The position numbers and the translations under genes were made by a program. A model generated the notes under the pieces. The model ran no database searches, was not told the DNA's origin, and was given only the letters and a program-made list of their open reading frames with translations. DNA of 64,000 nucleotides from Candidatus Sericytochromatia bacterium (GTDB taxonomy: Bacteria; Cyanobacteriota; Sericytochromatia; S15B-MN24; UBA4093), in NCBI GenBank assembly GCA_036676495.1, contig JAKFCT010000080.1, positions 89,277-153,276 on the forward strand, read 5' to 3'. Shown piece after piece: positions 1 to 64,000 of this stretch. Position 1 is the stretch's first letter, and each line of letters begins with the position of its first letter.

Positions 1-784
1 TGGCCTTGATCTGGCGGGTCTGTGGGTCGACCGAAGGGCTGACCTCGCGGATCTTGCCGGTGAAGATCTCCCCAGGGAAGGCGGCCGACTCGACCTGCAC
101 GGGAGCGCCGACCCTCAGGTGGGCCATCTCCTGCTCGGGCACGTTGACCTGCAGCTCCAGGGGGCCCGCCTCGGCGATGGTGAAGAGCGGGTTGCTGGGC
201 ATGGCCATGACGCCGATCTCGGCGGCCCGGTCGATCACGACGCCCGAGATGGGAGAGGTGACCGTGGCGTTCTCCCGCTGGGTTTCGAGCAGGCGAATGG
301 CGGCCTTGATCTGCTTGGTCTGAGCTTCCGCGACCTTTAGCTGGGTGAGAGCGCCCTCGTACTGCTGCTGGCTCACCGCGCCCTGGTCCACCAGGGTCCG
401 CATGCGATCCAGGTTGCTCTTGGCATTCTCGAGGTTGGCCTGAGCCGTGAGAAGGGAGGCCTTCTGCTGCTGCATCTGCCATTCCATCTCGGGGCTCTCG
501 ATCTGGGCGAGGGTCTGACCCGCCTTCACGGCGGATCCTTCGTCCACCATTACCGCGAGGACCCGCCCGGAGAGCTTGGGCAGGATCTTGACCTCGGAGC
601 GGGCGGCGATGTTGCCTTCGACCACCAGCGGCCGGGAGATCTGGCCCTGCTCCGCGGAGACGACGGCGACCGAGACGGCCTGCTCCTGCACCTTATCGGC
701 GTTCGAGTTTTTGGACTCCCCCTTTTGGCAACCGACGACGCCGATCACCAGCAGCGGGACGAGACCCCAAGCGATACGCTTCAC
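1..784 (-). CDS. RND efflux periplasmic adaptor (membrane fusion) lipoprotein; 3' end runs off the window
   Basis: Manual translation from GTG at 784 gives MKRIAWGLVPLLVIGVVGC (lipobox), then EVKILPKLSGRVLAVMVDEGSAVKAGQTLAQI, the HlyD/AcrA lipoyl-hairpin motif. GTGA overlap with the tolC-like stop. Absent from the ORF track because it is truncated. Confidence 0.9.
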   Translation of the reverse strand, partial: MKRIAWGLVPLLVIGVVGCQKGESKNSNADKVQEQAVSVAVVSAEQGQISRPLVVEGNIAARSEVKILPKLSGRVLAVMVDEGSAVKAGQTLAQIESPEMEWQMQQQKASLLTAQANLENAKSNLDRMRTLVDQGAVSQQQYEGALTQLKVAEAQTKQIKAAIRLLETQRENATVTSPISGVVIDRAAEIGVMAMPSNPLFTIAEAGPLELQVNVPEQEMAHLRVGAPVQVESAAFPGEIFTGKIREVSPSVDPQTRQIKA

Positions 785-2265
785 GACTCGCTTCCTTTCT
801 TGGCTAACACGGTTTGGAGCTCCAGACCGAGGGCCTGAGTCACCCGCAATTCCGCGGCTTGGACATCATACTGAGCCTGCACCAGATTGCTTTGCGCCTG
901 GGCAAGGGAGGTTTGGGCATCGATCACTTCGAGACCGGTGCCCACTCCGGCCTGAAACCGGACCTGGGCGAGACGGTAGCCTTCGGCGGCGGCGGCGACC
1001 CCTTGCTGGGCGATCGCCACCCGATCGACGGCCTCGGATCGCGCGGAGAGGGCGTTCTGGATGTCCAGCGCCACCTGCCGACGCACCGATTCCAGCTGCT
1101 GGCGATCCTTGGCGACTTCCGCCTCGGCCTGCGCGATCTTGGCCTGGGTCTGGTTGCCGTTGAGCAAGGTCCAGCTCATCGAGGCGCCCAGCAGGTAATA
1201 GCTGGACCCGCCGGGCTGGTACGAGTACTGCCCGATCCCCGCCACCGTGGGCAGGTAGGCCCGGCTCTGGAGGGTCACGTTGGTCTCGTCCATCTCCTGC
1301 TTGAGGCCCACCTGCTGGACTTCCAGGCGGCTGGCGATCGCCGTTTCATACGTCGCGGCGCTCACCTGAGCTCTTGGCAACGCCACGTTCCGCTCCAGCG
1401 GGACGTTCATGGCGGAGGTGCCCAGGGCCGTGCCCAGGGCGAGGCGCGCGAGCTCGACGCCGTTCTGGGCGCGCGAGAACTGGCCTTGCGTGTTGGCAAG
1501 CTGGGTCTGCGCCTGCAGGACCTCGAAACGGGTTCCGACGCCGCTGCGCTCCCGGATCTGCGCCTGCTCGACATGGGCGCGGGCCTGCTCCAGCGCCGCG
1601 CGCGAGACGTCCAGCAGGCTTTCGGCCCTGAGGACTCCGACGTAGGCGTTGGCGGCCTCGAACTGCGCCCGCCGGCGGGCGTTGACGATCTCGATGCGGG
1701 CCAGATCCAGGCTGACGTCGGCCATCTGGAGGCCGTCGCGGGTCCGGAAGGCATCGAACAAGACCTGGTTGGCGCTCAGCTGGACCTGGGCCATGGTGCT
1801 GCCACCCCCGCCGAGGCCGCCCAGCCCGCCGAGGCCTCCCAGGCCACCGAGCCCGCCGAGGCCGCCCAGGCTGCTCATGCCGCCGAGGCCTCCCATGCTC
1901 AGCATGTTGGCGCTGCCGCCGCTGCCGAGCATCTGGAAGCTGAAAGCGCTGGTGCTGAGGCTGAGCTGGGGGAAGGCTCCGCCCGTGAGCTCTCCGATGC
2001 GGGCTTCCGCCCCTTGCAGGCCGGCTTCCGCGGAGCGGACGGAGGGAGCGTTGATCTCGGCGATCCGGATGGCGTCGGCGAGGCTCATGCGCTCCTGGGC
2101 CAGCGCCGCGTCTCCCAGGGAGAGGACGCCGAGCGGGCTCAAACACAGAGCATCTAACAAAACCAGGCATGTTACGACCAGTGGCCGCCGACGGCGGCTC
2201 GAAGGAACAGTTTTGTCAGACGCTCTGAGGGCCGTGAGGCCCGAGAGGAGGATCCGTCGGGTCAT
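781..2265 (-). CDS. TolC-family outer membrane efflux protein
   Basis: OEP repeats (MSLADAIRIAEINAP; RFQAGVGTGLEVIDAQ; LVQAQYD), adjacent to the adaptor gene. Carries a (GGL)n insertion. True start may be downstream. Confidence 0.9.
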   Translation of the reverse strand: MTRRILLSGLTALRASDKTVPSSRRRRPLVVTCLVLLDALCLSPLGVLSLGDAALAQERMSLADAIRIAEINAPSVRSAEAGLQGAEARIGELTGGAFPQLSLSTSAFSFQMLGSGGSANMLSMGGLGGMSSLGGLGGLGGLGGLGGLGGLGGGGSTMAQVQLSANQVLFDAFRTRDGLQMADVSLDLARIEIVNARRRAQFEAANAYVGVLRAESLLDVSRAALEQARAHVEQAQIRERSGVGTRFEVLQAQTQLANTQGQFSRAQNGVELARLALGTALGTSAMNVPLERNVALPRAQVSAATYETAIASRLEVQQVGLKQEMDETNVTLQSRAYLPTVAGIGQYSYQPGGSSYYLLGASMSWTLLNGNQTQAKIAQAEAEVAKDRQQLESVRRQVALDIQNALSARSEAVDRVAIAQQGVAAAAEGYRLAQVRFQAGVGTGLEVIDAQTSLAQAQSNLVQAQYDVQAAELRVTQALGLELQTVLAKKGSES

Positions 2266-3290
2266 TTACCTTCCTCCGTGCGCTCGGGACGGTACGTGAC
2301 GCCGAGGCCCCAGATGTCCGAGGTCTCCTGGAAGCCGCCGTTGCTCCAGCGCTGGGTGGCGTAGCTCAGCTCCGCCCGGACCACGGGGGTCACGCGGAAG
2401 CCGATTCCCGCCTTCAGATCGACGCGCTGGGGCGAGCCGACGCCGTAGGGCGCGTTCTGGAGGGTGGTGGTGGTCCAGGGGTACCATGCGCCCTCGCCCA
2501 GCAGCTCGAACCGGCCCAGGGAGACGATCCCAGGGATGACGAGGCCGACGCCCCGGCGGGTGTGGGTGAAGTCGAGGACGGTCCCGGAGTAGGGGACGCC
2601 GGAGTTGCCGGCCGTGACGTTCTGCTGGAAGACCGAGAGGCTGGGTGCGATCTCCATGATCGGGTTGCTGAAGACGAGGCCGCCGCGCAGCTTCACGTCG
2701 GTCACCTCGGGGGTGGCGACCGAGGAGGAGGTCGTCGTGTTGGGCAGCGTCATCGGAACCTTGTAGCGGGAGGCTTCGAGGCCGATCAGGGCGTTGCCGG
2801 CGCGAAGCTGGCCATGGCCGAAGAGCGCATTGTCGATCCAGCCCTCGACGGCCTGGCTGCCCTGGCTCAGGCGCAGGTTCTGCAGCTGATAGGCGATGCC
2901 CACCTGGGTGTCCATGAGCGGGATCCGGGGGGTGACGCGCTCGGGCACGACCGGGGTGTAGGTCGGCTGATAGGTGGGGATCAGCTCGAGCTGGACGGGG
3001 CGGTTGAGGGCGTCGACGGGGACGATCTTGGACTGGTAGCCGACCGCGCTGAGCTCGACGGCGCGCCGGCCGTTGGCATCCAGCACGATCGTGAAGCGGC
3101 CCTGCTCATCGGTGAAGGCCGTGGCGAGCGAACCCTGCTGCTGGACGAAGACCTGCGAGAGGGGCTGGCCCTTCTCGCCGACGACGCGGCCGGCGGTCCG
3201 GGTCTGGGCGTCCGCGGGAGCCTGGAGCAGGATCGGGCTTGCGAGGGCCGACAGGAGGAGGGCGGCGGGGATGAAGCGATTTCCGTGCAT
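2262..3290 (-). CDS. Secreted protein with carboxypeptidase regulatory-like N-terminal domain and probable outer-membrane beta-barrel
   Basis: Signal peptide; GRVVGEKGQPL...TDEQGRF...SAVGY motif; amphipathic beta-strands ending WGLGVTYR. Confidence 0.7.
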   Translation of the reverse strand: MHGNRFIPAALLLSALASPILLQAPADAQTRTAGRVVGEKGQPLSQVFVQQQGSLATAFTDEQGRFTIVLDANGRRAVELSAVGYQSKIVPVDALNRPVQLELIPTYQPTYTPVVPERVTPRIPLMDTQVGIAYQLQNLRLSQGSQAVEGWIDNALFGHGQLRAGNALIGLEASRYKVPMTLPNTTTSSSVATPEVTDVKLRGGLVFSNPIMEIAPSLSVFQQNVTAGNSGVPYSGTVLDFTHTRRGVGLVIPGIVSLGRFELLGEGAWYPWTTTTLQNAPYGVGSPQRVDLKAGIGFRVTPVVRAELSYATQRWSNGGFQETSDIWGLGVTYRPERTEEGK

Positions 3291-3316
3291 GCGTGTTTGT
3301 CCTTACTGCGTCCGCG

Positions 3317-3718
3317 CTAGGGGGCCGACGTGATAGCGACCTTGACCACCTGGCTCTTGGAGCGGTCGAGGATGAAGACGAAATTCTGCGTGCCATTCAG
3401 ATCCGGATCCAGGCCCATGCCCTGGGGCACGGGGGCGGTGACGCCTTCGGCGGGAGCCGTGACCTTGGTCATGGGGACGGGGTTGCTGCCGAGGAGGATC
3501 TTCAGGCTGGAGGCCTGCTTCATCTCGTCCGTCAGGGTGGCCTGCGGGAAGAACAGGGTCATGGCCCCCGTCGGGGCGACGGTCAGCGTCGCGGGGACGG
3601 TGGAGATCTTGCTTTCCGTGGCCGGGTTGGCGATCAGCGAGGCCTGGGAGTCGCAGCCTGCCAGGAGCCCTGTAGAGACGAGGGCACCCGCGAGGAGGAG
3701 CGGTGCAATGCGTTTCAT
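3317..3718 (-). CDS. Small hypothetical lipoprotein (133 aa)
   Basis: Start reassigned to ATG 3718 (ATGA overlap with the merR stop); MKRIAPLLLAGALVSTGLLAGC lipobox. Confidence 0.75.
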   Translation of the reverse strand: MKRIAPLLLAGALVSTGLLAGCDSQASLIANPATESKISTVPATLTVAPTGAMTLFFPQATLTDEMKQASSLKILLGSNPVPMTKVTAPAEGVTAPVPQGMGLDPDLNGTQNFVFILDRSKSQVVKVAITSAP

Positions 3719-4527
3719 GATTTCTTCGCTTTCTGGGTGTTCTTGGCTACTGCCGTTTGGAACTCGTGTTCCCGCGTGAGGCGTTCCCCCACGGCGAGAT
3801 AGGCTTGATGGTAGATGATGCGCATCAGCTCCTGGCCCAGCTCGTTGAGGACCTTGACCTTGGAGGCTTGCTGCTGGGGCGGGATCTGGGTGTAAAGCTT
3901 GTCGAAGTAGTAGCGGTACTGCAATTCGACCAGTTGGTTGGTCAACTCGCAGGCTTCGCGGAAATCCTCGGGGGCGATCCCGTAGGGGGAGAGCTCCTGG
4001 AAAATTTCGGCGACCCGGAGGCCGTCCTCGTCGAAGCGGGGTTCGCCGCGCTGCGGCTCGCCGCTTTGCGGATCGCCGCCGTGCGACGCTTCGATGCAGG
4101 GGGGCGCGGGAGGGACGTGGACCGGGCGGAGGGCGCCGGCTTCCTGGAGGGCCGTCAGGGTCTGGGGGGAGAGGCCGGTCCGGGCGGCGAGCTCGTCCTG
4201 GGTCAGGGGCTCGAAGGTGGGGTCGTAGCGCAGCGGGCGGTAGAAGCTCTCGTTGAACTCGGCGATCGCCGCCAGCTCCTCGGTGGAGTGGACCGACTGG
4301 CAGAGCTTGCGAATCTTCTCCAGCGGCATGTAGCGCTGGGTCTGAAGCTGCTTGATGATCCGGATGCGGCTCAGGTCGTCCTCGGTGAAGACGCGATGTC
4401 CGCCGGGCGTTCGGCGCGAGGAAATCAGCCCCATCTTCTCCCAGAAGCGCAGGGTGGATTCCGTCACGTCGCAATCCGGATGGAGGAGGCGCACGACTTC
4501 GCCGATGGAGTACGTAATCTCAGCCAT
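3715..4527 (-). CDS. MerR-family transcriptional regulator with a second, degenerate HTH-like domain
   Basis: YSIGEV...TLRFWEKMGLI...RTPGGHRVFTEDDL; second region LTQDELAARTGLS...LQEAGAL. Confidence 0.9.
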   Translation of the reverse strand: MAEITYSIGEVVRLLHPDCDVTESTLRFWEKMGLISSRRTPGGHRVFTEDDLSRIRIIKQLQTQRYMPLEKIRKLCQSVHSTEELAAIAEFNESFYRPLRYDPTFEPLTQDELAARTGLSPQTLTALQEAGALRPVHVPPAPPCIEASHGGDPQSGEPQRGEPRFDEDGLRVAEIFQELSPYGIAPEDFREACELTNQLVELQYRYYFDKLYTQIPPQQQASKVKVLNELGQELMRIIYHQAYLAVGERLTREHEFQTAVAKNTQKAKKS

Positions 4528-4539
4528 GGAACCTAAAGT

Positions 4540-4592
4540 TGAAGTGGAAGTTCAGACTCATTAACGCTAGCACCGGGGGGCAAGAGCGTCAA
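4540..4592 (-). promoter_or_regulatory. Sigma70-type promoter of the merR operon plus candidate operator
   Basis: Minus strand TTGACG-17 bp-TAGCGT with TG extension; imperfect inverted repeat TGAAGT-GGA-AGTTCA at 4540-4554, downstream of the -10. Confidence 0.55.
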
Positions 4593-4772
4593 GCTCCCGA
4601 ACCTGTCAGCATGCGGGGAGAGGGCGATCCGGAGTCCCGGGTCGGGGCGTCCGTCGCTTCAGCTTAGTTCGGGATTGTTTCGGTAGTTTTTCGGTAGCTT
4701 CCGCGGCGCGAAATCCGGCTCAAACGACGCGCGCCCCCCGTGACGCATCACGGAGGGCCAGGCGGGGCCGGA

Positions 4773-5990
4773 TCAGGGCGTGGAGTCGGGGCCGGGGGTC
4801 TGGAGCGTGCCCGTCCGTCGTTTCGGGGCCGTCACCACCATGAGGACCACGCCGACGCCGGTGAAGAGCGCCAGGGCCGAGACGTAGAAGGGAAGGGAGA
4901 CCTGCAGGGCGTAGAGGACGCCGGCGAGCATCGGTCCCAGCACGCGCGCCAGGCTGTCGAAGGAGCTCATCATCCCGAGCGCCGCCCCTTGGGCCGAACC
5001 GGCCCCCTTGGAGATGCCGCTGGAGATGGCGGGGCGCAGGACGCCGTGGGCGATGCCCATGATGGCGAGGATGCAGGCGAAGGCGAAGGCCGATGCGCTG
5101 GTCGCGCTGATCGAGAGCATGGTGAGGGCCATGAGCCCCAGGCCGAGGGCGAGGACCAGCCGTTCTCCCGACTGGGTGATCAGGCGTCCGACCAGGCCAC
5201 CCTGGACGAGCGCCGAGACCAGCCCCATGACGGCCAGCAGCATGCCGACCGTGCGGGCGCTCGCCTGGGGATCGAGAAAGAGGCGATCCTGCACGAAGAG
5301 CGCGAAGACCGTCTCGAAGCCGGCGAAGGCGAAGGTGGAGAGGAAGGTGACGGTCAGCAGGCCCCAGGCGGCCTTCGGGGTTTCCCGGAGGTTCTGGAAG
5401 AAGCCGGCGCGGGCCGGAGCGGGGGCGTCGGAGTCGCGGCGGGGCAGCGACTCGGGAAGCATCACGAAGGCGAGGAGCGCCGCCAGGAGGGCGATGCCGG
5501 AAGCCGCGAAGAAGGGGACGGAGAGGCCGTAGTGGCCGAGCCACCCGCCAATCGCCGGCCCGAAGACCATGCCGAGTCCCATGGCGGCTCCGACCACGCC
5601 CATGCCCTTGGCCCGGTTCTCCTCGGTGGTCAGGTCGGAGACGGTCGCGAAGGCCGCCGGCAGGGCCGCCGCCGACAGCAGGCCGCCCAGCGCGCGGGAC
5701 GCCATCAGGCCGACGAGGCTATTCGAGAGGCCGAACCAGAGGAAGGAGATGGCGAAGCCGAGCAGTCCGAGGATCAGGAACGGCTTGCGGCCGTAGCGAT
5801 CCGAGAGCCGCCCCCAGAATGGAGCAATCAGGAACTGCGCGAGCGAGTAGGAGGCCATCATGGCCCCGATGAAGACGGCATCGCCATGAAGGGTGCGGGC
5901 GTAGTAGGGCATGGCGGGGATGACCACGCCGAAGCCCATCATCACCGTGAAGATCGCGATGAAGAGGACGAAGAGCGGCTTACGTGACAC
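4773..5990 (-). CDS. MFS transporter, TetA/DHA1 family
   Basis: Motif A GRLSDRYGRK, motif C GMVFGPAIGG, about 12 hydrophobic segments. Confidence 0.92.
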   Translation of the reverse strand: MSRKPLFVLFIAIFTVMMGFGVVIPAMPYYARTLHGDAVFIGAMMASYSLAQFLIAPFWGRLSDRYGRKPFLILGLLGFAISFLWFGLSNSLVGLMASRALGGLLSAAALPAAFATVSDLTTEENRAKGMGVVGAAMGLGMVFGPAIGGWLGHYGLSVPFFAASGIALLAALLAFVMLPESLPRRDSDAPAPARAGFFQNLRETPKAAWGLLTVTFLSTFAFAGFETVFALFVQDRLFLDPQASARTVGMLLAVMGLVSALVQGGLVGRLITQSGERLVLALGLGLMALTMLSISATSASAFAFACILAIMGIAHGVLRPAISSGISKGAGSAQGAALGMMSSFDSLARVLGPMLAGVLYALQVSLPFYVSALALFTGVGVVLMVVTAPKRRTGTLQTPGPDSTP

Positions 5991-6212
5991 GGAAACTCCT
6001 GATGCATGGAGCCGCAGGCGCCAGGGGGCTGCGGGGGCTGGAAAAAAGGCGTCCTCACCCTAACAAAGATCCGGGGGGGCGTCAAATCCGGGCGTGGCTT
6101 CCGGCGCGCGCCCGGAGGCCCGGATCGGCGAAAGCGATCGGGTCGGGGGGCCGAATTGGGGTGCTCGAATTCGCTGGGGGTGCTAAGATGGAAGAAGTAG
6201 AGTGGAGGCCCC

Positions 6213-6722
6213 GTGTCCAAGGTCAAGCATCAGGTTTCATCCGGTGGAGTCATCTTCCGCCAGCACAACGGCAAAGTCGAGATCGGTCTCATCGCCCTGC
6301 GGGGGGGACGCATCTGGGCCCTGCCCAAAGGCCGTCTCGAGGAGGGGGAAACCCTCGAGCAGGCGGCTTGCCGCGAAGTCATGGAAGAGACCGGCCTGAT
6401 CGGCGAGGTGCTTCAGCGGATCGGCGAGATTTCCTACTGGTTCTACGCCAAGGAAGAAGGCGTCAAGATCCACAAGACCGTCCACTTCTACCTGATTCGC
6501 CACCTCCGGGGCGAAACCTCCAACGATTCCTGGGAGGTGGACGAGGCCCGCTGGTGGCCGCTGGACGAGGCCCTCAAGGTCCTTACCTACAAGTCCGAGC
6601 GTGAAACCGTCGAGCGTGGCGCCGAGATGATTCGCGCGCTCGGGGAGATGCCCCCCGGGGCGTTGCCTCCTGAGGCCGCGCCTCCGGCCATGCCGCCGGC
6701 CAAGCCGGAAGCCTCCTTCTAG
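6213..6722 (+). CDS. Nudix hydrolase (MutT/Ap4A hydrolase-like)
   Basis: Nudix box GRLEEGETLEQAACREVMEETGL preceded by WALPK; GGAGG RBS. Confidence 0.9.
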   Translation: MSKVKHQVSSGGVIFRQHNGKVEIGLIALRGGRIWALPKGRLEEGETLEQAACREVMEETGLIGEVLQRIGEISYWFYAKEEGVKIHKTVHFYLIRHLRGETSNDSWEVDEARWWPLDEALKVLTYKSERETVERGAEMIRALGEMPPGALPPEAAPPAMPPAKPEASF

Positions 6723-6762
6723 AGCCGGGCCGCCGGTCCTCAGGCTCGCCGGCCCGCCGGTC

Positions 6763-7815
6763 CTACCCTACGAGAACTCCGCCCCCCAAGAGCAGGTCGC
6801 CCTGATAGAAGGCGGCGACCTGTCCCGGCGTGACCGCGAAGATCGGCTCCTCGAACTCCAAACGGACGCGATCCCCGTCCAGGGGCACGAGCTGGGCCGG
6901 CATCGCCGTGGAGCGGTAGCGCACTTGCGCCGAGACCCGCAGCGGCTCGCTGGGGCGGGCGATCGAGACCCAGCGGACGTCCCGGACCGTGGCGGCCTGG
7001 TCATGCGCGGCGTCGATCGGGCCCACGACCACGGTGTTGGTGGCGGCGTCGATGCGGACCACGTAGAGGGGATGCGGGTGCGCGATGCCGAGTCCGCGGC
7101 GCTGTCCGACGGTGTAGTAGGCGATGCCCTGGTGCTGGCCGAGCGTCTTGCCGGAGACGTCGACGATGGGCCCCGGAGCGAGCTGGGAGCCGATGCGATC
7201 CTCGAGGAACTTGCGGGTATCCCCTGCGGCGAAGCAAATGTCCTGGCTATCGGGTTTGCGAGAGACCTCGAGGCCGATGTCGCGGGCGATCGCCCGGACC
7301 TCTTCCTTGGTCTTGTCGCCCAGGGGGAAGAGGCAGCGTTCGAGCTGCTCCTGGCGCAGGCGGTAGAGCATGTAGGACTGGTCCTTGGTGGGATCCAGGC
7401 CGCGCAGCAGCTGCCAGCGGTTCGACTCGGGATCGAAACGGTTGCGGGCGTAGTGGCCCGAGGCGATGGCCTCCACGTCGTAGCGCCAGGCGGCTTCCTC
7501 GAAGAGCTCCTCGAAGCGGACCTCGGAGTTGCAGATGGTGCAGACGTTGGGGGTGATGCCTTGCTTGTAGCCTTCGGTGAAGGCGTCGATGACCTTTTCC
7601 TTGAAGGACTGCAGGACGTCGATGGTGTGGTAGGGGAAGCCGAGTTGCTTGGCGATGCGGGCGGCGTCGAAGACGGACTTCATGTCGCAGCAGCGCGATT
7701 CGGGGAAGTTGAGGGAGGTGACTCCCACCAGGTCGTACCCCTGGGATTGCAGTAGATAGGCGGCCACCCCGGAGTCGACTCCCCCGGAGAGGGCCATGGC
7801 CACGCGCTTTGGCAC
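6763..7815 (-). CDS. mnmA: tRNA 2-thiouridine(34) synthase
   Basis: SGGVDS PP-loop, TPNVCTICN, KDQSY, SQDICF, YTVGQRRG, TPGQ; start set at GTG 7815 after GGGAGGG. Confidence 0.95.
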   Translation of the reverse strand: MPKRVAMALSGGVDSGVAAYLLQSQGYDLVGVTSLNFPESRCCDMKSVFDAARIAKQLGFPYHTIDVLQSFKEKVIDAFTEGYKQGITPNVCTICNSEVRFEELFEEAAWRYDVEAIASGHYARNRFDPESNRWQLLRGLDPTKDQSYMLYRLRQEQLERCLFPLGDKTKEEVRAIARDIGLEVSRKPDSQDICFAAGDTRKFLEDRIGSQLAPGPIVDVSGKTLGQHQGIAYYTVGQRRGLGIAHPHPLYVVRIDAATNTVVVGPIDAAHDQAATVRDVRWVSIARPSEPLRVSAQVRYRSTAMPAQLVPLDGDRVRLEFEEPIFAVTPGQVAAFYQGDLLLGGGVLVG

Positions 7816-7872
7816 GGATCGTCCCTCCCTTTCACTGGAATGGTCCAGTTTACCGCGCATGGCCGCAACGCG

Positions 7873-7901
7873 AAAGGGCCGCCGGGAATTCCCGGCGGCC
7901 C
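7873..7901 (-). terminator. Intrinsic terminator of Tyr-rich lipoprotein 1
   Basis: Perfect palindrome GGGCCGCCGGGAATTCCCGGCGGCCC followed by TTT on the minus strand. Confidence 0.75.
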
Positions 7902-7914
7902 CAGCGCGTGGGAT

Positions 7915-8463
7915 CTAGTAGCCCCAACCGTAGGCGTACGGCCAGTAGTTGTAGCCGTAGCGGTAGAAGAACGGGTAGTAGGAGTACGAGTAGTAGGGAT
8001 AGTAGTACGGGTAGTAGAAGCCGGTGTTGTAGTAGTACGGGAAGTAGAAGTTACGGAACGGGAAGAACGAGAAGCTGCGGAAGCGGCTGCGGAAGAACGG
8101 CGAGAAGCCTCTGCGGAAGAAGAAGCGGCTGCGACGCCACTGCTGAATATCGGAGTCGGATCCCTGGTCCATGACTTCATTGGGATTGAGCTTGACGAGC
8201 ATCTTGGCGGCATCGGCTTCCGAGATGCGCGCGGGCAACTGCTTGCGGATTTCGTCGAAGCTCATGGCCTTGCCATCGACCATGATCTGGCGTTCACCGG
8301 AGACAAGGCTATCCGGGGCAGCGTCTCCACCGGGGACGCTCTGAGCTTGCGGGATCACGGCAGGAGCCTGGGTCGAGGCAATGGGCATGCTGCTCGAGCA
8401 GCCAAGGGTCCCACCGATCAGCCCTGTGGTCAAAGCTAGACCGAGCCATCGCTTCGCGCTCAT
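7915..8463 (-). CDS. Lipoprotein paralog 1: conserved N-domain plus Arg/Phe/Tyr-rich tail
   Basis: Lipobox TLGC; core IMVDGKAMSFDEIRKQLPARISEADAAKMLVKL; tail begins after DIQQ; GGAGGT RBS. Confidence 0.88.
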   Translation of the reverse strand: MSAKRWLGLALTTGLIGGTLGCSSSMPIASTQAPAVIPQAQSVPGGDAAPDSLVSGERQIMVDGKAMSFDEIRKQLPARISEADAAKMLVKLNPNEVMDQGSDSDIQQWRRSRFFFRRGFSPFFRSRFRSFSFFPFRNFYFPYYYNTGFYYPYYYPYYSYSYYPFFYRYGYNYWPYAYGWGY

Positions 8464-8551
8464 GCGATAAGTACCTCCCTTATCGGTCGCGGACGAGGTT
8501 TCGCCCGACTCCGGGCGCCGCCTTCGTGACGCGCCATCGACTACGCTTCAT

Positions 8552-8641
8552 AGGCTACCCTTGACCATGGATTCGGGCAACGCTCCCTCAGCTGGCCTGA
8601 AGGGGGGTGGGGCGGTCGCGCCAAACCCCTGCCGTTACGCC
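8552..8641 (-). promoter_or_regulatory. Promoter of paralog 1 (TTGCCC-17-TAGCCT) plus conserved upstream block
   Basis: Same -35/-10 pattern before all three paralogs; 8577-8641 matches 9579-9643 at 48/65 positions without gaps (hand count). Confidence 0.65.
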
Positions 8642-8762
8642 CCATGCTCCGATGACGCGGGGGCGTCGGCACGGGGGGCGGCCTTCCGTTCGGGCAGCGC
8701 CGACAAAAATCCTCGGCATCTTGGCCATGGGGGGGAGAGGCGCGCGGGAGGTGGAGAAACGG

Positions 8763-8795
8763 AAAAAGGGGTCGTCGGGATTTCCCGACGACCCC
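8763..8795 (-). terminator. Intrinsic terminator of paralog 2
   Basis: GGGGTCGTCGGGAAATCCCGACGACCCC hairpin followed by TTTTT on the minus strand. Confidence 0.85.
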
Positions 8796-8807
8796 AGGAC
8801 GTTTGGA

Positions 8808-9467
8808 TTACCAGCAGCCGCCGTAGCCGCCGAAGCCGCCGTAGCCCAAGCCGTAGCCGCCGTAGCCGCCGTAGCCCAGGCCGCCCAGGCCGCAACCGTA
8901 GGTATAGGGGAAGTAGCTGCCGCCGTAGCCGTAGAGGTAGGGCGAGCAGAGGGTGTTGGCGAAGTTGTAGGAGTACGGGTAGTAGTAGCCCGCGTTGTAG
9001 TAGTACGGGAAGTAGTAGCTGGAATAGGGGAAGAATCCGAGGCCGCCGAAGCCCAGACCGCGACCGAAGCCCAAGAAGCGACTGCGGAAGCCCAGGCCGC
9101 CGTGGAAGCCGCGCCCGATGAAGCCGCGACCGCCAAAGCGCCCGCGCCACTGCTGGGTATCGTAGTCACCGTCCTTGGCCACCTTATCCATGTCGAGCTT
9201 GACCAGCATCTTGGCGGCGTCGGCCGCGGAGATGCGGGCGGGCAACTGCTTGCGGATCTCTTCCATGGTCATCGCCTTGCCGTTGACCATGGTCTGGAAG
9301 TTATCGACCAAGAGCTGGTCGGGGGCGACATCGCCGTTCGCCACGGCTTGCACCTGCGGGATCTCGGGAGTTTGCGCGGCAGGGACGTTCGGAACGTTCT
9401 GCGCGCAACCGACCGTGCCCATGAGACTCGTTGCCAGGGCCAGGGTCAAAATCCGAGTCGCTTTCAT
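8808..9467 (-). CDS. Lipoprotein paralog 2 (219 aa): conserved N-domain plus Gly/Arg/Phe/Tyr-rich tail
   Basis: Start reassigned to ATG 9467 (AGGAGGT RBS); MKATRILTLALATSLMGTVGC lipobox; core EEIRKQLPARISAADAAKMLVKL; tail begins after DTQQ. Confidence 0.88.
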   Translation of the reverse strand: MKATRILTLALATSLMGTVGCAQNVPNVPAAQTPEIPQVQAVANGDVAPDQLLVDNFQTMVNGKAMTMEEIRKQLPARISAADAAKMLVKLDMDKVAKDGDYDTQQWRGRFGGRGFIGRGFHGGLGFRSRFLGFGRGLGFGGLGFFPYSSYYFPYYYNAGYYYPYSYNFANTLCSPYLYGYGGSYFPYTYGCGLGGLGYGGYGGYGLGYGGFGGYGGCW

Positions 9468-9552
9468 GCGGAGTGACCTCCTATTCTCACCTGTCGTCAC
9501 GGCGACCCCCCTATTGGTCTGTCGTCTTGACGAGCTGTCGCCTATGGGGCAT

Positions 9553-9643
9553 AAGGTAACGCCTCCCGTTGTCCTCCAGCAACGCCTACTCCGCTGGCTG
9601 GAACTCCCGGGGGACGGTCGGGCCCAACCCCTGCCGTCTCGCC
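9553..9643 (-). promoter_or_regulatory. Promoter of paralog 2 (TTGCTG-18-TACCTT) plus conserved upstream block
   Basis: Positional and sequence match to the element upstream of paralog 1. Confidence 0.65.
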
Positions 9644-9877
9644 ACGAGGGGGCGCGCGCCGTGCGCTCTGGCGAGCCGCCTAGCGGCAGTTGCGGGAGGG
9701 CCCGCCGAAAACGTTGGTCCGAAACGCCCCGGCGTCCAAGTAGTCGTCCTGCATCGAGGGCCCGTGGCCCTTTTGCTGGAAACTCGCGCCTGCCACGTGG
9801 CCGTCTTCCGAGCCCCCCCACGAAGGGCTGCGCCATGGCCACGGGGGCGACGCTCACGCGAAACGGCCCCCGAACGC

Positions 9878-9909
9878 AAAAGCACGGCGCCCCCGAAGGA
9901 GCGCCGTGC
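9878..9909 (-). terminator. Intrinsic terminator of paralog 3
   Basis: GCACGGCGCTCC-TTCG-GGGGCGCCGTGC hairpin followed by TTTT on the minus strand. Confidence 0.85.
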
Positions 9910-9921
9910 GAAGGGAGCGCT

Positions 9922-10497
9922 TTACCAGTAGTAGGAGTAGGGGTAGTAGTAGCCGCCGTAGCGGTACATGTACGGATAGTAGGAGTAGGAGTAGTAGGGA
10001 TAGGTGTACGGGTAGTAATAGCCCGCGTAGCGATAGTACGGGTAGTAGTACCCGCGGTGGCCGTAGTAGCGGAAGCGGCCGTAGCCATAGCGGCCGTAAC
10101 CATACCGGCCGTAGAAGCCCCGTCCGAAGCCCCGCGCGTAGCCCCGGCCGTAGAATCCGCGTCGGTAGCCCCGGCCGTATCTCTGCTGGACCTCGAGGCC
10201 CTTGTCTTCAACGATCTTCGAGGTGTCGATCTCGATCAGCAGCTTGGCGGCATCGGCTTCCGAGATGCGCGACGGCAACTCCTTTCGGATCTGCTCGACG
10301 TTCATCGGCTGTCCGTCCACCATGATCTGGCGATCATTCTGAATGTGTTGGTCAGGGGCGATGCTGCCTTCGCTGAGGTTTTGAACCTGGGGAACGTCGG
10401 CCGGCGTCTGGGCGCCCGGGATCGCCGGCGCGCAGCCCAGGGCGGTGCCCACCAAGGCCGTGCTCATCGCGATCCCTAGAGTCCGATTCACTCTCAT
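9922..10497 (-). CDS. Lipoprotein paralog 3: conserved N-domain plus Arg/Gly/Tyr-rich tail
   Basis: Lipobox ALGC; core IMVDGQPMNVEQIRKELPSRISEADAAKLLIEI; tail begins after EVQQ; AGGAGG RBS. Confidence 0.88.
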   Translation of the reverse strand: MRVNRTLGIAMSTALVGTALGCAPAIPGAQTPADVPQVQNLSEGSIAPDQHIQNDRQIMVDGQPMNVEQIRKELPSRISEADAAKLLIEIDTSKIVEDKGLEVQQRYGRGYRRGFYGRGYARGFGRGFYGRYGYGRYGYGRFRYYGHRGYYYPYYRYAGYYYPYTYPYYSYSYYPYMYRYGGYYYPYSYYW

Positions 10498-10562
10498 CAG
10501 GGGTTTCCCTCCTTAGATAAACCGCCAGCTGATGCGATGACGGTTGCGTGAACGCAGGGCAA

Positions 10563-10592
10563 AAGCTAACGCTTCTTCGGAGCCCAAGGCAA
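10563..10592 (-). promoter_or_regulatory. Promoter of paralog 3 (TTGCCT-18-TAGCTT)
   Basis: Same -35/-10 pattern as the other two paralogs. Confidence 0.55.
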
Positions 10593-10774
10593 CACTCACT
10601 TCATCGGCTGTGATCCCCTGCCCACGGGGAGTCGGAAGTCTCGCCCGGTCGCGCGCATGCCCCACGGCGCGGGGGCGGCCCGCCCATAGGGGCAAGAGGA
10701 TGTCATGGCGAGGTGCCAAAAAATCGGGTGGGCTTTCTCATGCGCTTGAGCGAACCCGCTGCTAGACTCTCGGT

Positions 10775-11479
10775 ATGAGCGACTTGCGTTGGAATCTCAC
10801 GCCCGCGGAGGCAATCGCCATGCAGCGCGAGCTCGCGGGGCGCGTGCGCTGCGAGGACGATTTCCCACCCCCGCGAACGGTCGCCGGAGTGGACGTCTCG
10901 ACCTCGCGCGGCTCCGAGGACGGCTTCGCGGCCATCGTCGTGCTGAGCTGGCCCGAGCTCGCCATCGTCGACAAGGCCCACGCCCGCATGCGCCTTCCCA
11001 TGCCCTATGTCCCAGGCCTCCTGTCCTTCCGGGAGGTTCCTTTGGCCCTCGCCGCCTACGCGCGCCTCACGGTCGCGCCCGACCTGATCATGGTCGACGG
11101 ACACGGTCGGGCTCACCCCCGCCGGGTCGGAGTTGCCTGCCACCTCGGCATTCTGCTGGACAAACCCACGCTCGGCTGCGCCAAGTCCATCCTGGTGGGC
11201 ACGCACGCCGACCTGGGACCCGAACGCGGAAACACGGCGCCCCTGCTCCACCGCTCCGAGGTGGTCGGGTACGCCGTGCGAACCAAAACCAAGGTCAATC
11301 CCGTTTTCGTCTCATGCGGGCACCGCCTCTCCCCGGAAACCGCCGTGCGCTGGGTCCTCGACTGTGCCCGCGGCTACCGCCTCCCCGAGCCGACCCGCCA
11401 GGCCCACCTCGCCTCCAACGCCTTTCGACTCAGCGAGGGGGAGTCGGAACCGGATTCCGGCCTGCCACCGACTCGATGA
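10775..11479 (+). CDS. nfi: Endonuclease V (canonical)
   Basis: VAGVDVS, PYVPGLLSFRE, MVDGHGRAHPRR, GCAKS, PEPTRQAH; all catalytic residues present. Confidence 0.93.
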   Translation: MSDLRWNLTPAEAIAMQRELAGRVRCEDDFPPPRTVAGVDVSTSRGSEDGFAAIVVLSWPELAIVDKAHARMRLPMPYVPGLLSFREVPLALAAYARLTVAPDLIMVDGHGRAHPRRVGVACHLGILLDKPTLGCAKSILVGTHADLGPERGNTAPLLHRSEVVGYAVRTKTKVNPVFVSCGHRLSPETAVRWVLDCARGYRLPEPTRQAHLASNAFRLSEGESEPDSGLPPTR

Positions 11480-12548
11480 GCAGCTTCATGCGGGCCAGGT
11501 CGTCATCCATCTCATGCTTGGGATCCGCACCGAAGGCCGTCGCCACCGCATGGCCGACCATGCCCGCCGGCGGGTGGTAGCGCATCTGAACATGCAGGCG
11601 CGTGCTCCCGTCCGGGTTCTCCTGCAGGTGAAGCGTGCCCGTGTGAGCCACGGCCGAGCCCGGTACGCTCCGCCAGCTGATCAGCGCGTTGGGGATCGTC
11701 TGGATCGTCTCGGCATCCCACTCCACCGCCACGCCCGCCGGCCCGCTCACCACCCAGTGCGACCTCCCCTCCCCGAGGTTCCGCACCTCCCGGATATGCC
11801 GCATGAAGCGCGGGAAGTTCTCCGGCCGGCTCCAGAACGCGTAGACCTCCGCGATCGGCGCGTTCACCGTCAGGGTCTTCTGGACGCTGAAGCCCCGGCC
11901 CTCCATGCTCAGCAGCTCGCGGATCTCGCGGTTGGCGATCGCCCGGATCACGAGCCCCGTGCCCCAGAGCGCGAGCCCCGTCCCGGCGATCCCGCGCCGG
12001 CCCAGCCCCAAGAGCAGTAGCCCGCCGCCTCCGAGGCCTACCACCAGCCGATAGGCCGGCGACCAGAAGCGTCGAGACGGCCCGAGGGACGTCCCCCCCG
12101 AGAGCATGGGCAGGTCCGCCTGCTCATGCCGATCCAGCCGATCCGTGATCGCCACGACCCCCGGCACCCTTCGGATGGCGTCGAGCGCCGCCCCCGCCTC
12201 CGCCGCGAGAATCGGGCCGCTCAGCGTCACCGCTCCCTCGCGCGCCGTCACCGCGACCGCATGCGCATGCGAGCAATGACGTCCCAGCTTCGCCCGGACC
12301 CGGGCCACCAGGATGTCGTCGTCCACCGCCTCGCTGCGCAGCCGGCTCATGGTCGCCGCCACGCGCCCCGAGACCCGATTGCTCAGATCCCGGCCCGCGA
12401 CGTCGAGCCCTTCCCGGCTCACGCGCGTCAGCCGGATCGCCTTGCCGCGCAAGAGCGCCCTCCGGCGCCTCCCGCGATCCGGATCTCCCAGGTAGGTCAA
12501 GCCCGCTCCGAAAGCCAACCCTCCGAGCATGGCCCATGCCTTGTTCAT
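11430..12548 (-). CDS. BON domain plus SRPBCC (cyclase/dehydrase) protein
   Basis: BON (DDILVARVRAKL...VTLSG...VPGVVAITDRL); SRPBCC (VYAFWSRPENFPRFM...SHWVV...VEWDAE...ISWRS); start ATG 12548 after GGAGGAG. Confidence 0.85.
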   Translation of the reverse strand: MNKAWAMLGGLAFGAGLTYLGDPDRGRRRRALLRGKAIRLTRVSREGLDVAGRDLSNRVSGRVAATMSRLRSEAVDDDILVARVRAKLGRHCSHAHAVAVTAREGAVTLSGPILAAEAGAALDAIRRVPGVVAITDRLDRHEQADLPMLSGGTSLGPSRRFWSPAYRLVVGLGGGGLLLLGLGRRGIAGTGLALWGTGLVIRAIANREIRELLSMEGRGFSVQKTLTVNAPIAEVYAFWSRPENFPRFMRHIREVRNLGEGRSHWVVSGPAGVAVEWDAETIQTIPNALISWRSVPGSAVAHTGTLHLQENPDGSTRLHVQMRYHPPAGMVGHAVATAFGADPKHEMDDDLARMKLLIESVAGRNPVPTPPR

Positions 12549-12727
12549 GGTGACTCCTCCCCCCTCATCGGCCGGTCCATCTGAGCGCCGTCCTCCGCCG
12601 CTCACGCCTCCTCCCGCGGGGCGCCCGCTAACCAACGAGCGTTCTCAGGCTCCCTTCACATGTGTTAATAAAGTAGGCGTCGGCGCAAGGGCGGCTTGCC
12701 TCGGGCGGGGAACGGGAGGAAGCAAGG

Positions 12728-14974
12728 ATGTTCAAGGATATCAACCGGTTCAAGATGTTCCCGGAAGCCTTGATCGCTTACCAGGGCCATGCCCTCTTGA
12801 TCACCGGGGTCCACGGCCAGATCCTGCATGGCATCGAGGGCTTCTACCACCACCAGACCCGCTACCTCCAGCGCATGGACCTCGCCATCGACGGCCACCG
12901 CCCCGCCTTCGTCTCGGCGAACCCCGTCGACCCCTATTCCTTCATCTCCTATTACCTGGTTCCCACCCCGGCCGGAGCCCAGGCGGGGCCTCCGCCCGAG
13001 GGTGGAGGCGAGATCGTCGACAAGGGCATCGAGATCCAGATCAACGGCTTCGTCGGCAACGGCCTCCACCTGGACGTGCACCTCACCAACCATGCCTTGG
13101 CTCCCGCCGAGATCGACCTGCGCTGGGATTTCGGGGCGGATTTCGCGGATCTCACCGAAGCCATGGACGGCCGCCGCCTCCAGGAGGCCCCGGTCGCCCG
13201 CGAGTGGCGCGACGGGGGCAGCCCCCGCGAGCTGCGGATCCGCTACCTGCACTCCGATCTCCAGCACGAAGCCCTGCTGAGGTTTCCGGTGATCCAGGGC
13301 TCGCCGACCTGGGAAGATGAGAAGGTCCATTACCGCTTGCTTCTCGAGCCGCAGGTCCCCCTGCGCTTCTGCATGACCCTGCATCCGGTCTTCTGCGGAG
13401 AGCGTCATGATCCCATCTATGACTGCGACTCCTTCCGCTCGAAGGACACCGAATGGGATCGCGCCCGCCTGAGCTGGTTGGAGGAGGTGCCGCGCCTGCT
13501 CGTCCCGTCCTCCATGGTCCAGGACGCCTGGGACCGGGCCGTCTCGGATCTCGGCTCGCTCCCGCTCCACGACGGCAAAGGCCCCGCCATCTACACTCCC
13601 GCTGCCGGCATTCCCATGTACCAGGCCCTCTTCGGGCGGGATACCCTCACCACCGTCTGGCAGGCGGGCCTCGTCAGCCGCCTCATGCTGCGCGGCACCC
13701 TGGAGACCATCGCCCACTGGCTCGGAACGAAAGTCGACGACCGCTATGACGAGCAGCCCGGCCGCGTCATCCACCAGCAGCAGTTCACCCCCCTCGCCCT
13801 CCTCGGCAAGACTCCTTTCCTTCACTACTACGGCGACTACGCGGGTCCGGGCCTCTTCCTGATCGGCCTGGGCTGGGACTTCATGCTCACCGGCGATCGC
13901 GACTTCCAGCGCCGCATGAAGCCGTACGCCCTGCGCGTGCTCGACTGGATGGATCGCGACGGGGATCGCGACGGGGACGGCTTCTACGAGTACGACACCC
14001 GCGCCGGGGAATGGGGCACCAAGAACCAGGGCTGGAAGGACTCCGGAGAAGCGATCCTCTACCCCGACGGAGCCTGCGTCCCCAACCCCATCGCTCCGGT
14101 CGAGATCCAGGGCTATTACTTCGTCGCCAAGCAACTCATCGGGCAGACCTTCCTCGCGCTCGGCGACGTCGCCCGCGGCCTCGACCTGCTGCGACAGGCC
14201 GAAGACCTCAAGAAACGCTTCAACCAGGCCTTCTGGATGGAGGAGGGAGCCTTCGCGCTCGCCCTGGACCCCTCGAAGCGCCAGGTCGCCTCCATCGCCT
14301 CCAACATGGGCCACTGCCTCGCCTGCGGCATCGTCGACCAGGACAAGGCCGCCGCCGTCGCCGGCCGCCTGATGGCTCCGGACATGTTCTCCGGCTGGGG
14401 GATCCGCACCCTGTCCAGCTTGCACCCCGCCTACAACCCCTTCGCCTACCACCTGGGCTCGGTCTGGCCCTCGGAGAATGGTTCGATTGCCTTTGGCTTC
14501 AAGCGATATGGCCTCAACGGGCTCGTCCATGACCTGGCCCGCGGCCTCTTCGAGGCGACCTTGATCTTCGACGAGAACCGGCTGCCCGAAGCGATCGGCG
14601 GAAATCCGCGCGATCGCCTCCATCCCCACCCCGGCATCTACCCGCAGTCCAACGCCCCCCAGGCCTGGTCGGCCAGCGCCGTTCCCTTGCTGATTCAGGC
14701 CTTCCTTGGAATCCGGGCCTACGCTCCGCTCAACGCCGTGCTGATCGACCCATGCCTTCCCGAGTGGCTACCCGAGCTGACGCTTTCGGACGTCTCCTTC
14801 GGATCCTCCCGCGTGAGCCTCCACTTCCAGCGGGACGCCTCGGGCCAGACCGATTACCGGATCCTCGATTCCAAGGGCCATCCCCACGTGCTGCGCCAAC
14901 CTCCCGCCAACCACCTCTCGGTGGGAGCTTACGACCGCCTGGGCGATCTGGTCGAATCCCTGCTTCCCCATTGA
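12728..14974 (+). CDS. Amylo-alpha-1,6-glucosidase / glycogen debranching enzyme family
   Basis: AAGIPMYQALFGRD, EQPGRVIH, NQGWKDS, VEIQGY, SGWGIRT, YHLGSVWP, RLPE, PQAWSA. Confidence 0.9.
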   Translation: MFKDINRFKMFPEALIAYQGHALLITGVHGQILHGIEGFYHHQTRYLQRMDLAIDGHRPAFVSANPVDPYSFISYYLVPTPAGAQAGPPPEGGGEIVDKGIEIQINGFVGNGLHLDVHLTNHALAPAEIDLRWDFGADFADLTEAMDGRRLQEAPVAREWRDGGSPRELRIRYLHSDLQHEALLRFPVIQGSPTWEDEKVHYRLLLEPQVPLRFCMTLHPVFCGERHDPIYDCDSFRSKDTEWDRARLSWLEEVPRLLVPSSMVQDAWDRAVSDLGSLPLHDGKGPAIYTPAAGIPMYQALFGRDTLTTVWQAGLVSRLMLRGTLETIAHWLGTKVDDRYDEQPGRVIHQQQFTPLALLGKTPFLHYYGDYAGPGLFLIGLGWDFMLTGDRDFQRRMKPYALRVLDWMDRDGDRDGDGFYEYDTRAGEWGTKNQGWKDSGEAILYPDGACVPNPIAPVEIQGYYFVAKQLIGQTFLALGDVARGLDLLRQAEDLKKRFNQAFWMEEGAFALALDPSKRQVASIASNMGHCLACGIVDQDKAAAVAGRLMAPDMFSGWGIRTLSSLHPAYNPFAYHLGSVWPSENGSIAFGFKRYGLNGLVHDLARGLFEATLIFDENRLPEAIGGNPRDRLHPHPGIYPQSNAPQAWSASAVPLLIQAFLGIRAYAPLNAVLIDPCLPEWLPELTLSDVSFGSSRVSLHFQRDASGQTDYRILDSKGHPHVLRQPPANHLSVGAYDRLGDLVESLLPH

Positions 14975-14981
14975 GCCCCCG

Positions 14982-15023
14982 TCACGGGAGCCCGCATCAC
15001 GGGAGCCCGCATCACGGGAGCCC
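14982..15023 (+). repeat. 15-bp tandem repeat, about 2.8 copies (TCACGGGAGCCCGCA)
   Basis: Read directly; intergenic, just after the debranching-enzyme stop codon. Confidence 0.85.
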
Positions 15024-15057
15024 CCGTCGCGGAGAGCTTGCACGAAAGGAGTCCGCC

Positions 15058-16050
15058 ATGCCGCGTCCCCTCCAGGATCAGATCGTGGTGATCACGGGAG
15101 CGTCCAGCGGTATCGGCCGAGAGTCGGCCCTGCACTTCGCCCGCCAGGGGGCCCGGCTCGTGCTGGCCGCCCGCGGCTCTGCGGGCCTCGAGAGCCTCGC
15201 CGCCGAGATCCGGCGCGAAGGCGCGCGCGCGATCGCCGTTCCCACGGACGTCACCGATCCCCAGGCCGTTCAGCATCTGGCGGATCAGGCCATCGAGCAG
15301 TTCGGGCGAATCGACACCTGGGTGAACAACGCCGGCGTCGCCCTCTACTCCCGCTTCGAGGAGGCCCCCCTCGACGCGATGCACCAGATCATGAACGTGC
15401 ACTACTGGGGGACCGTCCACGGCTTCCAGGCGGCCCTCCCGCGCATGACGGCGTCCGGGGGCGGCACGATCATCTGCGTCGGCTCCGCGCTTTCCGATGC
15501 GGCCGTTCCCCTCCAGAGCGCCTACGTGGCCGCCAAGCATGCCGTCAAGGGTTTGGCCGCCTCGATTCGCCAGGAGCTGCTGGACGCCCAAATTCCGGTG
15601 CACGTCTCGCTCATCAAGCCGGCATCCATTGACACGCCGCTCTTCGAGCACGCGCGGACCTATCTGGGCGTTCAGCCCAAGGGCATCCCGCCCCTTTACG
15701 ATCCGGCGCTGGTGGCGCGCGCCATCCTCCGTTGCGCCCTCAAACCCGAGCGCGAGCTGCTGGTCGGGGGAAGCGCCGAGCTCTTCTCGCGCCTCGAAAC
15801 CCTGGCTCCCCGCCTCCTCGATTGGCAGCAGAGCCGCCAAGGCGTCTCGTCCCAGGAGACCGACATCCCCAAGTCCCCGGACGCTCCCTCCAACCTCTTC
15901 GAGCCTCTGGAGGAGCCCGCGCGCTCCCGGGCGACGGGCCGCGGCTGGAACGTCAGCGCCGTGACCTGGATCCGCGAGCATCCCCGGGCCAGCTTGGCCG
16001 GTGCGGCCCTCGCGACCCTCTCGATCCTCGGAGTCCGCTCCCGGCGCTGA
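15058..16050 (+). CDS. SDR-family oxidoreductase
   Basis: TGASSGIG, NNAG, YVAAK; start ATG 15058 after AAAGGAG. Confidence 0.92.
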   Translation: MPRPLQDQIVVITGASSGIGRESALHFARQGARLVLAARGSAGLESLAAEIRREGARAIAVPTDVTDPQAVQHLADQAIEQFGRIDTWVNNAGVALYSRFEEAPLDAMHQIMNVHYWGTVHGFQAALPRMTASGGGTIICVGSALSDAAVPLQSAYVAAKHAVKGLAASIRQELLDAQIPVHVSLIKPASIDTPLFEHARTYLGVQPKGIPPLYDPALVARAILRCALKPERELLVGGSAELFSRLETLAPRLLDWQQSRQGVSSQETDIPKSPDAPSNLFEPLEEPARSRATGRGWNVSAVTWIREHPRASLAGAALATLSILGVRSRR

Positions 16051-16100
16051 TCGCCCAGCAGCTGACCGCCTAGCGGCTGACCGCCTAGCGGCTGACCGCC
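16046..16100 (+). repeat. 15-bp tandem repeat, about 3.7 copies (GCTGACCGCCTAGCG)
   Basis: Read directly; the first, degenerate copy contains the SDR stop codon. Confidence 0.85.
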
Positions 16101-16134
16101 CGGATGTCCCGGTGGATGATTGCCAGGAGGAAAG

Positions 16135-17190
16135 ATGGCCGTTTCAGGAACGCCGGAGCCCGTGCTCCGTTCGGCGGTGCGAGACTTCCTCGCTTCCGAC
16201 TCCCCCCGCGTCCGCGTGATCGAGGTCCCCGTGGGGGATCTGCGGGAGCGGATGCGCCAGGACGTCCTCGCGGGCCTCGACGACCCGGTCATGCCGTCGA
16301 TTCCCCCGACGTACTTCTACGATGCCGAAGGCTCGACGCTCTACGAGCAGATCACCCGGTTGCCCGAGTACTATCCCACCCGCACCGAAGCACGCCTGCT
16401 CCGCCGGATCGTGCCCTGCCTGGCCGACATACTCGAGGTCAAGGAGCTGGTGGAGCTGGGGAGCGGTTCCTCGGCGAAGACCCGCGTGATCCTGGATGCC
16501 TTCCAGGCGAGCGATCGCCCCCTCACCTACATCCCCATCGACATCAGCCGCACCATTCTCCGCCGAACCGCCAACACCCTCGCCCACGCCTATCCCGCCT
16601 TGCGGGTGCTGGGCCTGGCCGCCCCCTTCGAGGACGCCCTCTCCCTCCTCCCCCCGAAACCGGACCGCCTCCTCCTTTTCCTCGGAGGAACCCTCGGCAA
16701 CTTCTCGGCGACGGCGCAAGACGCCTTTTTCACCGCGCTGAGCGGGGCCATGGTCCCCGGAAACCACCTGCTCCTGGGCTTCGACCGTCGGGCGCATGCG
16801 GGAAAACCCGTGAGCGTGATTGAAGCGGCTTATAACGATCGCCAAGGGGTCACCGCCCGCTTCAACGTGAACCTCCTGACGCGCCTGAACCGCGAGCTGG
16901 GAGCCGATTTTCGCGTGGAACGCTGGCGGCATCGGGCCCTCTACAACGTCTCGGAGCACCAGATCGAGATGTGGCTGGACAGCCAGGCCGATCAGACCGT
17001 CCACCTCGCCGGCCGGACCTATCGCTTCAGGGCCGGTGAGGGCATCCTCACCGAGATCTCCCGGAAGTTCGATCCCGAGGAGCTGGCCGCCTCGCTCGCG
17101 GGGCAGGGCCTCGTGATGCGGGCTTGCTGGATGGATGCGCGGGAAAGCTACGGGCTCTTGCTTTTGCGCCGGGAGGGCGCGGCGGCATGA
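16135..17190 (+). CDS. egtD: L-histidine N-alpha-methyltransferase (ergothioneine biosynthesis)
   Basis: FYDAEGSTLYEQITRLPEYYPTRTE, VELGSGSSAKT, AYND..GVTARFNVN, TEISRKF; start ATG 16135 after AGGAGG. Confidence 0.92.
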   Translation: MAVSGTPEPVLRSAVRDFLASDSPRVRVIEVPVGDLRERMRQDVLAGLDDPVMPSIPPTYFYDAEGSTLYEQITRLPEYYPTRTEARLLRRIVPCLADILEVKELVELGSGSSAKTRVILDAFQASDRPLTYIPIDISRTILRRTANTLAHAYPALRVLGLAAPFEDALSLLPPKPDRLLLFLGGTLGNFSATAQDAFFTALSGAMVPGNHLLLGFDRRAHAGKPVSVIEAAYNDRQGVTARFNVNLLTRLNRELGADFRVERWRHRALYNVSEHQIEMWLDSQADQTVHLAGRTYRFRAGEGILTEISRKFDPEELAASLAGQGLVMRACWMDARESYGLLLLRREGAAA

Positions 17191-17340
17191 ATCTCGCTTG
17201 ACCCGCCGAGGATCGCGGGAAAATACGCTGGTTGCCATCCCGACTAGTCCCTTAAGGTAGGACCATGTCCGTACGCTTCCGAACGCGAATGATGTCCGGA
17301 TGTGAAGGGGCCGTCGAGTGAACGTACAGGGAGCCACGCC

Positions 17341-19812
17341 ATGTCGCGACTGAAGATCCGTTACCTGCTCTTGCTCTTGTTTGGCATGATCACGGCCATC
17401 ACCCTGGGTTCACTCCTCCAAGGGGTGCTCGTCACCACCCAGAGCTATCAGAAGGCCAGCTGGATCAAAGAGGCGAATGCCCTGGCGGATGCCGTTATCC
17501 GGGCGAACGCCTCGGAGGCCATCGAGCGCGGCGTGACCGCCACGGCGCTTTCCAACCCTGGCGCCATCACCTCCGAGACCCGGACGCGGATTGCCTCCTT
17601 GCGCGAAGCGGGCGATCGCCACTACACCGAGGCGCTCCGTCTGGCCAAGCAGATCCAGGGTGATCGCGCGACGCATCCCTTGGCGCAGAGCCTCGAGGAG
17701 GTCGATCGCCAGCGGGCGGCCCTCGAACAAGCGCGCCAGGAAGCGGATCGCGTCCTGCAAACGGGCTCGGGCTCCTTGACGGCTCCGGTCTGGGTGGTCA
17801 CCATGTCGACCTTCATCGACTCCCTGTCCCAGATGCGCCGGGACGCCTTCGTGGCCAACTCTCCGCTGGACGAGGCCTACCGCAACAATCTTCAGATCAA
17901 GGAGATCGTCTTCCAGGCGAGCGAGTACGCGGGCCGCGAGCGGGCGACCCTCGGCACCCTGGTGGCAGCCAAGAAGCCGATCGAGGGCCAGGTCGAGCTC
18001 ACCCTGGGCGCTTACCGGGGGATCGTCGACCGGAACCTCGAGACCCTGATGGGCCTGACCCGTGACTTGCCTGCGGATTCTCCCACCCGTCAGGCGATCG
18101 AAGGCCTGAAGCGCGAGTTCCTGGGACATTTCCAGCAGGTCCGCACCTCGGTCTACGCCGCGGGCAGGGCCGGCGGCAACTACCCGATCGACGGCGCCAC
18201 CTGGGTCTCGGAGGCCACCCGCGGCATCGACTCCATCCTGGCGATCGCCGACGCGGTCAGCGTCGAGACCGTTCAAACCGTGGAAACGGCCGAGCGCGAG
18301 GGCATCCGGGACATCGTGCTGGTCTTGCTCGGCGCCCTCGTCAGCGTCGCGATCGTGGGCTTCGCCGCCTTGACCATCCACCGGCGCGTCCTCGTGCCTC
18401 TCATGCGCCTGACCAAGGCGTCCCACGTGATCGCGGAAGGCATCCTGGATCGGGAGATCGTCAGCGAGGTGGACGACGAGCTCGGCGAGCTGGCGCATTC
18501 CTTCGAGCAGATGCGCCGCTACCTCAAGGACGTGGCGGACGTGGCCGAGGCCATGAGCCGCGGGGATCTCTCACGAAACATCGTTCCTCAGAGCGACCGC
18601 GACCAGTTTGGCGTGGCGATCGCCGAGATGGCCCGAAAGCTGCGTGAGGTCATCGCCCAGGTGCGCCAGTCGGCCCAGACGCTGGCGGCGGCGGCACAGC
18701 AGGCCGATTCGGCCACCCAGTCCACTTCGTCGAGCATCTCGGAGATGGCGGCGTCGATTGCCCAGGTCTCGGGCAATTCGCTGGCGCTGGCGGCCTCGGT
18801 GGATGAGACGTCGTCGAGCATCGAGGAGATGACGTCGAGCATTCAGCAGGTGGCCGGGAACGTCGGGGTGCTCTCCGATGCCGTGAGTCAGACCTCGGCT
18901 AGCATCGAGCAGATGGCCGCGTCGGTCCAGCAGGTGGCGCTCAACGTCACGGAGGCGAGCCGCGTTGCCGAGCAGGCGACACGGGTGGCCCAGGGCGGCC
19001 AGCAGGCGGTTGCACAGACGGTCGAGGGCATGGGGCAGATCACCGAGGCCATGACCGGCGTGGTTCAGGTCATGGCGAGCCTCGGCAAGTCCTCGGAGGA
19101 AATCGGGGAAATCATCGCGGTGATCGACGACATCGCCGAACAGACCAACCTCTTGGCCCTGAACGCCGCCATCGAGGCGGCGCGGGCCGGAGAGCACGGC
19201 CGCGGCTTCGCGGTGGTCGCCGACGAGGTCCGCAAGTTGGCCGAGCGCTCCGCCAAGGCCACCGGAGAGATCGCGACGCTCATCAAGGGAATCCAGAAGG
19301 AGACCGAGCAGGCGACCACTCGAACCCACCAGGGGGAGGTTGCCATTCGGGAGGGCTCGGCTCTCGCCGGGAGCGCCGGAGAGGCCCTTCAGGAGATCGT
19401 CCGCGCCGTGGGCGAGGTCACCGTGCTCATGGCGCAGATCGCCCAGGCGACGAGCGAGCAGAGTGGGGTTGCCCAGCAGATCACAGGGGCGGTGGCGTCG
19501 ATGAATCAGCTCACGCAGCAGGTGACGCTGGCGACGCGCGAGCAAGCGCTGGGTTCGGCTCAGATCATGACGGCGGTCGCCTCGATGAACGGGATGACCC
19601 AGCAGGTTTCGACCGCCACCTCCGAGCAAAAGAAGGGCGCCGAGGTCGTCGTCGTCTCTGTCGACCAGCTGGGCCAGATGTCGCGAGATCTGAAGGCGCA
19701 AGCGCAGGGGCTGATCGAGGTGATGAGCTTCTTCCAGGAGCAGGGAGCACGCGAAGGGCTTGCCGCTCCGGTGGCGGAGGCGTCCCGCGCGTTGATCGGC
19801 GCGGCGCGCTAG
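17341..19812 (+). CDS. Methyl-accepting chemotaxis protein with large periplasmic, NIT-like sensor and HAMP domain
   Basis: Two TM segments, HAMP ([10 protein letters not shown]), signalling tip [40 protein letters not shown]; ERG and AGRERA motifs in the sensor. Confidence 0.93.
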
Positions 19813-19818
19813 CGTCGG

Positions 19819-21162
19819 TCAGGCCGGCGCGACGCAGCGGAAGGTGGCGTAGGCGTAGGGGTAGGTGGCGTAGAACCAGTTCCGGAAGGACGCCCTGAGG
19901 AGCTTGGCGTCGGTGGCCCAGGATCCGCCTTTCAACACCATGTGCTTGCCGTCGAAGAAGTCGGCCGAATACCCGGGATAGCTCGGATCGGCCTGGAAGC
20001 CCTCGAACGGGCCGAAGGGCGTGCGGGTCCACTCCCAGCCGTTTCCGAGCAGGTCGTGGACTCCCAGCGCGCTGGCGCCAAGGGGGAAGGATCCGACCTT
20101 TGCCGGGTGGCATTGCAGGAAGTCGAAGTTGCCATGCTGCGCGGAGGGCCGATCCCAGCCCCATGGGTAAGGCCGGTCCGGATCGTCGCCGAAGGCGGCG
20201 CGGTGCCATTCGGCTTCCGTCGGCAGCCGTTTGCCCATGAAGCGGGCATAGGCCGAGGCCTCCGCCTGGGTGACCAGGACCGGCCAGTCGGGCGGGAGCG
20301 GGATCTCTGAGACGAGGTCTCGGTAGGTCCAGCCGGAGTCGCGGGGCTGCCAGAAGCGCGGATGGGTGATTCGCTCGCGGGAGAGCCATTCCCAGGCGGG
20401 GGCGACCCAGAACTCGGAGCGCTGGTAGCCGCCGGCTTCCAGGAAGGCCATGTACTGCTCGTTGGTGCAGAGCGTCGCGTCGATGCGGAAGGCCGGGACG
20501 CGGACGTCATGGCATGGGAGTTCGTTGTCCCATGCGAAGGGACCGTCGACCGGGCGGGCGCCGAGGCGGGCGACGCCGGCGGGCACCTCGACGGTTTCGA
20601 GGGCCGGGGCCTTCTCCGGGGCAGCGCCCGGATTCGGGGGGGCGGTTCCTGCGGATTTCGAGCCGCGGAGCTCTCGGGGTTGCTTGAAGGCGGCGGGAAG
20701 CTGGTGAATCATGTAGAGCAGCGTCTCGTGGTGCATCAGCTCGTGCTCGAGCATGATATGAAGCATGCGGCCGTTCTGCAGCCATGGATGCGGAGGCCGC
20801 TCCGGATCGAAGCGCTCCAGGAAGTCCGCAAGCCGCTGGCTGACCTCTTGTTTGTAGAGCTGAATGGTCTCGCGCGGCGGCCAGCAATCCTCTCGGGGAG
20901 ACGGGGACCCGGGATCCGGGTCGATGCCGCGCCCAAAGCGCGCGTCGAAATCCGGGTTGAAGCTCGCCTCCCCGAGCGTCTTGCGGAAGAGCTGGTTCCA
21001 GTTGAAAGCCGAGAGGTGCCCGTCGTAGAAGACGAACGGATGGCGCAGCCGGATTGGCCGCATCGTGTAGGCCTCCGGCCGCACCATGGCCAGGATCTCC
21101 TCGGTCCGCTGACGCGCCTGGAGAAAGGCCTGAGCAAAGGGATAGCGCTCGGAATTCCTCAT
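19819..21162 (-). CDS. egtB: EgtB/OvoA-family non-heme iron sulfoxide synthase
   Basis: DinB-like FYDGH and EHELMHHETL iron ligands; FGE-sulfatase domain (RLPTEAEW, GNGWEWT, KGGSWAT, FRNWF); start ATG 21162 after GGAGGTG; egtD nearby. Confidence 0.82.
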   Translation of the reverse strand: MRNSERYPFAQAFLQARQRTEEILAMVRPEAYTMRPIRLRHPFVFYDGHLSAFNWNQLFRKTLGEASFNPDFDARFGRGIDPDPGSPSPREDCWPPRETIQLYKQEVSQRLADFLERFDPERPPHPWLQNGRMLHIMLEHELMHHETLLYMIHQLPAAFKQPRELRGSKSAGTAPPNPGAAPEKAPALETVEVPAGVARLGARPVDGPFAWDNELPCHDVRVPAFRIDATLCTNEQYMAFLEAGGYQRSEFWVAPAWEWLSRERITHPRFWQPRDSGWTYRDLVSEIPLPPDWPVLVTQAEASAYARFMGKRLPTEAEWHRAAFGDDPDRPYPWGWDRPSAQHGNFDFLQCHPAKVGSFPLGASALGVHDLLGNGWEWTRTPFGPFEGFQADPSYPGYSADFFDGKHMVLKGGSWATDAKLLRASFRNWFYATYPYAYATFRCVAPA

Positions 21163-21497
21163 GGGCACCTCCGAACTCACCCTATCGGCGGCAAGCCCCG
21201 GGAGCAATGGCCGGATAGGCGAAAAAGAGGGGCTAGCCCCCTGGCGCGATCCGTAGTTCACCCGGATGCTAAGACCGGGGTTTCCGGACACGATGGAGAC
21301 GTGGGGATCTGCCGAGTCCTCCCCGGAATGCCGGGTCTCCGAGGCCTGGATGGCTCAAATGGACTAGCGCGGGCTGGTGAGTTCAGGCGGTAAGTGACTA
21401 TCGACGCGCATTTGGGGTAAGTGAAATTGGGATATTTGTCCCTATTAGAGCCGAGTGGCCAGGCGTTATACTGGACTATCGGGCTCGACTCTCGTCG

Positions 21498-23408
21498 ATG
21501 AGGGGAATCACCATGCGGCATGGCTTCAGCGACTGGCTTTCGAACGTACCTCAGCAGATGAACGAGGCGCTCAAGAGTGCCTCGGAATGGTTGTCTGATG
21601 GCCAAACCGCCTCCAAGTCGGCTCCGCGCGGGGGCCGCAAGGAGGCCCCTGTCTTCCATGAACCCGCCAAGGCGACCGCCCCGGAATCCCTGGAGGCGGT
21701 GCTGAGCGACGCAAGCCAGCGCTCCGCGGCCCTGCGAGAGGTCATTCGCAAGGCCTTCGGCGACCGCATGCCCCGGGATCTCGAACTCGACCCCCTCTTG
21801 CCGCTGGCCGCCACGCCGAAGTCCTTCGGCGTCCTGACCGAGCTCTTCTCCCTCTTGAGCCGCAAGGGTTGTCCCTGCAGCGCCGAGATGCTCGCCGGCT
21901 GGGGCTCCATGGCCTCCTCGAACCGCCTGCTCGCCTCCCTCGAGTTGCTCCTCGACCTCGTCTCTCCCCGTGACGACGAGGCCTGGGGCCAGCTTTACAC
22001 CCTCCTGCATGCCAGCTGGGGCCGGCCGGCCTTCGAGCGCATCTTCCAGCTCGCCGATGGCCTCGCCCCGATGAAGCGCACGATCTCCTTGCAGTCGCTC
22101 GAACTGCTGGCTCAGAGCCTTCGCGACGCGAGCGCCTGCGACTGCTTCCTGCAGGCCATCCGGGCCTTCCGGGCCAGCGACAAGCTCTCCTGGGACGATC
22201 TCGACGCCGTCGTGGTCAAGTTCGCCAAGGACGAGGAATCCTCCGCCACCATCGGCGAGATCGGCACGATCCTGGCCCAGCGGGGGCGCGAAGGCTACCG
22301 GAGCGGGGATCTGGACTTCCTCTTCAGCGAGCTCTCGACGCGGACTGCCGTCAAGCGCTACCTCCAGGCTTTCAAGATTCTCGACGAGTACCAGATCCGG
22401 TTCGACGAGTTCGACGCCTTCGTGACCTCCTTCGCCCGTCATTCCGAGGACATCGAGTGGCTGAGCGAGGCCGTGCTCGGACTGCAGGAGGCCGGCCGCG
22501 TCGTTACGCGCCTGACTCTCGTCCAGCTGCGCGAGTGGGCTCCCACCACGGCCGCCCTGAAGCGCTACGTCCGGGGCGTCCGCGCCTTCGTCGACTCCGG
22601 CCTGAGCGGCGAGCAGATCGACCAGTTCCTGCTTCCCCACATGGAATCCGAGGCCGATGCCGCCTTGGCCTCGATGATCGGAGAGCTGGGCGGCCGCCTC
22701 TTCGACGGGACGTTCACCCTGCAGAAGGTTGAGGCCCTCATGGAGGCTCTGCCGGAGCGTGCCGCCGTGAAGCGCTACGAGCAGGCGGTCCTGCTCATGC
22801 GCGAGGCCGGCCTGCGCCCGTCCGATATCGAGGTGCTCGCTCCGGAGTTCGCGAGGACCGCCGACGACGCCATCTGGCTGGAGGCCTTCGTGCGCAACAG
22901 CGCCGAGATGTCCCGCGCCGTCGAGCGCCTCGAGCTCTTCCACATCCGGGAGCGTTGCCCCGAGGTCACCCATATCTACCGCTACTTCCGCCTGCGCAAG
23001 CTCTTCGACGAGTTCAGCCAGATCTCCCAGGCGGAGTTCGAGGACCTCGCCTTCGACGCCCTGCTCGACGAGGAGCAGAGCCTGGGCTACCTGATGGAGA
23101 CCCTGGCGGAGTGGGGGCGGCAGCACGAATGCACGGCCGCCGACATCCGGAGGCTCATGGAGGCCTTCCCCGGCCGGGCGGGGGTGCAGCGCTACAAGAA
23201 CGCCATCCAGAACTTCCAGGGATCCTGGGTGGGGCTGGATTACCTGGCGATCGCCATTGCCACCACGGATCACCGCGCGTCCATCATGGCCATGGTCGGC
23301 AAGAGCCTGGGAGCTAGGCAACTCAACGACGTCGACCGAAACCCGGCCCTCAACCAGATGATCGAGCAGGTCATCGCCAAGGCCGAGAAAGGGAGCGTCT
23401 CGGAGTAG
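21498..23408 (+). CDS. Hypothetical alpha-helical repeat protein
   Basis: Long ORF with host-like codon usage; (K/Y/Q)RY motif recurs every 69-70 aa; no family recognised. Confidence 0.8.
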   Translation: MRGITMRHGFSDWLSNVPQQMNEALKSASEWLSDGQTASKSAPRGGRKEAPVFHEPAKATAPESLEAVLSDASQRSAALREVIRKAFGDRMPRDLELDPLLPLAATPKSFGVLTELFSLLSRKGCPCSAEMLAGWGSMASSNRLLASLELLLDLVSPRDDEAWGQLYTLLHASWGRPAFERIFQLADGLAPMKRTISLQSLELLAQSLRDASACDCFLQAIRAFRASDKLSWDDLDAVVVKFAKDEESSATIGEIGTILAQRGREGYRSGDLDFLFSELSTRTAVKRYLQAFKILDEYQIRFDEFDAFVTSFARHSEDIEWLSEAVLGLQEAGRVVTRLTLVQLREWAPTTAALKRYVRGVRAFVDSGLSGEQIDQFLLPHMESEADAALASMIGELGGRLFDGTFTLQKVEALMEALPERAAVKRYEQAVLLMREAGLRPSDIEVLAPEFARTADDAIWLEAFVRNSAEMSRAVERLELFHIRERCPEVTHIYRYFRLRKLFDEFSQISQAEFEDLAFDALLDEEQSLGYLMETLAEWGRQHECTAADIRRLMEAFPGRAGVQRYKNAIQNFQGSWVGLDYLAIAIATTDHRASIMAMVGKSLGARQLNDVDRNPALNQMIEQVIAKAEKGSVSE

Positions 23409-23578
23409 GGTCGGATCCCCGGAACTCCGTCCAGCTGGCCTGTCCGAACGGTCGGCCAGCTGGGTATCATGCTAGTGGTCCAAGCCACGTCGCAACGGTC
23501 GGTGCCAAGCCGCACGGCGCCGAGGCGACATCGGGGCGGGTTACCGTCCGTTGGCCATCCGGGGCAGGGTGGCGAGGA

Positions 23579-24079
23579 ATGAAAGGAAAGCCTATGTCGA
23601 CTTCCACCGGTCTCGATTTCGTCCGTGCCTTCGGGCAGGCCGCCGAGCAGGTCCTGCAGGAGGTGCTGAGCGAGACCCCCACCCGGGGAGCCCCGGTCTT
23701 CCAGATGGGGCCGACGATCCCCCTTCAGGAAGTCAACGTCCAGGTGGGCGTGACCGGTGAACTCACCGGCCACGTGAACTTCGGAATGAACATGTACACG
23801 GCCAAGGCGATCGCCGGCATCATGATGATGGAGGAGGTCGAGGAACTCGACGAGATGGCCATCTCCGCCCTCTCGGAGCTGGCCAACATGATCGCTGGCA
23901 ACGCCCGCACCTTCCTCAACCAGCTCGCCGGCTTCTCGGACATCACCCCTCCCTCGGTCCTGATGGGCGCCTCGATCAGCGGCACCTGGGCCCACGTCCG
24001 CGCCATGAGCGTCCCGCTGGCCCTGGGAGCGGGCACCATTCACCTGACCGTCGGCATTCGCGTAAAGGAGAGCAAGTAA
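23579..24079 (+). CDS. cheX: Chemotaxis phosphatase CheX
   Basis: VGVTGELTG, SALSELANMIAGN (E-x-x-N), DITPPSV; the start may be ATG 23594. Confidence 0.88.
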   Translation: MKGKPMSTSTGLDFVRAFGQAAEQVLQEVLSETPTRGAPVFQMGPTIPLQEVNVQVGVTGELTGHVNFGMNMYTAKAIAGIMMMEEVEELDEMAISALSELANMIAGNARTFLNQLAGFSDITPPSVLMGASISGTWAHVRAMSVPLALGAGTIHLTVGIRVKESK

Positions 24080-24444
24080 TGAGCATCCGGGTCCTCATCG
24101 TCGACGACGCGCCCTTCATGCGGAAGAACCTCGCCAAGATCATCGCCGAGAAGGGCTGGGAGGTTGCCGGCGAAGCGGGCAACGGCAAGGAAGCGATCGA
24201 GCAGTTCGCCGCCACCAAGCCCGATGTCGTCACGATGGACATCACCATGCCCGAGATGGACGGCATCGCCGCCGTCAAGGCCATCGTCGGCTCCGACCCC
24301 AAGGCCCGGGTCGTGATGTGCTCGGCCGTCGGCCAGCAGGACATGATCGTCGAGGCCGTCCGCTCCGGAGCCAAGGACTTCATCGTCAAGCCCTTCCAGA
24401 AGGAGCGCGTCATCGCCGCGATCGAAGGAGCCATGGCCAAGTGA
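24079..24444 (+). CDS. cheY: Chemotaxis response regulator
   Basis: VDDAPFMR, MDITMPEMDG, CSAVGQ, FIVKPF. Confidence 0.93.
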   Translation: MSIRVLIVDDAPFMRKNLAKIIAEKGWEVAGEAGNGKEAIEQFAATKPDVVTMDITMPEMDGIAAVKAIVGSDPKARVVMCSAVGQQDMIVEAVRSGAKDFIVKPFQKERVIAAIEGAMAK

Positions 24445-26606
24445 GTCTCGAGTTCGACGCCGAAGATTTCCAGGCCTTCCTCGAGGAGGCCCGCAGCCAC
24501 CTCGACACCCTCGAACAGGGCTTGCTCGCCCTCGAGGACATGGTCGGCCAGGCCCTGGACATCGAGCTTCTCAACGAGATGTTCCGCGGCGCCCACTCCA
24601 TCAAGGGTGCGGCTGGCATGCTCGGTCTCAAGACCGTGGCCGCCCTCACCCACCAGATGGAGAACTTGCTCGGCGCCGTCAGGGCCGGCAAGCACACGCT
24701 GACCGCCCGCGGGGTCGAGGTCCTCTTCGAGGCCGTGGACGCGCTGGGAACTTTGCTGGTCGAACTCGGGGGCGGAACCGTCGGCAACGGCCTGGACATC
24801 ACCCCGACCGTGAATGCCCTCAAGGAAATCCTCGAGGGCGAGCCTGCCGGCGACGCCCCGCGGGCCGCCGCCGCGGCCGAGGACCCTCCCTACTCCTTCG
24901 ACCCCGCCTTCATGGAGCTGCTGAGCCCGAAGCACCGCTCCCTGCTCGGCAAGCTGGACGCCGAATCGCGCTACCTCTACGAGATCTCCCTGGATCTCGC
25001 GGACTGCCGCTGGGGCGACGAGATGCTCGACCATGCCGTCATGGAGAAGCTTTATTCGCTTGGCGAGGTCCTGGGCATCCTCTCGGACCCCCCCATTCCC
25101 CCGCACGCGCCCGGCGCAGGCCCCTTCCCGGTCTCGGGCCCGGCCTTGTTCGTGACCACGGCGGAACCGGCCATCCTGGGCATCCTGCTGCCCTTCAGCA
25201 GCGATCAGATCATGGTCCTCCATGCGCCCGGAGCCACCCCCGCGCCGAAGCCCGCCGCCCCCGCGGCAGCGCCCGAGGCAGCGCCTGCGGCTGATGCGGC
25301 AGCGCCTGCGGCTAATGCCGCTAAGACTTCGGCCGTGCCTGCGGCCTCGAACGCCCCCAAGGAGGCCCCCGCGGCCAAGAAGCCGGCTGCCGTGGCCCAG
25401 AGCATCCGCGTCGACGTCGAGCGCCTCGACCTCCTCATGGACGTCGTCGGTGAGCTGGTCATCGGCAATACCCGCCTCGCCCAGCTGGGCACCGAGCTCG
25501 AGCACCGCTACGATCGCGAGCCCCTGGTCGGAACCCTCAACGAGACCCTCGCCCAGGTGGGACGTCTCATGAGCGAGCTTCAGCTCACCGTCATGCGCGT
25601 CCGGATGATCCCCGTCGAACGGGTCTTCAGCAAGTTCCCCCGCCTGATCCGCGACCTGGCCAAGACCATGGACAAGGAGATCAAGCTGGAGATCTTCGGC
25701 CAGGACACCGAGCTCGACAAGACGGTCGTCGAGGAGCTCGAGGATCCCTTGGTCCACCTCCTGCGCAACGCCGCCGATCACGGCATCGAGCGGCCCGACG
25801 TCCGTGAAGGCAGCGGCAAGTCCCGCGTCGGCGTCATCCGCCTTGGAGCGCACCGGGAGGGCAACCACATCGTCATCAGCATCGCGGACGACGGTGGCGG
25901 CATCAACCCCGAGAAGATCCTGGCCAAGGCCCGCAAGATGGGCATCGCCACCGTCGACGGCACCTACTCCGACATGGACGCCTTGCAGTTCATCTTCCAT
26001 CCGGGCTTCAGCACGGCCGAGAAGGTGACGGACGTCTCGGGCCGCGGCGTCGGCATGGACGTGGTGAACCAGAACATCCGCAAGATCAAGGGCACCATCC
26101 AGGTGGTCTCCAAGGTCGGCGAGGGCTCCAAGTTCATCATCAAGCTGCCTCTGACCCTGGCCATCACCAAGGCGTTGCTCATCAAGGCCGGTGGTGACTT
26201 CTTCGCCATCCCGCTCGACGCGGTCAAGGAATCCATCCGGGTGGCCAACTCGGACATCAAGACCGTCAACCAGCGGGAGGTGATCCAGCTGCGCGACCGG
26301 GTGGTGCCCTTGTTCCGCCTGTCCCAGGCCTTCGGCCTCCGCCCGCAGCCCCGCGCGAGCCGCTACTCGCCGGTGGTGATCGTCGGAGGCGAATCCAAGC
26401 AAATCGGCCTGGTGGTCGATTCGCTCGAAGGCGAGCAGGACGTGGTCATCAAGTCCATGGGAGACTACCTGGGCGAGATCCGAGGCGTCGCCGGCGCGAC
26501 GATCCTGGGAGACGGCCGAGTGGCCTTGATCTTGGACATCGCGACCCTGATCGACGAGGGAGAGGGTAAGGACCGCCATGAATCCGGGGCGTACCACGCC
26601 GTCTGA
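24441..26606 (+). CDS. cheA: Chemotaxis histidine kinase
   Basis: Hpt FRGAHSIKG, IRVDVERLD, HLLRNAADHG, GFSTAEKVTDVSGRGVGMDVV, C-terminal CheW-like domain; GTG start overlapping the cheY stop. Confidence 0.95.
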   Translation: MSLEFDAEDFQAFLEEARSHLDTLEQGLLALEDMVGQALDIELLNEMFRGAHSIKGAAGMLGLKTVAALTHQMENLLGAVRAGKHTLTARGVEVLFEAVDALGTLLVELGGGTVGNGLDITPTVNALKEILEGEPAGDAPRAAAAAEDPPYSFDPAFMELLSPKHRSLLGKLDAESRYLYEISLDLADCRWGDEMLDHAVMEKLYSLGEVLGILSDPPIPPHAPGAGPFPVSGPALFVTTAEPAILGILLPFSSDQIMVLHAPGATPAPKPAAPAAAPEAAPAADAAAPAANAAKTSAVPAASNAPKEAPAAKKPAAVAQSIRVDVERLDLLMDVVGELVIGNTRLAQLGTELEHRYDREPLVGTLNETLAQVGRLMSELQLTVMRVRMIPVERVFSKFPRLIRDLAKTMDKEIKLEIFGQDTELDKTVVEELEDPLVHLLRNAADHGIERPDVREGSGKSRVGVIRLGAHREGNHIVISIADDGGGINPEKILAKARKMGIATVDGTYSDMDALQFIFHPGFSTAEKVTDVSGRGVGMDVVNQNIRKIKGTIQVVSKVGEGSKFIIKLPLTLAITKALLIKAGGDFFAIPLDAVKESIRVANSDIKTVNQREVIQLRDRVVPLFRLSQAFGLRPQPRASRYSPVVIVGGESKQIGLVVDSLEGEQDVVIKSMGDYLGEIRGVAGATILGDGRVALILDIATLIDEGEGKDRHESGAYHAV

Positions 26607-27414
26607 CGCCGTGGCGTTCCAGACGATTCGTGACTGGCTTTACCAGGAGACGGCCCTGGCCTATCCCGATAGCAAGCGCACCTTCATGGAGCGCCGGCTC
26701 TGGGATGCGGCCCAGGAGTGGGGCGCTCGGGATCTGGCCGAGCTCTGGAGCAAGTGCCTGTCGTCGGAGACGGTGAAGGCCAGCGTCATCGACGCCCTGA
26801 CCATCAACGAGACCAGCTTCTTCCGGATGCCGGCTCACTTCCAGGCCTTGGCCACCCTGCTTCCCGAGCTTGCGGCGCGTCGCCGGTCCGGCATCCTGGA
26901 CCGGCCGCGCCTGCGCCTCTGGAGCGCGGCCTGCTCGACGGGCGAAGAGCCCTATTCCCTGGCGATGACCGTGCTGGCCCAGAACGACCGCAGCTACACG
27001 ACGGAGATCCTGGCCACCGACCTCTGCCAGCAAGCCCTTGCCAAGGCCCGCGAGGGCCTCTACAGTGATTGGCGGCTGGAGAATCTTCCGGCGGGCTACC
27101 GCGGCGCGTACTTCGAGCCGGTGGAGCAGGGCCTCCGGGTCAAGCCCAGCGTCCGGGAGCTCTTGCGCTTTCAGCCGCACAACCTGAAGGCGCCGCCTCC
27201 GGCGGGCCCCTGGGACGTCATCTTCTGCCGCAACGTCATGATTTACTTCGACAACGACTTTCGCGAAGCGCTCCTGCAGCGCCTCTACGAGTCCCTGACC
27301 CCCGGGGGCGTCCTGTTCGTCGGAGAGGGCGAGACCCTTCACCTGGTCCCGCATGCGTTCGAAACCCATCCTCTCGCCGGTGCGGTGGTCTACCGGCGTC
27401 CGATAAAGGAGTGA
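26578..27414 (+). CDS. cheR: Protein-glutamate O-methyltransferase, copy 1
   Basis: TINETSFFR, WSAACSTGEEPYS, DVIFCRNVMIYF. Confidence 0.92.
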   Translation: MNPGRTTPSDAVAFQTIRDWLYQETALAYPDSKRTFMERRLWDAAQEWGARDLAELWSKCLSSETVKASVIDALTINETSFFRMPAHFQALATLLPELAARRRSGILDRPRLRLWSAACSTGEEPYSLAMTVLAQNDRSYTTEILATDLCQQALAKAREGLYSDWRLENLPAGYRGAYFEPVEQGLRVKPSVRELLRFQPHNLKAPPPAGPWDVIFCRNVMIYFDNDFREALLQRLYESLTPGGVLFVGEGETLHLVPHAFETHPLAGAVVYRRPIKE

Positions 27415-27417
27415 TCC

Positions 27418-28272
27418 ATGGAAATCTCGCGCGGCGAGTTGCTGCAGCTGAGGGATGTCATCCAAGGCTACTGCGGCATTCGTCTTGAGGAGAGCAAGCT
27501 CGAGTTCCTCAAGGACCGCTTGATTCCCGTGGCCCGGGCGCACGGCGCCTCGACCTTGTCGGCGTTCAGCCAGACGCTTCTCAAGGAGATGGCCTTCGGC
27601 ACCCTCAAGGCCTGGAACGACCTCCTGCCCCTGGTGACGATCAACGAGACCTACTTCTTCCGCGAGATGAACCAGCTCGAGTTGTTCAAGAACGAACTCT
27701 GGCCGGAGATTGCCAAGCGCAAGACCAACCGGACCCTGCGGATCTTGAGCGCGCCCTGCTCGTCGGGCGAGGAGCCGTACACCATCGCCATGCTGCTGGA
27801 CGAGGCGGCGGTCTCGCTGGCGGGATGGAACGTGGAGATCTGGGGGGTCGACATCGACGGCCCGGTGATCCAGAAGGCCCAGGCGGGCCTCTACCCGCGC
27901 TCGGCGTTCCGGGCCACGGACGGCAAGTACCTGTCCAAGTACTTCACCCAGGAGGGGGATCTCTACCGGGTGGGAAGCCGCCTGGCGGGCCGGGTCAAGT
28001 TCCGGCAGGGCAATCTCTTCGAGATGGCGAAGTGGCCGGGATTCTCGGCCTTCGACGTGATCTTTTGCCGGAACTTGCTGATCTACTTCGACAAGCCCAC
28101 CCAGAAGCGCCTCGTCGAGGTCTTCCACCGGTCGATCGTGCCCGGCGGGTACCTCTTGATTGGCCATTCGGAGTCTCTCTTGTCCCTGGAGGTGGACTTC
28201 ATGCTGCGATCCAACAAGCAGGCCATCTACTACGAAGCCCTCGACACGTCGCGGACGGTCCGTCATGGGTAG
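27418..28272 (+). CDS. cheR: Protein-glutamate O-methyltransferase, copy 2
   Basis: TINETYFFRE, SAPCSSGEEPYT, DVIFCRNLLIYF, GHSESL. Confidence 0.92.
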   Translation: MEISRGELLQLRDVIQGYCGIRLEESKLEFLKDRLIPVARAHGASTLSAFSQTLLKEMAFGTLKAWNDLLPLVTINETYFFREMNQLELFKNELWPEIAKRKTNRTLRILSAPCSSGEEPYTIAMLLDEAAVSLAGWNVEIWGVDIDGPVIQKAQAGLYPRSAFRATDGKYLSKYFTQEGDLYRVGSRLAGRVKFRQGNLFEMAKWPGFSAFDVIFCRNLLIYFDKPTQKRLVEVFHRSIVPGGYLLIGHSESLLSLEVDFMLRSNKQAIYYEALDTSRTVRHG

Positions 28273-29323
28273 GCCGGTCAAGGTCCTGGTGGTGGACGAC
28301 TCGCCCTTCATGCGGCGGGCCATCACCCGGATGATCACGTCGGAGCCCGGCTTCGAGATTGTCGGGCAAGCCACCAACGGCGCGGAGGCGATCGCCCTCA
28401 TTGCCGAGCTGCGCCCCGACGTCGTCACCATGGACATCGAGATGCCCGTCATGGACGGCTTGACCGCCCTGAAGCGCATCATGGCCGAGCGCCCCCTGCC
28501 CATCATCATGATGAGCACGCTCACCCAGAGCGGCTCCTCGGAGACCCTGCAGGCCCTGGAGCTGGGCGCCTTCGACTTCGTCCCGAAGCCCGAGTCCTCC
28601 ATGCTCGACGTCTTCACCGTCCAGCATGAGCTCACCTCCAAGATCAAGGAGGCGAGCCGTCCGCGCCGGACCGGCCCGCTGCCTCCGATGCCCCCCGTGC
28701 CCACCGCGATCCCGCCCAAGATCGGCGAGCCCCGCGGGACCCAGCGGATCGAGCTGGTGGCGATCGGGATCTCCACCGGAGGCCCCCCGGCCCTCCAGGC
28801 GGTCCTGCCCCAGCTGCCCTCGGATTTCCCGGTGCCGGTCCTGGTGGTCCAGCACATGCCGCCCGGCTTCACGAAATCCCTGGCCGAGCGCCTCGACAAG
28901 CTCTCCTGCGTCCGGGTCAAGGAAGCCGAGCAAGGCGAGAAGTTGGAGGCGGGAACCGTCTACATCGCGCCGGCCGGCTGGCACCTGACCGTGAAGTCGG
29001 ATTCGCGCGGCTCGTTCGTCCAGCTGATCGATTCCTCGGATTCCAAGACCTGGCACAAGCCCTCGGTGGACGTGATGATGGCCTCGGTGGCCATGACCTA
29101 CGGCTCGCGGGCGCTCGGCCTGATCATGACCGGCATGGGCAACGACGGCACGGCCGGAGCGGGCGCCATGAAGCGGGCCGGATCCCCAATCTGGGCCCAG
29201 GACGAGGAGACCTGCGTGGTCTACGGCATGCCCCGGGCCGTCTTCGAGTCCGGAGTGGTCGACAAGGTCCTGCCGCTGCCGCGGATCGCCGCGGAACTCA
29301 CGCGGATCTTCCGCCCCAACTAG
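28265..29323 (+). CDS. cheB: Chemotaxis response regulator methylesterase
   Basis: Receiver domain plus ISTGGP, QHMP, PSVD, TGMGNDG, VVYGMP; start ATG 28265. Confidence 0.95.
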   Translation: MGRPVKVLVVDDSPFMRRAITRMITSEPGFEIVGQATNGAEAIALIAELRPDVVTMDIEMPVMDGLTALKRIMAERPLPIIMMSTLTQSGSSETLQALELGAFDFVPKPESSMLDVFTVQHELTSKIKEASRPRRTGPLPPMPPVPTAIPPKIGEPRGTQRIELVAIGISTGGPPALQAVLPQLPSDFPVPVLVVQHMPPGFTKSLAERLDKLSCVRVKEAEQGEKLEAGTVYIAPAGWHLTVKSDSRGSFVQLIDSSDSKTWHKPSVDVMMASVAMTYGSRALGLIMTGMGNDGTAGAGAMKRAGSPIWAQDEETCVVYGMPRAVFESGVVDKVLPLPRIAAELTRIFRPN

Positions 29324-29364
29324 CCCCCGAATTGCCCTGCGCGGGCCTTCACGAGACGCCGACG

Positions 29365-29402
29365 ACGGACGCGCCCCCCGCTGCGGGGGACGCGTCCGTT
29401 TG
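29365..29402 (+). terminator. Intrinsic terminator of the che operon
   Basis: ACGGACGCG...CGCGTCCGT hairpin followed by a T run. Confidence 0.7.
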
Positions 29403-29445
29403 AGCTATACTAGAGCGATTCGGGCCCCATCACAGGAGGATCTTC

Positions 29446-30342
29446 ATGTCGATCATGCGTACGCTGGGCAAGACCGGCGAGCGAATCAGCGCCATCGGCC
29501 TCGGCGGCTTCCACCTGGGCCTGCCGCGCGATCCGCGCGAGACCATGCGCATGATCCAGACGGCTATCGAGGGGGGCATCACCTTCATGGACAACTCCTG
29601 GGACTACCATGAGGGCGAGTCCGAGCGCCTCATGGGAGAGGCCCTGCGCGGGGGCTACCGGGACCGGGTCTTCCTGATGAGCAAAATCGACGGACAGACC
29701 CGCAAGGCGGCGATCGCCCAGATGGACCAGAGCCTCAAGCGACTCCGCGCCGATCACCTCGATCTCCTGCAGCTTCACGAGATCATTCGCATGGACGATC
29801 CCGAGCGGGTCTTCGCTCCCGGCGGAGCCATGGACGCCCTGGTGGAGGCCAAGAAGGCCGGGAAGATCCGTTTCATCGGCTTCACCGGCCACAAGGATCC
29901 CGCCATTCACCTGAAGATGCTCTCCATGGGCTTCGAGTTCGATGCCGTGCAGATGCCCCTCAACCTGCTCGACGCCCAGTTCCAGTCCTTCGAGAAGCAG
30001 GTCCTGCCCGTCCTCGTCGAGCGGGGCATCGGCGTTCTCGGCATGAAGCCCCTGGCCTCCGGCAAGCTGCTGGAGACGGGCCGCATCAAGGCCTGGGACG
30101 CCCTGCGCTACGCCATGAGCCTGCCGACCGATACGGTCATCACCGGTTGCGAGACCATGGCCGACGTCCAGCAGGCCTTGCGCCTGCTCGAGGAGTTCTC
30201 GCCCATGGAGCCCGACGAGGCCGAGTTCTTCCTGAAGAAGGCCGCCGACCTCGCCAAGGACGGCCGCTACGAGGAGTACAAGACCACCCATGCGCATGAT
30301 GGGACCCTCCAGCATCCCGAGTGGCTGACGGCGATCTCCTGA
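29446..30342 (+). CDS. Aldo/keto reductase
   Basis: RTLGKTG..ISAIGLG, DNSWDY..GESE, SLKRL..DHLDLLQLH, GKIRFIG. Confidence 0.9.
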   Translation: MSIMRTLGKTGERISAIGLGGFHLGLPRDPRETMRMIQTAIEGGITFMDNSWDYHEGESERLMGEALRGGYRDRVFLMSKIDGQTRKAAIAQMDQSLKRLRADHLDLLQLHEIIRMDDPERVFAPGGAMDALVEAKKAGKIRFIGFTGHKDPAIHLKMLSMGFEFDAVQMPLNLLDAQFQSFEKQVLPVLVERGIGVLGMKPLASGKLLETGRIKAWDALRYAMSLPTDTVITGCETMADVQQALRLLEEFSPMEPDEAEFFLKKAADLAKDGRYEEYKTTHAHDGTLQHPEWLTAIS

Positions 30343-30466
30343 GCCCCCGCCGGATTCCTTCCTGGCCCGCGGCGGACGAATACCGTCCGTTGCGTGGTGC
30401 TGCCGCGGCGCGGATGGGCTAGACTCCGTCGCAACAGCCGCAGGAAGGCGCGAAAGGAGGCGGCGG

Positions 30467-31072
30467 ATGTTGGCGTTAGCGGATCGCTGGTGGGCCCCGA
30501 CGGTGCGGGGTGGCTTGGCCATCGTTTTCGGGTTGCTGGCCATTCTCTGGCCGGGCCTGGTGCTGGCGACGATGGTGATCTTGTTCGGGGCCTTCGCGCT
30601 CATGGATGGCGTGGTCGCCCTGGTGGGCTTGTTCACGTCGCGGGGCCGGCCGGCGGCCGAGCGGATCATGCCATGGGGGATGCAGCTGCTGGTGGGCGTC
30701 GTGGGCGTCGCGGCGGGACTCGCGACCCTCTTCTATCCGGGCATCACCAGCGTCGTGCTGCTCTCGTTCATCGCCGCCTATGCCCTGGTGGGCGGGGTGG
30801 CGCAGATCATCGCGGCCGTCCAGCAGCGCCGCCAGCCCGGAGCGGTGGCGCTGGGCGTCGGGGGCGCGCTCGCCGCGCTATTCGGTGTGCTGGTGGCCAT
30901 GCGCCCGGCGATCGGGGTCGTGACGATCGCATGGCTGATCGGGATCTTCGCCATCGCCATCGGGGCGTCCCTGGTGACGATGGGCCTGACGCTGCGGCGC
31001 ATGAAGGCCGCAGGGCCGCGCCTGGCGGCGACGTTCATGCCCGAGGCGGAGCGGGCCAGGATCGAAAAGTGA
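30467..31072 (+). CDS. HdeD/DUF308-family membrane protein
   Basis: WW...RGGLAIVFGLLAILWPG and about six TM segments; AGGAGG RBS. Confidence 0.85.
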   Translation: MLALADRWWAPTVRGGLAIVFGLLAILWPGLVLATMVILFGAFALMDGVVALVGLFTSRGRPAAERIMPWGMQLLVGVVGVAAGLATLFYPGITSVVLLSFIAAYALVGGVAQIIAAVQQRRQPGAVALGVGGALAALFGVLVAMRPAIGVVTIAWLIGIFAIAIGASLVTMGLTLRRMKAAGPRLAATFMPEAERARIEK

Positions 31073-31077
31073 AAACG

Positions 31078-31109
31078 ACGAGGCCCGGGCCAATCGGCCC
31101 GGGCCTCGT
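31078..31109. terminator. Hairpin between convergent genes; likely ends the nuo operon
   Basis: 14-bp perfect stem ACGAGGCCCGGGCC/GGCCCGGGCCTCGT. Confidence 0.75.
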
Positions 31110-31120
31110 GCTGCGGGACG

Positions 31121-32623
31121 CTAGAAGAGCGAACCCACCGAGCTGCGCGCGGCGCTCAACAGGGGCTCAGCCCCCGGGAAGACCGCCAGCAGGTTGAACG
31201 AGCCGATGCCTGCCCAGAGGATGGCGACCACGCAGATGGTGGCGGCAACCCGGGTCAAGCCGAGGCCGGAGATGCCCGCCCATTCGGTCTTGGGATCCTT
31301 CATGTACATCGTGACGACGACCCGGAGGTAGTAGTAGACGCTCAGGATCGAGTTGACGATACCGATGATGGCGAGCCAGGCGTAGCCCTGCTGGACGACT
31401 GCGGTGAAGAGGTAGTACTTCCCGAAGAATCCAGCGGTGGGCGGCAGACCGATCAGCGAGAACATGCAGACCATGATGGCCAGGGCGATCCAGGGGTACT
31501 TCTGGGCGACGCCCGCGTAGTCCTCGATGTTCACGAGCTTCTCGCCCTGCTTGGACAGGAAGGAGATGCAGGCGAAGAGGCCGAGGTTGGTGAGCGAGTA
31601 GGCGACCAGGTAGTAGAGGATCGCGGTGCCGGCGGCGTTCTCGGCGCTCGGCGACAGGGCGACCAGGCCCATGAGCATGTAGCCGGTATGGGCGATGCTC
31701 GAGTAGGCGAGCATGCGCTTGATGTTGGGCTGCACGAAGGCCAGGAGGTTCCCGGTGAACATGGTGACCACGGCGAGGGCCGCGAGCACCTGGACCCACT
31801 CCGCCTTGGCGGGCATGAAGCCCGTCTGCAGGATGCGCAGGAAGAAGGCGAAGGAGGCGGCCTTCACGGCGGTGGCCATGAAGCCGGTGACGGGAGCCGG
31901 GGCTCCCTCGTAGACGTCGGGCGTCCAGGAGTGGAAGGGGGCGGCGGCGACCTTGAAGCCCAGTCCGACCAGGGTCATGGCCATGCCGAGCACGAAGAGC
32001 GGGAACATCGGCTGACCGGTGGTGCCCAGCCACTGCGAGATGGCACCGAGCTCGAAGCTGCCCGTGGCGCCGTAGATCATGGCGATGCCGAAGAGCAGGA
32101 TGCCCGAAGAGAACGAGCCGAGGAAGAAGTACTTGAGGACCGACTCGTTGGACTTGAGCGACCAGCGGCGGAAGCCCGCGAGGGCGTAGATCGCCATGGA
32201 CATGATCTCGACTCCGAGGAAGAGCGTGACCATGTTGATGCCGCCCGCCAGCACGATCATGCCGGCGATGGAGAAGAACATCAGGGCGTAGAACTCTTCA
32301 TGGCCCATCTGCTCGCGCGGGAGGTAGTAGGTGGTCACCAGGGTGGTGATCGCTCCGCACGCGAGGAACAGGAGGGTGAAGAAGAGGGCGTAGGAATCCA
32401 TGGCGAAGTGGCCGTGGAAGATCGGTTCTCCCGAGGGCCCCGCGGCCAGCTGGGCGACCGCCACCCCGGCCGTGAGGACCAGGGCCACGAACGAGATCCA
32501 GCCCATGTAGAAGCCCTTCTTGTCTGCGGGAAGGACGGGGGCGATCAGGGGCAGGAAGAGCCCGAAGATCACCGTCATCAGCAGCGGAAGGATCTGGGTG
32601 AGTTGGTTGAGGTCAAATGACAT
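31121..32623 (-). CDS. nuoN: NADH-quinone oxidoreductase subunit N
   Basis: LKYF, GFKVAAAPFHSWTPDVYEGAP, KRMLAYSSIAH; operon order. Confidence 0.95.
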   Translation of the reverse strand: MSFDLNQLTQILPLLMTVIFGLFLPLIAPVLPADKKGFYMGWISFVALVLTAGVAVAQLAAGPSGEPIFHGHFAMDSYALFFTLLFLACGAITTLVTTYYLPREQMGHEEFYALMFFSIAGMIVLAGGINMVTLFLGVEIMSMAIYALAGFRRWSLKSNESVLKYFFLGSFSSGILLFGIAMIYGATGSFELGAISQWLGTTGQPMFPLFVLGMAMTLVGLGFKVAAAPFHSWTPDVYEGAPAPVTGFMATAVKAASFAFFLRILQTGFMPAKAEWVQVLAALAVVTMFTGNLLAFVQPNIKRMLAYSSIAHTGYMLMGLVALSPSAENAAGTAILYYLVAYSLTNLGLFACISFLSKQGEKLVNIEDYAGVAQKYPWIALAIMVCMFSLIGLPPTAGFFGKYYLFTAVVQQGYAWLAIIGIVNSILSVYYYLRVVVTMYMKDPKTEWAGISGLGLTRVAATICVVAILWAGIGSFNLLAVFPGAEPLLSAARSSVGSLF

Positions 32624-32635
32624 GGGGTCTCCTCC

Positions 32636-34204
32636 CTAGTGCCCGTCATGGGCCGCGGGCGTGGTGCCCTCGGTCTCATGCGCGGTCGCTGCGGGGGTAT
32701 GGGCCGGCGCCTGGGCCTCCTGGGCCGCAGCGAAGCCGGTCTGCTGCAGGAAGGCCTGCACCGAGGGCTCGACCTTGGACAGCACCGTCTGGGGGTAGAA
32801 ACCGGTCCAGAGGATGACCGCGGCCAAGGGCAGGATGACGGCGATTTCGCGGAGGGTGAGGTCCTTGAAACCCTGGTTCTCGGGGCGGGTGATCTCGCCG
32901 AAGAAGATCCGCGAGACCATCCAGAGCATGTAGCAGGCGCTCCAGATGACGCCGGTGGTGGCGATGATGCCGATGGCGTTGCTGGCCCCGTAGGTGCCGA
33001 GCAGCATCATGAACTCCCCGATGAAGCCGTTGAGGCCGGGCAGGCCCACCGACGCCATCGTCACGAAGATGAAGGCGACGGTCAGCCAGGGAGCGGCCTT
33101 CGCGATGCCGCCGAACTGGGCGATCTCGCGGGTGCCGCGCCGTTCGGCGAGCATCATGACCATCAGGAACAGGGCGCCGGTCGCCAGGGCGTGCGCCATG
33201 AAGTAGAAGACCGAGCCCGTGACGCCGTAGACGTTGAGGGCGAAGATGCCCATGACGATGATCGACATGTGCGAGAGCGACGAGTAGGCGATGAGCCGCT
33301 TGGCGTCGGTCTGCACCAGGGCGATCCACGCTCCGAAGATCAGGCCGAACATGGCCAGGATCATGATGAACGGAGCGGCCGTCTTGGTGGCCTCGGGGAA
33401 CATCGGGATCAGGAAGCGCAGGAAGCCGTAGGCGCCGATCTTGGCCATGACCGCCGAGAGCATGAAGGTCGCGGGGGTCGGGGCCTGGGTGTAGGCGTCG
33501 GGCAGCCAGCTATGGAAGGGCCAGACGGGCGTCTTGATGGCGAAGGCCAGGAAGAACGCGCCGAACAGCAGCCACATCTCGGTGGGGCTGTACGAAAGGG
33601 CGTACAGGGAGGGGATGTCGAAGGTCCAGGTTCCGTTCAGGGCGTGGTGCTTGAAGTAGACGTAGAGGATCGCCAGGAACATGAACAGGGAGCCGATGAG
33701 GGTGTAGACCACGAACTTGACCGTGGCGTAGACCCGCTTCTCGCCGCCCCAGATACCGATGAGGAAGAACATCGGCAGGAGCATGACTTCCCAGAAGACG
33801 TAGAAGAGGAAGAGGTCGCGGGCGACCACGGCCCCGAGCATGCCGCTCGAGAGCAGCAGCAAGGAGGCGTAGTAGCCGCGCAGCTTGGTGTCGACCCGGT
33901 TCCAGGAGGCGAGGATCGCCACCGGGGTGAGGGCCAGCGTGAGCATGGCGATCAGGATCGACAACCCGTCGACGCCGACATGGTAGGAGATGCCGAGGGA
34001 GGGCAGCCAGTTGGCCTTTTCAGCGAACTGGAAGCCGACCTCGGGCTGGAAACCGAACCAGAGGCCGAGTCCCAGCGCCAGGTTGAGAAGGCTGGCGCCG
34101 AGGGCCCAGGTTTTGATCACCGGCTTCCGGTCGGCGGGAATGAGCAGCATGCCCAAGCTCGCCAGGACCGGAAGCAGGATGAGAATCGAGAGTAGGTGGC
34201 TCAT
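32636..34204 (-). CDS. nuoM: NADH-quinone oxidoreductase subunit M
   Basis: GVDGLS, FYVFWE, AIKTPVWPFHSWLP, KRLIAYSS, LPGLNGFIGE. Confidence 0.95.
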   Translation of the reverse strand: MSHLLSILILLPVLASLGMLLIPADRKPVIKTWALGASLLNLALGLGLWFGFQPEVGFQFAEKANWLPSLGISYHVGVDGLSILIAMLTLALTPVAILASWNRVDTKLRGYYASLLLLSSGMLGAVVARDLFLFYVFWEVMLLPMFFLIGIWGGEKRVYATVKFVVYTLIGSLFMFLAILYVYFKHHALNGTWTFDIPSLYALSYSPTEMWLLFGAFFLAFAIKTPVWPFHSWLPDAYTQAPTPATFMLSAVMAKIGAYGFLRFLIPMFPEATKTAAPFIMILAMFGLIFGAWIALVQTDAKRLIAYSSLSHMSIIVMGIFALNVYGVTGSVFYFMAHALATGALFLMVMMLAERRGTREIAQFGGIAKAAPWLTVAFIFVTMASVGLPGLNGFIGEFMMLLGTYGASNAIGIIATTGVIWSACYMLWMVSRIFFGEITRPENQGFKDLTLREIAVILPLAAVILWTGFYPQTVLSKVEPSVQAFLQQTGFAAAQEAQAPAHTPAATAHETEGTTPAAHDGH

Positions 34205-34214
34205 CGGTGCATCC

Positions 34215-36242
34215 TTACTTCGCGAGGTGGAGGAAGTAGTACAAGAGGATCGCGAACATGCCCAGGACCATCAGGTACGCGTAGGAGCGGACCATGCCGG
34301 TCTGGATAACGCGGACGGCGTTGGAGAGGCCCGCGTAGGCCTTGGGCGTGCCGTTCACCAGGGAATCGAAGCCTTCCTCCTCCACGGACTTCACGAGGAT
34401 GCCGCGGGAGATCTTGAGAAGGGGTTCGATGAAAAGGGCCTGGATCATCTCGTCGACGTAGTACTTCTCCCGGAGGATCTCCCACCAGAGGGCCTTGGTC
34501 GGCTCGGTGGCAGGGGTCGGCTTGGCGTAACGCACGAAGGCGAGGGCGATGCCGACCAGGGCGATGCCGATGGCAACGGCCATCAGGAAGTAATCCGTGG
34601 TCGCCGAGGGGTGGAACAGGTGCGCGTCGTGCGCGGCGGGCAGGACGCCCTGCAGGGACGGCGCCAGCCAGGTGGAGAAGAGATCCGTGGGCAGGAAGCC
34701 GAGGCTGAGGACCTTGGGCACGCCCAGGAAGCCGACCACGACGGTGCCGAGCGCCAAGGCCATCAGGGGGAAGGTCATGACGAGCGGCGATTCGTGGGCG
34801 TGATCGTGGATGTGCTGGTCCCGCGGCTTGCCGTGGAACGTCAGGAAGAACATCCGGAACATGTAGAACGCGGTCAGCCCGGAGGTGACGAGGGCGATCG
34901 CGTAGATGCCGTAGAGCCAGGTCTGGTAGTGCCCGGCGATGAAGGCGTTGGTGAGGATGGCTTCCTTGGAGAAGAAGCCCGCCAAGGGGGGCAGACCGGC
35001 GATCGCGAGGGTGCCGATCCCCATGGTGGCCCAGGTGATGGGCATCTTGGCCTTCAGGCCGCCCATCTTCCAGATGTCTTGCTCCTCATGGCAGGCGTGG
35101 ATGACCGAGCCCGAGCCGAGGAACAGGAGGGCCTTGAAGAAGGCGTGGGTGAGGACGTGGAACATGCCCGCGGCGAAGATCGCGGCGCCCGCGCCGGCGA
35201 CGATGTTCTCGAAGTACGCGCCGAGGCCGACGCCGATGAACATGTAGCCGAGCTGGGAGACCGTCGAGTAGGCGAGCACCTTCTTGATGTCCGACTGGGT
35301 GAGGGCGATGGTGGCGGCGAAGATCGCCGTCACGGCGCCGACCGAGGCGACCACCAGGCCCGCGGAGGGGCTGATGGCGAAGAGGAAGCCCATGCGGGCG
35401 ACCATGTAGACGCCGGCCGTGACCATCGTCGCGGCGTGGATCAGGGCCGAAACCGGGGTGGGACCCGCCATGGCGTCCGCGAGCCAGACGTGCAGCGGGA
35501 GCTGGGCCGATTTGCCCATGGCGCCGACGAAGAGCAGCAGCGCGGCGGCGGTGGCGGCGTACGGGGTGAAGGCGGCCGCCTGCTCCTTGATTCCGAGGAA
35601 GTCCAGGGTGGCGGTGCCGTGGTTCAGCAGGAAGAAGAAGATGAAGAACATGCCGAGCAGGAAGCCGAAGTCTCCCACGCGGTTGGCGATGAAGGCCTTG
35701 TTCCCGGCGTTCGCCTTGGCGATGTCCGAGAACCAGAAGCCGATCAGCAGATACGAGCAGAGGCCGACGCCTTCCCAGCCCACGAACATGAGGGGCAGCG
35801 AGCTGCCCAGCACGAGCACGAGCATCGAGAACATGAAGAGGTTCAGGTAGGTGAAGTACCGGCTGAAGCCGCGATCATGGCTCATGTAGCCCACGGAGTA
35901 GACGTGGATCAGGGTCCCGATGCCGGTGACCATGAGGATCATCATGGCCGACAGGGGATCCAGGAGGAAGGCCGCGTCGATCTGGAGAGGACCGACGTGG
36001 ATCCAGGGGAAGACGGTCTGGGTGAGCGCCCGCTCGGCCTCGGGCAGGGCCCGGAGCTGGACGAAGAGGACGCAGGAGACCAGGAACGAGGCGAGCGGAC
36101 CGGCGACGGCGAGCGTCGTGACGAGTCCCTTGGGCGCGCCCTGGCCTTTATGGGCGAATGCGAGGGTCAAGAGCCCGATCAGCACTGCGGTGAGCAGCGG
36201 GAAGAGCGGGACGAGACCGATCAGTGGCGAGGTATGTTCCAT
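34215..36242 (-). CDS. nuoL: NADH-quinone oxidoreductase subunit L
   Basis: GWEGVG, NRVGD, GKSAQLPLHVWLADAMAGPTPVSALIHAATMV, HAFFKALLF. Confidence 0.96.
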   Translation of the reverse strand: MEHTSPLIGLVPLFPLLTAVLIGLLTLAFAHKGQGAPKGLVTTLAVAGPLASFLVSCVLFVQLRALPEAERALTQTVFPWIHVGPLQIDAAFLLDPLSAMMILMVTGIGTLIHVYSVGYMSHDRGFSRYFTYLNLFMFSMLVLVLGSSLPLMFVGWEGVGLCSYLLIGFWFSDIAKANAGNKAFIANRVGDFGFLLGMFFIFFFLLNHGTATLDFLGIKEQAAAFTPYAATAAALLLFVGAMGKSAQLPLHVWLADAMAGPTPVSALIHAATMVTAGVYMVARMGFLFAISPSAGLVVASVGAVTAIFAATIALTQSDIKKVLAYSTVSQLGYMFIGVGLGAYFENIVAGAGAAIFAAGMFHVLTHAFFKALLFLGSGSVIHACHEEQDIWKMGGLKAKMPITWATMGIGTLAIAGLPPLAGFFSKEAILTNAFIAGHYQTWLYGIYAIALVTSGLTAFYMFRMFFLTFHGKPRDQHIHDHAHESPLVMTFPLMALALGTVVVGFLGVPKVLSLGFLPTDLFSTWLAPSLQGVLPAAHDAHLFHPSATTDYFLMAVAIGIALVGIALAFVRYAKPTPATEPTKALWWEILREKYYVDEMIQALFIEPLLKISRGILVKSVEEEGFDSLVNGTPKAYAGLSNAVRVIQTGMVRSYAYLMVLGMFAILLYYFLHLAK

Positions 36243-36250
36243 GGCGCGGT

Positions 36251-36553
36251 CTATTCCTTCATCAGCTTGAAGTCGTCGACGTTCAACGACTCCTTGTTCT
36301 TGAACAGGAGGATCACGATGGCCAGGCCGATCGCGGCCTCAGCAGCGGCGACGGCCATCACCAGGAAGGTGACGATCTGGCCGTCGAGCTGCGTCAGGAA
36401 GCGCGCGAAGGTCACGAAGCTCAAGTTCACCGCGTTCAGGATCAGCTCGATGGAGAGGAACACGATGAAGATGTTCTTCCGGCTCATGACGCCTGCGGCG
36501 CCGATGGCGAACAGGATCGCGCTCACGGTGAGGAAATGGGACATGGTGAGCAT
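36251..36553 (-). CDS. nuoK: NADH-quinone oxidoreductase subunit K
   Basis: SIELILNA, VAAAEAAIGLA. Confidence 0.95.
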   Translation of the reverse strand: MLTMSHFLTVSAILFAIGAAGVMSRKNIFIVFLSIELILNAVNLSFVTFARFLTQLDGQIVTFLVMAVAAAEAAIGLAIVILLFKNKESLNVDDFKLMKE

Positions 36554-36562
36554 GGGAGCCTC

Positions 36563-37096
36563 CTAGATCCGACGCTTCGCGAGGATCACCACTCCGACCA
36601 GCGCAGCGGTCAGGAGGACGGCGACGGCCTCGAAAGCGAAGAGGTAATTGGTGTAGAGGTATTTGCCCATGACCTCGATGGTACCGAAGTCGGTCGCCAC
36701 CGGGGTGTTGGCGAGCGTCGCGTCCCCAGGCAGCTGCCCGAAGACGTAAAGGACGATCAGCAGCACCGGGGTCACGGCGGCCAAGGCCAAGGAGACTGCC
36801 TTGCCGATGTTCTCGTTGACCGGCAGGTCGCTTTCCTGAACGTTCAGGAGCATCAGGACGAAGGTGACCAGGGCCATGATGGCGCCGGCGTAGACGAGAA
36901 TCTGCAGGATCGCGAGCAAGGGCGCCGAGAGGAGGGCGTAGAGGCCCGCCAGGCCGATGAAGGTCACGATGAGCGAGAGGGCCGCCGGCAGGGGATGCCG
37001 GCGGGTGATGGTCACCAGAGCTCCGCCGACGGCAACCGCAGCAAGGATGCCGAAGAGGACGGTCTGGAGGCCGAGTTGAAAGGGGGTGGGTTCCAT
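36563..37096 (-). CDS. nuoJ: NADH-quinone oxidoreductase subunit J
   Basis: QILVYAGAI; FE near the C-terminus; operon order. Confidence 0.93.
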   Translation of the reverse strand: MEPTPFQLGLQTVLFGILAAVAVGGALVTITRRHPLPAALSLIVTFIGLAGLYALLSAPLLAILQILVYAGAIMALVTFVLMLLNVQESDLPVNENIGKAVSLALAAVTPVLLIVLYVFGQLPGDATLANTPVATDFGTIEVMGKYLYTNYLFAFEAVAVLLTAALVGVVILAKRRI

Positions 37097-37109
37097 GTCG
37101 TCGGGGCTC

Positions 37110-37613
37110 CTACTTCTGCTGAGACGGCCTGGGCATGGCCGGCTCGATGGCCATCAACTCTTCCTTGGTGATGACGAAGTCCTTGCGGTTCATGTCGGCG
37201 ATCGTGTACTGGCCCGAGTCCATGCGGATCGCGTCCACGGGGCAGGCCTCGACGCACATGCCGCAGAAGACGCAGCGCAGGAGGTCGATGTCGAAGGACT
37301 TCGGCGCCTTCTCGACGTCCGGCTTGCCGACGTCTTCGGCGACGATGTGGATGCAGTCGGCGGGGCACGCGGTCGCGCACATGAAGCAGGCGACGCAGCG
37401 GACCGAGCCGTCCTCGCGCTTGGTGAGGCGGTGCTTGCCGCGGTAGCCCGCGGGCATGTCCTTGGTCTGCTCCGGATACTGAAGGGTCGGCATCCCGCTC
37501 GGATGCACGAGGTTCTTCAGGAAGTGGCGAATCGTAATCCCCAATCCCTTCACGATCCCCGGCAGGTAGAGCCGGGTGGCGAGATCGCGTTGAGGACGAG
37601 CAACAATTTTCAT
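37110..37613 (-). CDS. nuoI: NADH-quinone oxidoreductase subunit I
   Basis: Two CxxCxxCxxxCP motifs; TLQYPE. Confidence 0.95.
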   Translation of the reverse strand: MKIVARPQRDLATRLYLPGIVKGLGITIRHFLKNLVHPSGMPTLQYPEQTKDMPAGYRGKHRLTKREDGSVRCVACFMCATACPADCIHIVAEDVGKPDVEKAPKSFDIDLLRCVFCGMCVEACPVDAIRMDSGQYTIADMNRKDFVITKEELMAIEPAMPRPSQQK

Positions 37614-37622
37614 GAGGCCCCC

Positions 37623-38939
37623 TTATAGGTGCTGCACGAGGACCAGGCCGATCCCGGTAACCAGGATGTTGGCCAGGGCCAGGGGCAGCAGCGTTTTCCA
37701 GCCCAGGTTCATCAGCTGGTCGTAGCGGAAGCGCGGGAGCGTCCAGCGGACCCAGATGAACGTGAAGGCGATGAACATGAGTTTGGCCATGAAGATGCCG
37801 AACTGCGCCAAGAGCGCGAAGACGGCTCCGCCCCACTCGGGCAGCGGCATGGCCATGAAGTAGCCGAGGCCCGCCGCCGAGAGGACAGCCAGGCCGCCGG
37901 TGATGACGGCGAGCCAGAGGCCTTCCTGGTCGCGGATGTCGCCGAACTGGCCCTGCATGTCGCGGTACCACTTGTAGAGGCGGAAGGTCGTCAGGGCCAG
38001 CACGACCGTGCCGATCGCCAGGGTGATCTGGATCAGCAGCGGGGCGTGGGCGATCAGGGCCGCGGTGTTCAGGTAAGGCACCTGCCAGCCACCCAGGAAG
38101 AGGGTGGTGACGAAGGCCGACGAGACCACGATGGCCGCGTACTCCCCGAGGAAGATCAGGGCGAACTTCATCGAGCCGTACTCGGTGTGGAAGCCGGCGA
38201 CCAGCGAGCCTTCATCCTCGACCATGTCGAAGGGGTTGCGGTTGGCCTCGGCGAAACAGGCGATCAGGAAGATCAGGAAGCCGATGGGCTGCAGGAAGAT
38301 GCCCCAGGCCGGGATCGGCAGGGTGACGCCGAGGACCTCGAGCATGCGGCCCTGCTGGAGCACCATCTCGTTGAGCTGGAGGGTCCCGAAGGTCATGAGG
38401 ATGCCGATGAGGCTGAGGCCCAGGGGGATCTCGTAGGAGAGCATCTGGTTGGAGGCTCGGATGGCACCCAGGAGCGAGTACTTGGTGTTACTCGCCCAGC
38501 CGGCGAGGACCACGCCGTAGACCGAAAGCGCGGTCAGGGCGAGGAACCAGAGCAGGCCGGCGTTCAGCTCGAGCGCCTGCATGGCGATGTTGACGTCGCC
38601 GATGCGCAGGGTGTCGGCCCAGGGCACGACGGCCAGGGTCGAGAAGGCCACCGTGACCATGATGAAGGGCGCCAGGTAGAAGTAGAACTTGTTGGCGGTC
38701 CGGGGGGTGATGTCTTCCTTGAAGAGCAGCTTGACGGCGTCCGCCAGGAAGAAGACCATTCCGGCGAGGCGGAAGGGCCCGATATGGGCGCGGTTCGGGC
38801 CGGTGCGGTCCTGGATCAGGGCCGAGACCTTGCGCTCGAAGTAGATCAGGATGGGCACGGGTCCGAGGACCAACAGGAGCGCCACGACGGCGCGCAGGAC
38901 GATGATGGTGATATCGAGTGCCGTGTTGCCGGTCATCAT
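37623..38939 (-). CDS. nuoH: NADH-quinone oxidoreductase subunit H (long form)
   Basis: ERKVSALIQDRTGPN, DAVKLLFKED, SYEIP, NRNPFD, GFHTEY, RWTLPRFRYDQLM. Confidence 0.95.
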   Translation of the reverse strand: MMTGNTALDITIIVLRAVVALLLVLGPVPILIYFERKVSALIQDRTGPNRAHIGPFRLAGMVFFLADAVKLLFKEDITPRTANKFYFYLAPFIMVTVAFSTLAVVPWADTLRIGDVNIAMQALELNAGLLWFLALTALSVYGVVLAGWASNTKYSLLGAIRASNQMLSYEIPLGLSLIGILMTFGTLQLNEMVLQQGRMLEVLGVTLPIPAWGIFLQPIGFLIFLIACFAEANRNPFDMVEDEGSLVAGFHTEYGSMKFALIFLGEYAAIVVSSAFVTTLFLGGWQVPYLNTAALIAHAPLLIQITLAIGTVVLALTTFRLYKWYRDMQGQFGDIRDQEGLWLAVITGGLAVLSAAGLGYFMAMPLPEWGGAVFALLAQFGIFMAKLMFIAFTFIWVRWTLPRFRYDQLMNLGWKTLLPLALANILVTGIGLVLVQHL

Positions 38940-38945
38940 GTCCTC

Positions 38946-40532
38946 CTAGTGGCCCGCCGCGACGGGGGCGGCACCGGCCCCGGCGGGGAGCTTGAGCCCA
39001 TGCTCGGGCAGCGCGTAGAACGTCTGTCCGGCGAGGGCGGGGTAAGTCTTTCCGAGGTCGTCCCAGATCTGCTCCATGTCGTCGTAGCCGAGGCTCTTGC
39101 CGAGCTTGGCCGCGATGACGCCGAGGGCTTCCCACTCGGGGAGCACGTCGCCCGACGGATCGTAGGCGCGCATGATCTTCTGGAGGACGCCGTCCTCCTG
39201 GACGAACGAGCCGTACTTCTCGGCGTGCATGGCGACGGGCAGGGCCACGCCGACCTTGCGCGCTCCCGCGGTGTCGTGGGTGGCGAACATGACGGTGGTG
39301 GGCACCTTCGCGAGGGCCTCCTGCCAGGAGGCGTCGCCTTCGGTGAGCAGATCCGTGTTCATCATGACGAGCATGCGGACCGCGCCGGAGGCCAGGGCGG
39401 CCTTGAGCGAGTCGGCGTCGTCGTTGTAGCCCAGGAAGCGAATGCCCGTGCGGTTGGGGGTCTTGTCGGCCCGGCGCAGGAAGTCGTCCTGGCTGCCGTC
39501 CGGGGTGAGGGCGAGGGCCCAGACCTTGGAGGTGCCGATGACCTCGCGGGCGAGGCGGTTGAGCAGGAAGTTGTCCTCGATCGTCGAGTGGGGGGAGCCC
39601 ACGACGGCGACCGACTCGGCTCCGTAAAGCTCGACCACGCTCTTGAGCTTGGTGATCATGGCGTCGACGGCCGTGCCGTAGGGCACCTCGCGGCCCTCGA
39701 TGAGGGCGGAGCGGAGGCGGTCCTCGTTGATGCGCTTGTAGGAGAAGCGGCCCTCGTCGCACATCCAGTACTGGTTGACCTGCGGGTTCTCCCGCGGGCG
39801 GTAGCGGTAGACGACGCCGTCCTTGTGGTCGACGTCGATGGCGCAGCCCTTGGAGCAGCCCGTGCAGACGGACTTGGCGGTCTGCAGGAACCAGACCCGC
39901 TGCTTGAAGCGGAAGTCCTTGGAGGTCAGCGCGCCGACCGGGCAGAGGTCCACGACGTTGACCGAGTAGGGGTTATCCAGCTCCATGCCGGGGAAGGTCT
40001 CGATGGCGGAGTGGTCGCCGCGGTTGGCGACGACGAGCTCTCCTGTCTTGGTGACCGCGTCGGTGAAGCGGACGCAGCGCTGACAGAGGATGCAGCGCTC
40101 CTGGTCCAGGACGACGGTGGGGCCGAGGTCGACGGCCTTCTGCTTCTCGACCTTCTCGACCATGGAGCGGTTATCGTACTGGCCGTACTCCATGTAGTAG
40201 TCCTGGAGGCGGCACTCACCGGCCTGGTCGCAGATGGGGCAGTCGATGGGGTGGTTGAGCAGGAGGAACTCCTGGACGCCCTTGCGCATCTTCTCGACGG
40301 CGGGGGTGTCGGTCTTGACGACCATCCCTTCCTTGACGAAGGTGTTGCAGGCGATCTGGGGCCCACGGGCCCCCTCGACCTCGGTGAGGCACATGCGGCA
40401 GTTGCCGTCGATGGGCAAGCCGGGGTGGTAGCAGTAGTGGGGGATGGTGACCCCGACCGTTTCCGCGGCCTGGATGAGGTTGAGGCCGTCGGCGACCTCG
40501 ACCTCGACTCCGTTTAAGGTGATCTTAGGCAT
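38946..40532 (-). CDS. nuoG: NADH-quinone oxidoreductase subunit G (short form)
   Basis: CYHP..GNCRMC, NHPIDCPICDQAGEC, RCILCQRCVRF, CPVGAL, CTGCSKGC. Confidence 0.93.
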   Translation of the reverse strand: MPKITLNGVEVEVADGLNLIQAAETVGVTIPHYCYHPGLPIDGNCRMCLTEVEGARGPQIACNTFVKEGMVVKTDTPAVEKMRKGVQEFLLLNHPIDCPICDQAGECRLQDYYMEYGQYDNRSMVEKVEKQKAVDLGPTVVLDQERCILCQRCVRFTDAVTKTGELVVANRGDHSAIETFPGMELDNPYSVNVVDLCPVGALTSKDFRFKQRVWFLQTAKSVCTGCSKGCAIDVDHKDGVVYRYRPRENPQVNQYWMCDEGRFSYKRINEDRLRSALIEGREVPYGTAVDAMITKLKSVVELYGAESVAVVGSPHSTIEDNFLLNRLAREVIGTSKVWALALTPDGSQDDFLRRADKTPNRTGIRFLGYNDDADSLKAALASGAVRMLVMMNTDLLTEGDASWQEALAKVPTTVMFATHDTAGARKVGVALPVAMHAEKYGSFVQEDGVLQKIMRAYDPSGDVLPEWEALGVIAAKLGKSLGYDDMEQIWDDLGKTYPALAGQTFYALPEHGLKLPAGAGAAPVAAGH

Positions 40533-40548
40533 TGCGTGTCATTCCTCG

Positions 40549-41847
<1,299 letters not shown>

Positions 41848-41848
41848 C

Positions 41849-42391
41849 TTACAGCCTCCTCTCGCCCGCGGCGGTGAAGCTCGCGAGCTTGGTGCGCTGG
41901 CCCCAGGGCTTGTCCCGGAGCTCGGAAATCAGGGAATCGAGCTTCTCCTCGGTGAGGTTCTCGACGTACACGTCGTTGTCGACCTGCATCATCGGGCTGG
42001 TGTCGCAGCTGCCGAGGCACTCGGCGGCGCGCACGGTGAACTTCCCGTCGGGAGTGGTCTGGCCGGGCTCGATGCCGAGCTTGTCGCAAAGCGAGCGCAG
42101 GGTCTCGCGGCCGCCGGTCATGCAGCAGCTGACCGAGGTGCAGACCTCCAGGAGGTGCTCGCCGGGCTTCTCGGTGAGGAACATGGTGTAGAAGGTGGCC
42201 ACGCCGAGCACATGCGCGGGCGAGCAGCCGATTCGCTCGGCCACGTAGCGCATCGCCTCGGGGCTCAGCCACCCCCACTCCTCCTGGGCGAGCCAGAGGG
42301 TGGGAAGCAGCGCAGCCTGGCGCTGGTCTTCGGGGTAACGGGTGACGAGTTCCTGGAACTGCGCCTCGGTTTTTTCACTGAATGCAAGCAT
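41849..42391 (-). CDS. nuoE: NADH-quinone oxidoreductase subunit E
   Basis: VATFYTMF; CTSVSC and CLGSC 2Fe-2S ligands. Confidence 0.95.
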   Translation of the reverse strand: MLAFSEKTEAQFQELVTRYPEDQRQAALLPTLWLAQEEWGWLSPEAMRYVAERIGCSPAHVLGVATFYTMFLTEKPGEHLLEVCTSVSCCMTGGRETLRSLCDKLGIEPGQTTPDGKFTVRAAECLGSCDTSPMMQVDNDVYVENLTEEKLDSLISELRDKPWGQRTKLASFTAAGERRL

Positions 42392-42404
42392 TTATGGTAA
42401 TCCT

Positions 42405-43664
42405 CTAGCGGTCCAGCTCACCGGCGATGATGTTGATCGATCCCAGGGTGGCGCCCGCGTCGGCGATCATGAAGCCCTCGATCATCTCGGGGTACGCAGC
42501 GAAGTTCATGAAGCAGGGGGGACGCACCCGGACCCGGTACGGGTAGCCGGAGCCGTCCGAGGTGATGTAGAAGCCGAGCTCGCCGTTGGCCGCCTCGGAG
42601 GCATCGTAGATCTCGCCGGCGGGCACGCGGGTCCCCTCGAAGATCAGCTTGAAGTGGTTGATCAAGCCTTCGATGTTTTGGTAGGTATCCTGCTTCTCGG
42701 GGATCTTGACCCGCTTGTCGTCGGTCCAGATGGGGCCGCCGGGCAGGTTCTTGATGGCCTGGCGGATGATCTTGGCCGACTCGCGGATCTCGTAGAACCG
42801 GACGAAGATGCGGTCCCAGGTATCGCCCTTGGTGCCGAGGGGCACGTCGAAGTCGAAGGTGTCGTAGTAGTAGTAGGGCTGCTGCTTGCGGATGTCGTAG
42901 TTGACGCCCGAGGCGCGCAGCGTGGGACCGGTGAAGCCGTACGAGATGGCGTCCTCGGCCGAGACCGGGCAGACGCCCTCGGTCCGGTCCATGACGATCC
43001 GGTTCTTGCCGACCAGCCCCTCGACCTCGCCGATGGCGTCCTCGATCTCCTTGACGACGTAGAGGATGTCCTTCTCGGCGCCATCGTAGAAGTCGCGGTA
43101 AAGGCCGCCTACCCGGCAGTAGGAGTTGGTCAGACGGGCGCCGGTCAGCTTGTCGAGGACGTCGTAGACCTTTTCGCGCTGGTTGAAGACGTACCAGAGG
43201 TTGGTCAGCGCGCCCATGTCGACGAACTGCGGCCCGATGCAGACCAGGTGGTCGATCATGCGCGACAACTCGCCCACGATCACGCGGATGAACTTGTTGC
43301 GATCGGGAATCTCGATCGCGAGCATCCGCTCGACGGCCTTGACGTAGCCGATGTTGTTGAGGATCGCCGAGCAGTAGTTCAGGCGGTCGGTGTAGGGGAT
43401 GACCTTGTTGTAGGTCTTGTGCTCGACCGACTTCTCGAACCCGCGGTGCAGGTAGCCGATCTCGCCGACCGCGGCGACGATGGTCTCGCCGTCGAGGGCC
43501 AAGAGCGTACGCAGCGTACCGTGCGTCGCCGGGTGCGAGGGGCCGAAGTTCAAGAACATCAGCTCGGTATGGAGGTCCTTGTAGAAGTCCTCCGGGCCCG
43601 GTACCGTGCCCGTCAGTTCGGGCTCGGTCGGCGCCGTCAATTTGATCTCGTCAGCAGCTTTCAT
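42405..43664 (-). CDS. nuoD: NADH-quinone oxidoreductase subunit D
   Basis: NFGPSHPATHGTLR, GYLHRGFEK, DRLNY, GELDR. Confidence 0.96.
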   Translation of the reverse strand: MKAADEIKLTAPTEPELTGTVPGPEDFYKDLHTELMFLNFGPSHPATHGTLRTLLALDGETIVAAVGEIGYLHRGFEKSVEHKTYNKVIPYTDRLNYCSAILNNIGYVKAVERMLAIEIPDRNKFIRVIVGELSRMIDHLVCIGPQFVDMGALTNLWYVFNQREKVYDVLDKLTGARLTNSYCRVGGLYRDFYDGAEKDILYVVKEIEDAIGEVEGLVGKNRIVMDRTEGVCPVSAEDAISYGFTGPTLRASGVNYDIRKQQPYYYYDTFDFDVPLGTKGDTWDRIFVRFYEIRESAKIIRQAIKNLPGGPIWTDDKRVKIPEKQDTYQNIEGLINHFKLIFEGTRVPAGEIYDASEAANGELGFYITSDGSGYPYRVRVRPPCFMNFAAYPEMIEGFMIADAGATLGSINIIAGELDR

Positions 43665-43683
43665 GCTTGAGCTCTCTCTCTAC

Positions 43684-44223
43684 CTAACGCAGGCCCTTGG
43701 CCTTCAAACGCTTTTCCATTTCGTCCATCAGGCTGTCGACGGTAGCCAGGGGCTGGCGCTTGCGCATGGGATAGTCCTTGCGCAGCGGATGGCCGACGAA
43801 TTCCTGGTGGTTGAGGACGCGCTTGAGGTTGGGGTGGTTCTTGAACTTCAGGCCGAACTGGTCGAAGACCTCGCGCTCCATCCAGTTGGCGGACTTCCAC
43901 AAGGGAACCGCCGAGTCGATCTCCTCGTTGGCGTTGGCATAGACTTTCAGCCGGACGCGCTGGTTCTTGGAGAGCGAGTAAAGGTGGTAGGCCACGGCGA
44001 AGCGGGCCGGCTGGGCCTTCGGGTAGGTCAGGTAGTCGACTCCCGAGAGATCCATCAGGAAGTTGAACGCGAGATCCGGATCGTTCTTGCAGAACTCCAG
44101 GACCCGGGTGATGGCTTCCCGCTTAATAACGGCCGTGTCGTCCCCCCTCCAGGAAGAGGTGGAGACGACGTCGCCGGGGAAGCGCTGCTTCAGTTTGGTA
44201 AGAACAGAACTCAATTCCGACAT
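43684..44223 (-). CDS. nuoC: NADH-quinone oxidoreductase subunit C
   Basis: ANWMEREVFD, HPNLKR, GHPLRKDYP. Confidence 0.95.
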   Translation of the reverse strand: MSELSSVLTKLKQRFPGDVVSTSSWRGDDTAVIKREAITRVLEFCKNDPDLAFNFLMDLSGVDYLTYPKAQPARFAVAYHLYSLSKNQRVRLKVYANANEEIDSAVPLWKSANWMEREVFDQFGLKFKNHPNLKRVLNHQEFVGHPLRKDYPMRKRQPLATVDSLMDEMEKRLKAKGLR

Positions 44224-44226
44224 CTT

Positions 44227-44709
44227 TTACGCTCTCTTCAAAACGGAGTCTTTGCTGACGATCTCTTCCTGGAGCTTGATGACCGCTTCCATGATCGCCT
44301 CGGGGCGCGGAGGGCAGCCCGCGATGTAGACGTCCACCGGGATGATCTCATCGATGCCCTGGACCGTGCAGTAATCGTCGTAGAAGCCGCCCGAGCTGGC
44401 GCAGGCGCCCATCGAGATCACCCACTTGGGATCGGGCATCTGATCGTAGATCTCCTTGAGGATGGGAGCCTGCTTGTAGGTGATGGTGCCGGCCACGATC
44501 AGCAGATCGGCCTGACGCGGGCTGAAGCGCACCATCTCCGCGCCGAAACGCGACAAGTCGAAGGCGCTCGACATCAAGCCCATCACCTCGATGCCGCAGC
44601 AGGCGGTCCCGTACGTGAACGGGTAGAGCGAGTTCTTGCGGCCCCAGTTGATGACCGCATCAAGCGAGGTCGTGACGACCGATTCGCCCAGAGCAGTTTC
44701 TACTCCCAT
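44227..44709 (-). CDS. nuoB: NADH-quinone oxidoreductase subunit B
   Basis: GTACCGIE, SPRQAD, GACASSGG, GCPPRPE. Confidence 0.96.
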   Translation of the reverse strand: MGVETALGESVVTTSLDAVINWGRKNSLYPFTYGTACCGIEVMGLMSSAFDLSRFGAEMVRFSPRQADLLIVAGTITYKQAPILKEIYDQMPDPKWVISMGACASSGGFYDDYCTVQGIDEIIPVDVYIAGCPPRPEAIMEAVIKLQEEIVSKDSVLKRA

Positions 44710-45080
44710 TTCAGGGCTCCCCTCTTAACGATGTAGATGTATCCGGAAAACAGGATGCCGAGGAAGATCAGCATCTCCACCAGCCCGAACAGGCCCAGGG
44801 CCTTGAAGTTCACGGCCCAGGGGTAGAGGAAGACCGCCTCGATATCGAAGATCACGAACATGATGGCGACCAAGTAGAACTTGATCGAGAAGCGCTCGCG
44901 GGCCGTGCCCACGCGCGATGCGACCGGCACGCCCGACTCGTAAGGCGCGAGCTTGGTCTCGGTCGGCCGCTGGGGCCCCAACTTCGGCGAGACGAACAGG
45001 ACGAGCGCAGGCACCAGCATGGCGATGCCCAGGACGACCATGAGGGCAATGGTGGTATTAGTGTCGAGCATAATGTTCAC
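44700..45080 (-). CDS. nuoA: NADH-quinone oxidoreductase subunit A
   Basis: PYESG, FYLVAIMFVIFDIE, LYPWA, GALKW; the start may be ATG 45071. Confidence 0.94.
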   Translation of the reverse strand: MNIMLDTNTTIALMVVLGIAMLVPALVLFVSPKLGPQRPTETKLAPYESGVPVASRVGTARERFSIKFYLVAIMFVIFDIEAVFLYPWAVNFKALGLFGLVEMLIFLGILFSGYIYIVKRGALKWE

Positions 45081-45217
45081 GCTCTCACCCCGGGGTTCGG
45101 CCCCTTCCCGCGGGCGTGGGCGATCTCCTCCTTTTGCGGCTCCGCATGGTGGTAGTCAACGGGATCTCAATGCCGAGTGGGGCCTCAAGTTGGCTTGGAT
45201 CCACTAACATCCCGCTC

Positions 45218-45226
45218 ATTCTATCA
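45218..45226 (-). promoter_or_regulatory. Candidate extended -10 promoter of the nuo operon
   Basis: TGATAGAAT on the minus strand within an AT-richer intergenic region. Confidence 0.4.
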
Positions 45227-45368
45227 CAAGGCATGAGACAACCTGCCCTTTTGCAGGGGGATCCCGGCGGATTTAGGTGAACTTTGGTTAACTTTACGTA
45301 ATAACTACGGAGGAAATCCGCAAAGCAACTGATAATGCCGTCCGGCGCCTCACGGTAAGCAAGGGTTT

Positions 45369-45399
45369 AGGGGGTCGTTCGCGTTGCGAACGACCCCCT
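45369..45399 (-). terminator. Hairpin at the stop of the methyltransferase gene
   Basis: AGGGGGTCGTTCGC-N3-GCGAACGACCCCCT perfect 14-bp stem; no clear U-tract. Confidence 0.55.
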
Positions 45400-46634
45400 C
45401 AGTGCTCCCACGGCCAGCGAAAGCGTGGCAGCTCCATGCCCCCCAGCCCCGCCAGCTGATCCCGCCTGATCCCCTTCCCCTGGAAGAGCACCTTGAAGCC
45501 CTCCCCCATGCCCTGGGGATGCGCCAACTTCTCCAGCGTCCCGCTCGCCTGATCGGCCGCCAGCGGCGACTTGCCCCGCCGGAGCTCCCGGATCTCCCGG
45601 TCGAGCCCCAGGTGCTTCAGCACCGCTCCCTGCGGCATGAGCCCGAGCGTCGGCAGCCCGGCCTCTTCGCCGGCTCGCGCCAGCGCCGTGAAGTTCACGT
45701 CGTACGTCAGGTCCTGCTCGCCCGGCCGCGCGTAGGGATCGGCCACTGCCATGTGCCGGAAGTAGCCCCGCACGGAGCCTTTCATCCGGCGCGGCGAGTA
45801 GACCTCCTGGGCCACGTCCCCGTAGTCCACGGTGATCACGGCGCCCTGCGCCAGCTGCGTCGCGATCTCGCGCATGACGTCCAGGGCGGCCAGGGAAACC
45901 TCGACCCGCTGCCCCTCGCGAAGCGTCAAGCCGTCGGCGGCGAGTTCGCTCGCCAGGCGCTCAGAGGTGAGCGGGCCTTTGACCTCCTCGAGGCGATCGC
46001 CCACGACCCGCACGCCGATCTCCCGCAGCCCCTCGGGGGTCTGCTCCAGCCGGTGGCAGGGCAGGGCGTCGAAGAACTCGTTGCTGACGATCACGCCGCG
46101 GACCCCCGCGGGCGCCAGGGCCGCCAGGGAGTCGCCCCAGCGCGTCCGCCCCTCCCAGCGCGAAAGCGCGCGGGCCTGGGTCTCGCGGAGGCTGGCGCTC
46201 CGCTCCATCAGGGCGTAGGAGAGGGCCTTCAGGAAGCGCGGGTGGCGTTCGGCCTCTTGCAGGACCGCGCGCGCGAACTGGCCCGCGCCGGGCCCCAGCT
46301 CGATCACGTCGAAGCGCGCGGGAGCGCCCATGACCCGCCAGATCTGATGGATCTGCCGGGCGAAGAGCTTGCCGAAGGAGGGGCTGAGGCTGGGGCTGGT
46401 GGCGAAGTCCCCGCGGGCGCCGACGGCTTCGAGCCGGGCATAGTAGCCCGCCGTGGGATGGAAGAGCGCGAGCTCCATGTAGGTGCTGAACGGGATCCAG
46501 CCGCGATCGCCCTGGGCGTCGCGCAGGGCGGCAAAGAGCTCGGGACGGCGGCTTTCGGCTGGGGGGCTTCCGGCACGCCGGTCTCCGGCGGAAGGCCGGG
46601 AATCGTCGGAGGGCTCGGGACGCGGGATGCGCAT
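45399..46634 (-). CDS. SAM-dependent methyltransferase, MidA/NDUFAF7 family
   Basis: FSTYMELALFHP..GYY, GDFATSP, IELGPGAG, SNEFFDALP, VDYG, PGEQDLTYDVNF, MGEGFKVL. Confidence 0.9.
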   Translation of the reverse strand: MRIPRPEPSDDSRPSAGDRRAGSPPAESRRPELFAALRDAQGDRGWIPFSTYMELALFHPTAGYYARLEAVGARGDFATSPSLSPSFGKLFARQIHQIWRVMGAPARFDVIELGPGAGQFARAVLQEAERHPRFLKALSYALMERSASLRETQARALSRWEGRTRWGDSLAALAPAGVRGVIVSNEFFDALPCHRLEQTPEGLREIGVRVVGDRLEEVKGPLTSERLASELAADGLTLREGQRVEVSLAALDVMREIATQLAQGAVITVDYGDVAQEVYSPRRMKGSVRGYFRHMAVADPYARPGEQDLTYDVNFTALARAGEEAGLPTLGLMPQGAVLKHLGLDREIRELRRGKSPLAADQASGTLEKLAHPQGMGEGFKVLFQGKGIRRDQLAGLGGMELPRFRWPWEH

Positions 46635-46643
46635 CGTCGGGGC

Positions 46644-47423
46644 CTAGATCCGGAGGGTCTGGTTCTGGCTCTTGTAGGGTGGGATCTTCTTGACCAGCTC
46701 GGCGATCTGCTGCTGCGTGCAGAAACCGTGCTCGCTCAGGGTGAACCCCAGCAGGCGGCCGGACTTGCGCATCAGCACGAGCGAGCAGCGGAGCTGCTCC
46801 ACGGAGATGGTCTTGGCCTTGAGCAGGAAGTAGGCCATGGAGACGTCCCGGTGGCCCATCGCCAGGAAGGACTCGATGTCCTCCTCGGAAGCCACTCCGC
46901 GATCGACCAGCTCCTGGGCGAGGTTGCGATCCTTGCGCGAGGCGATCGCCTCGCGGACTTCCTGGAGGGCCGAGTAGCTGATCAGGCCCTGGCGGACGAC
47001 GATCTCGCCGAGGTCGAACCACGCCACGATCTCCTGAAGCAGGGTGGCGGGGTTGGCTTCCTTGGTCAGGAGGGCGCGCTGCACCGTGGCGAGGACCTGG
47101 GAGCTCTCGAAGGGCTTGACCAGGTAGTCCCGAGCGCCCGCCAGCAGGCACTCCTTGATGGTGGCTTCCTGGCCGACGGCCGAGCACATCACGGCCTTGG
47201 CGCCCGGATGGGCCTCCAAAATCGCCTTGAGCGCCGCCCGGCCGTCCATCTCGGGCATGGTCACGTCCAGCGTGATCAGGTCCGGAAGCTGCTCGCCGTA
47301 GAGGCGAACCGCATCCTTGCCGTTGCTCGCTTCCGCGACCACCTCGTGTCCCGCTCCGGTCAAGGTGTCCCGGAGCATGGTCCGCATGAAGCCCGCGTCG
47401 TCCGTGACCAGAATCCGTGCCAT
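46644..47423 (-). CDS. CheY-like receiver fused to MshEN-like helical repeats
   Basis: DDAGFMR, LDVTMPEMDG, KPF; C-terminal LGEIVVRQGLIS, LAQELVDRG, LGFTLSEHG repeats. Confidence 0.8.
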   Translation of the reverse strand: MARILVTDDAGFMRTMLRDTLTGAGHEVVAEASNGKDAVRLYGEQLPDLITLDVTMPEMDGRAALKAILEAHPGAKAVMCSAVGQEATIKECLLAGARDYLVKPFESSQVLATVQRALLTKEANPATLLQEIVAWFDLGEIVVRQGLISYSALQEVREAIASRKDRNLAQELVDRGVASEEDIESFLAMGHRDVSMAYFLLKAKTISVEQLRCSLVLMRKSGRLLGFTLSEHGFCTQQQIAELVKKIPPYKSQNQTLRI

Positions 47424-47432
47424 GGGTCCCCC

Positions 47433-47981
47433 CTAGGAAAGGCGATCGAGCCACAAGAGCCCGATGATGGTCTTGGCGTCGAAGATCCGGCCGTCCCGGA
47501 CCATGGCGAGGGCTTCGTCGAAGCTGACCTCCACGGTCTCGACGAACTCATCCTCGTCGAGGGTCGCAGTGGTCGGCGTCAGGCCCGTCGCCTTGTACAA
47601 GGTGATGCGCTCGGTCGTGTAGCCCGGCGCCACGACGAACTCCGTCAGCTTTTCGAGGTGCGCGGCCTTGAGGCCCGTCTCCTCGGCCAGCTCGCGCAGG
47701 CAGGTCACGTCGGGTTCTTCGCCCAACTCGAGCTTCCCGGCGGGCAGCTCCAGGGTGATCCGGTTGATGGGGTACCGGAACTGGCGAACCAGCACGATCC
47801 GGCCGTCCTCGGTCACGGGGATCACGGCGACGGCGCCGGGATGCTCCACGATCTCACGCTGGGCCGTCTCGCCGTTCGGGAGGGCGACGGTATCGACGCG
47901 GACCTTGACCAGGTTGCCTCGGAAGGCGGCCTCCTGGGTCAGGCCGCGCTCGCGTAGGTGAGTGAATTCTTCGGTTGTCAC
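47433..47981 (-). CDS. Nudix hydrolase, ADP-ribose pyrophosphatase (NudF-like)
   Basis: REIVEHPGAV, VRQFRYP, LELPAG..RELAEETG, DEDEF, DAKTII. Confidence 0.9.
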   Translation of the reverse strand: MTTEEFTHLRERGLTQEAAFRGNLVKVRVDTVALPNGETAQREIVEHPGAVAVIPVTEDGRIVLVRQFRYPINRITLELPAGKLELGEEPDVTCLRELAEETGLKAAHLEKLTEFVVAPGYTTERITLYKATGLTPTTATLDEDEFVETVEVSFDEALAMVRDGRIFDAKTIIGLLWLDRLS

Positions 47982-48022
47982 GGTCTTCCTCCCCGTTCAG
48001 GGTCGCAGGGGTGGTGATTAGT

Positions 48023-48979
48023 CTATTCTAACCCATGTCCGCCCCGAGGCTCCACCGAAATGCTCAGTTTGACCCCGAGAAATCGCCGGGTCTTCAGCAG
48101 GGAGTCCTGTTCCTCGGGAGTCAGGCGGTCGGATTTCAACCAGCGATCCAGCTTCTCCCGGTCCACCCGCAGCACCCGATCGAGGATGCCGAGCGTCGCG
48201 AGGGCCTCGCGCACCTCCTCGGAATGGAACTCCCACGACTCGCGGCGGTGCGCGACCAGGGTCCCGTCCGGCAAGGGCAGCGTCTCCGCCCCGGTCTCCT
48301 CGAAGTAGAGTTCGAGCGTCCGGCGCAGGTCGCGCAGCTCCTCTTGCAGGCCTCCGACGAGGCCCTGGACTTGTCGGTAGCGCATGCCGATCTGGCTGAT
48401 TCGCTCGAATTGCGCGGTATGCCAGGCGCGCTTCTGGCGCCTGAGCTCCCAGAGGCCCGGGAAGATGCTCGCCAGCGCTTCGGCGTCCACCAGGGCGCGG
48501 TGCAGATCCCGCGGGGGCTCGTGCAACAGCTCCAAGAGCCGCTCGAGGCTGGGTTTGCGCTCGGACGGAAAGACCTCCTTGCACATCTCCAGCGTGTCGA
48601 TCAGGGGGACGTCGAGGGGCGGGTAGCCGAGCGCAACGGCGTTCTGGTTGAGGAAGTTGAAGTCGAAGAGGGCGTTATGCGCCACCCAGGGGGCGTCTCC
48701 GGCCCAGGCGAGGAAGCGGGGCAAGACCTCCGCGATCGGTGGGGCGTCCGCGATCATGGCCGGGGTGATGCCGTGGATGGCGATGTTCTCTTCCCGCAGC
48801 GGGGTCTCGGGGTCGACCAGGGTCTGGAACCGCTCCGCGGGGAGACCGTTGACGAGCTTCACGGCTCCGATCTCGAGGATCCGATCGAGCTTGTAATCGA
48901 GTCCCGTGGTCTCGAGATCGAGCACGACGAGGGTCCCGGAGAGCGGACTCTCCGGGACACGGCTTTCCAGCGGGAGCAA
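48023..48979 (-). CDS. DEDDh (DnaQ-like) 3'-5' exonuclease with additional C-terminal domain
   Basis: ExoI DLETTG, ExoII HNALFD, ExoIII HRALVDA. Confidence 0.88.
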   Translation of the reverse strand: MLPLESRVPESPLSGTLVVLDLETTGLDYKLDRILEIGAVKLVNGLPAERFQTLVDPETPLREENIAIHGITPAMIADAPPIAEVLPRFLAWAGDAPWVAHNALFDFNFLNQNAVALGYPPLDVPLIDTLEMCKEVFPSERKPSLERLLELLHEPPRDLHRALVDAEALASIFPGLWELRRQKRAWHTAQFERISQIGMRYRQVQGLVGGLQEELRDLRRTLELYFEETGAETLPLPDGTLVAHRRESWEFHSEEVREALATLGILDRVLRVDREKLDRWLKSDRLTPEEQDSLLKTRRFLGVKLSISVEPRGGHGLE

Positions 48980-48981
48980 GC

Positions 48982-50586
48982 CTAGAGGACCTGACCCTTG
49001 GGCCTGGCAGGAGCGGGCTTGGCCTGGGGCTTAGCCTCTTGGGGCTTGGACTCCTGGGGCTTCGTCACTTCGGGCTTGGCCGTTTCGGGCTTGATCGCCG
49101 GGGACTTGGCGTCCGGCTTGATCGGTTGCTTGCTGTCGGGAGCGGTCGACTTCGTGCCCATCGCCGGGACGTCCTCGCTCGCTTCCAGGGGCTCTCCGGC
49201 CTTGAACTCGATCGGAGTCAGGGACGCGGCCGTGGCCCACGGGGCGCTCGGCACGGACGTCAGCTCGTAGGGTGTGCCTTCCGCGACCTTGATGGCCGAG
49301 AAGGAAGCGCGGTAGGTCTTGCCCTTGGTCAGGATCGGCAGGGTCTCGGGAGTCGGCATCGCCAGCGTGGTGCCGCTGGTCCAGCCTTCCCAGACGGTCT
49401 GGGCGTCTTCCCCGACCGATTCCACGCGCAGGCGGTAGACCGAGGCATTGGACGATCCCTTCCAGACGGCGCCGAACGCGAGCTCTTGCGGCTGGAACTC
49501 GGGCGCGGCGGGAAGATCCGGCAGGGCCAGTTCCAGTTTCAGGTCGGAGTCGGCGATCTTGTGGAGGTGGGAGTAGGCGGTGTTGCCGGCCTCATCCAGG
49601 CCCGTGGCGACCAGGTGGTAGCTCTGGCCTTCCTCGAGCGCGGGCAGCGAGAAGCGGAAGTGGCCGTCCTTGTCCGGGTTGCGGGTGATGAGCGGGATCT
49701 CGGTTTCGCCGTCCACCAAGAGGGCGTGAACCTGGCGAGGCTTGAGCTCCTTGGACGGCGAGGTGACCTTGCCGCTGAGGATCAGCGGCGTGGTGACGGC
49801 CCGCAAGGTGAGCGTGGGGCTGGGCGTCAGCTTCTCCTTGCCGAGGGCGACGGGGACCTCGCGCTGGAGCGCCCAGGCGGTGATCTCGGCTCCCTCGGAG
49901 AGGTAGGCGGCGATGGGGAGCTTGCCGGTGCGCAGATCCTTGAAGTCGAACTTCCCGTCTCCGCCGACGGTCATGGCGTCGCCCAGGGTCTTGCCGGGGG
50001 TGAAGCCGGCGACCACGCGGGCCCCGGCGGCGGGCTTGTCGGCGGCCGTCTTGACCTGGCCCGTCATGGCATGGCCGGCCTTGGGGCTCAGGGGGGTGAG
50101 CTCGAAGTGGAGCTGGGCGGGCCGGACCCCGAGGGTGGTCACCGGCTGGTAACCCGGGGCGAAGGCCGTGATCTGGTACTGGCCGGGCAGGAGATCCTTG
50201 ACGTCGAACTGGCCCTTGTCATCGACCCCGAGCTTGATCGGCTTGGGCGGGGTCGTGGGCGACGGGGCCGGGGTCGGGGCCGAGGCGCTGGCGGGCGCGG
50301 CCGACTCCGAGGCCATGGCCAGGGGAGCGGCGCTGGGGGCTTCGGGCAGGGCCTGCAAGAGGATGGTCGCCTTGGGAATGCCCTCGCCGGTGCGGGCATC
50401 CGCGACCGAGCCATGCACCGTCACCTTCTCCGCGGCCTGGCGGGCGGCCGCCGACTCGGAGGGGGTGTTCGCAGGGGCGCCCAGCGGGGGGTTAACCGAG
50501 CCGGGGGTAGCGGGGTTGTTGCCGGAGCATCCGGATAGCAGCAAGGCTCCAGCCAGCATGGCCGTTTGCCAACGTCGTGAACCCAT
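48982..50586 (-). CDS. Lipoprotein with carboxypeptidase regulatory-like beta-sandwich repeats
   Basis: LLLSGC lipobox; repeated GxVxxxxG..DxxGxF motifs; Pro/Lys-rich tail. Confidence 0.75.
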   Translation of the reverse strand: MGSRRWQTAMLAGALLLSGCSGNNPATPGSVNPPLGAPANTPSESAAARQAAEKVTVHGSVADARTGEGIPKATILLQALPEAPSAAPLAMASESAAPASASAPTPAPSPTTPPKPIKLGVDDKGQFDVKDLLPGQYQITAFAPGYQPVTTLGVRPAQLHFELTPLSPKAGHAMTGQVKTAADKPAAGARVVAGFTPGKTLGDAMTVGGDGKFDFKDLRTGKLPIAAYLSEGAEITAWALQREVPVALGKEKLTPSPTLTLRAVTTPLILSGKVTSPSKELKPRQVHALLVDGETEIPLITRNPDKDGHFRFSLPALEEGQSYHLVATGLDEAGNTAYSHLHKIADSDLKLELALPDLPAAPEFQPQELAFGAVWKGSSNASVYRLRVESVGEDAQTVWEGWTSGTTLAMPTPETLPILTKGKTYRASFSAIKVAEGTPYELTSVPSAPWATAASLTPIEFKAGEPLEASEDVPAMGTKSTAPDSKQPIKPDAKSPAIKPETAKPEVTKPQESKPQEAKPQAKPAPARPKGQVL

Positions 50587-50752
50587 TCAATGGCCTCCCA
50601 CTTGGTCGCTAGGAAATTATCGCTGATGTGAAGGGACGATCGCGCGTCGGATCCGGTTCAGGGGACGGTGGCGCATCGCCGCCCGGGAGTCGTTGCGACG
50701 CGACCATTCTACCGGATCCCAAAGCTCGGGGCAAACCGAGGGTCGTGGCAGC

Positions 50753-51451
50753 TTAGCGAGCCGCTGCGACCTTCGCGCTCTGCTTGTTTTCGGTGAGCTG
50801 GGCGCTGGCGATCCGGAGGGGCTCCGGAAGGCGGTAGCCCTGGCACGTCTTGCGGATGAGGGCCGTCGCCGTCTCGCGGCCGACGCGGTGCCCGGTCGAG
50901 ATGAACAGGGGGGCCACCCGGTTCTTGGAGCGGAAGACGGTGCCGACGATCTCGGATTGCCAGACCAGGGCGGACTCGGACCCGGCGTTGACCTCCGGCT
51001 CGATGAACGTCCCCACCGGCGAGGACTTGCTGCAGCCGATGGTCGGGATGTCCAGGATGACGCCGACGTGGGAGGCCACCCCGAGGCCCTTCGGGTGCGT
51101 GATCCCGGGGCCGTCCACGACGATCAGGTCCGGCACCACCGAGAGCGCCTCGAGGGCGGCGATGATGCCGGGCACTTCGCGGAAGCTCAGGAGATCCGGG
51201 ATGAAGGGGAACTTGGTCTGGTATTCGAGCACCTGGCGATCGATCACGGCGAGGTCGGGGTAGCTCAGGGCGGAGACCGCGATGGTCATGGTGTCGTTGA
51301 AGCGGCTATGGGCGATCGCCACGCCGGCGATCACGCGGATCGATTCGAAGGCGTCCGTGGTCACGACGGCGGCCTGCAGCTCGGTCTGGACCTGCTGGGC
51401 CTCGTAGGGGGCGAGCTCCCAGCGGTGGGGGCGGTGCAGCTCGAGTTTCAC
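50753..51451 (-). CDS. Endonuclease V-like paralog with degenerate active site
   Basis: PFIPDLLSFRE, VDGPGITHP, IGCSKS, STGHRV, YRLPEPLR; first catalytic Asp is Ala and the C-terminal His/Asp is Ser. Confidence 0.88.
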   Translation of the reverse strand: MKLELHRPHRWELAPYEAQQVQTELQAAVVTTDAFESIRVIAGVAIAHSRFNDTMTIAVSALSYPDLAVIDRQVLEYQTKFPFIPDLLSFREVPGIIAALEALSVVPDLIVVDGPGITHPKGLGVASHVGVILDIPTIGCSKSSPVGTFIEPEVNAGSESALVWQSEIVGTVFRSKNRVAPLFISTGHRVGRETATALIRKTCQGYRLPEPLRIASAQLTENKQSAKVAAAR

Positions 51452-51584
51452 GGAACCTGGTCTCCTGGTGTCGTCAGCCGTTTGAGCGGCCGGAAATGGG
51501 CGTCGGCACTATTCTATACCCTAGCCTGTCTATTCCGATGGCCGCTTAATAATACTTATTGGCGACTAGCGAAGCGCCGGAGAC

Positions 51585-52664
51585 TCAGCCCTCCAGCTCG
51601 CAGAGCACCCGCTCGACGAAGGCCTCGCAAGAGACCACCACCTCCCCGGTCACGCTCAGGTCATGGGTCCGCGCCCCCTTGGTTAGCGCCCGATCGACCG
51701 CATCGCGAACCGCATAGGCCGCCACGGAGTTCCCGATCGCGTACTTGAGCAGCATGGCCCCCGACAGGATGGCGCTCGTCGGGTTCGCGAATCCCTTGCC
51801 CACCAGCGCCGGAGCGGTCCCGTGGCTCGGCGAGAATACCCCCGCTGTCCGCTGTCCCAGGTAGGCCGACGGATGAAGGGCGAAGGTCCCCGACAAGGCT
51901 GCCGCCTGCACACTCAAGAGATCTCCCGTGCTGCAGTCCGCCAGGATCACGTCGAAGCGCTGGGGATGCCAGGTCAGCTCCAGGATGCAGGTGTCGGTAT
52001 CCATCAGCTCGAAGTGAACCTGCGGGTACTCCGCGGCGACCTCGCTGCAAACCTGCCGCCAGAGCTCGCCGGTCTCCAGCAGCTTGCTCCAGTCGGCCAG
52101 CATGACGTGCTTGCGGCGCGAAAGCGAGGCCTCGAACCCCACCCGCGCCACCCGCTCCACCTCGGAGCGCTTGTAGGCGGCCGTGTTGACGGCTTCCAGC
52201 TGGCCGTCCTCGGTGCCGATCCCGCGCGGCTGGCTATAGTAGAGCCCCGCAGCCGCGTCCCGGACGACCATGATGTCGACTCCGCTGATCACCTCCGCTT
52301 TCAGCGGGGAGCGTTGAATCAGGCCCGGGAAGATCCGCACCGGGCGTAAGTTGGCGTAGACCCCGAGCCACGCGCGAAGCTCATGGGCGGCGTAGCGCGG
52401 CGAGGACGTGACGGAGGCCTGCGCGTTGGGGGCCCCGCCCACCGGCCCCAGCAGGACCGCGTGGGCGTCGCGGGCGAGGTGGATCGTTTCGAGGGGGAGG
52501 ACCGTCGGGCTCTCCTTCAAGGCCGCCTCTCCGATCAGCCCCTCGACGAACTCCAGCGCGATCCCGAACTTCGGAGCGGCCGCTTCGAGGACGCGCACGG
52601 CCGCCCCCATGACTTCCGGGCCGATTCCATCGCCCGGCAAGTAGGCAATCCGGTATCGCTCCAT
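51585..52664 (-). CDS. Isocitrate/isopropylmalate dehydrogenase family protein (LeuB-like, degenerate)
   Basis: LPGDGIGPEV, YANLRP, HGTAP..GKGFANP..AILSGAMLL; start ATG 52664; several catalytic positions substituted. Confidence 0.85.
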   Translation of the reverse strand: MERYRIAYLPGDGIGPEVMGAAVRVLEAAAPKFGIALEFVEGLIGEAALKESPTVLPLETIHLARDAHAVLLGPVGGAPNAQASVTSSPRYAAHELRAWLGVYANLRPVRIFPGLIQRSPLKAEVISGVDIMVVRDAAAGLYYSQPRGIGTEDGQLEAVNTAAYKRSEVERVARVGFEASLSRRKHVMLADWSKLLETGELWRQVCSEVAAEYPQVHFELMDTDTCILELTWHPQRFDVILADCSTGDLLSVQAAALSGTFALHPSAYLGQRTAGVFSPSHGTAPALVGKGFANPTSAILSGAMLLKYAIGNSVAAYAVRDAVDRALTKGARTHDLSVTGEVVVSCEAFVERVLCELEG

Positions 52665-52789
52665 GGGATCCCCTTCCGCCTCGGTCACCGATCCCCGAGG
52701 ACCCTCGCGCTGAGCATAGGCCTCGGCGCCTCCGGGCCGCAAGGCATGGTTCCCGGAGGGCGTCGCGTTCCCGACCTTGGCCGGGGGCG

Positions 52790-54118
52790 CTAGGGCCAGA
52801 AACGCATGAGCATGAAGTCATCGTGCCCCGCGCGGTCCTTGTTCCGGAAGGCCTTGCCCGCCGCCACGATCCGCCCGTTGGGCTGAATCGCGAGGTCATG
52901 GATCACGGCCGCGCCGTCCCCGGCGGGGACGATGGCGGAGCCCTCGGTGCCGAACGTCCCGTCGGGCGTGCCGTCGGCGTTGAGGCGGCTCAGGGCCGCC
53001 TTCCCGTCCCACTCGCCGGCCACCAGGATCTTCCCGTCCTCCTGAACGGCGACCGCCCTCAACGCTTGCTCCGGCAAGCCCACGCCGCCCGAGTTGCCGA
53101 AGGACCGATCCACGAACCCATCGGCCTTGAAGCGCATGACGAGGCTTCCCCCCGCCAGGATGAGCTTGCCGTCGGCGGCGATCGCCAGATCCTGAGCCTG
53201 GTCCTCCCCGCTGCCGATCCGGCTGATTCCACCGTCACCGAAGGTGGGGTCGAGGCTTCCGTCCATGCGAAGCCGGCAAACCGTGAAGCCTTGCGTCTTG
53301 GTCGATCCCGCGAGGTAAACGTGATTCCCCTTCAGGGCCAAGGCCTGGGCTTGATCGTCATCCGTCCCCCAGTCCACGTAACGCTTGCCATTGACTCCGA
53401 AGCTCGAGTCCGGGCTGCCGTCGGGGTTGAAGCGAGCGATCAGGGCATCGTAATCCACGTACGAGCCGCCGTAGCCGACGGCGAGGATCTTGCCGTCCTC
53501 CAGCTCGGCGATCGCCCGGAGATAGCCCTCCCCGAAGCCCGGTGAGGCATGGCCTCCCGTGCCGAAGCGATCATCCAGTTGCCCGCCCAGGACGTACCGG
53601 CTCACCAGGAAGTCGACGACCTGGCCCTGGGACCAACCGGCGGCGAGGATCGCCCCGTCGCCCGCGACGGCGACGTCCCGCGCCTGAGAGCTCGAACCCT
53701 TGCCGCCCAGGAGCCGACCCTGGGTCCCGAAGGCCGGGTCCGGCTTTCCATTGGCGAGGTAGCGCACCAGCGCGAAGCTGCCGAGGACGTCCTTGGGGAC
53801 GAACTGGGTGCTGGCGCCGGCGGCCACGATCGCGCCGTCCAGCTGCAGCGCGACCCCGAAGGCGATGTCGTGGCTGCCGTCCGCGACATCGGTGAGGGCG
53901 ATGCCGGCGTTTCCGAAGCTCGTGTCGAGACTGCCTCCGGCGCCGGGGGAGGCGTCCGCGGAGCCGTCGGGAGTCTGCCCGGAGGCCGGAGTGGCCTCGG
54001 TCTGGGGGGGCGAGCCGCTTTGGCCGTCGGGAGCGACCACGAGGCCGGGGTGATTGAGGTTTACGGTGCAAGCGGTCAGCAGCAAGGCCGCGAGGCCGCT
54101 GAGCGTGGGGCGATGCAT
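52790..54118 (-). CDS. Delta-60 repeat (beta-propeller) lipoprotein
   Basis: LTAC lipobox; repeated GxxDxxFGxxG and xDGKILxAG units. Confidence 0.85.
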   Translation of the reverse strand: MHRPTLSGLAALLLTACTVNLNHPGLVVAPDGQSGSPPQTEATPASGQTPDGSADASPGAGGSLDTSFGNAGIALTDVADGSHDIAFGVALQLDGAIVAAGASTQFVPKDVLGSFALVRYLANGKPDPAFGTQGRLLGGKGSSSQARDVAVAGDGAILAAGWSQGQVVDFLVSRYVLGGQLDDRFGTGGHASPGFGEGYLRAIAELEDGKILAVGYGGSYVDYDALIARFNPDGSPDSSFGVNGKRYVDWGTDDDQAQALALKGNHVYLAGSTKTQGFTVCRLRMDGSLDPTFGDGGISRIGSGEDQAQDLAIAADGKLILAGGSLVMRFKADGFVDRSFGNSGGVGLPEQALRAVAVQEDGKILVAGEWDGKAALSRLNADGTPDGTFGTEGSAIVPAGDGAAVIHDLAIQPNGRIVAAGKAFRNKDRAGHDDFMLMRFWP

Positions 54119-54177
54119 GGGAACCTCCCTTTTGACGATGGAACGTCAGCATGTTCCCATGGTCTCCCGGCAAACGC

Positions 54178-54203
54178 AAAGGGGCACCCCGAAGGGGACC
54201 CCC
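54178..54203 (-). terminator. Intrinsic terminator after uvrA
   Basis: GGGGTCCCC-TTCG-GGGTGCCCC followed by TTT on the minus strand. Confidence 0.65.
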
Positions 54204-54216
54204 AGACGTTCTCGGC

Positions 54217-57138
<2,922 letters not shown>

Positions 57139-57162
57139 TCAGAAACCTTCCAACCGAGTATC

Positions 57163-57208
57163 GAACGTCAGTTCTATTCATTTTACGCGCCGATGGGAAG
57201 GGCGGCAA
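57163..57208 (-). promoter_or_regulatory. uvrA promoter with LexA (SOS) box
   Basis: TTGCCG-17 bp-TAAAAT on the minus strand; GAAC-GTCA-GTTC at 57163-57174 overlaps the predicted start site. Confidence 0.75.
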
Positions 57209-57267
57209 GCTGAAAGCGCCGTGTAACGGTCTTCTTTACAATTCGATCCGGCCGCAAAAGGCCGTGC

Positions 57268-59565
57268 TCAGGGCTTATCGACGATCCGATGGGCGCGCAG
57301 GATGAACTGGCGCTCCTCGCCGGCGTATTCCTTGAGTTCGACGGTGACCAAGGCGGCGTCCGGGCGAATCCAGTCCTGGAGCACGAAGGAACCGTCCGTT
57401 GTCGCGCCGGCCTCGACGCGCACCAGGCCCGGCGAGACCGAGAGCAGATCCAGCTTGAGGGTGTAGTCGTGGCCGAGGTCATCGCTGACCCGGACGAGGT
57501 CGGGCCGGTCGTTCCGGCTCAGGAAGGAGACGGGTTGCGCCGAGTGGTTGGCCACGCGCAGCTTGACGCGGGTCCGATCCCCTTCCACCTGGATGCCCGT
57601 GACCTCCATGGTGACGTCGGAGAGCGTCATGGGGCGGCTGGCCCATGTGAGCGCCTTGGCGGCAGGCTTGGGAGTGGGAGCCGGCTCCGGGGTCGGCGTG
57701 GGGTCCGGACGGGGCGTCACGAGGGGCTGCAAGGGCTCCTCGTCCTCGATGGGCTCGGCGGCCAGGGCTTCGGGGCTCGCCAGGGGAGCCGGCTCGGGAA
57801 GCGGGGCCAGCCAGGTCGAGACGATCGGGCTCAGGAAGAAGCCTCCCAGCACGAGTCCTCCCAGCAAGAGGGCCCCGACGGCCGTGAGAATCAGGGCCTT
57901 CCAGGGAGCCTCCTCGACGGTTTCTCCCGGAGACGAGAGGGCCCCGTTGAGGGCGTCCAGGAAGTCGGTCATCGCGTCGTAACGCTCGGAGGGATGGATG
58001 GCGAGCGCCTTCAAGAGGACCGCGTCGACCTCCGGGGTCACTTCCAGCCGCAGTTGGCTGGGAGGCACGGGGGCCTCCACCAGCTCTCCGGTGGCGAACC
58101 CGGCCATGAGGGCTTCCGGACGGTAGGGGTAGGTGCCGGTGAGCATCTCGTAAGCGACCACCGCCAGCGCGTAGATGTCCGACTGGTAGCTGGCCGCTTC
58201 GCCCTTGATGAGCTCGGGAGCGAGGTAGCGTGCCGTGCCGCCGGTCTTCATGGCGCTGGGATCGAGCGGGCCCGCGAGTCCGAAGTCCAAGACCGTGACA
58301 TGCCCTTGGTGGAGCATGAGGTTCTCGGGTTTGAGGTCCCGGTGGATGACGCCCTGGCGGTGGGCGTAGGCGATCGCCTCACCGGCCTGGTGAATGATGC
58401 CCAGGATCTCCTCGTAGCTGAGGGGAGGGCGCTTTCCGTCGAGGCTTTCGCGCAGATCCGCGCCTTCCAGCCACTCCATGACCAGGTAGGGGTCCTCGTC
58501 CTCGATGAAGTGGTCGAGGATGACGATGATATGCGGGTGCACCAGCGCGCTCGCGGCGCTTTCCTCCCGCGTGCGGGTCAATAGGGCCGCGTGGCGCTCG
58601 CTGGGCGTGAGCGACGGCTCCAAAATCAGCTTCTTCAGGGCGACCGGGCGGCCAAGATGGGCGTCCGTGGCCTGGAAGATGAGGCTGTTGCGGGTGCGGC
58701 GCGCGAGCCGGCGCTCGACGTAGCGGGCTCCCGTGTCGGTGGGGTTGGCTTTCGCTCCTCCCATGGCCTCGACGAGGCGGGCCTTGAAGCTGGAGGCGGA
58801 CGGCAGCCGCTGCGCGGGGTCGAAGCGCAGGGCGCGGGCGATCGCCTCGTCCAGTGCGGGCGGGACGGCGGGATTGAGCTGGCTGGGGGGCTCGAAGACC
58901 TTCTCGTCGACATGCGCGGGGGGGCGACCCGTGAGCATCTCGTAGAGCACGGCCGCCAGGGCGAAGACGTCGGCCCGGGCGTCCACCCGGTGATGGGCCG
59001 ACTGGCCCAGCCGGAACTCGGGGGCGGCATAGGGGTTTTCGGCGACCATCTGGCGCAGGTCGAAGCTGGAGCGCGTGGCGAGATCCGCCTTCTTGGCCAT
59101 CGCGAAGGACGTGAGCTTCACTCCCCCTTCGAAGAGCAGGAGATGCTCGGGACGGACGTTCCGGTGGACGATCCGGTGCTCGTGGGCGTGGTGCAGGGCC
59201 TCGAGGGCCGCCATGGCGATGGCGACCGCCCGCTGGGGAGCCATCGGGCCCGAGCGCAGGGCTTCGCGGAGGGTGCGAGCGCCTTCGATCCACTCGCAGA
59301 CCACGAAGCACTCGTCCTCCCGGGGGATCAGGTGCTCGACCCGCAGCACGTTGGGATGGTCGAGCTCCATGGTCAGCTTGGCCTCGCGGATCACGTCCAT
59401 TCGGGCCTTGGATAGGGCATCCGGGCCATCGGTCGGGTCGAGCTTGATCTCATGGAGCAGCACCTTCCGGTGCTTGAGCGTGTCCTCGGCGAGATAGACC
59501 GCGTGATCCTCGGAGCGCTCAAGCTCGGAGGTCAGCCGGTACTGGTTGATGATGCGTTCGTTCAT
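57268..59565 (-). CDS. Membrane Ser/Thr kinase with tandem pseudokinase and kinase domains and an extracytoplasmic beta-rich domain
   Basis: Domain 1: VLLHEI/HRNVRPEH/SFA; domain 2: VALKK/HRDLKPEN/DFG/YLAPE; one TM helix and a Pro-rich linker. Confidence 0.88.
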   Translation of the reverse strand: MNERIINQYRLTSELERSEDHAVYLAEDTLKHRKVLLHEIKLDPTDGPDALSKARMDVIREAKLTMELDHPNVLRVEHLIPREDECFVVCEWIEGARTLREALRSGPMAPQRAVAIAMAALEALHHAHEHRIVHRNVRPEHLLLFEGGVKLTSFAMAKKADLATRSSFDLRQMVAENPYAAPEFRLGQSAHHRVDARADVFALAAVLYEMLTGRPPAHVDEKVFEPPSQLNPAVPPALDEAIARALRFDPAQRLPSASSFKARLVEAMGGAKANPTDTGARYVERRLARRTRNSLIFQATDAHLGRPVALKKLILEPSLTPSERHAALLTRTREESAASALVHPHIIVILDHFIEDEDPYLVMEWLEGADLRESLDGKRPPLSYEEILGIIHQAGEAIAYAHRQGVIHRDLKPENLMLHQGHVTVLDFGLAGPLDPSAMKTGGTARYLAPELIKGEAASYQSDIYALAVVAYEMLTGTYPYRPEALMAGFATGELVEAPVPPSQLRLEVTPEVDAVLLKALAIHPSERYDAMTDFLDALNGALSSPGETVEEAPWKALILTAVGALLLGGLVLGGFFLSPIVSTWLAPLPEPAPLASPEALAAEPIEDEEPLQPLVTPRPDPTPTPEPAPTPKPAAKALTWASRPMTLSDVTMEVTGIQVEGDRTRVKLRVANHSAQPVSFLSRNDRPDLVRVSDDLGHDYTLKLDLLSVSPGLVRVEAGATTDGSFVLQDWIRPDAALVTVELKEYAGEERQFILRAHRIVDKP

Positions 59566-59592
59566 GGTGGGCTCGCGGGCTCGGGGGAGGGC

Positions 59593-61626
59593 TTAGCGGG
59601 AGGCGCGCCGGCGCGGCTTGGCCTCGGCGGGGTCCTTGCCCGTTCGGACCGCTTCTTGCTGCTCGCGCAGGGCCTGGAGCTGGTCGCGCAGGACGGCGGC
59701 GGTCTCGAAGTCCAGGATGCTGGCGGCTTGCTTCATCTGATGCTCCAGGTCCTTGATGAGGGCAGGAAGGTCGCTGGGGTCGCCCACCACGGGAGCCGGG
59801 ACCGGCGCGCCGATGGACTCGCCCGAGAGGCTCTCGAGGATGAGGTTGCGGGTGGACTTTTTGATGGCCTGCGGAACGATGCCGTGCTGCTCGTTGTGGG
59901 CGAGCTGGATGACGCGGCGGCGTTCGGTCTCGTCGAGGGCCCGGGCCATGGAGTCCGTGAGCTTGTCCGCGTACATGAGCACCTGGCCGCGAGGGTGACG
60001 GGCCGCGCGGCCGATCATCTGGATGAGCGAGCGATCCGAGCGCAGGAAGCCTTCCTTGTCGGCGTCCAAGATGGCGACCAGCGAGACCTCGGGAAGGTCG
60101 AGGCCCTCTCGAAGCAGGTTCACGCCGATCAGCACGTCGAAGGCGCCCTCGCGCAGGTCGCGCAGGATGGCGATCCGCTCCAGGGACTTGATGTCCGAGT
60201 GCAGGTAGCGCACGCGGATCCCGACTTCCTGCATGTACTCGGTGAGGTCCTCGGCCATGCGCTTGGTGAGCGTGGTGACGAGCACGCGCTCGGAGCGGTC
60301 GATGCGGTCGCGGACCTCGCCGAGGAGATCGTCGATCTGCCCCTGGATGGGGCGGACGAAGACTTCCGGATCGACCAGGCCGGTGGGACGGATGATCATC
60401 TCCACCTTGCGCTCGGAGATGCCGAGCTCGTGCGGGCCGGGGGTGGCCGAGACGAAGATCTTCTGGCCCACCTTCTCCCAAAACTCGGCAATCTTGAGCG
60501 GGCGGTTGTCCAGGGCCGAGGGCAGTCGGAAGCCGTGCTCGACGAGGGTCTCCTTGCGGGCCCGGTCGCCGTTGTACATGCCCTGGATCTGCGGGATGGT
60601 GATGTGGGACTCGTCGATGATGACCAGGAAGTCCTTGGAGAAGTAGTCCAGGAGGGTCGGCGGAGGCTCGCCCGGAAGCAGGCCGGTGAAGTGCCGGGAG
60701 TAGTTCTCGATGCCCTGGCAGTAGCCGATTTCCCGCAGCATCTCGAGGTCGTAGCGGGTGCGTTGCTCGAGCCGCTGGGCTTCGAGCAGCTTGCCCTGGT
60801 CATTGAGCTGCTTGACCCGGGCCTCGGCCTCGGCCTCGATGGTGAGGACGGCGCGCTCGAGGGTCGCAGGCGAGGTGACGAAGTGCTTGGCGGGCCAGAC
60901 GATGAACTCGGGGCGCACGCTCAGGATCTCGCCCGTGACCGGGTCGATCTCGGAGATCCGGTCGATCTCGTCGCCGAAGAGCTCGATGCGGAAGACGTTG
61001 TCCTCGTAGGCCGGAACGATCTCGAGGGTGTCCCCGCGGACCCGGAAGCGCCCGCGGGTCAGCTCGACGTCATTGCGCTCGTACTGCACCTCGATGAGGC
61101 GCAAGAGCAGCTCGTCGCGCGAGATTTCCTCGCCGACCTTGAGGGTGACGCTGGCGTTGAGGTATTCCTGGGGCTGGCCCAAGCCGTAAATGCAGGAGAC
61201 GGAGGCGACCACGATCACGTCCCGGCGCTCCAAGAGCGAGCGGGTGGCCGAGTGGCGCAGGCGGTCGATCTCGTCGTTGATGCTGGCGCTCTTCTCGATG
61301 TAGGTGTCGGTTCGCGGGATGTAGGCTTCGGGCTGGTAGAAGTCGTAGTAGGAGATGAAGTACTCGACCCGGTTTCTTGGGAAGAACTCGCGGAGCTCGT
61401 TGCAGAGCTGGGCGGCCAGGGTCTTGTTATGGGCGAGCACCAGCGTGGGGCGCTGGACCTGCTGGATCACGTTGGCGATCGCGTAGGTCTTGCCCGAGCC
61501 GGTGATGCCCAGCAAGGTCTGGGCGTCGAAACCCTGTTGCAGGCCGTCGGTCAGCGCGGCGATCGCCGCCGGCTGGTCACCTGCGGGAGCGTAAGGAGCT
61601 GCGAGGTCGAAACGGGTGTCGAGCAA
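59593..61626 (-). CDS. uvrB: Excinuclease ABC subunit B
   Basis: [45 protein letters not shown]-terminal UVR domain. Confidence 0.98.
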
Positions 61627-61629
61627 CGC

Positions 61630-61914
61630 TTACCTCGTCTCAGGAGGCGTGGCCTCGGGCGGGGTGATCCCGGGAGCCTCGGTCGGCTGATCCTTGGGTT
61701 GAGCCGCGGCGCTCGGCTGAGCCGCGGCGCGGTCGGCGGCGTCGGCCGCGTCGAGCTCACGCTTGACCGACTCGGTCACCTCGCGGGTGCCCTTCTTGAA
61801 CTCCGAAATGCTCTTGCCGAAAGCGCGCGCCAGCTCGGGCAGCTTCTTGGGCCCGACCACGAGCAACGCCACTCCCGCGATGACTGCCAGTTCTCCTGGT
61901 CCAATTCCGAACAT
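61630..61914 (-). CDS. tatA: Twin-arginine translocase TatA/E/B-family subunit
   Basis: [34 protein letters not shown]. Confidence 0.88.
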
Positions 61915-61959
61915 GTCTTCCCCTTTGAGCGGCCAATTTGCCGCGTGATACGCGTCACC

Positions 61960-61988
61960 ATTATAGCCTTGCGCGGGGAGGGCGTCTA
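61960..61988 (-). promoter_or_regulatory. Sigma70-type promoter for tatA-uvrB-kinase
   Basis: TAGACG-17 bp-TATAAT on the minus strand. Confidence 0.6.
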
Positions 61989-62110
61989 TTCAAGGCGGCC
62001 TCACCCGCGGAGCAGGCGAACGCGATCCTGGGTACAAGGGAGGTATTGCGCTTTCGCGGAAGCGGCGTCTTTGGCGCTGACGTAGCCGTCTTGTAGCAAG
62101 AGGAACCCGT

Positions 62111-63634
62111 ATGGCCGAGACTCCCCGCCTTCCGAGCGCCCGTCGCTCCTCCCCGCTGACTCAGACGGTCAAGCGGGGGACCCAGAAACTCTCCGCCAGC
62201 GTGACCTCCGCGATGCGCAAGGGAACGGCCAAGCTTGCCGCCGTCCCGGATCGGCTTCAGCTCTCCACGCTGCAAAAGCTCAAGGAAGGCAACCGGATCG
62301 CCTTGGCCGCGGCCGGTGACAACCTCGCCAAGACGTTCAGCAAGCCGCTCACCTTGCTCGCGAACCTCGGGAAAGGGATCGCGACCCTGATCGCCCGACC
62401 CGGCGAGGCCTTTGGCGCAGTGGCCGACCGCTTCAAAAAGGATCCCGTCGACGGTGTGATCGCCGGCGCGAACCTCGGGGCCTCCTACGCGGGCCTCGGC
62501 TCGGTGGCCCTGGTCGCCGCGGCCTTCCTCGCCGCTCCCTTCACCGCCGGAGCCTCGCTGGGCTTGCTTCCCGTGGCCGCGACCATGGGCTCGGTGGCCG
62601 GCGTCACGGGCCTCGCTACCCTCGGAGGGTCCTTTCTCAAGAACCAAGTGGACATCGCGACGGCCGAGACCCGCCAGGAACTCGAAAAGGAAGCCCGGGA
62701 ACTGGGAGAGGACTACGCCAACGCGGGCGTCCAGGTGGTCAGCTACGGGGCTGGCAAGGCCCTCCACAAGGTTGCCGAGGCGGTCAAGCCCAAGAACCTC
62801 ACCCCCTCGTCGGTACAGCGGGTCGCCGACACGCTGGCGGATAAGGTCCGCGAAAAACTGGCCAAGCAGCATGCCGACGCCCATGGCGGGCTCTTGGTCA
62901 ACGACATGAGCCTGGACGAGCTGCGTGACGCGGCCGTGACGCAGGTTCGCGAGGCCATGGATGGGACGGCCCAGGGCCAGCGCGACTTGCGGGTCATCAA
63001 TTTGGACCGGGGCTCGTTCGACGCGCTCGACGACCTCGGCGATCGCCGCCTGGTCTATCACGGCACGCGCGAGGAAATCGGCGCGTTGATCCAGCAGAAC
63101 GGCTTCCGGTCTAGTGAACTCGGGGACTACGGCTCGGGTGTCTACCTGGCCACGTCCCCCAAGACCGGCGTCGGTTACGCCGACAACGTCACCATTTCGC
63201 GCTCACCCAGCCCCAAGGCCCAGCCGGTGGTCATCACCGCGGAGGTCGCCACCGGCAAGGTCATGGACTACCTCTCGGAGAAAGATCGCTTCATGGCTTG
63301 GGCCAAGGAGCGCTTCGACCCGACGGACCTGAGCGATCCGGTCAACGTCCCCTACCTCAAGCCGTCGGTCCCCGTGAATCCGCTCGTGGACAATACCTAC
63401 ACCCGCTACTTGCCGCGCTACGCCAAGGAGATGGGCTACGACGCGATCCTGGTTCGCAACGCCGAGGGCCTCGGCAAGGACTTCTGGGTGGTGCATGATA
63501 CCGAGCGCCTGATCATCCGCCAGGCCATCCATCTCGACGCCCCCACCAATCGCGAGCTCTTCCCCTCCAGCATCGACGGGCGCGTCGCCGCGACGATCAC
63601 CCAGACTCACCAGACCACCGAAGCCGAGTCCTAG
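62111..63634 (+). CDS. Putative toxin/effector: hydrophobic hairpin plus C-terminal PARP-like ADP-ribosyltransferase domain
   Basis: LVYHGT...NGF...YGSGVYLAT...GYA...GYDAILV...FWVV; N-terminal half has an Ala/Gly-rich hairpin with APFTAGASL; no Sec/Tat signal. Confidence 0.75.
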   Translation: MAETPRLPSARRSSPLTQTVKRGTQKLSASVTSAMRKGTAKLAAVPDRLQLSTLQKLKEGNRIALAAAGDNLAKTFSKPLTLLANLGKGIATLIARPGEAFGAVADRFKKDPVDGVIAGANLGASYAGLGSVALVAAAFLAAPFTAGASLGLLPVAATMGSVAGVTGLATLGGSFLKNQVDIATAETRQELEKEARELGEDYANAGVQVVSYGAGKALHKVAEAVKPKNLTPSSVQRVADTLADKVREKLAKQHADAHGGLLVNDMSLDELRDAAVTQVREAMDGTAQGQRDLRVINLDRGSFDALDDLGDRRLVYHGTREEIGALIQQNGFRSSELGDYGSGVYLATSPKTGVGYADNVTISRSPSPKAQPVVITAEVATGKVMDYLSEKDRFMAWAKERFDPTDLSDPVNVPYLKPSVPVNPLVDNTYTRYLPRYAKEMGYDAILVRNAEGLGKDFWVVHDTERLIIRQAIHLDAPTNRELFPSSIDGRVAATITQTHQTTEAES

Positions 63635-63783
63635 AGCGAAAAACGTTGCTACAGGTCAGCGAGCGTTGAGTTTAAGCCCCTGTTCATGCCTGTCACGGCT
63701 AACGCTCGCTGCCTTACGCAACAGCCGCGGGCGCTAACCGGGTTTCGGAGCGGCGAGCGAAAACGAGAACCCAAGGGAGAACG

Positions 63784-63814
63784 AAAAAGGGAGGCGGCCG
63801 AAGCCGCCTCCCTT
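63784..63814 (-). terminator. Intrinsic terminator of groEL
   Basis: GGGAGGCGGC-TTCG-GCCGCCTCCC followed by TTTTT on the minus strand. Confidence 0.88.
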
Positions 63815-63834
63815 GAGCGTCCCGTGAGGGAAGC

Positions 63835-64000
63835 TTACATCATCCCCATGTCGGGCATGCCGGCGGGCATGGCGGGGCCCTTCTTCTCGGGCTTGTCGAC
63901 GACGAGCGCCTCGGTGGTGAGGAGCATCGACGCGATGGAAGCCGCGTTCTCGAGGGCCGAGCGGGTGACCTTGGCGGGGTCCACGATGCCGGCGCCGATC
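63835..64000 (-). CDS. groEL: Chaperonin GroEL, 3' end only
   Basis: Manual translation: [51 protein letters not shown]. Confidence 0.95.

Follow-up and report, generated by a model that had tools for sequence, protein, structure and literature searches.

The window analysed here is a 64-kb stretch of DNA from Candidatus Sericytochromatia bacterium (assembly GCA_036676495.1, contig JAKFCT010000080.1, forward-strand positions 89,277 to 153,276). Translation of its open reading frames places three neighbouring genes, P1, P2 and P3, on the minus strand, all within positions 7915-10497. Their products have in common a signal peptide, a Pro/Ala/Thr/Gln linker, a core motif, an acidic stretch and the dipeptide QQ; translations and alignment thus bear out the original prediction of three paralogs built on one plan, with a lipobox at the N-terminus. 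The features of the locus are the following:

7875-7902, minus strand: GC-rich hairpin 3' of P1 (12-bp stem, 4-nt loop, weak T tail)
7915-8463, minus strand: P1 gene, predicted 182-aa lipoprotein (stop codon 7915-7917; GGAGG upstream)
7918-8067, minus strand: P1 Tyr/Pro block, residues 133-182, five aromatic-aromatic-Pro-aromatic repeats
8068-8139, minus strand: P1 Arg/Phe/Ser loop, residues 109-132
8140-8295, minus strand: P1 core, residues 57-108 (predicted beta-hairpin and two helices, acidic stretch, QQ)
8296-8397, minus strand: P1 Pro/Ala/Thr/Gln tether, residues 23-56
8398-8463, minus strand: P1 signal peptide and lipobox, residues 1-22, with Cys22, read from the translation
8552-8581, minus strand: promoter-like motif upstream of P1 (TTGCCC, 17 nt, TAGCCT)
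8768-8795, minus strand: terminator-like (intrinsic) hairpin 3' of P2 (12-pair stem, 10 GC pairs, TTTTT tail)
8808-9467, minus strand: P2 gene, predicted 219-aa lipoprotein (stop codon 8808-8810)
8811-8894, minus strand: P2 Gly/Tyr C-terminal extension, residues 192-219
8895-9035, minus strand: P2 Tyr/Pro block, residues 145-191, from the alignment
9036-9149, minus strand: P2 Arg/Gly/Phe loop, residues 107-144, from the translation
9150-9305, minus strand: P2 core, residues 55-106, QQ at its end, aligned with P1 and P3
9553-9583, minus strand: promoter-like motif upstream of P2 (pattern match)
9882-9909, minus strand: terminator-like (intrinsic) hairpin 3' of P3 (12-pair stem, 10 GC pairs, TTTT tail)
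9922-10497, minus strand: P3 gene, predicted 191-aa lipoprotein (stop codon 9922-9924)
9925-10068, minus strand: P3 Tyr/Pro block, residues 144-191
10069-10182, minus strand: P3 Arg/Gly/Tyr loop, residues 106-143
10183-10335, minus strand: P3 core, residues 55-105, QQ at its end
10563-10593, minus strand: promoter-like motif upstream of P3 (pattern match)

P1, which is the best match to the family within its own genome, shares 54% identity with P2 and 47% with P3. The true ATG of P2 is internal to an open frame of 467 aa. A GGAGG-type Shine-Dalgarno sequence precedes each gene and a 12-bp GC-rich hairpin follows it; the one 3' of P1 folds as RNA at -40.6 kcal/mol (z -3.8), a value equalled by none of 200 shuffles. 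The promoter-like pattern occurs three times in the window, once ahead of each gene, with 0.03 matches expected, a count that is no independent test, the pattern having been built on these upstream regions themselves. A 65-nt stretch ahead of P1 also recurs ahead of P2 with 74% identity (repeat family D5), and for the P2 core the DNA of P2 and P1 is 85% identical over 103 nt (repeat family D3). In the family tree P1 falls in a clade of 8 rows (support 100/99), P2 in one of 9 (100/99) and P3 in one of 5 (98/92) nested within a clade of 13 (95/91). Of the three paralog types, a related genome has one or two. Given a Shine-Dalgarno sequence and a hairpin for every gene, three well-supported clades, and relatives with one or two types, P1, P2 and P3 are best treated as separate genes, and they look like three separate transcription units.

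Bacterial lipoproteins are recognised by a positively charged n-region, a hydrophobic h-region and a box that ends in an invariant Cys. In P1-P3 a Lys or Arg is found among the first five residues, and a hydrophobic stretch leads to (T/A)(L/V)GC, with the Cys at position 22 in P1, 21 in P2 and 22 in P3. G21 and C22 are invariant in a set of 33 close relatives, the Cys is at least 90% conserved in a wide family set of 134 sequences, and the genome itself encodes Lgt (293 bits) and two copies of LspA (127-128 bits). The prediction that these are lipid-anchored paralogs is thereby supported at the level of sequence, with Lgt and LspA as the predicted processing enzymes. The genome, which is 92% complete, gave no Pfam match to LolA, so the anchor would probably remain in the cytoplasmic membrane. 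The tether behind the Cys is rich in Ala (18%), Pro (14%), Thr (11%) and Gln (10%) across the family; in P1 it is mostly modelled by AlphaFold2 with low confidence (pLDDT below 50 at residues 13-31, block means of 72-75 at residues 31-60).

Composition changes sharply after QQ, which occupies residues 107-108 in P1, 105-106 in P2 and 104-105 in P3. The 74-aa tail of P1 contains Y21 F16 R10 S7 P7 G5, the 113-aa tail of P2 G37 Y22 F13 L9 R7, and the 86-aa tail of P3 Y36 G18 R14, so that the earlier hand count of 36 Tyr in P3 proves exact; Asp, Glu and Lys are counted zero times in all three tails, again as had been claimed. In the P3 block 24 Tyr fall within 40 residues. Tyr makes up 1.1% of the open frames of at least 300 aa in the window and, in all six frames of its 64 kb, the only three 40-aa stretches with at least 10 Tyr are those of P1, P2 and P3, hence this richness is not due to chance.

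A search among 1.84 billion proteins returned 109 representatives at E<=1e-3, nearly all matched over both halves of the protein. Among the searched genomes the family is confined to one order of Sericytochromatia, and it is also present in metagenomes. Neither Pfam, NCBIfam nor PDB searches returned a relative, the core matches none of the characterised families, and a literature search gave no paper on it; the family is undescribed. In Pfam, the N-terminal parts of P1-P3 match nothing at E<=1 except DUF4424 and ExbD, both under threshold. Membership in the ExbD/TolR family (PF02472) finds no support in Pfam: residues 51-93 of P3 match it with E 0.016 and 15.7 bits against a cut-off of 25.4 bits, P1 and P2 give no match, and none of the 134 members matches at E<=0.01.

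The distribution of conservation is informative about how the protein is built. Core and Tyr/Pro block occur together in 122 of the 134 members, the other 12 being fragments or partial matches. The core columns L76, P77, A85 and L89 are 85-98% conserved, and the block is conserved as strongly, with its best columns at 85-99% (P142 99%, Y143 93%, Y150 85%, P152 87%, Y153 85%, P164 93%, P175 87%); P142, Y143, Y167 and P175 are invariant in the 33 close relatives. The block, 36% Tyr family-wide, consists of about five aromatic-aromatic-Pro-aromatic repeats, in which the Pro is 87-99% conserved in four and 58% in the weaker first. It aligns across P1-P3, and its gaps in the wide set cluster at a single turn (profile positions 168-171). 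When P2 is compared with its orthologs from two genomes of its genus (G017 and G018), dN is lowest in the block, at 0.059-0.065, with 0.108-0.174 in the core. The tails had been described as variable, which holds for the Gly/Arg/aromatic stretch directly after QQ, the only varying part, and fails for the Tyr/Pro block. This stretch differs by copy in P1-P3; in the family it has a median length of 35 aa, is net positive in 120/134 members and is composed of 30% Gly, 15% Arg, 24% Phe, Tyr and Trp, and 2.1% Asp, Glu and Lys. The P2 loop shows 14-18 gap columns against the same two orthologs, which also miss the P2 extension (21-22 gap columns), encoded here by a 9-bp tandem repeat of 6.4 copies at 8816-8876. 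Short tandem repeats are found in the loop DNA of P1 (period 12-24) and of P3 (12 and 15 bp).

Two AlphaFold2 runs were made on different paralogs, P1 and P3, with alignments of 33 and 134 rows. Both gave the same topology, with core and block in a single compact alpha+beta model (pTM 0.67 and 0.63). The core is modelled as strands 59-62 and 65-68 and helices 69-75 and 82-88 in P1 (pLDDT 73-93), and as strands 57-60 and 63-66 and helices 67-73 and 80-86 in P3 (pLDDT 81-95); the block is a beta-meander in P1 (pLDDT 83-93) and a six-strand meander in P3 (89-96). Confidence falls in the loop, with pLDDT below 50 at residues 101-114 of P1 and 107-125 of P3; residues 115-132 of P1 carry a short strand and helix of moderate confidence (block means 51 and 70), and in P3 block means stay at 45-65 until residue 140. 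Mutual information inside the block peaks at pairs i to i+6..10, as expected for hairpins, and core-block pairs are not enriched by this simple measure (4 of the top 40, with 12.7 expected at random). Foldseek returned no match to solved structures at E<=0.001, and the best VIA Z scores were 3.0 and 3.5, against a typical best Z of 7-8 for this tool. The top VIA rows, RelE/ParE-like and RNase T1-like folds (rmsd 2.8-4.1 A over 69-72 residues), have the same arrangement of helices on an antiparallel sheet; with Z far under the noise level of the tool and identity of 1-14%, this is a common arrangement and indicates no relationship. Neither model's list at Z>=2 includes an ExbD or TolR chain, an absence that excludes no relationship. 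The fold is a prediction from a very biased sequence and, as no solved structure resembles the models, it is unanchored.

Core and block may be read as one unit and not as a leader with its cargo, since they co-occur in 122/134 members and the matches span both halves. On the models, the core and the Tyr/Pro block would be the two halves of one alpha+beta domain, in which the Tyr-rich stretch seems to have a structural place of its own, unlike a peptide that comes off. In the reading that we prefer, and that we regard as about evenly balanced between right and wrong, P1-P3 represent an undescribed lipoprotein family in which this domain, interrupted by an inserted loop, is tethered at the membrane. 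The hairpin and two helices of the N-terminal half would pack onto an antiparallel sheet formed by the block repeats, and the disordered, indel-prone Gly/Arg/aromatic loop would break the domain right after the (Y)SVQQ motif. After lipidation of the Cys, the domain would stay on the periplasmic face of the membrane, probably the cytoplasmic one, through a flexible linker of about 30 residues.

The alternative that survives best, although we think it rather unlikely, is that AlphaFold2 is wrong and that the region after QQ is a disordered low-complexity adhesive, coat or condensate material displayed on the lipid anchor, possibly hardened through Tyr cross-linking. The extreme composition of block and loop, sticker-spacer-like in the loop, speaks for it, as do the DNA tandem repeats and indels of the loop and P2 extension, the absence of a solved fold matching the models, and weak stray Pfam matches to lamprin, keratin head and a glycine-rich protein family, each in one of the 134 members. 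However, Pro, Tyr and Gly keep fixed positions in the block with a low dN, where free low-complexity sequence would lose register; moreover, block indels are confined to one turn, both runs reach about 90 pLDDT for the block, and no oxidase or peroxidase gene adjoins the family genes in 17 loci.

A small chance is left to the original prediction of a constant pro-domain escorting a variable tail that is cut at QQ; the freed peptide, cationic and aromatic, would be an antimicrobial or a signal. The net charge does switch, from -4 to -7 in the anionic N-terminal part to +7 to +14 in the cationic tail, and the junction, which both models place in a region of low confidence, would be accessible to proteases. 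QQ itself, said to be invariant, is kept by P1-P3 and by 30 of the 33 close relatives, but in the wide set Gln reaches only 67% and 46% at the two positions. The supposed cargo is as conserved as the leader, both AlphaFold2 runs model it as ordered beta-sheet packed with the core, and it is internal in 46/134 members, where more than 20 aa follow it, in some cases leading into a cupredoxin. The neighbourhood argues in the same direction. In the window the genes lie among mnmA, NUDIX, endonuclease V, a BON/SRPBCC protein and an MFS transporter; across 16 related loci, conservation of neighbours is limited to mnmA and NUDIX and to a single family, and the remaining genes are heterogeneous. Neither the window locus nor these 16 loci show a conserved neighbour that encodes a protease, a transporter, an immunity protein or a modifying enzyme, consistent with the earlier remark that no protease or modifying enzyme is adjacent. 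The family has no hypervariable core peptide, near-invariant cleavage motif or, in these loci, adjacent maturation genes, so a RiPP-type leader/core precursor was rejected; a cathelicidin was rejected as well, as Pfam finds no cathelin-like pro-domain (0/134 members), nor any other precursor family. P1-P3 can accordingly be taken off the list of likely antimicrobial-peptide precursors.

The chance that the module is a metal-binding or electron/hole-relay element paired with cupredoxins is slighter. Five members (P0046, P0077, P0079, P0090 and P0123) carry a cupredoxin (PF00127 / PF13473) C-terminal to the block above the Pfam cut-off, and a sixth, P0126, is just under it (19.8 against 21.2 bits); at least 4 His are found in the loop of 14/134 members, some with long His/Gly runs, and dense Tyr arrays might in principle relay holes. 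Nevertheless, these fusions amount to 6/134, Pfam finds no cupredoxin in P1-P3, whose tails have 0-1 His each, and the loci examined show no linkage of family genes to copper or cytochrome genes. Slimmest of all is the chance of an outer-membrane element, either a small oligomeric beta-barrel or a beta-signal mimic docking on BamA, since the aromatic last residue (Trp, Tyr or Phe in 78/134) and the alternating aromatics near the C-terminus are trivially expected at 36% Tyr and, although the genome carries Omp85, no LolA was found for outward lipoprotein transport, long hydrophilic extensions pass the block in 46/134, and a beta-barrel protein of that membrane needs at least eight membrane-spanning strands while the models are two-layered, with six short strands (3-10 residues) in an open sheet and helices behind.

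As to what the tethered domain of the preferred reading does, its composition suggests, as a possibility short of probable, a non-enzymatic envelope module whose Tyr-covered sheet face and cationic loop would make multivalent contacts between copies or with an anionic component of the envelope, be it the membrane surface, peptidoglycan or polysaccharide; in some relatives it would hold a passenger, for instance a cupredoxin, close to the membrane. A bolder proposal, which we consider unlikely, is that of a new fold, a sheet almost entirely of Tyr/Pro repeats, clamped by a small helical N-segment and carrying an Arg/Gly/aromatic sticker-spacer loop, whose copies, densely tethered on the periplasmic side of the membrane, would form a cohesive, condensate or gel-like layer or a latch on an anionic envelope polymer; the loops of the tandem paralogs (R/F/S, R/G/F and R/G/Y) would then tune the properties of the material. 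If the predicted fold is true, a sheet that is one-third Tyr with a Pro fixed in each strand would be of interest for protein structure and design, and the family would serve as a marker for the lineage of Sericytochromatia, the uncultured non-photosynthetic sister group of the photosynthetic cyanobacteria, and would probably be abundant in their envelope.

With generic signal-peptidase-II lipoproteins the family shares the signal peptide, the lipobox Cys and the flexible Pro/Ala-rich tether, but P1-P3 bear no passenger domain. The lipid-modified azurin Laz of Neisseria is reportedly a lipoprotein with a cupredoxin passenger, and five to six relatives likewise end in a cupredoxin; the Tyr/Pro module has no counterpart there. 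To the ExbD/TolR periplasmic domain there is only the weak local match of the P3 hairpin-helix. The spore-coat proteins CotC and CotU of Bacillus have much Tyr together with much Lys and Asp, and are not known to have a lipobox; they resemble the family as Tyr-rich envelope or coat proteins, whereas its Tyr region is almost free of Lys, Asp and Glu and has no Pfam match. Cathelicidin and RiPP precursors have a similar succession of a conserved anionic N-terminal part, a short boundary motif and a cationic part, although here the C-terminal part is conserved and predicted to be folded and the boundary motif is only 46-67% conserved. Arg-Tyr cation-pi contacts are reported for FUS (PMC5927716), whose RGG and Tyr low-complexity domains are of the sticker-spacer type. 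The family loop resembles such RGG/Tyr domains in its Gly, Arg and aromatic content, its few acidic and Lys residues and its predicted disorder, and it has the composition expected of sticker-spacer sequences; this resemblance is one of composition and not of homology, and the loop is a short insert in what is predicted to be a folded domain, within an exported bacterial lipoprotein. If the new-fold proposal is true, the family would represent a counterpart, exported and lipid-anchored in bacteria, to the eukaryotic Arg/Tyr phase-separating domains. The loop is a natural case in which to ask whether sticker-spacer chemistry operates in bacteria outside the cytoplasm.

The three paralogous lipoprotein genes, P1, P2 and P3, lie in the window with the following elements at their ends:

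7915-8463, minus strand: P1, ORF of 182 aa
8808-9467, minus strand: P2, ORF of 219 aa, its ATG within a longer open frame of 467 aa that is spurious
9922-10497, minus strand: P3, ORF of 191 aa
7875-7902, minus strand: hairpin 3' of P1 (12-bp GC-rich stem, 4-nt loop; -40.6 kcal/mol, z -3.8)
8768-8795, minus strand: hairpin 3' of P2 (12-bp GC-rich stem, 4-nt loop)
9882-9909, minus strand: hairpin 3' of P3 (12-bp GC-rich stem, 4-nt loop)
8552-8581, minus strand: promoter-like motif of P1
9553-9583, minus strand: promoter-like motif of P2
10563-10593, minus strand: promoter-like motif of P3

Because each gene has its own GGAGG-type ribosome-binding site upstream and its own hairpin downstream, and the intergenic gaps measure 344 and 454 bp, P1, P2 and P3 look like three separate transcription units. 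The three hairpins are closely alike. Rfam gave no match at gathering scores over window positions 7700-10900; sub-threshold sRNA matches fall on the terminator hairpins, and those to BjrC68, on two of them, are probably due merely to a terminator-like shape. A sigma-70 consensus scan for promoters returned 0 sites. By alignment, a weak promoter-like motif (TTGCYN, 17-18 nt, TA(G/C)CYT) was found 58-80 nt before each of the three start codons and at no further place in the 64-kb window; since this pattern was derived from the same upstream regions that it was then matched against, and is absent at the orthologous loci of related genomes, we record it merely as a note. Upstream of P1 and P2, a stretch of 65 nt (8577-8641 and 9579-9643) shows 74% identity between the two genes. 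The 467-aa frame over P2 was rejected as a high-GC artefact, as were 641-aa frames in two other loci of the family (L024 and L025), where the real upstream gene is patatin-like and lies on the opposite strand. As to expression, there was no RNA run among the sequencing runs containing the sequence, the sole full match being a soil-metagenome DNA run, possibly the one from which the window derives.

With the family profile at E<=1e-3, 24 of 47 genomes of the class Sericytochromatia match, distributed over its taxonomic families as f1 9/9, f2 7/8, f3 1/1, f4 5/8, f5 0/1, f6 1/6 and f7 0/13; the single f6 match spans the signal and tether region alone. Of 401 genomes sampled from the phylum, 21 reached E<=1e-5, every one of them in f1-f4 of one order, and the remaining 380 gave no match to the profile. 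This genome profiling covered the Cyanobacteriota phylum sample and the class genomes. A species-level genome collection gave two matches, both Candidatus Sericytochromatia MAGs, and one relative comes from a 5-kb contig that bears the label of a Bacteroidota MAG. Against 1.84 billion representative proteins the profile yielded 109 matches at E<=1e-3, 78 at E<=1e-10 and 14 at E<=1e-30; the source or cluster name of the relatives is 'hypothetical protein' in every case. Four of the 109 were left out of the family set: P0133, which is a DUF4352 protein, and P0135, P0136 and P0137, which are Gly/Tyr-rich and without the core motif. The resulting alignment holds 134 sequences, namely the three window proteins, 30 other initial matches and 101 further representatives from the large search.

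All parts of the proteins can be described from these 134 sequences. The signal peptide ends in G-C, with the Cys at least 90% conserved, and is followed by a tether with a median length of 26 residues, in which Ala, Pro, Thr and Gln abound. The best conserved core positions are, in P1 numbering, L76 (87%), P77 (98%), A85 (85%), L89 (96%), V90 (75%) and D93 (74%). The junction has the consensus Y-S-V-Q-Q; 90% of the sequences have V, L, T or I at its aliphatic position, 67% have the first Gln and 46% the second. The loop that follows ranges from 4 to 81 residues (median 35) and consists of Gly (30%), Arg (15%), Phe (12%) and Tyr (9%), with 2.1% Asp, Glu and Lys together; it is net positive in 120 of the 134, with at least four Arg in 88 and at least four His in 14. 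Some of the His-rich loops (found for example in P0051, P0069, P0071, P0091, P0094, P0096 and P0099) have Arg/Gly replaced by long His/Gly(/Trp) runs; the His-rich composition is one typical of metal-binding segments. The last common part is a block of about 46 residues with 36% Tyr, 10.6% Pro, 10% Gly and 1.2% Asp, Glu and Lys. Its positions P142 (99%), Y143 (93%), Y150 (85%), P152 (87%), Y153 (85%), P164 (93%) and P175 (87%) are conserved, so that the block reads as about five aromatic-aromatic-Pro-aromatic repeats at intervals of 7-12 residues, of which the first is weaker (Pro 58%), and alignment gaps in the block cluster at one turn. Both core and block are present in 122 of the 134, and the remaining 12 consist of a truncated fragment or partial alignments.

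The original prediction described the sequence after QQ as tails free of Asp, Glu and Lys, with 36 Tyr in the 86-aa tail of P3, and these counts are exact for all three proteins; over the family, the three residues are fully absent from loop and block in 80 of 134. Tyr makes up 1.1% of the long open frames of the window, and stretches with at least 10 Tyr per 40 residues number three in all six frames, one each in P1, P2 and P3. The prediction had also taken the Tyr/Pro part for a variable tail, which the alignment contradicts: the block is conserved and it is the loop that varies.

AlphaFold2 models were computed for P1 with 33 alignment rows (mean pLDDT 72.4, pTM 0.67) and for P3 with 134 rows (71.5 and 0.63). 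The P1 core is modelled as strands 59-62 and 65-68 and helices 69-75 and 82-88 at pLDDT 73-93, and the P3 core has the same elements at 81-95. The loop falls below 50 at residues 101-114 of P1, followed by block means of 51-70, and at 107-125 of P3, with block means of 45-65 up to residue 140. The Tyr/Pro block is predicted as a beta-meander in P1 (pLDDT 83-93) and as a six-strand meander in P3 (89-96). With some 40% of the chain disordered, pTM values of 0.63-0.67 suggest that the models place core and block as one rigid body, which is our own inference from the pTM. The hydrophobic character of the conserved core residues, in a 45-residue hairpin-plus-two-helix unit that is small for an independent one, would fit a sheet packed on it.

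We favour, over a leader-plus-cargo precursor, a single lipid-anchored alpha+beta domain that a disordered cationic loop interrupts, a reading with about an even chance of being right as a whole; the single-domain architecture by itself is rather probable. The main rival is that the AlphaFold2 model is an artefact and the region a displayed low-complexity material. By simple mutual information, core-block pairs are not enriched (4 among the top 40 vs 12.7 expected), and within the block the pairs lie at i to i+6..10, which is hairpin-like. Given this result and the lack of a solved relative, the fold is a consistent prediction, not a demonstrated one; the predicted folds of core and block agree between the two models, and we consider the rival unlikely. 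The other alternatives find little support. Release of the tail as a peptide, for which the original prediction had proposed cleavage at QQ, is very improbable beside a junction whose second Gln is in the minority and a block that is conserved. A copper or redox role is more improbable still. What speaks for it is a plastocyanin/azurin-type cupredoxin that follows the block, above the Pfam cut-off, in P0046, P0077, P0079, P0090 and P0123; P0126 has a match just under the cut-off. An outer-membrane barrel or BamA mimic is the least probable of all, the models showing a two-layer alpha+beta domain.

Sequence extends more than 20 residues past the block in 46 of 134, as Gly/Tyr-rich or Pro/Gln-rich additions, as 'VTVPRTV'-like repeats or, in the members named above, as the cupredoxin; the repeats have no Pfam match in P0097, P0128 and P0134. 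In the window organism there is such an extension in P2, and a further paralog with a long tail:

8811-8894, minus strand: Gly/Tyr C-terminal extension of P2, with a 9-bp tandem repeat at 8816-8876
L034 2821-4122, plus strand, about 81821-83122 of the window's own contig (G000:C80): divergent fourth paralog (433 aa), some 7 kb ahead of the start of the window

The P2 extension is missing from the orthologs in both same-genus genomes (G017 and G018) and looks like a recent repeat expansion. In the fourth paralog, a lipobox, a degenerate core and then a Tyr/Pro block are followed by four DRPGNHGNRPGPDWN-like repeats and by a long tail of charged repeats rich in Arg, Asp, Glu, Gly and His.

In the family tree P1, P2 and P3 fall in three distinct clades together with proteins of other samples (support 100/99, 100/99 and 98/92 within 95/91); none of the three belongs to a fourth clade. 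One same-genus genome (G018) has genes of the P2 and P1 types, the other (G017) of the P2 type alone. Separate clades and uneven copies indicate that the duplication is old and that copies were lost, and the patchy occurrence makes an obligate three-part complex unlikely. Against these orthologs the core has a dN/dS of 0.13-0.38, the lowest dN is that of the P2 block (0.059-0.065, vs 0.108-0.174 for the core), and the loop has 14-18 indel columns.

The neighbourhood of the genes includes the following:

6763-7860, minus strand: mnmA, 54 bp downstream of P1
781-2265, minus strand: TolC-like outer-membrane efflux protein
2262-3290, minus strand: protein with a carboxypeptidase-regulatory-like domain
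3317-4474, minus strand: 385-aa ORF, no Pfam match
L024 7520-8812, minus strand, and L020 10653-12092, plus strand: divergent patatin-like phospholipase gene upstream of the family gene, in two other genera

The other neighbours in the window are a NUDIX gene, an endonuclease V gene divergent from P3, a BON/SRPBCC protein, an MFS transporter and the TolC-like protein; the linkage with mnmA and NUDIX is kept in seven f1 loci. The gene order over 781-4474 is kept in two same-genus genomes. In ten loci of other families the flanking genes are unrelated between loci and include M17 and M16 peptidases, a kinase, ABC transporters, a PLP decarboxylase, a PDZ/radical-SAM-like protein, a CAAX protease, NAGPA and nitronate monooxygenase. 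Genes for maturation, export or immunity do not accompany the family in the window, in the f1 loci or in these ten, which agrees with the earlier remark that no modifying enzyme or protease is adjacent. The genome of the window organism (4.1 Mb in 106 contigs, 92% complete) encodes Lgt, two copies of LspA and Omp85, and is thus that of a diderm able to mature lipoproteins; LolA had no Pfam match in it, nor in a Synechococcus control genome.

In the favoured single-domain reading, Tyr would cover one face of the sheet, the Arg/Gly/aromatic loop would lie beside that face, the whole domain would be held near a membrane and in some relatives it would bear a passenger domain. Such chemistry suits a non-enzymatic module for binding or cohesion, directed to an anionic envelope component or to self-association. 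The more specific proposal of a new Tyr/Pro-repeat fold whose sticker-spacer loop forms a cohesive envelope layer is quite doubtful.

As to known systems, P1, P2 and P3 had zero matches in Pfam and NCBIfam at curated cut-offs, and over all 134 members Pfam found C-terminal cupredoxins, single low-complexity matches and no other. The best PDB-sequence profile match, KCMF1 (E 0.0079, over tether and core), was judged spurious; Foldseek gave no PDB match at E<=0.001 for the P1 or P3 model; the best VIA wide hits for these models (Z 3.0 and 3.5, RelE/ParE-like and RNase-like alpha+beta proteins) are far under the tool's stated noise level; and the ESM Atlas (top score 0.82) matched no named cluster. 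Full-text literature searches returned no account of such a family. None of Pfam, NCBIfam and the PDB contains a relative of the module, and no paper on it was found; we rate its lipoprotein frame as ordinary, and as new the domain that this exported lipoprotein carries.
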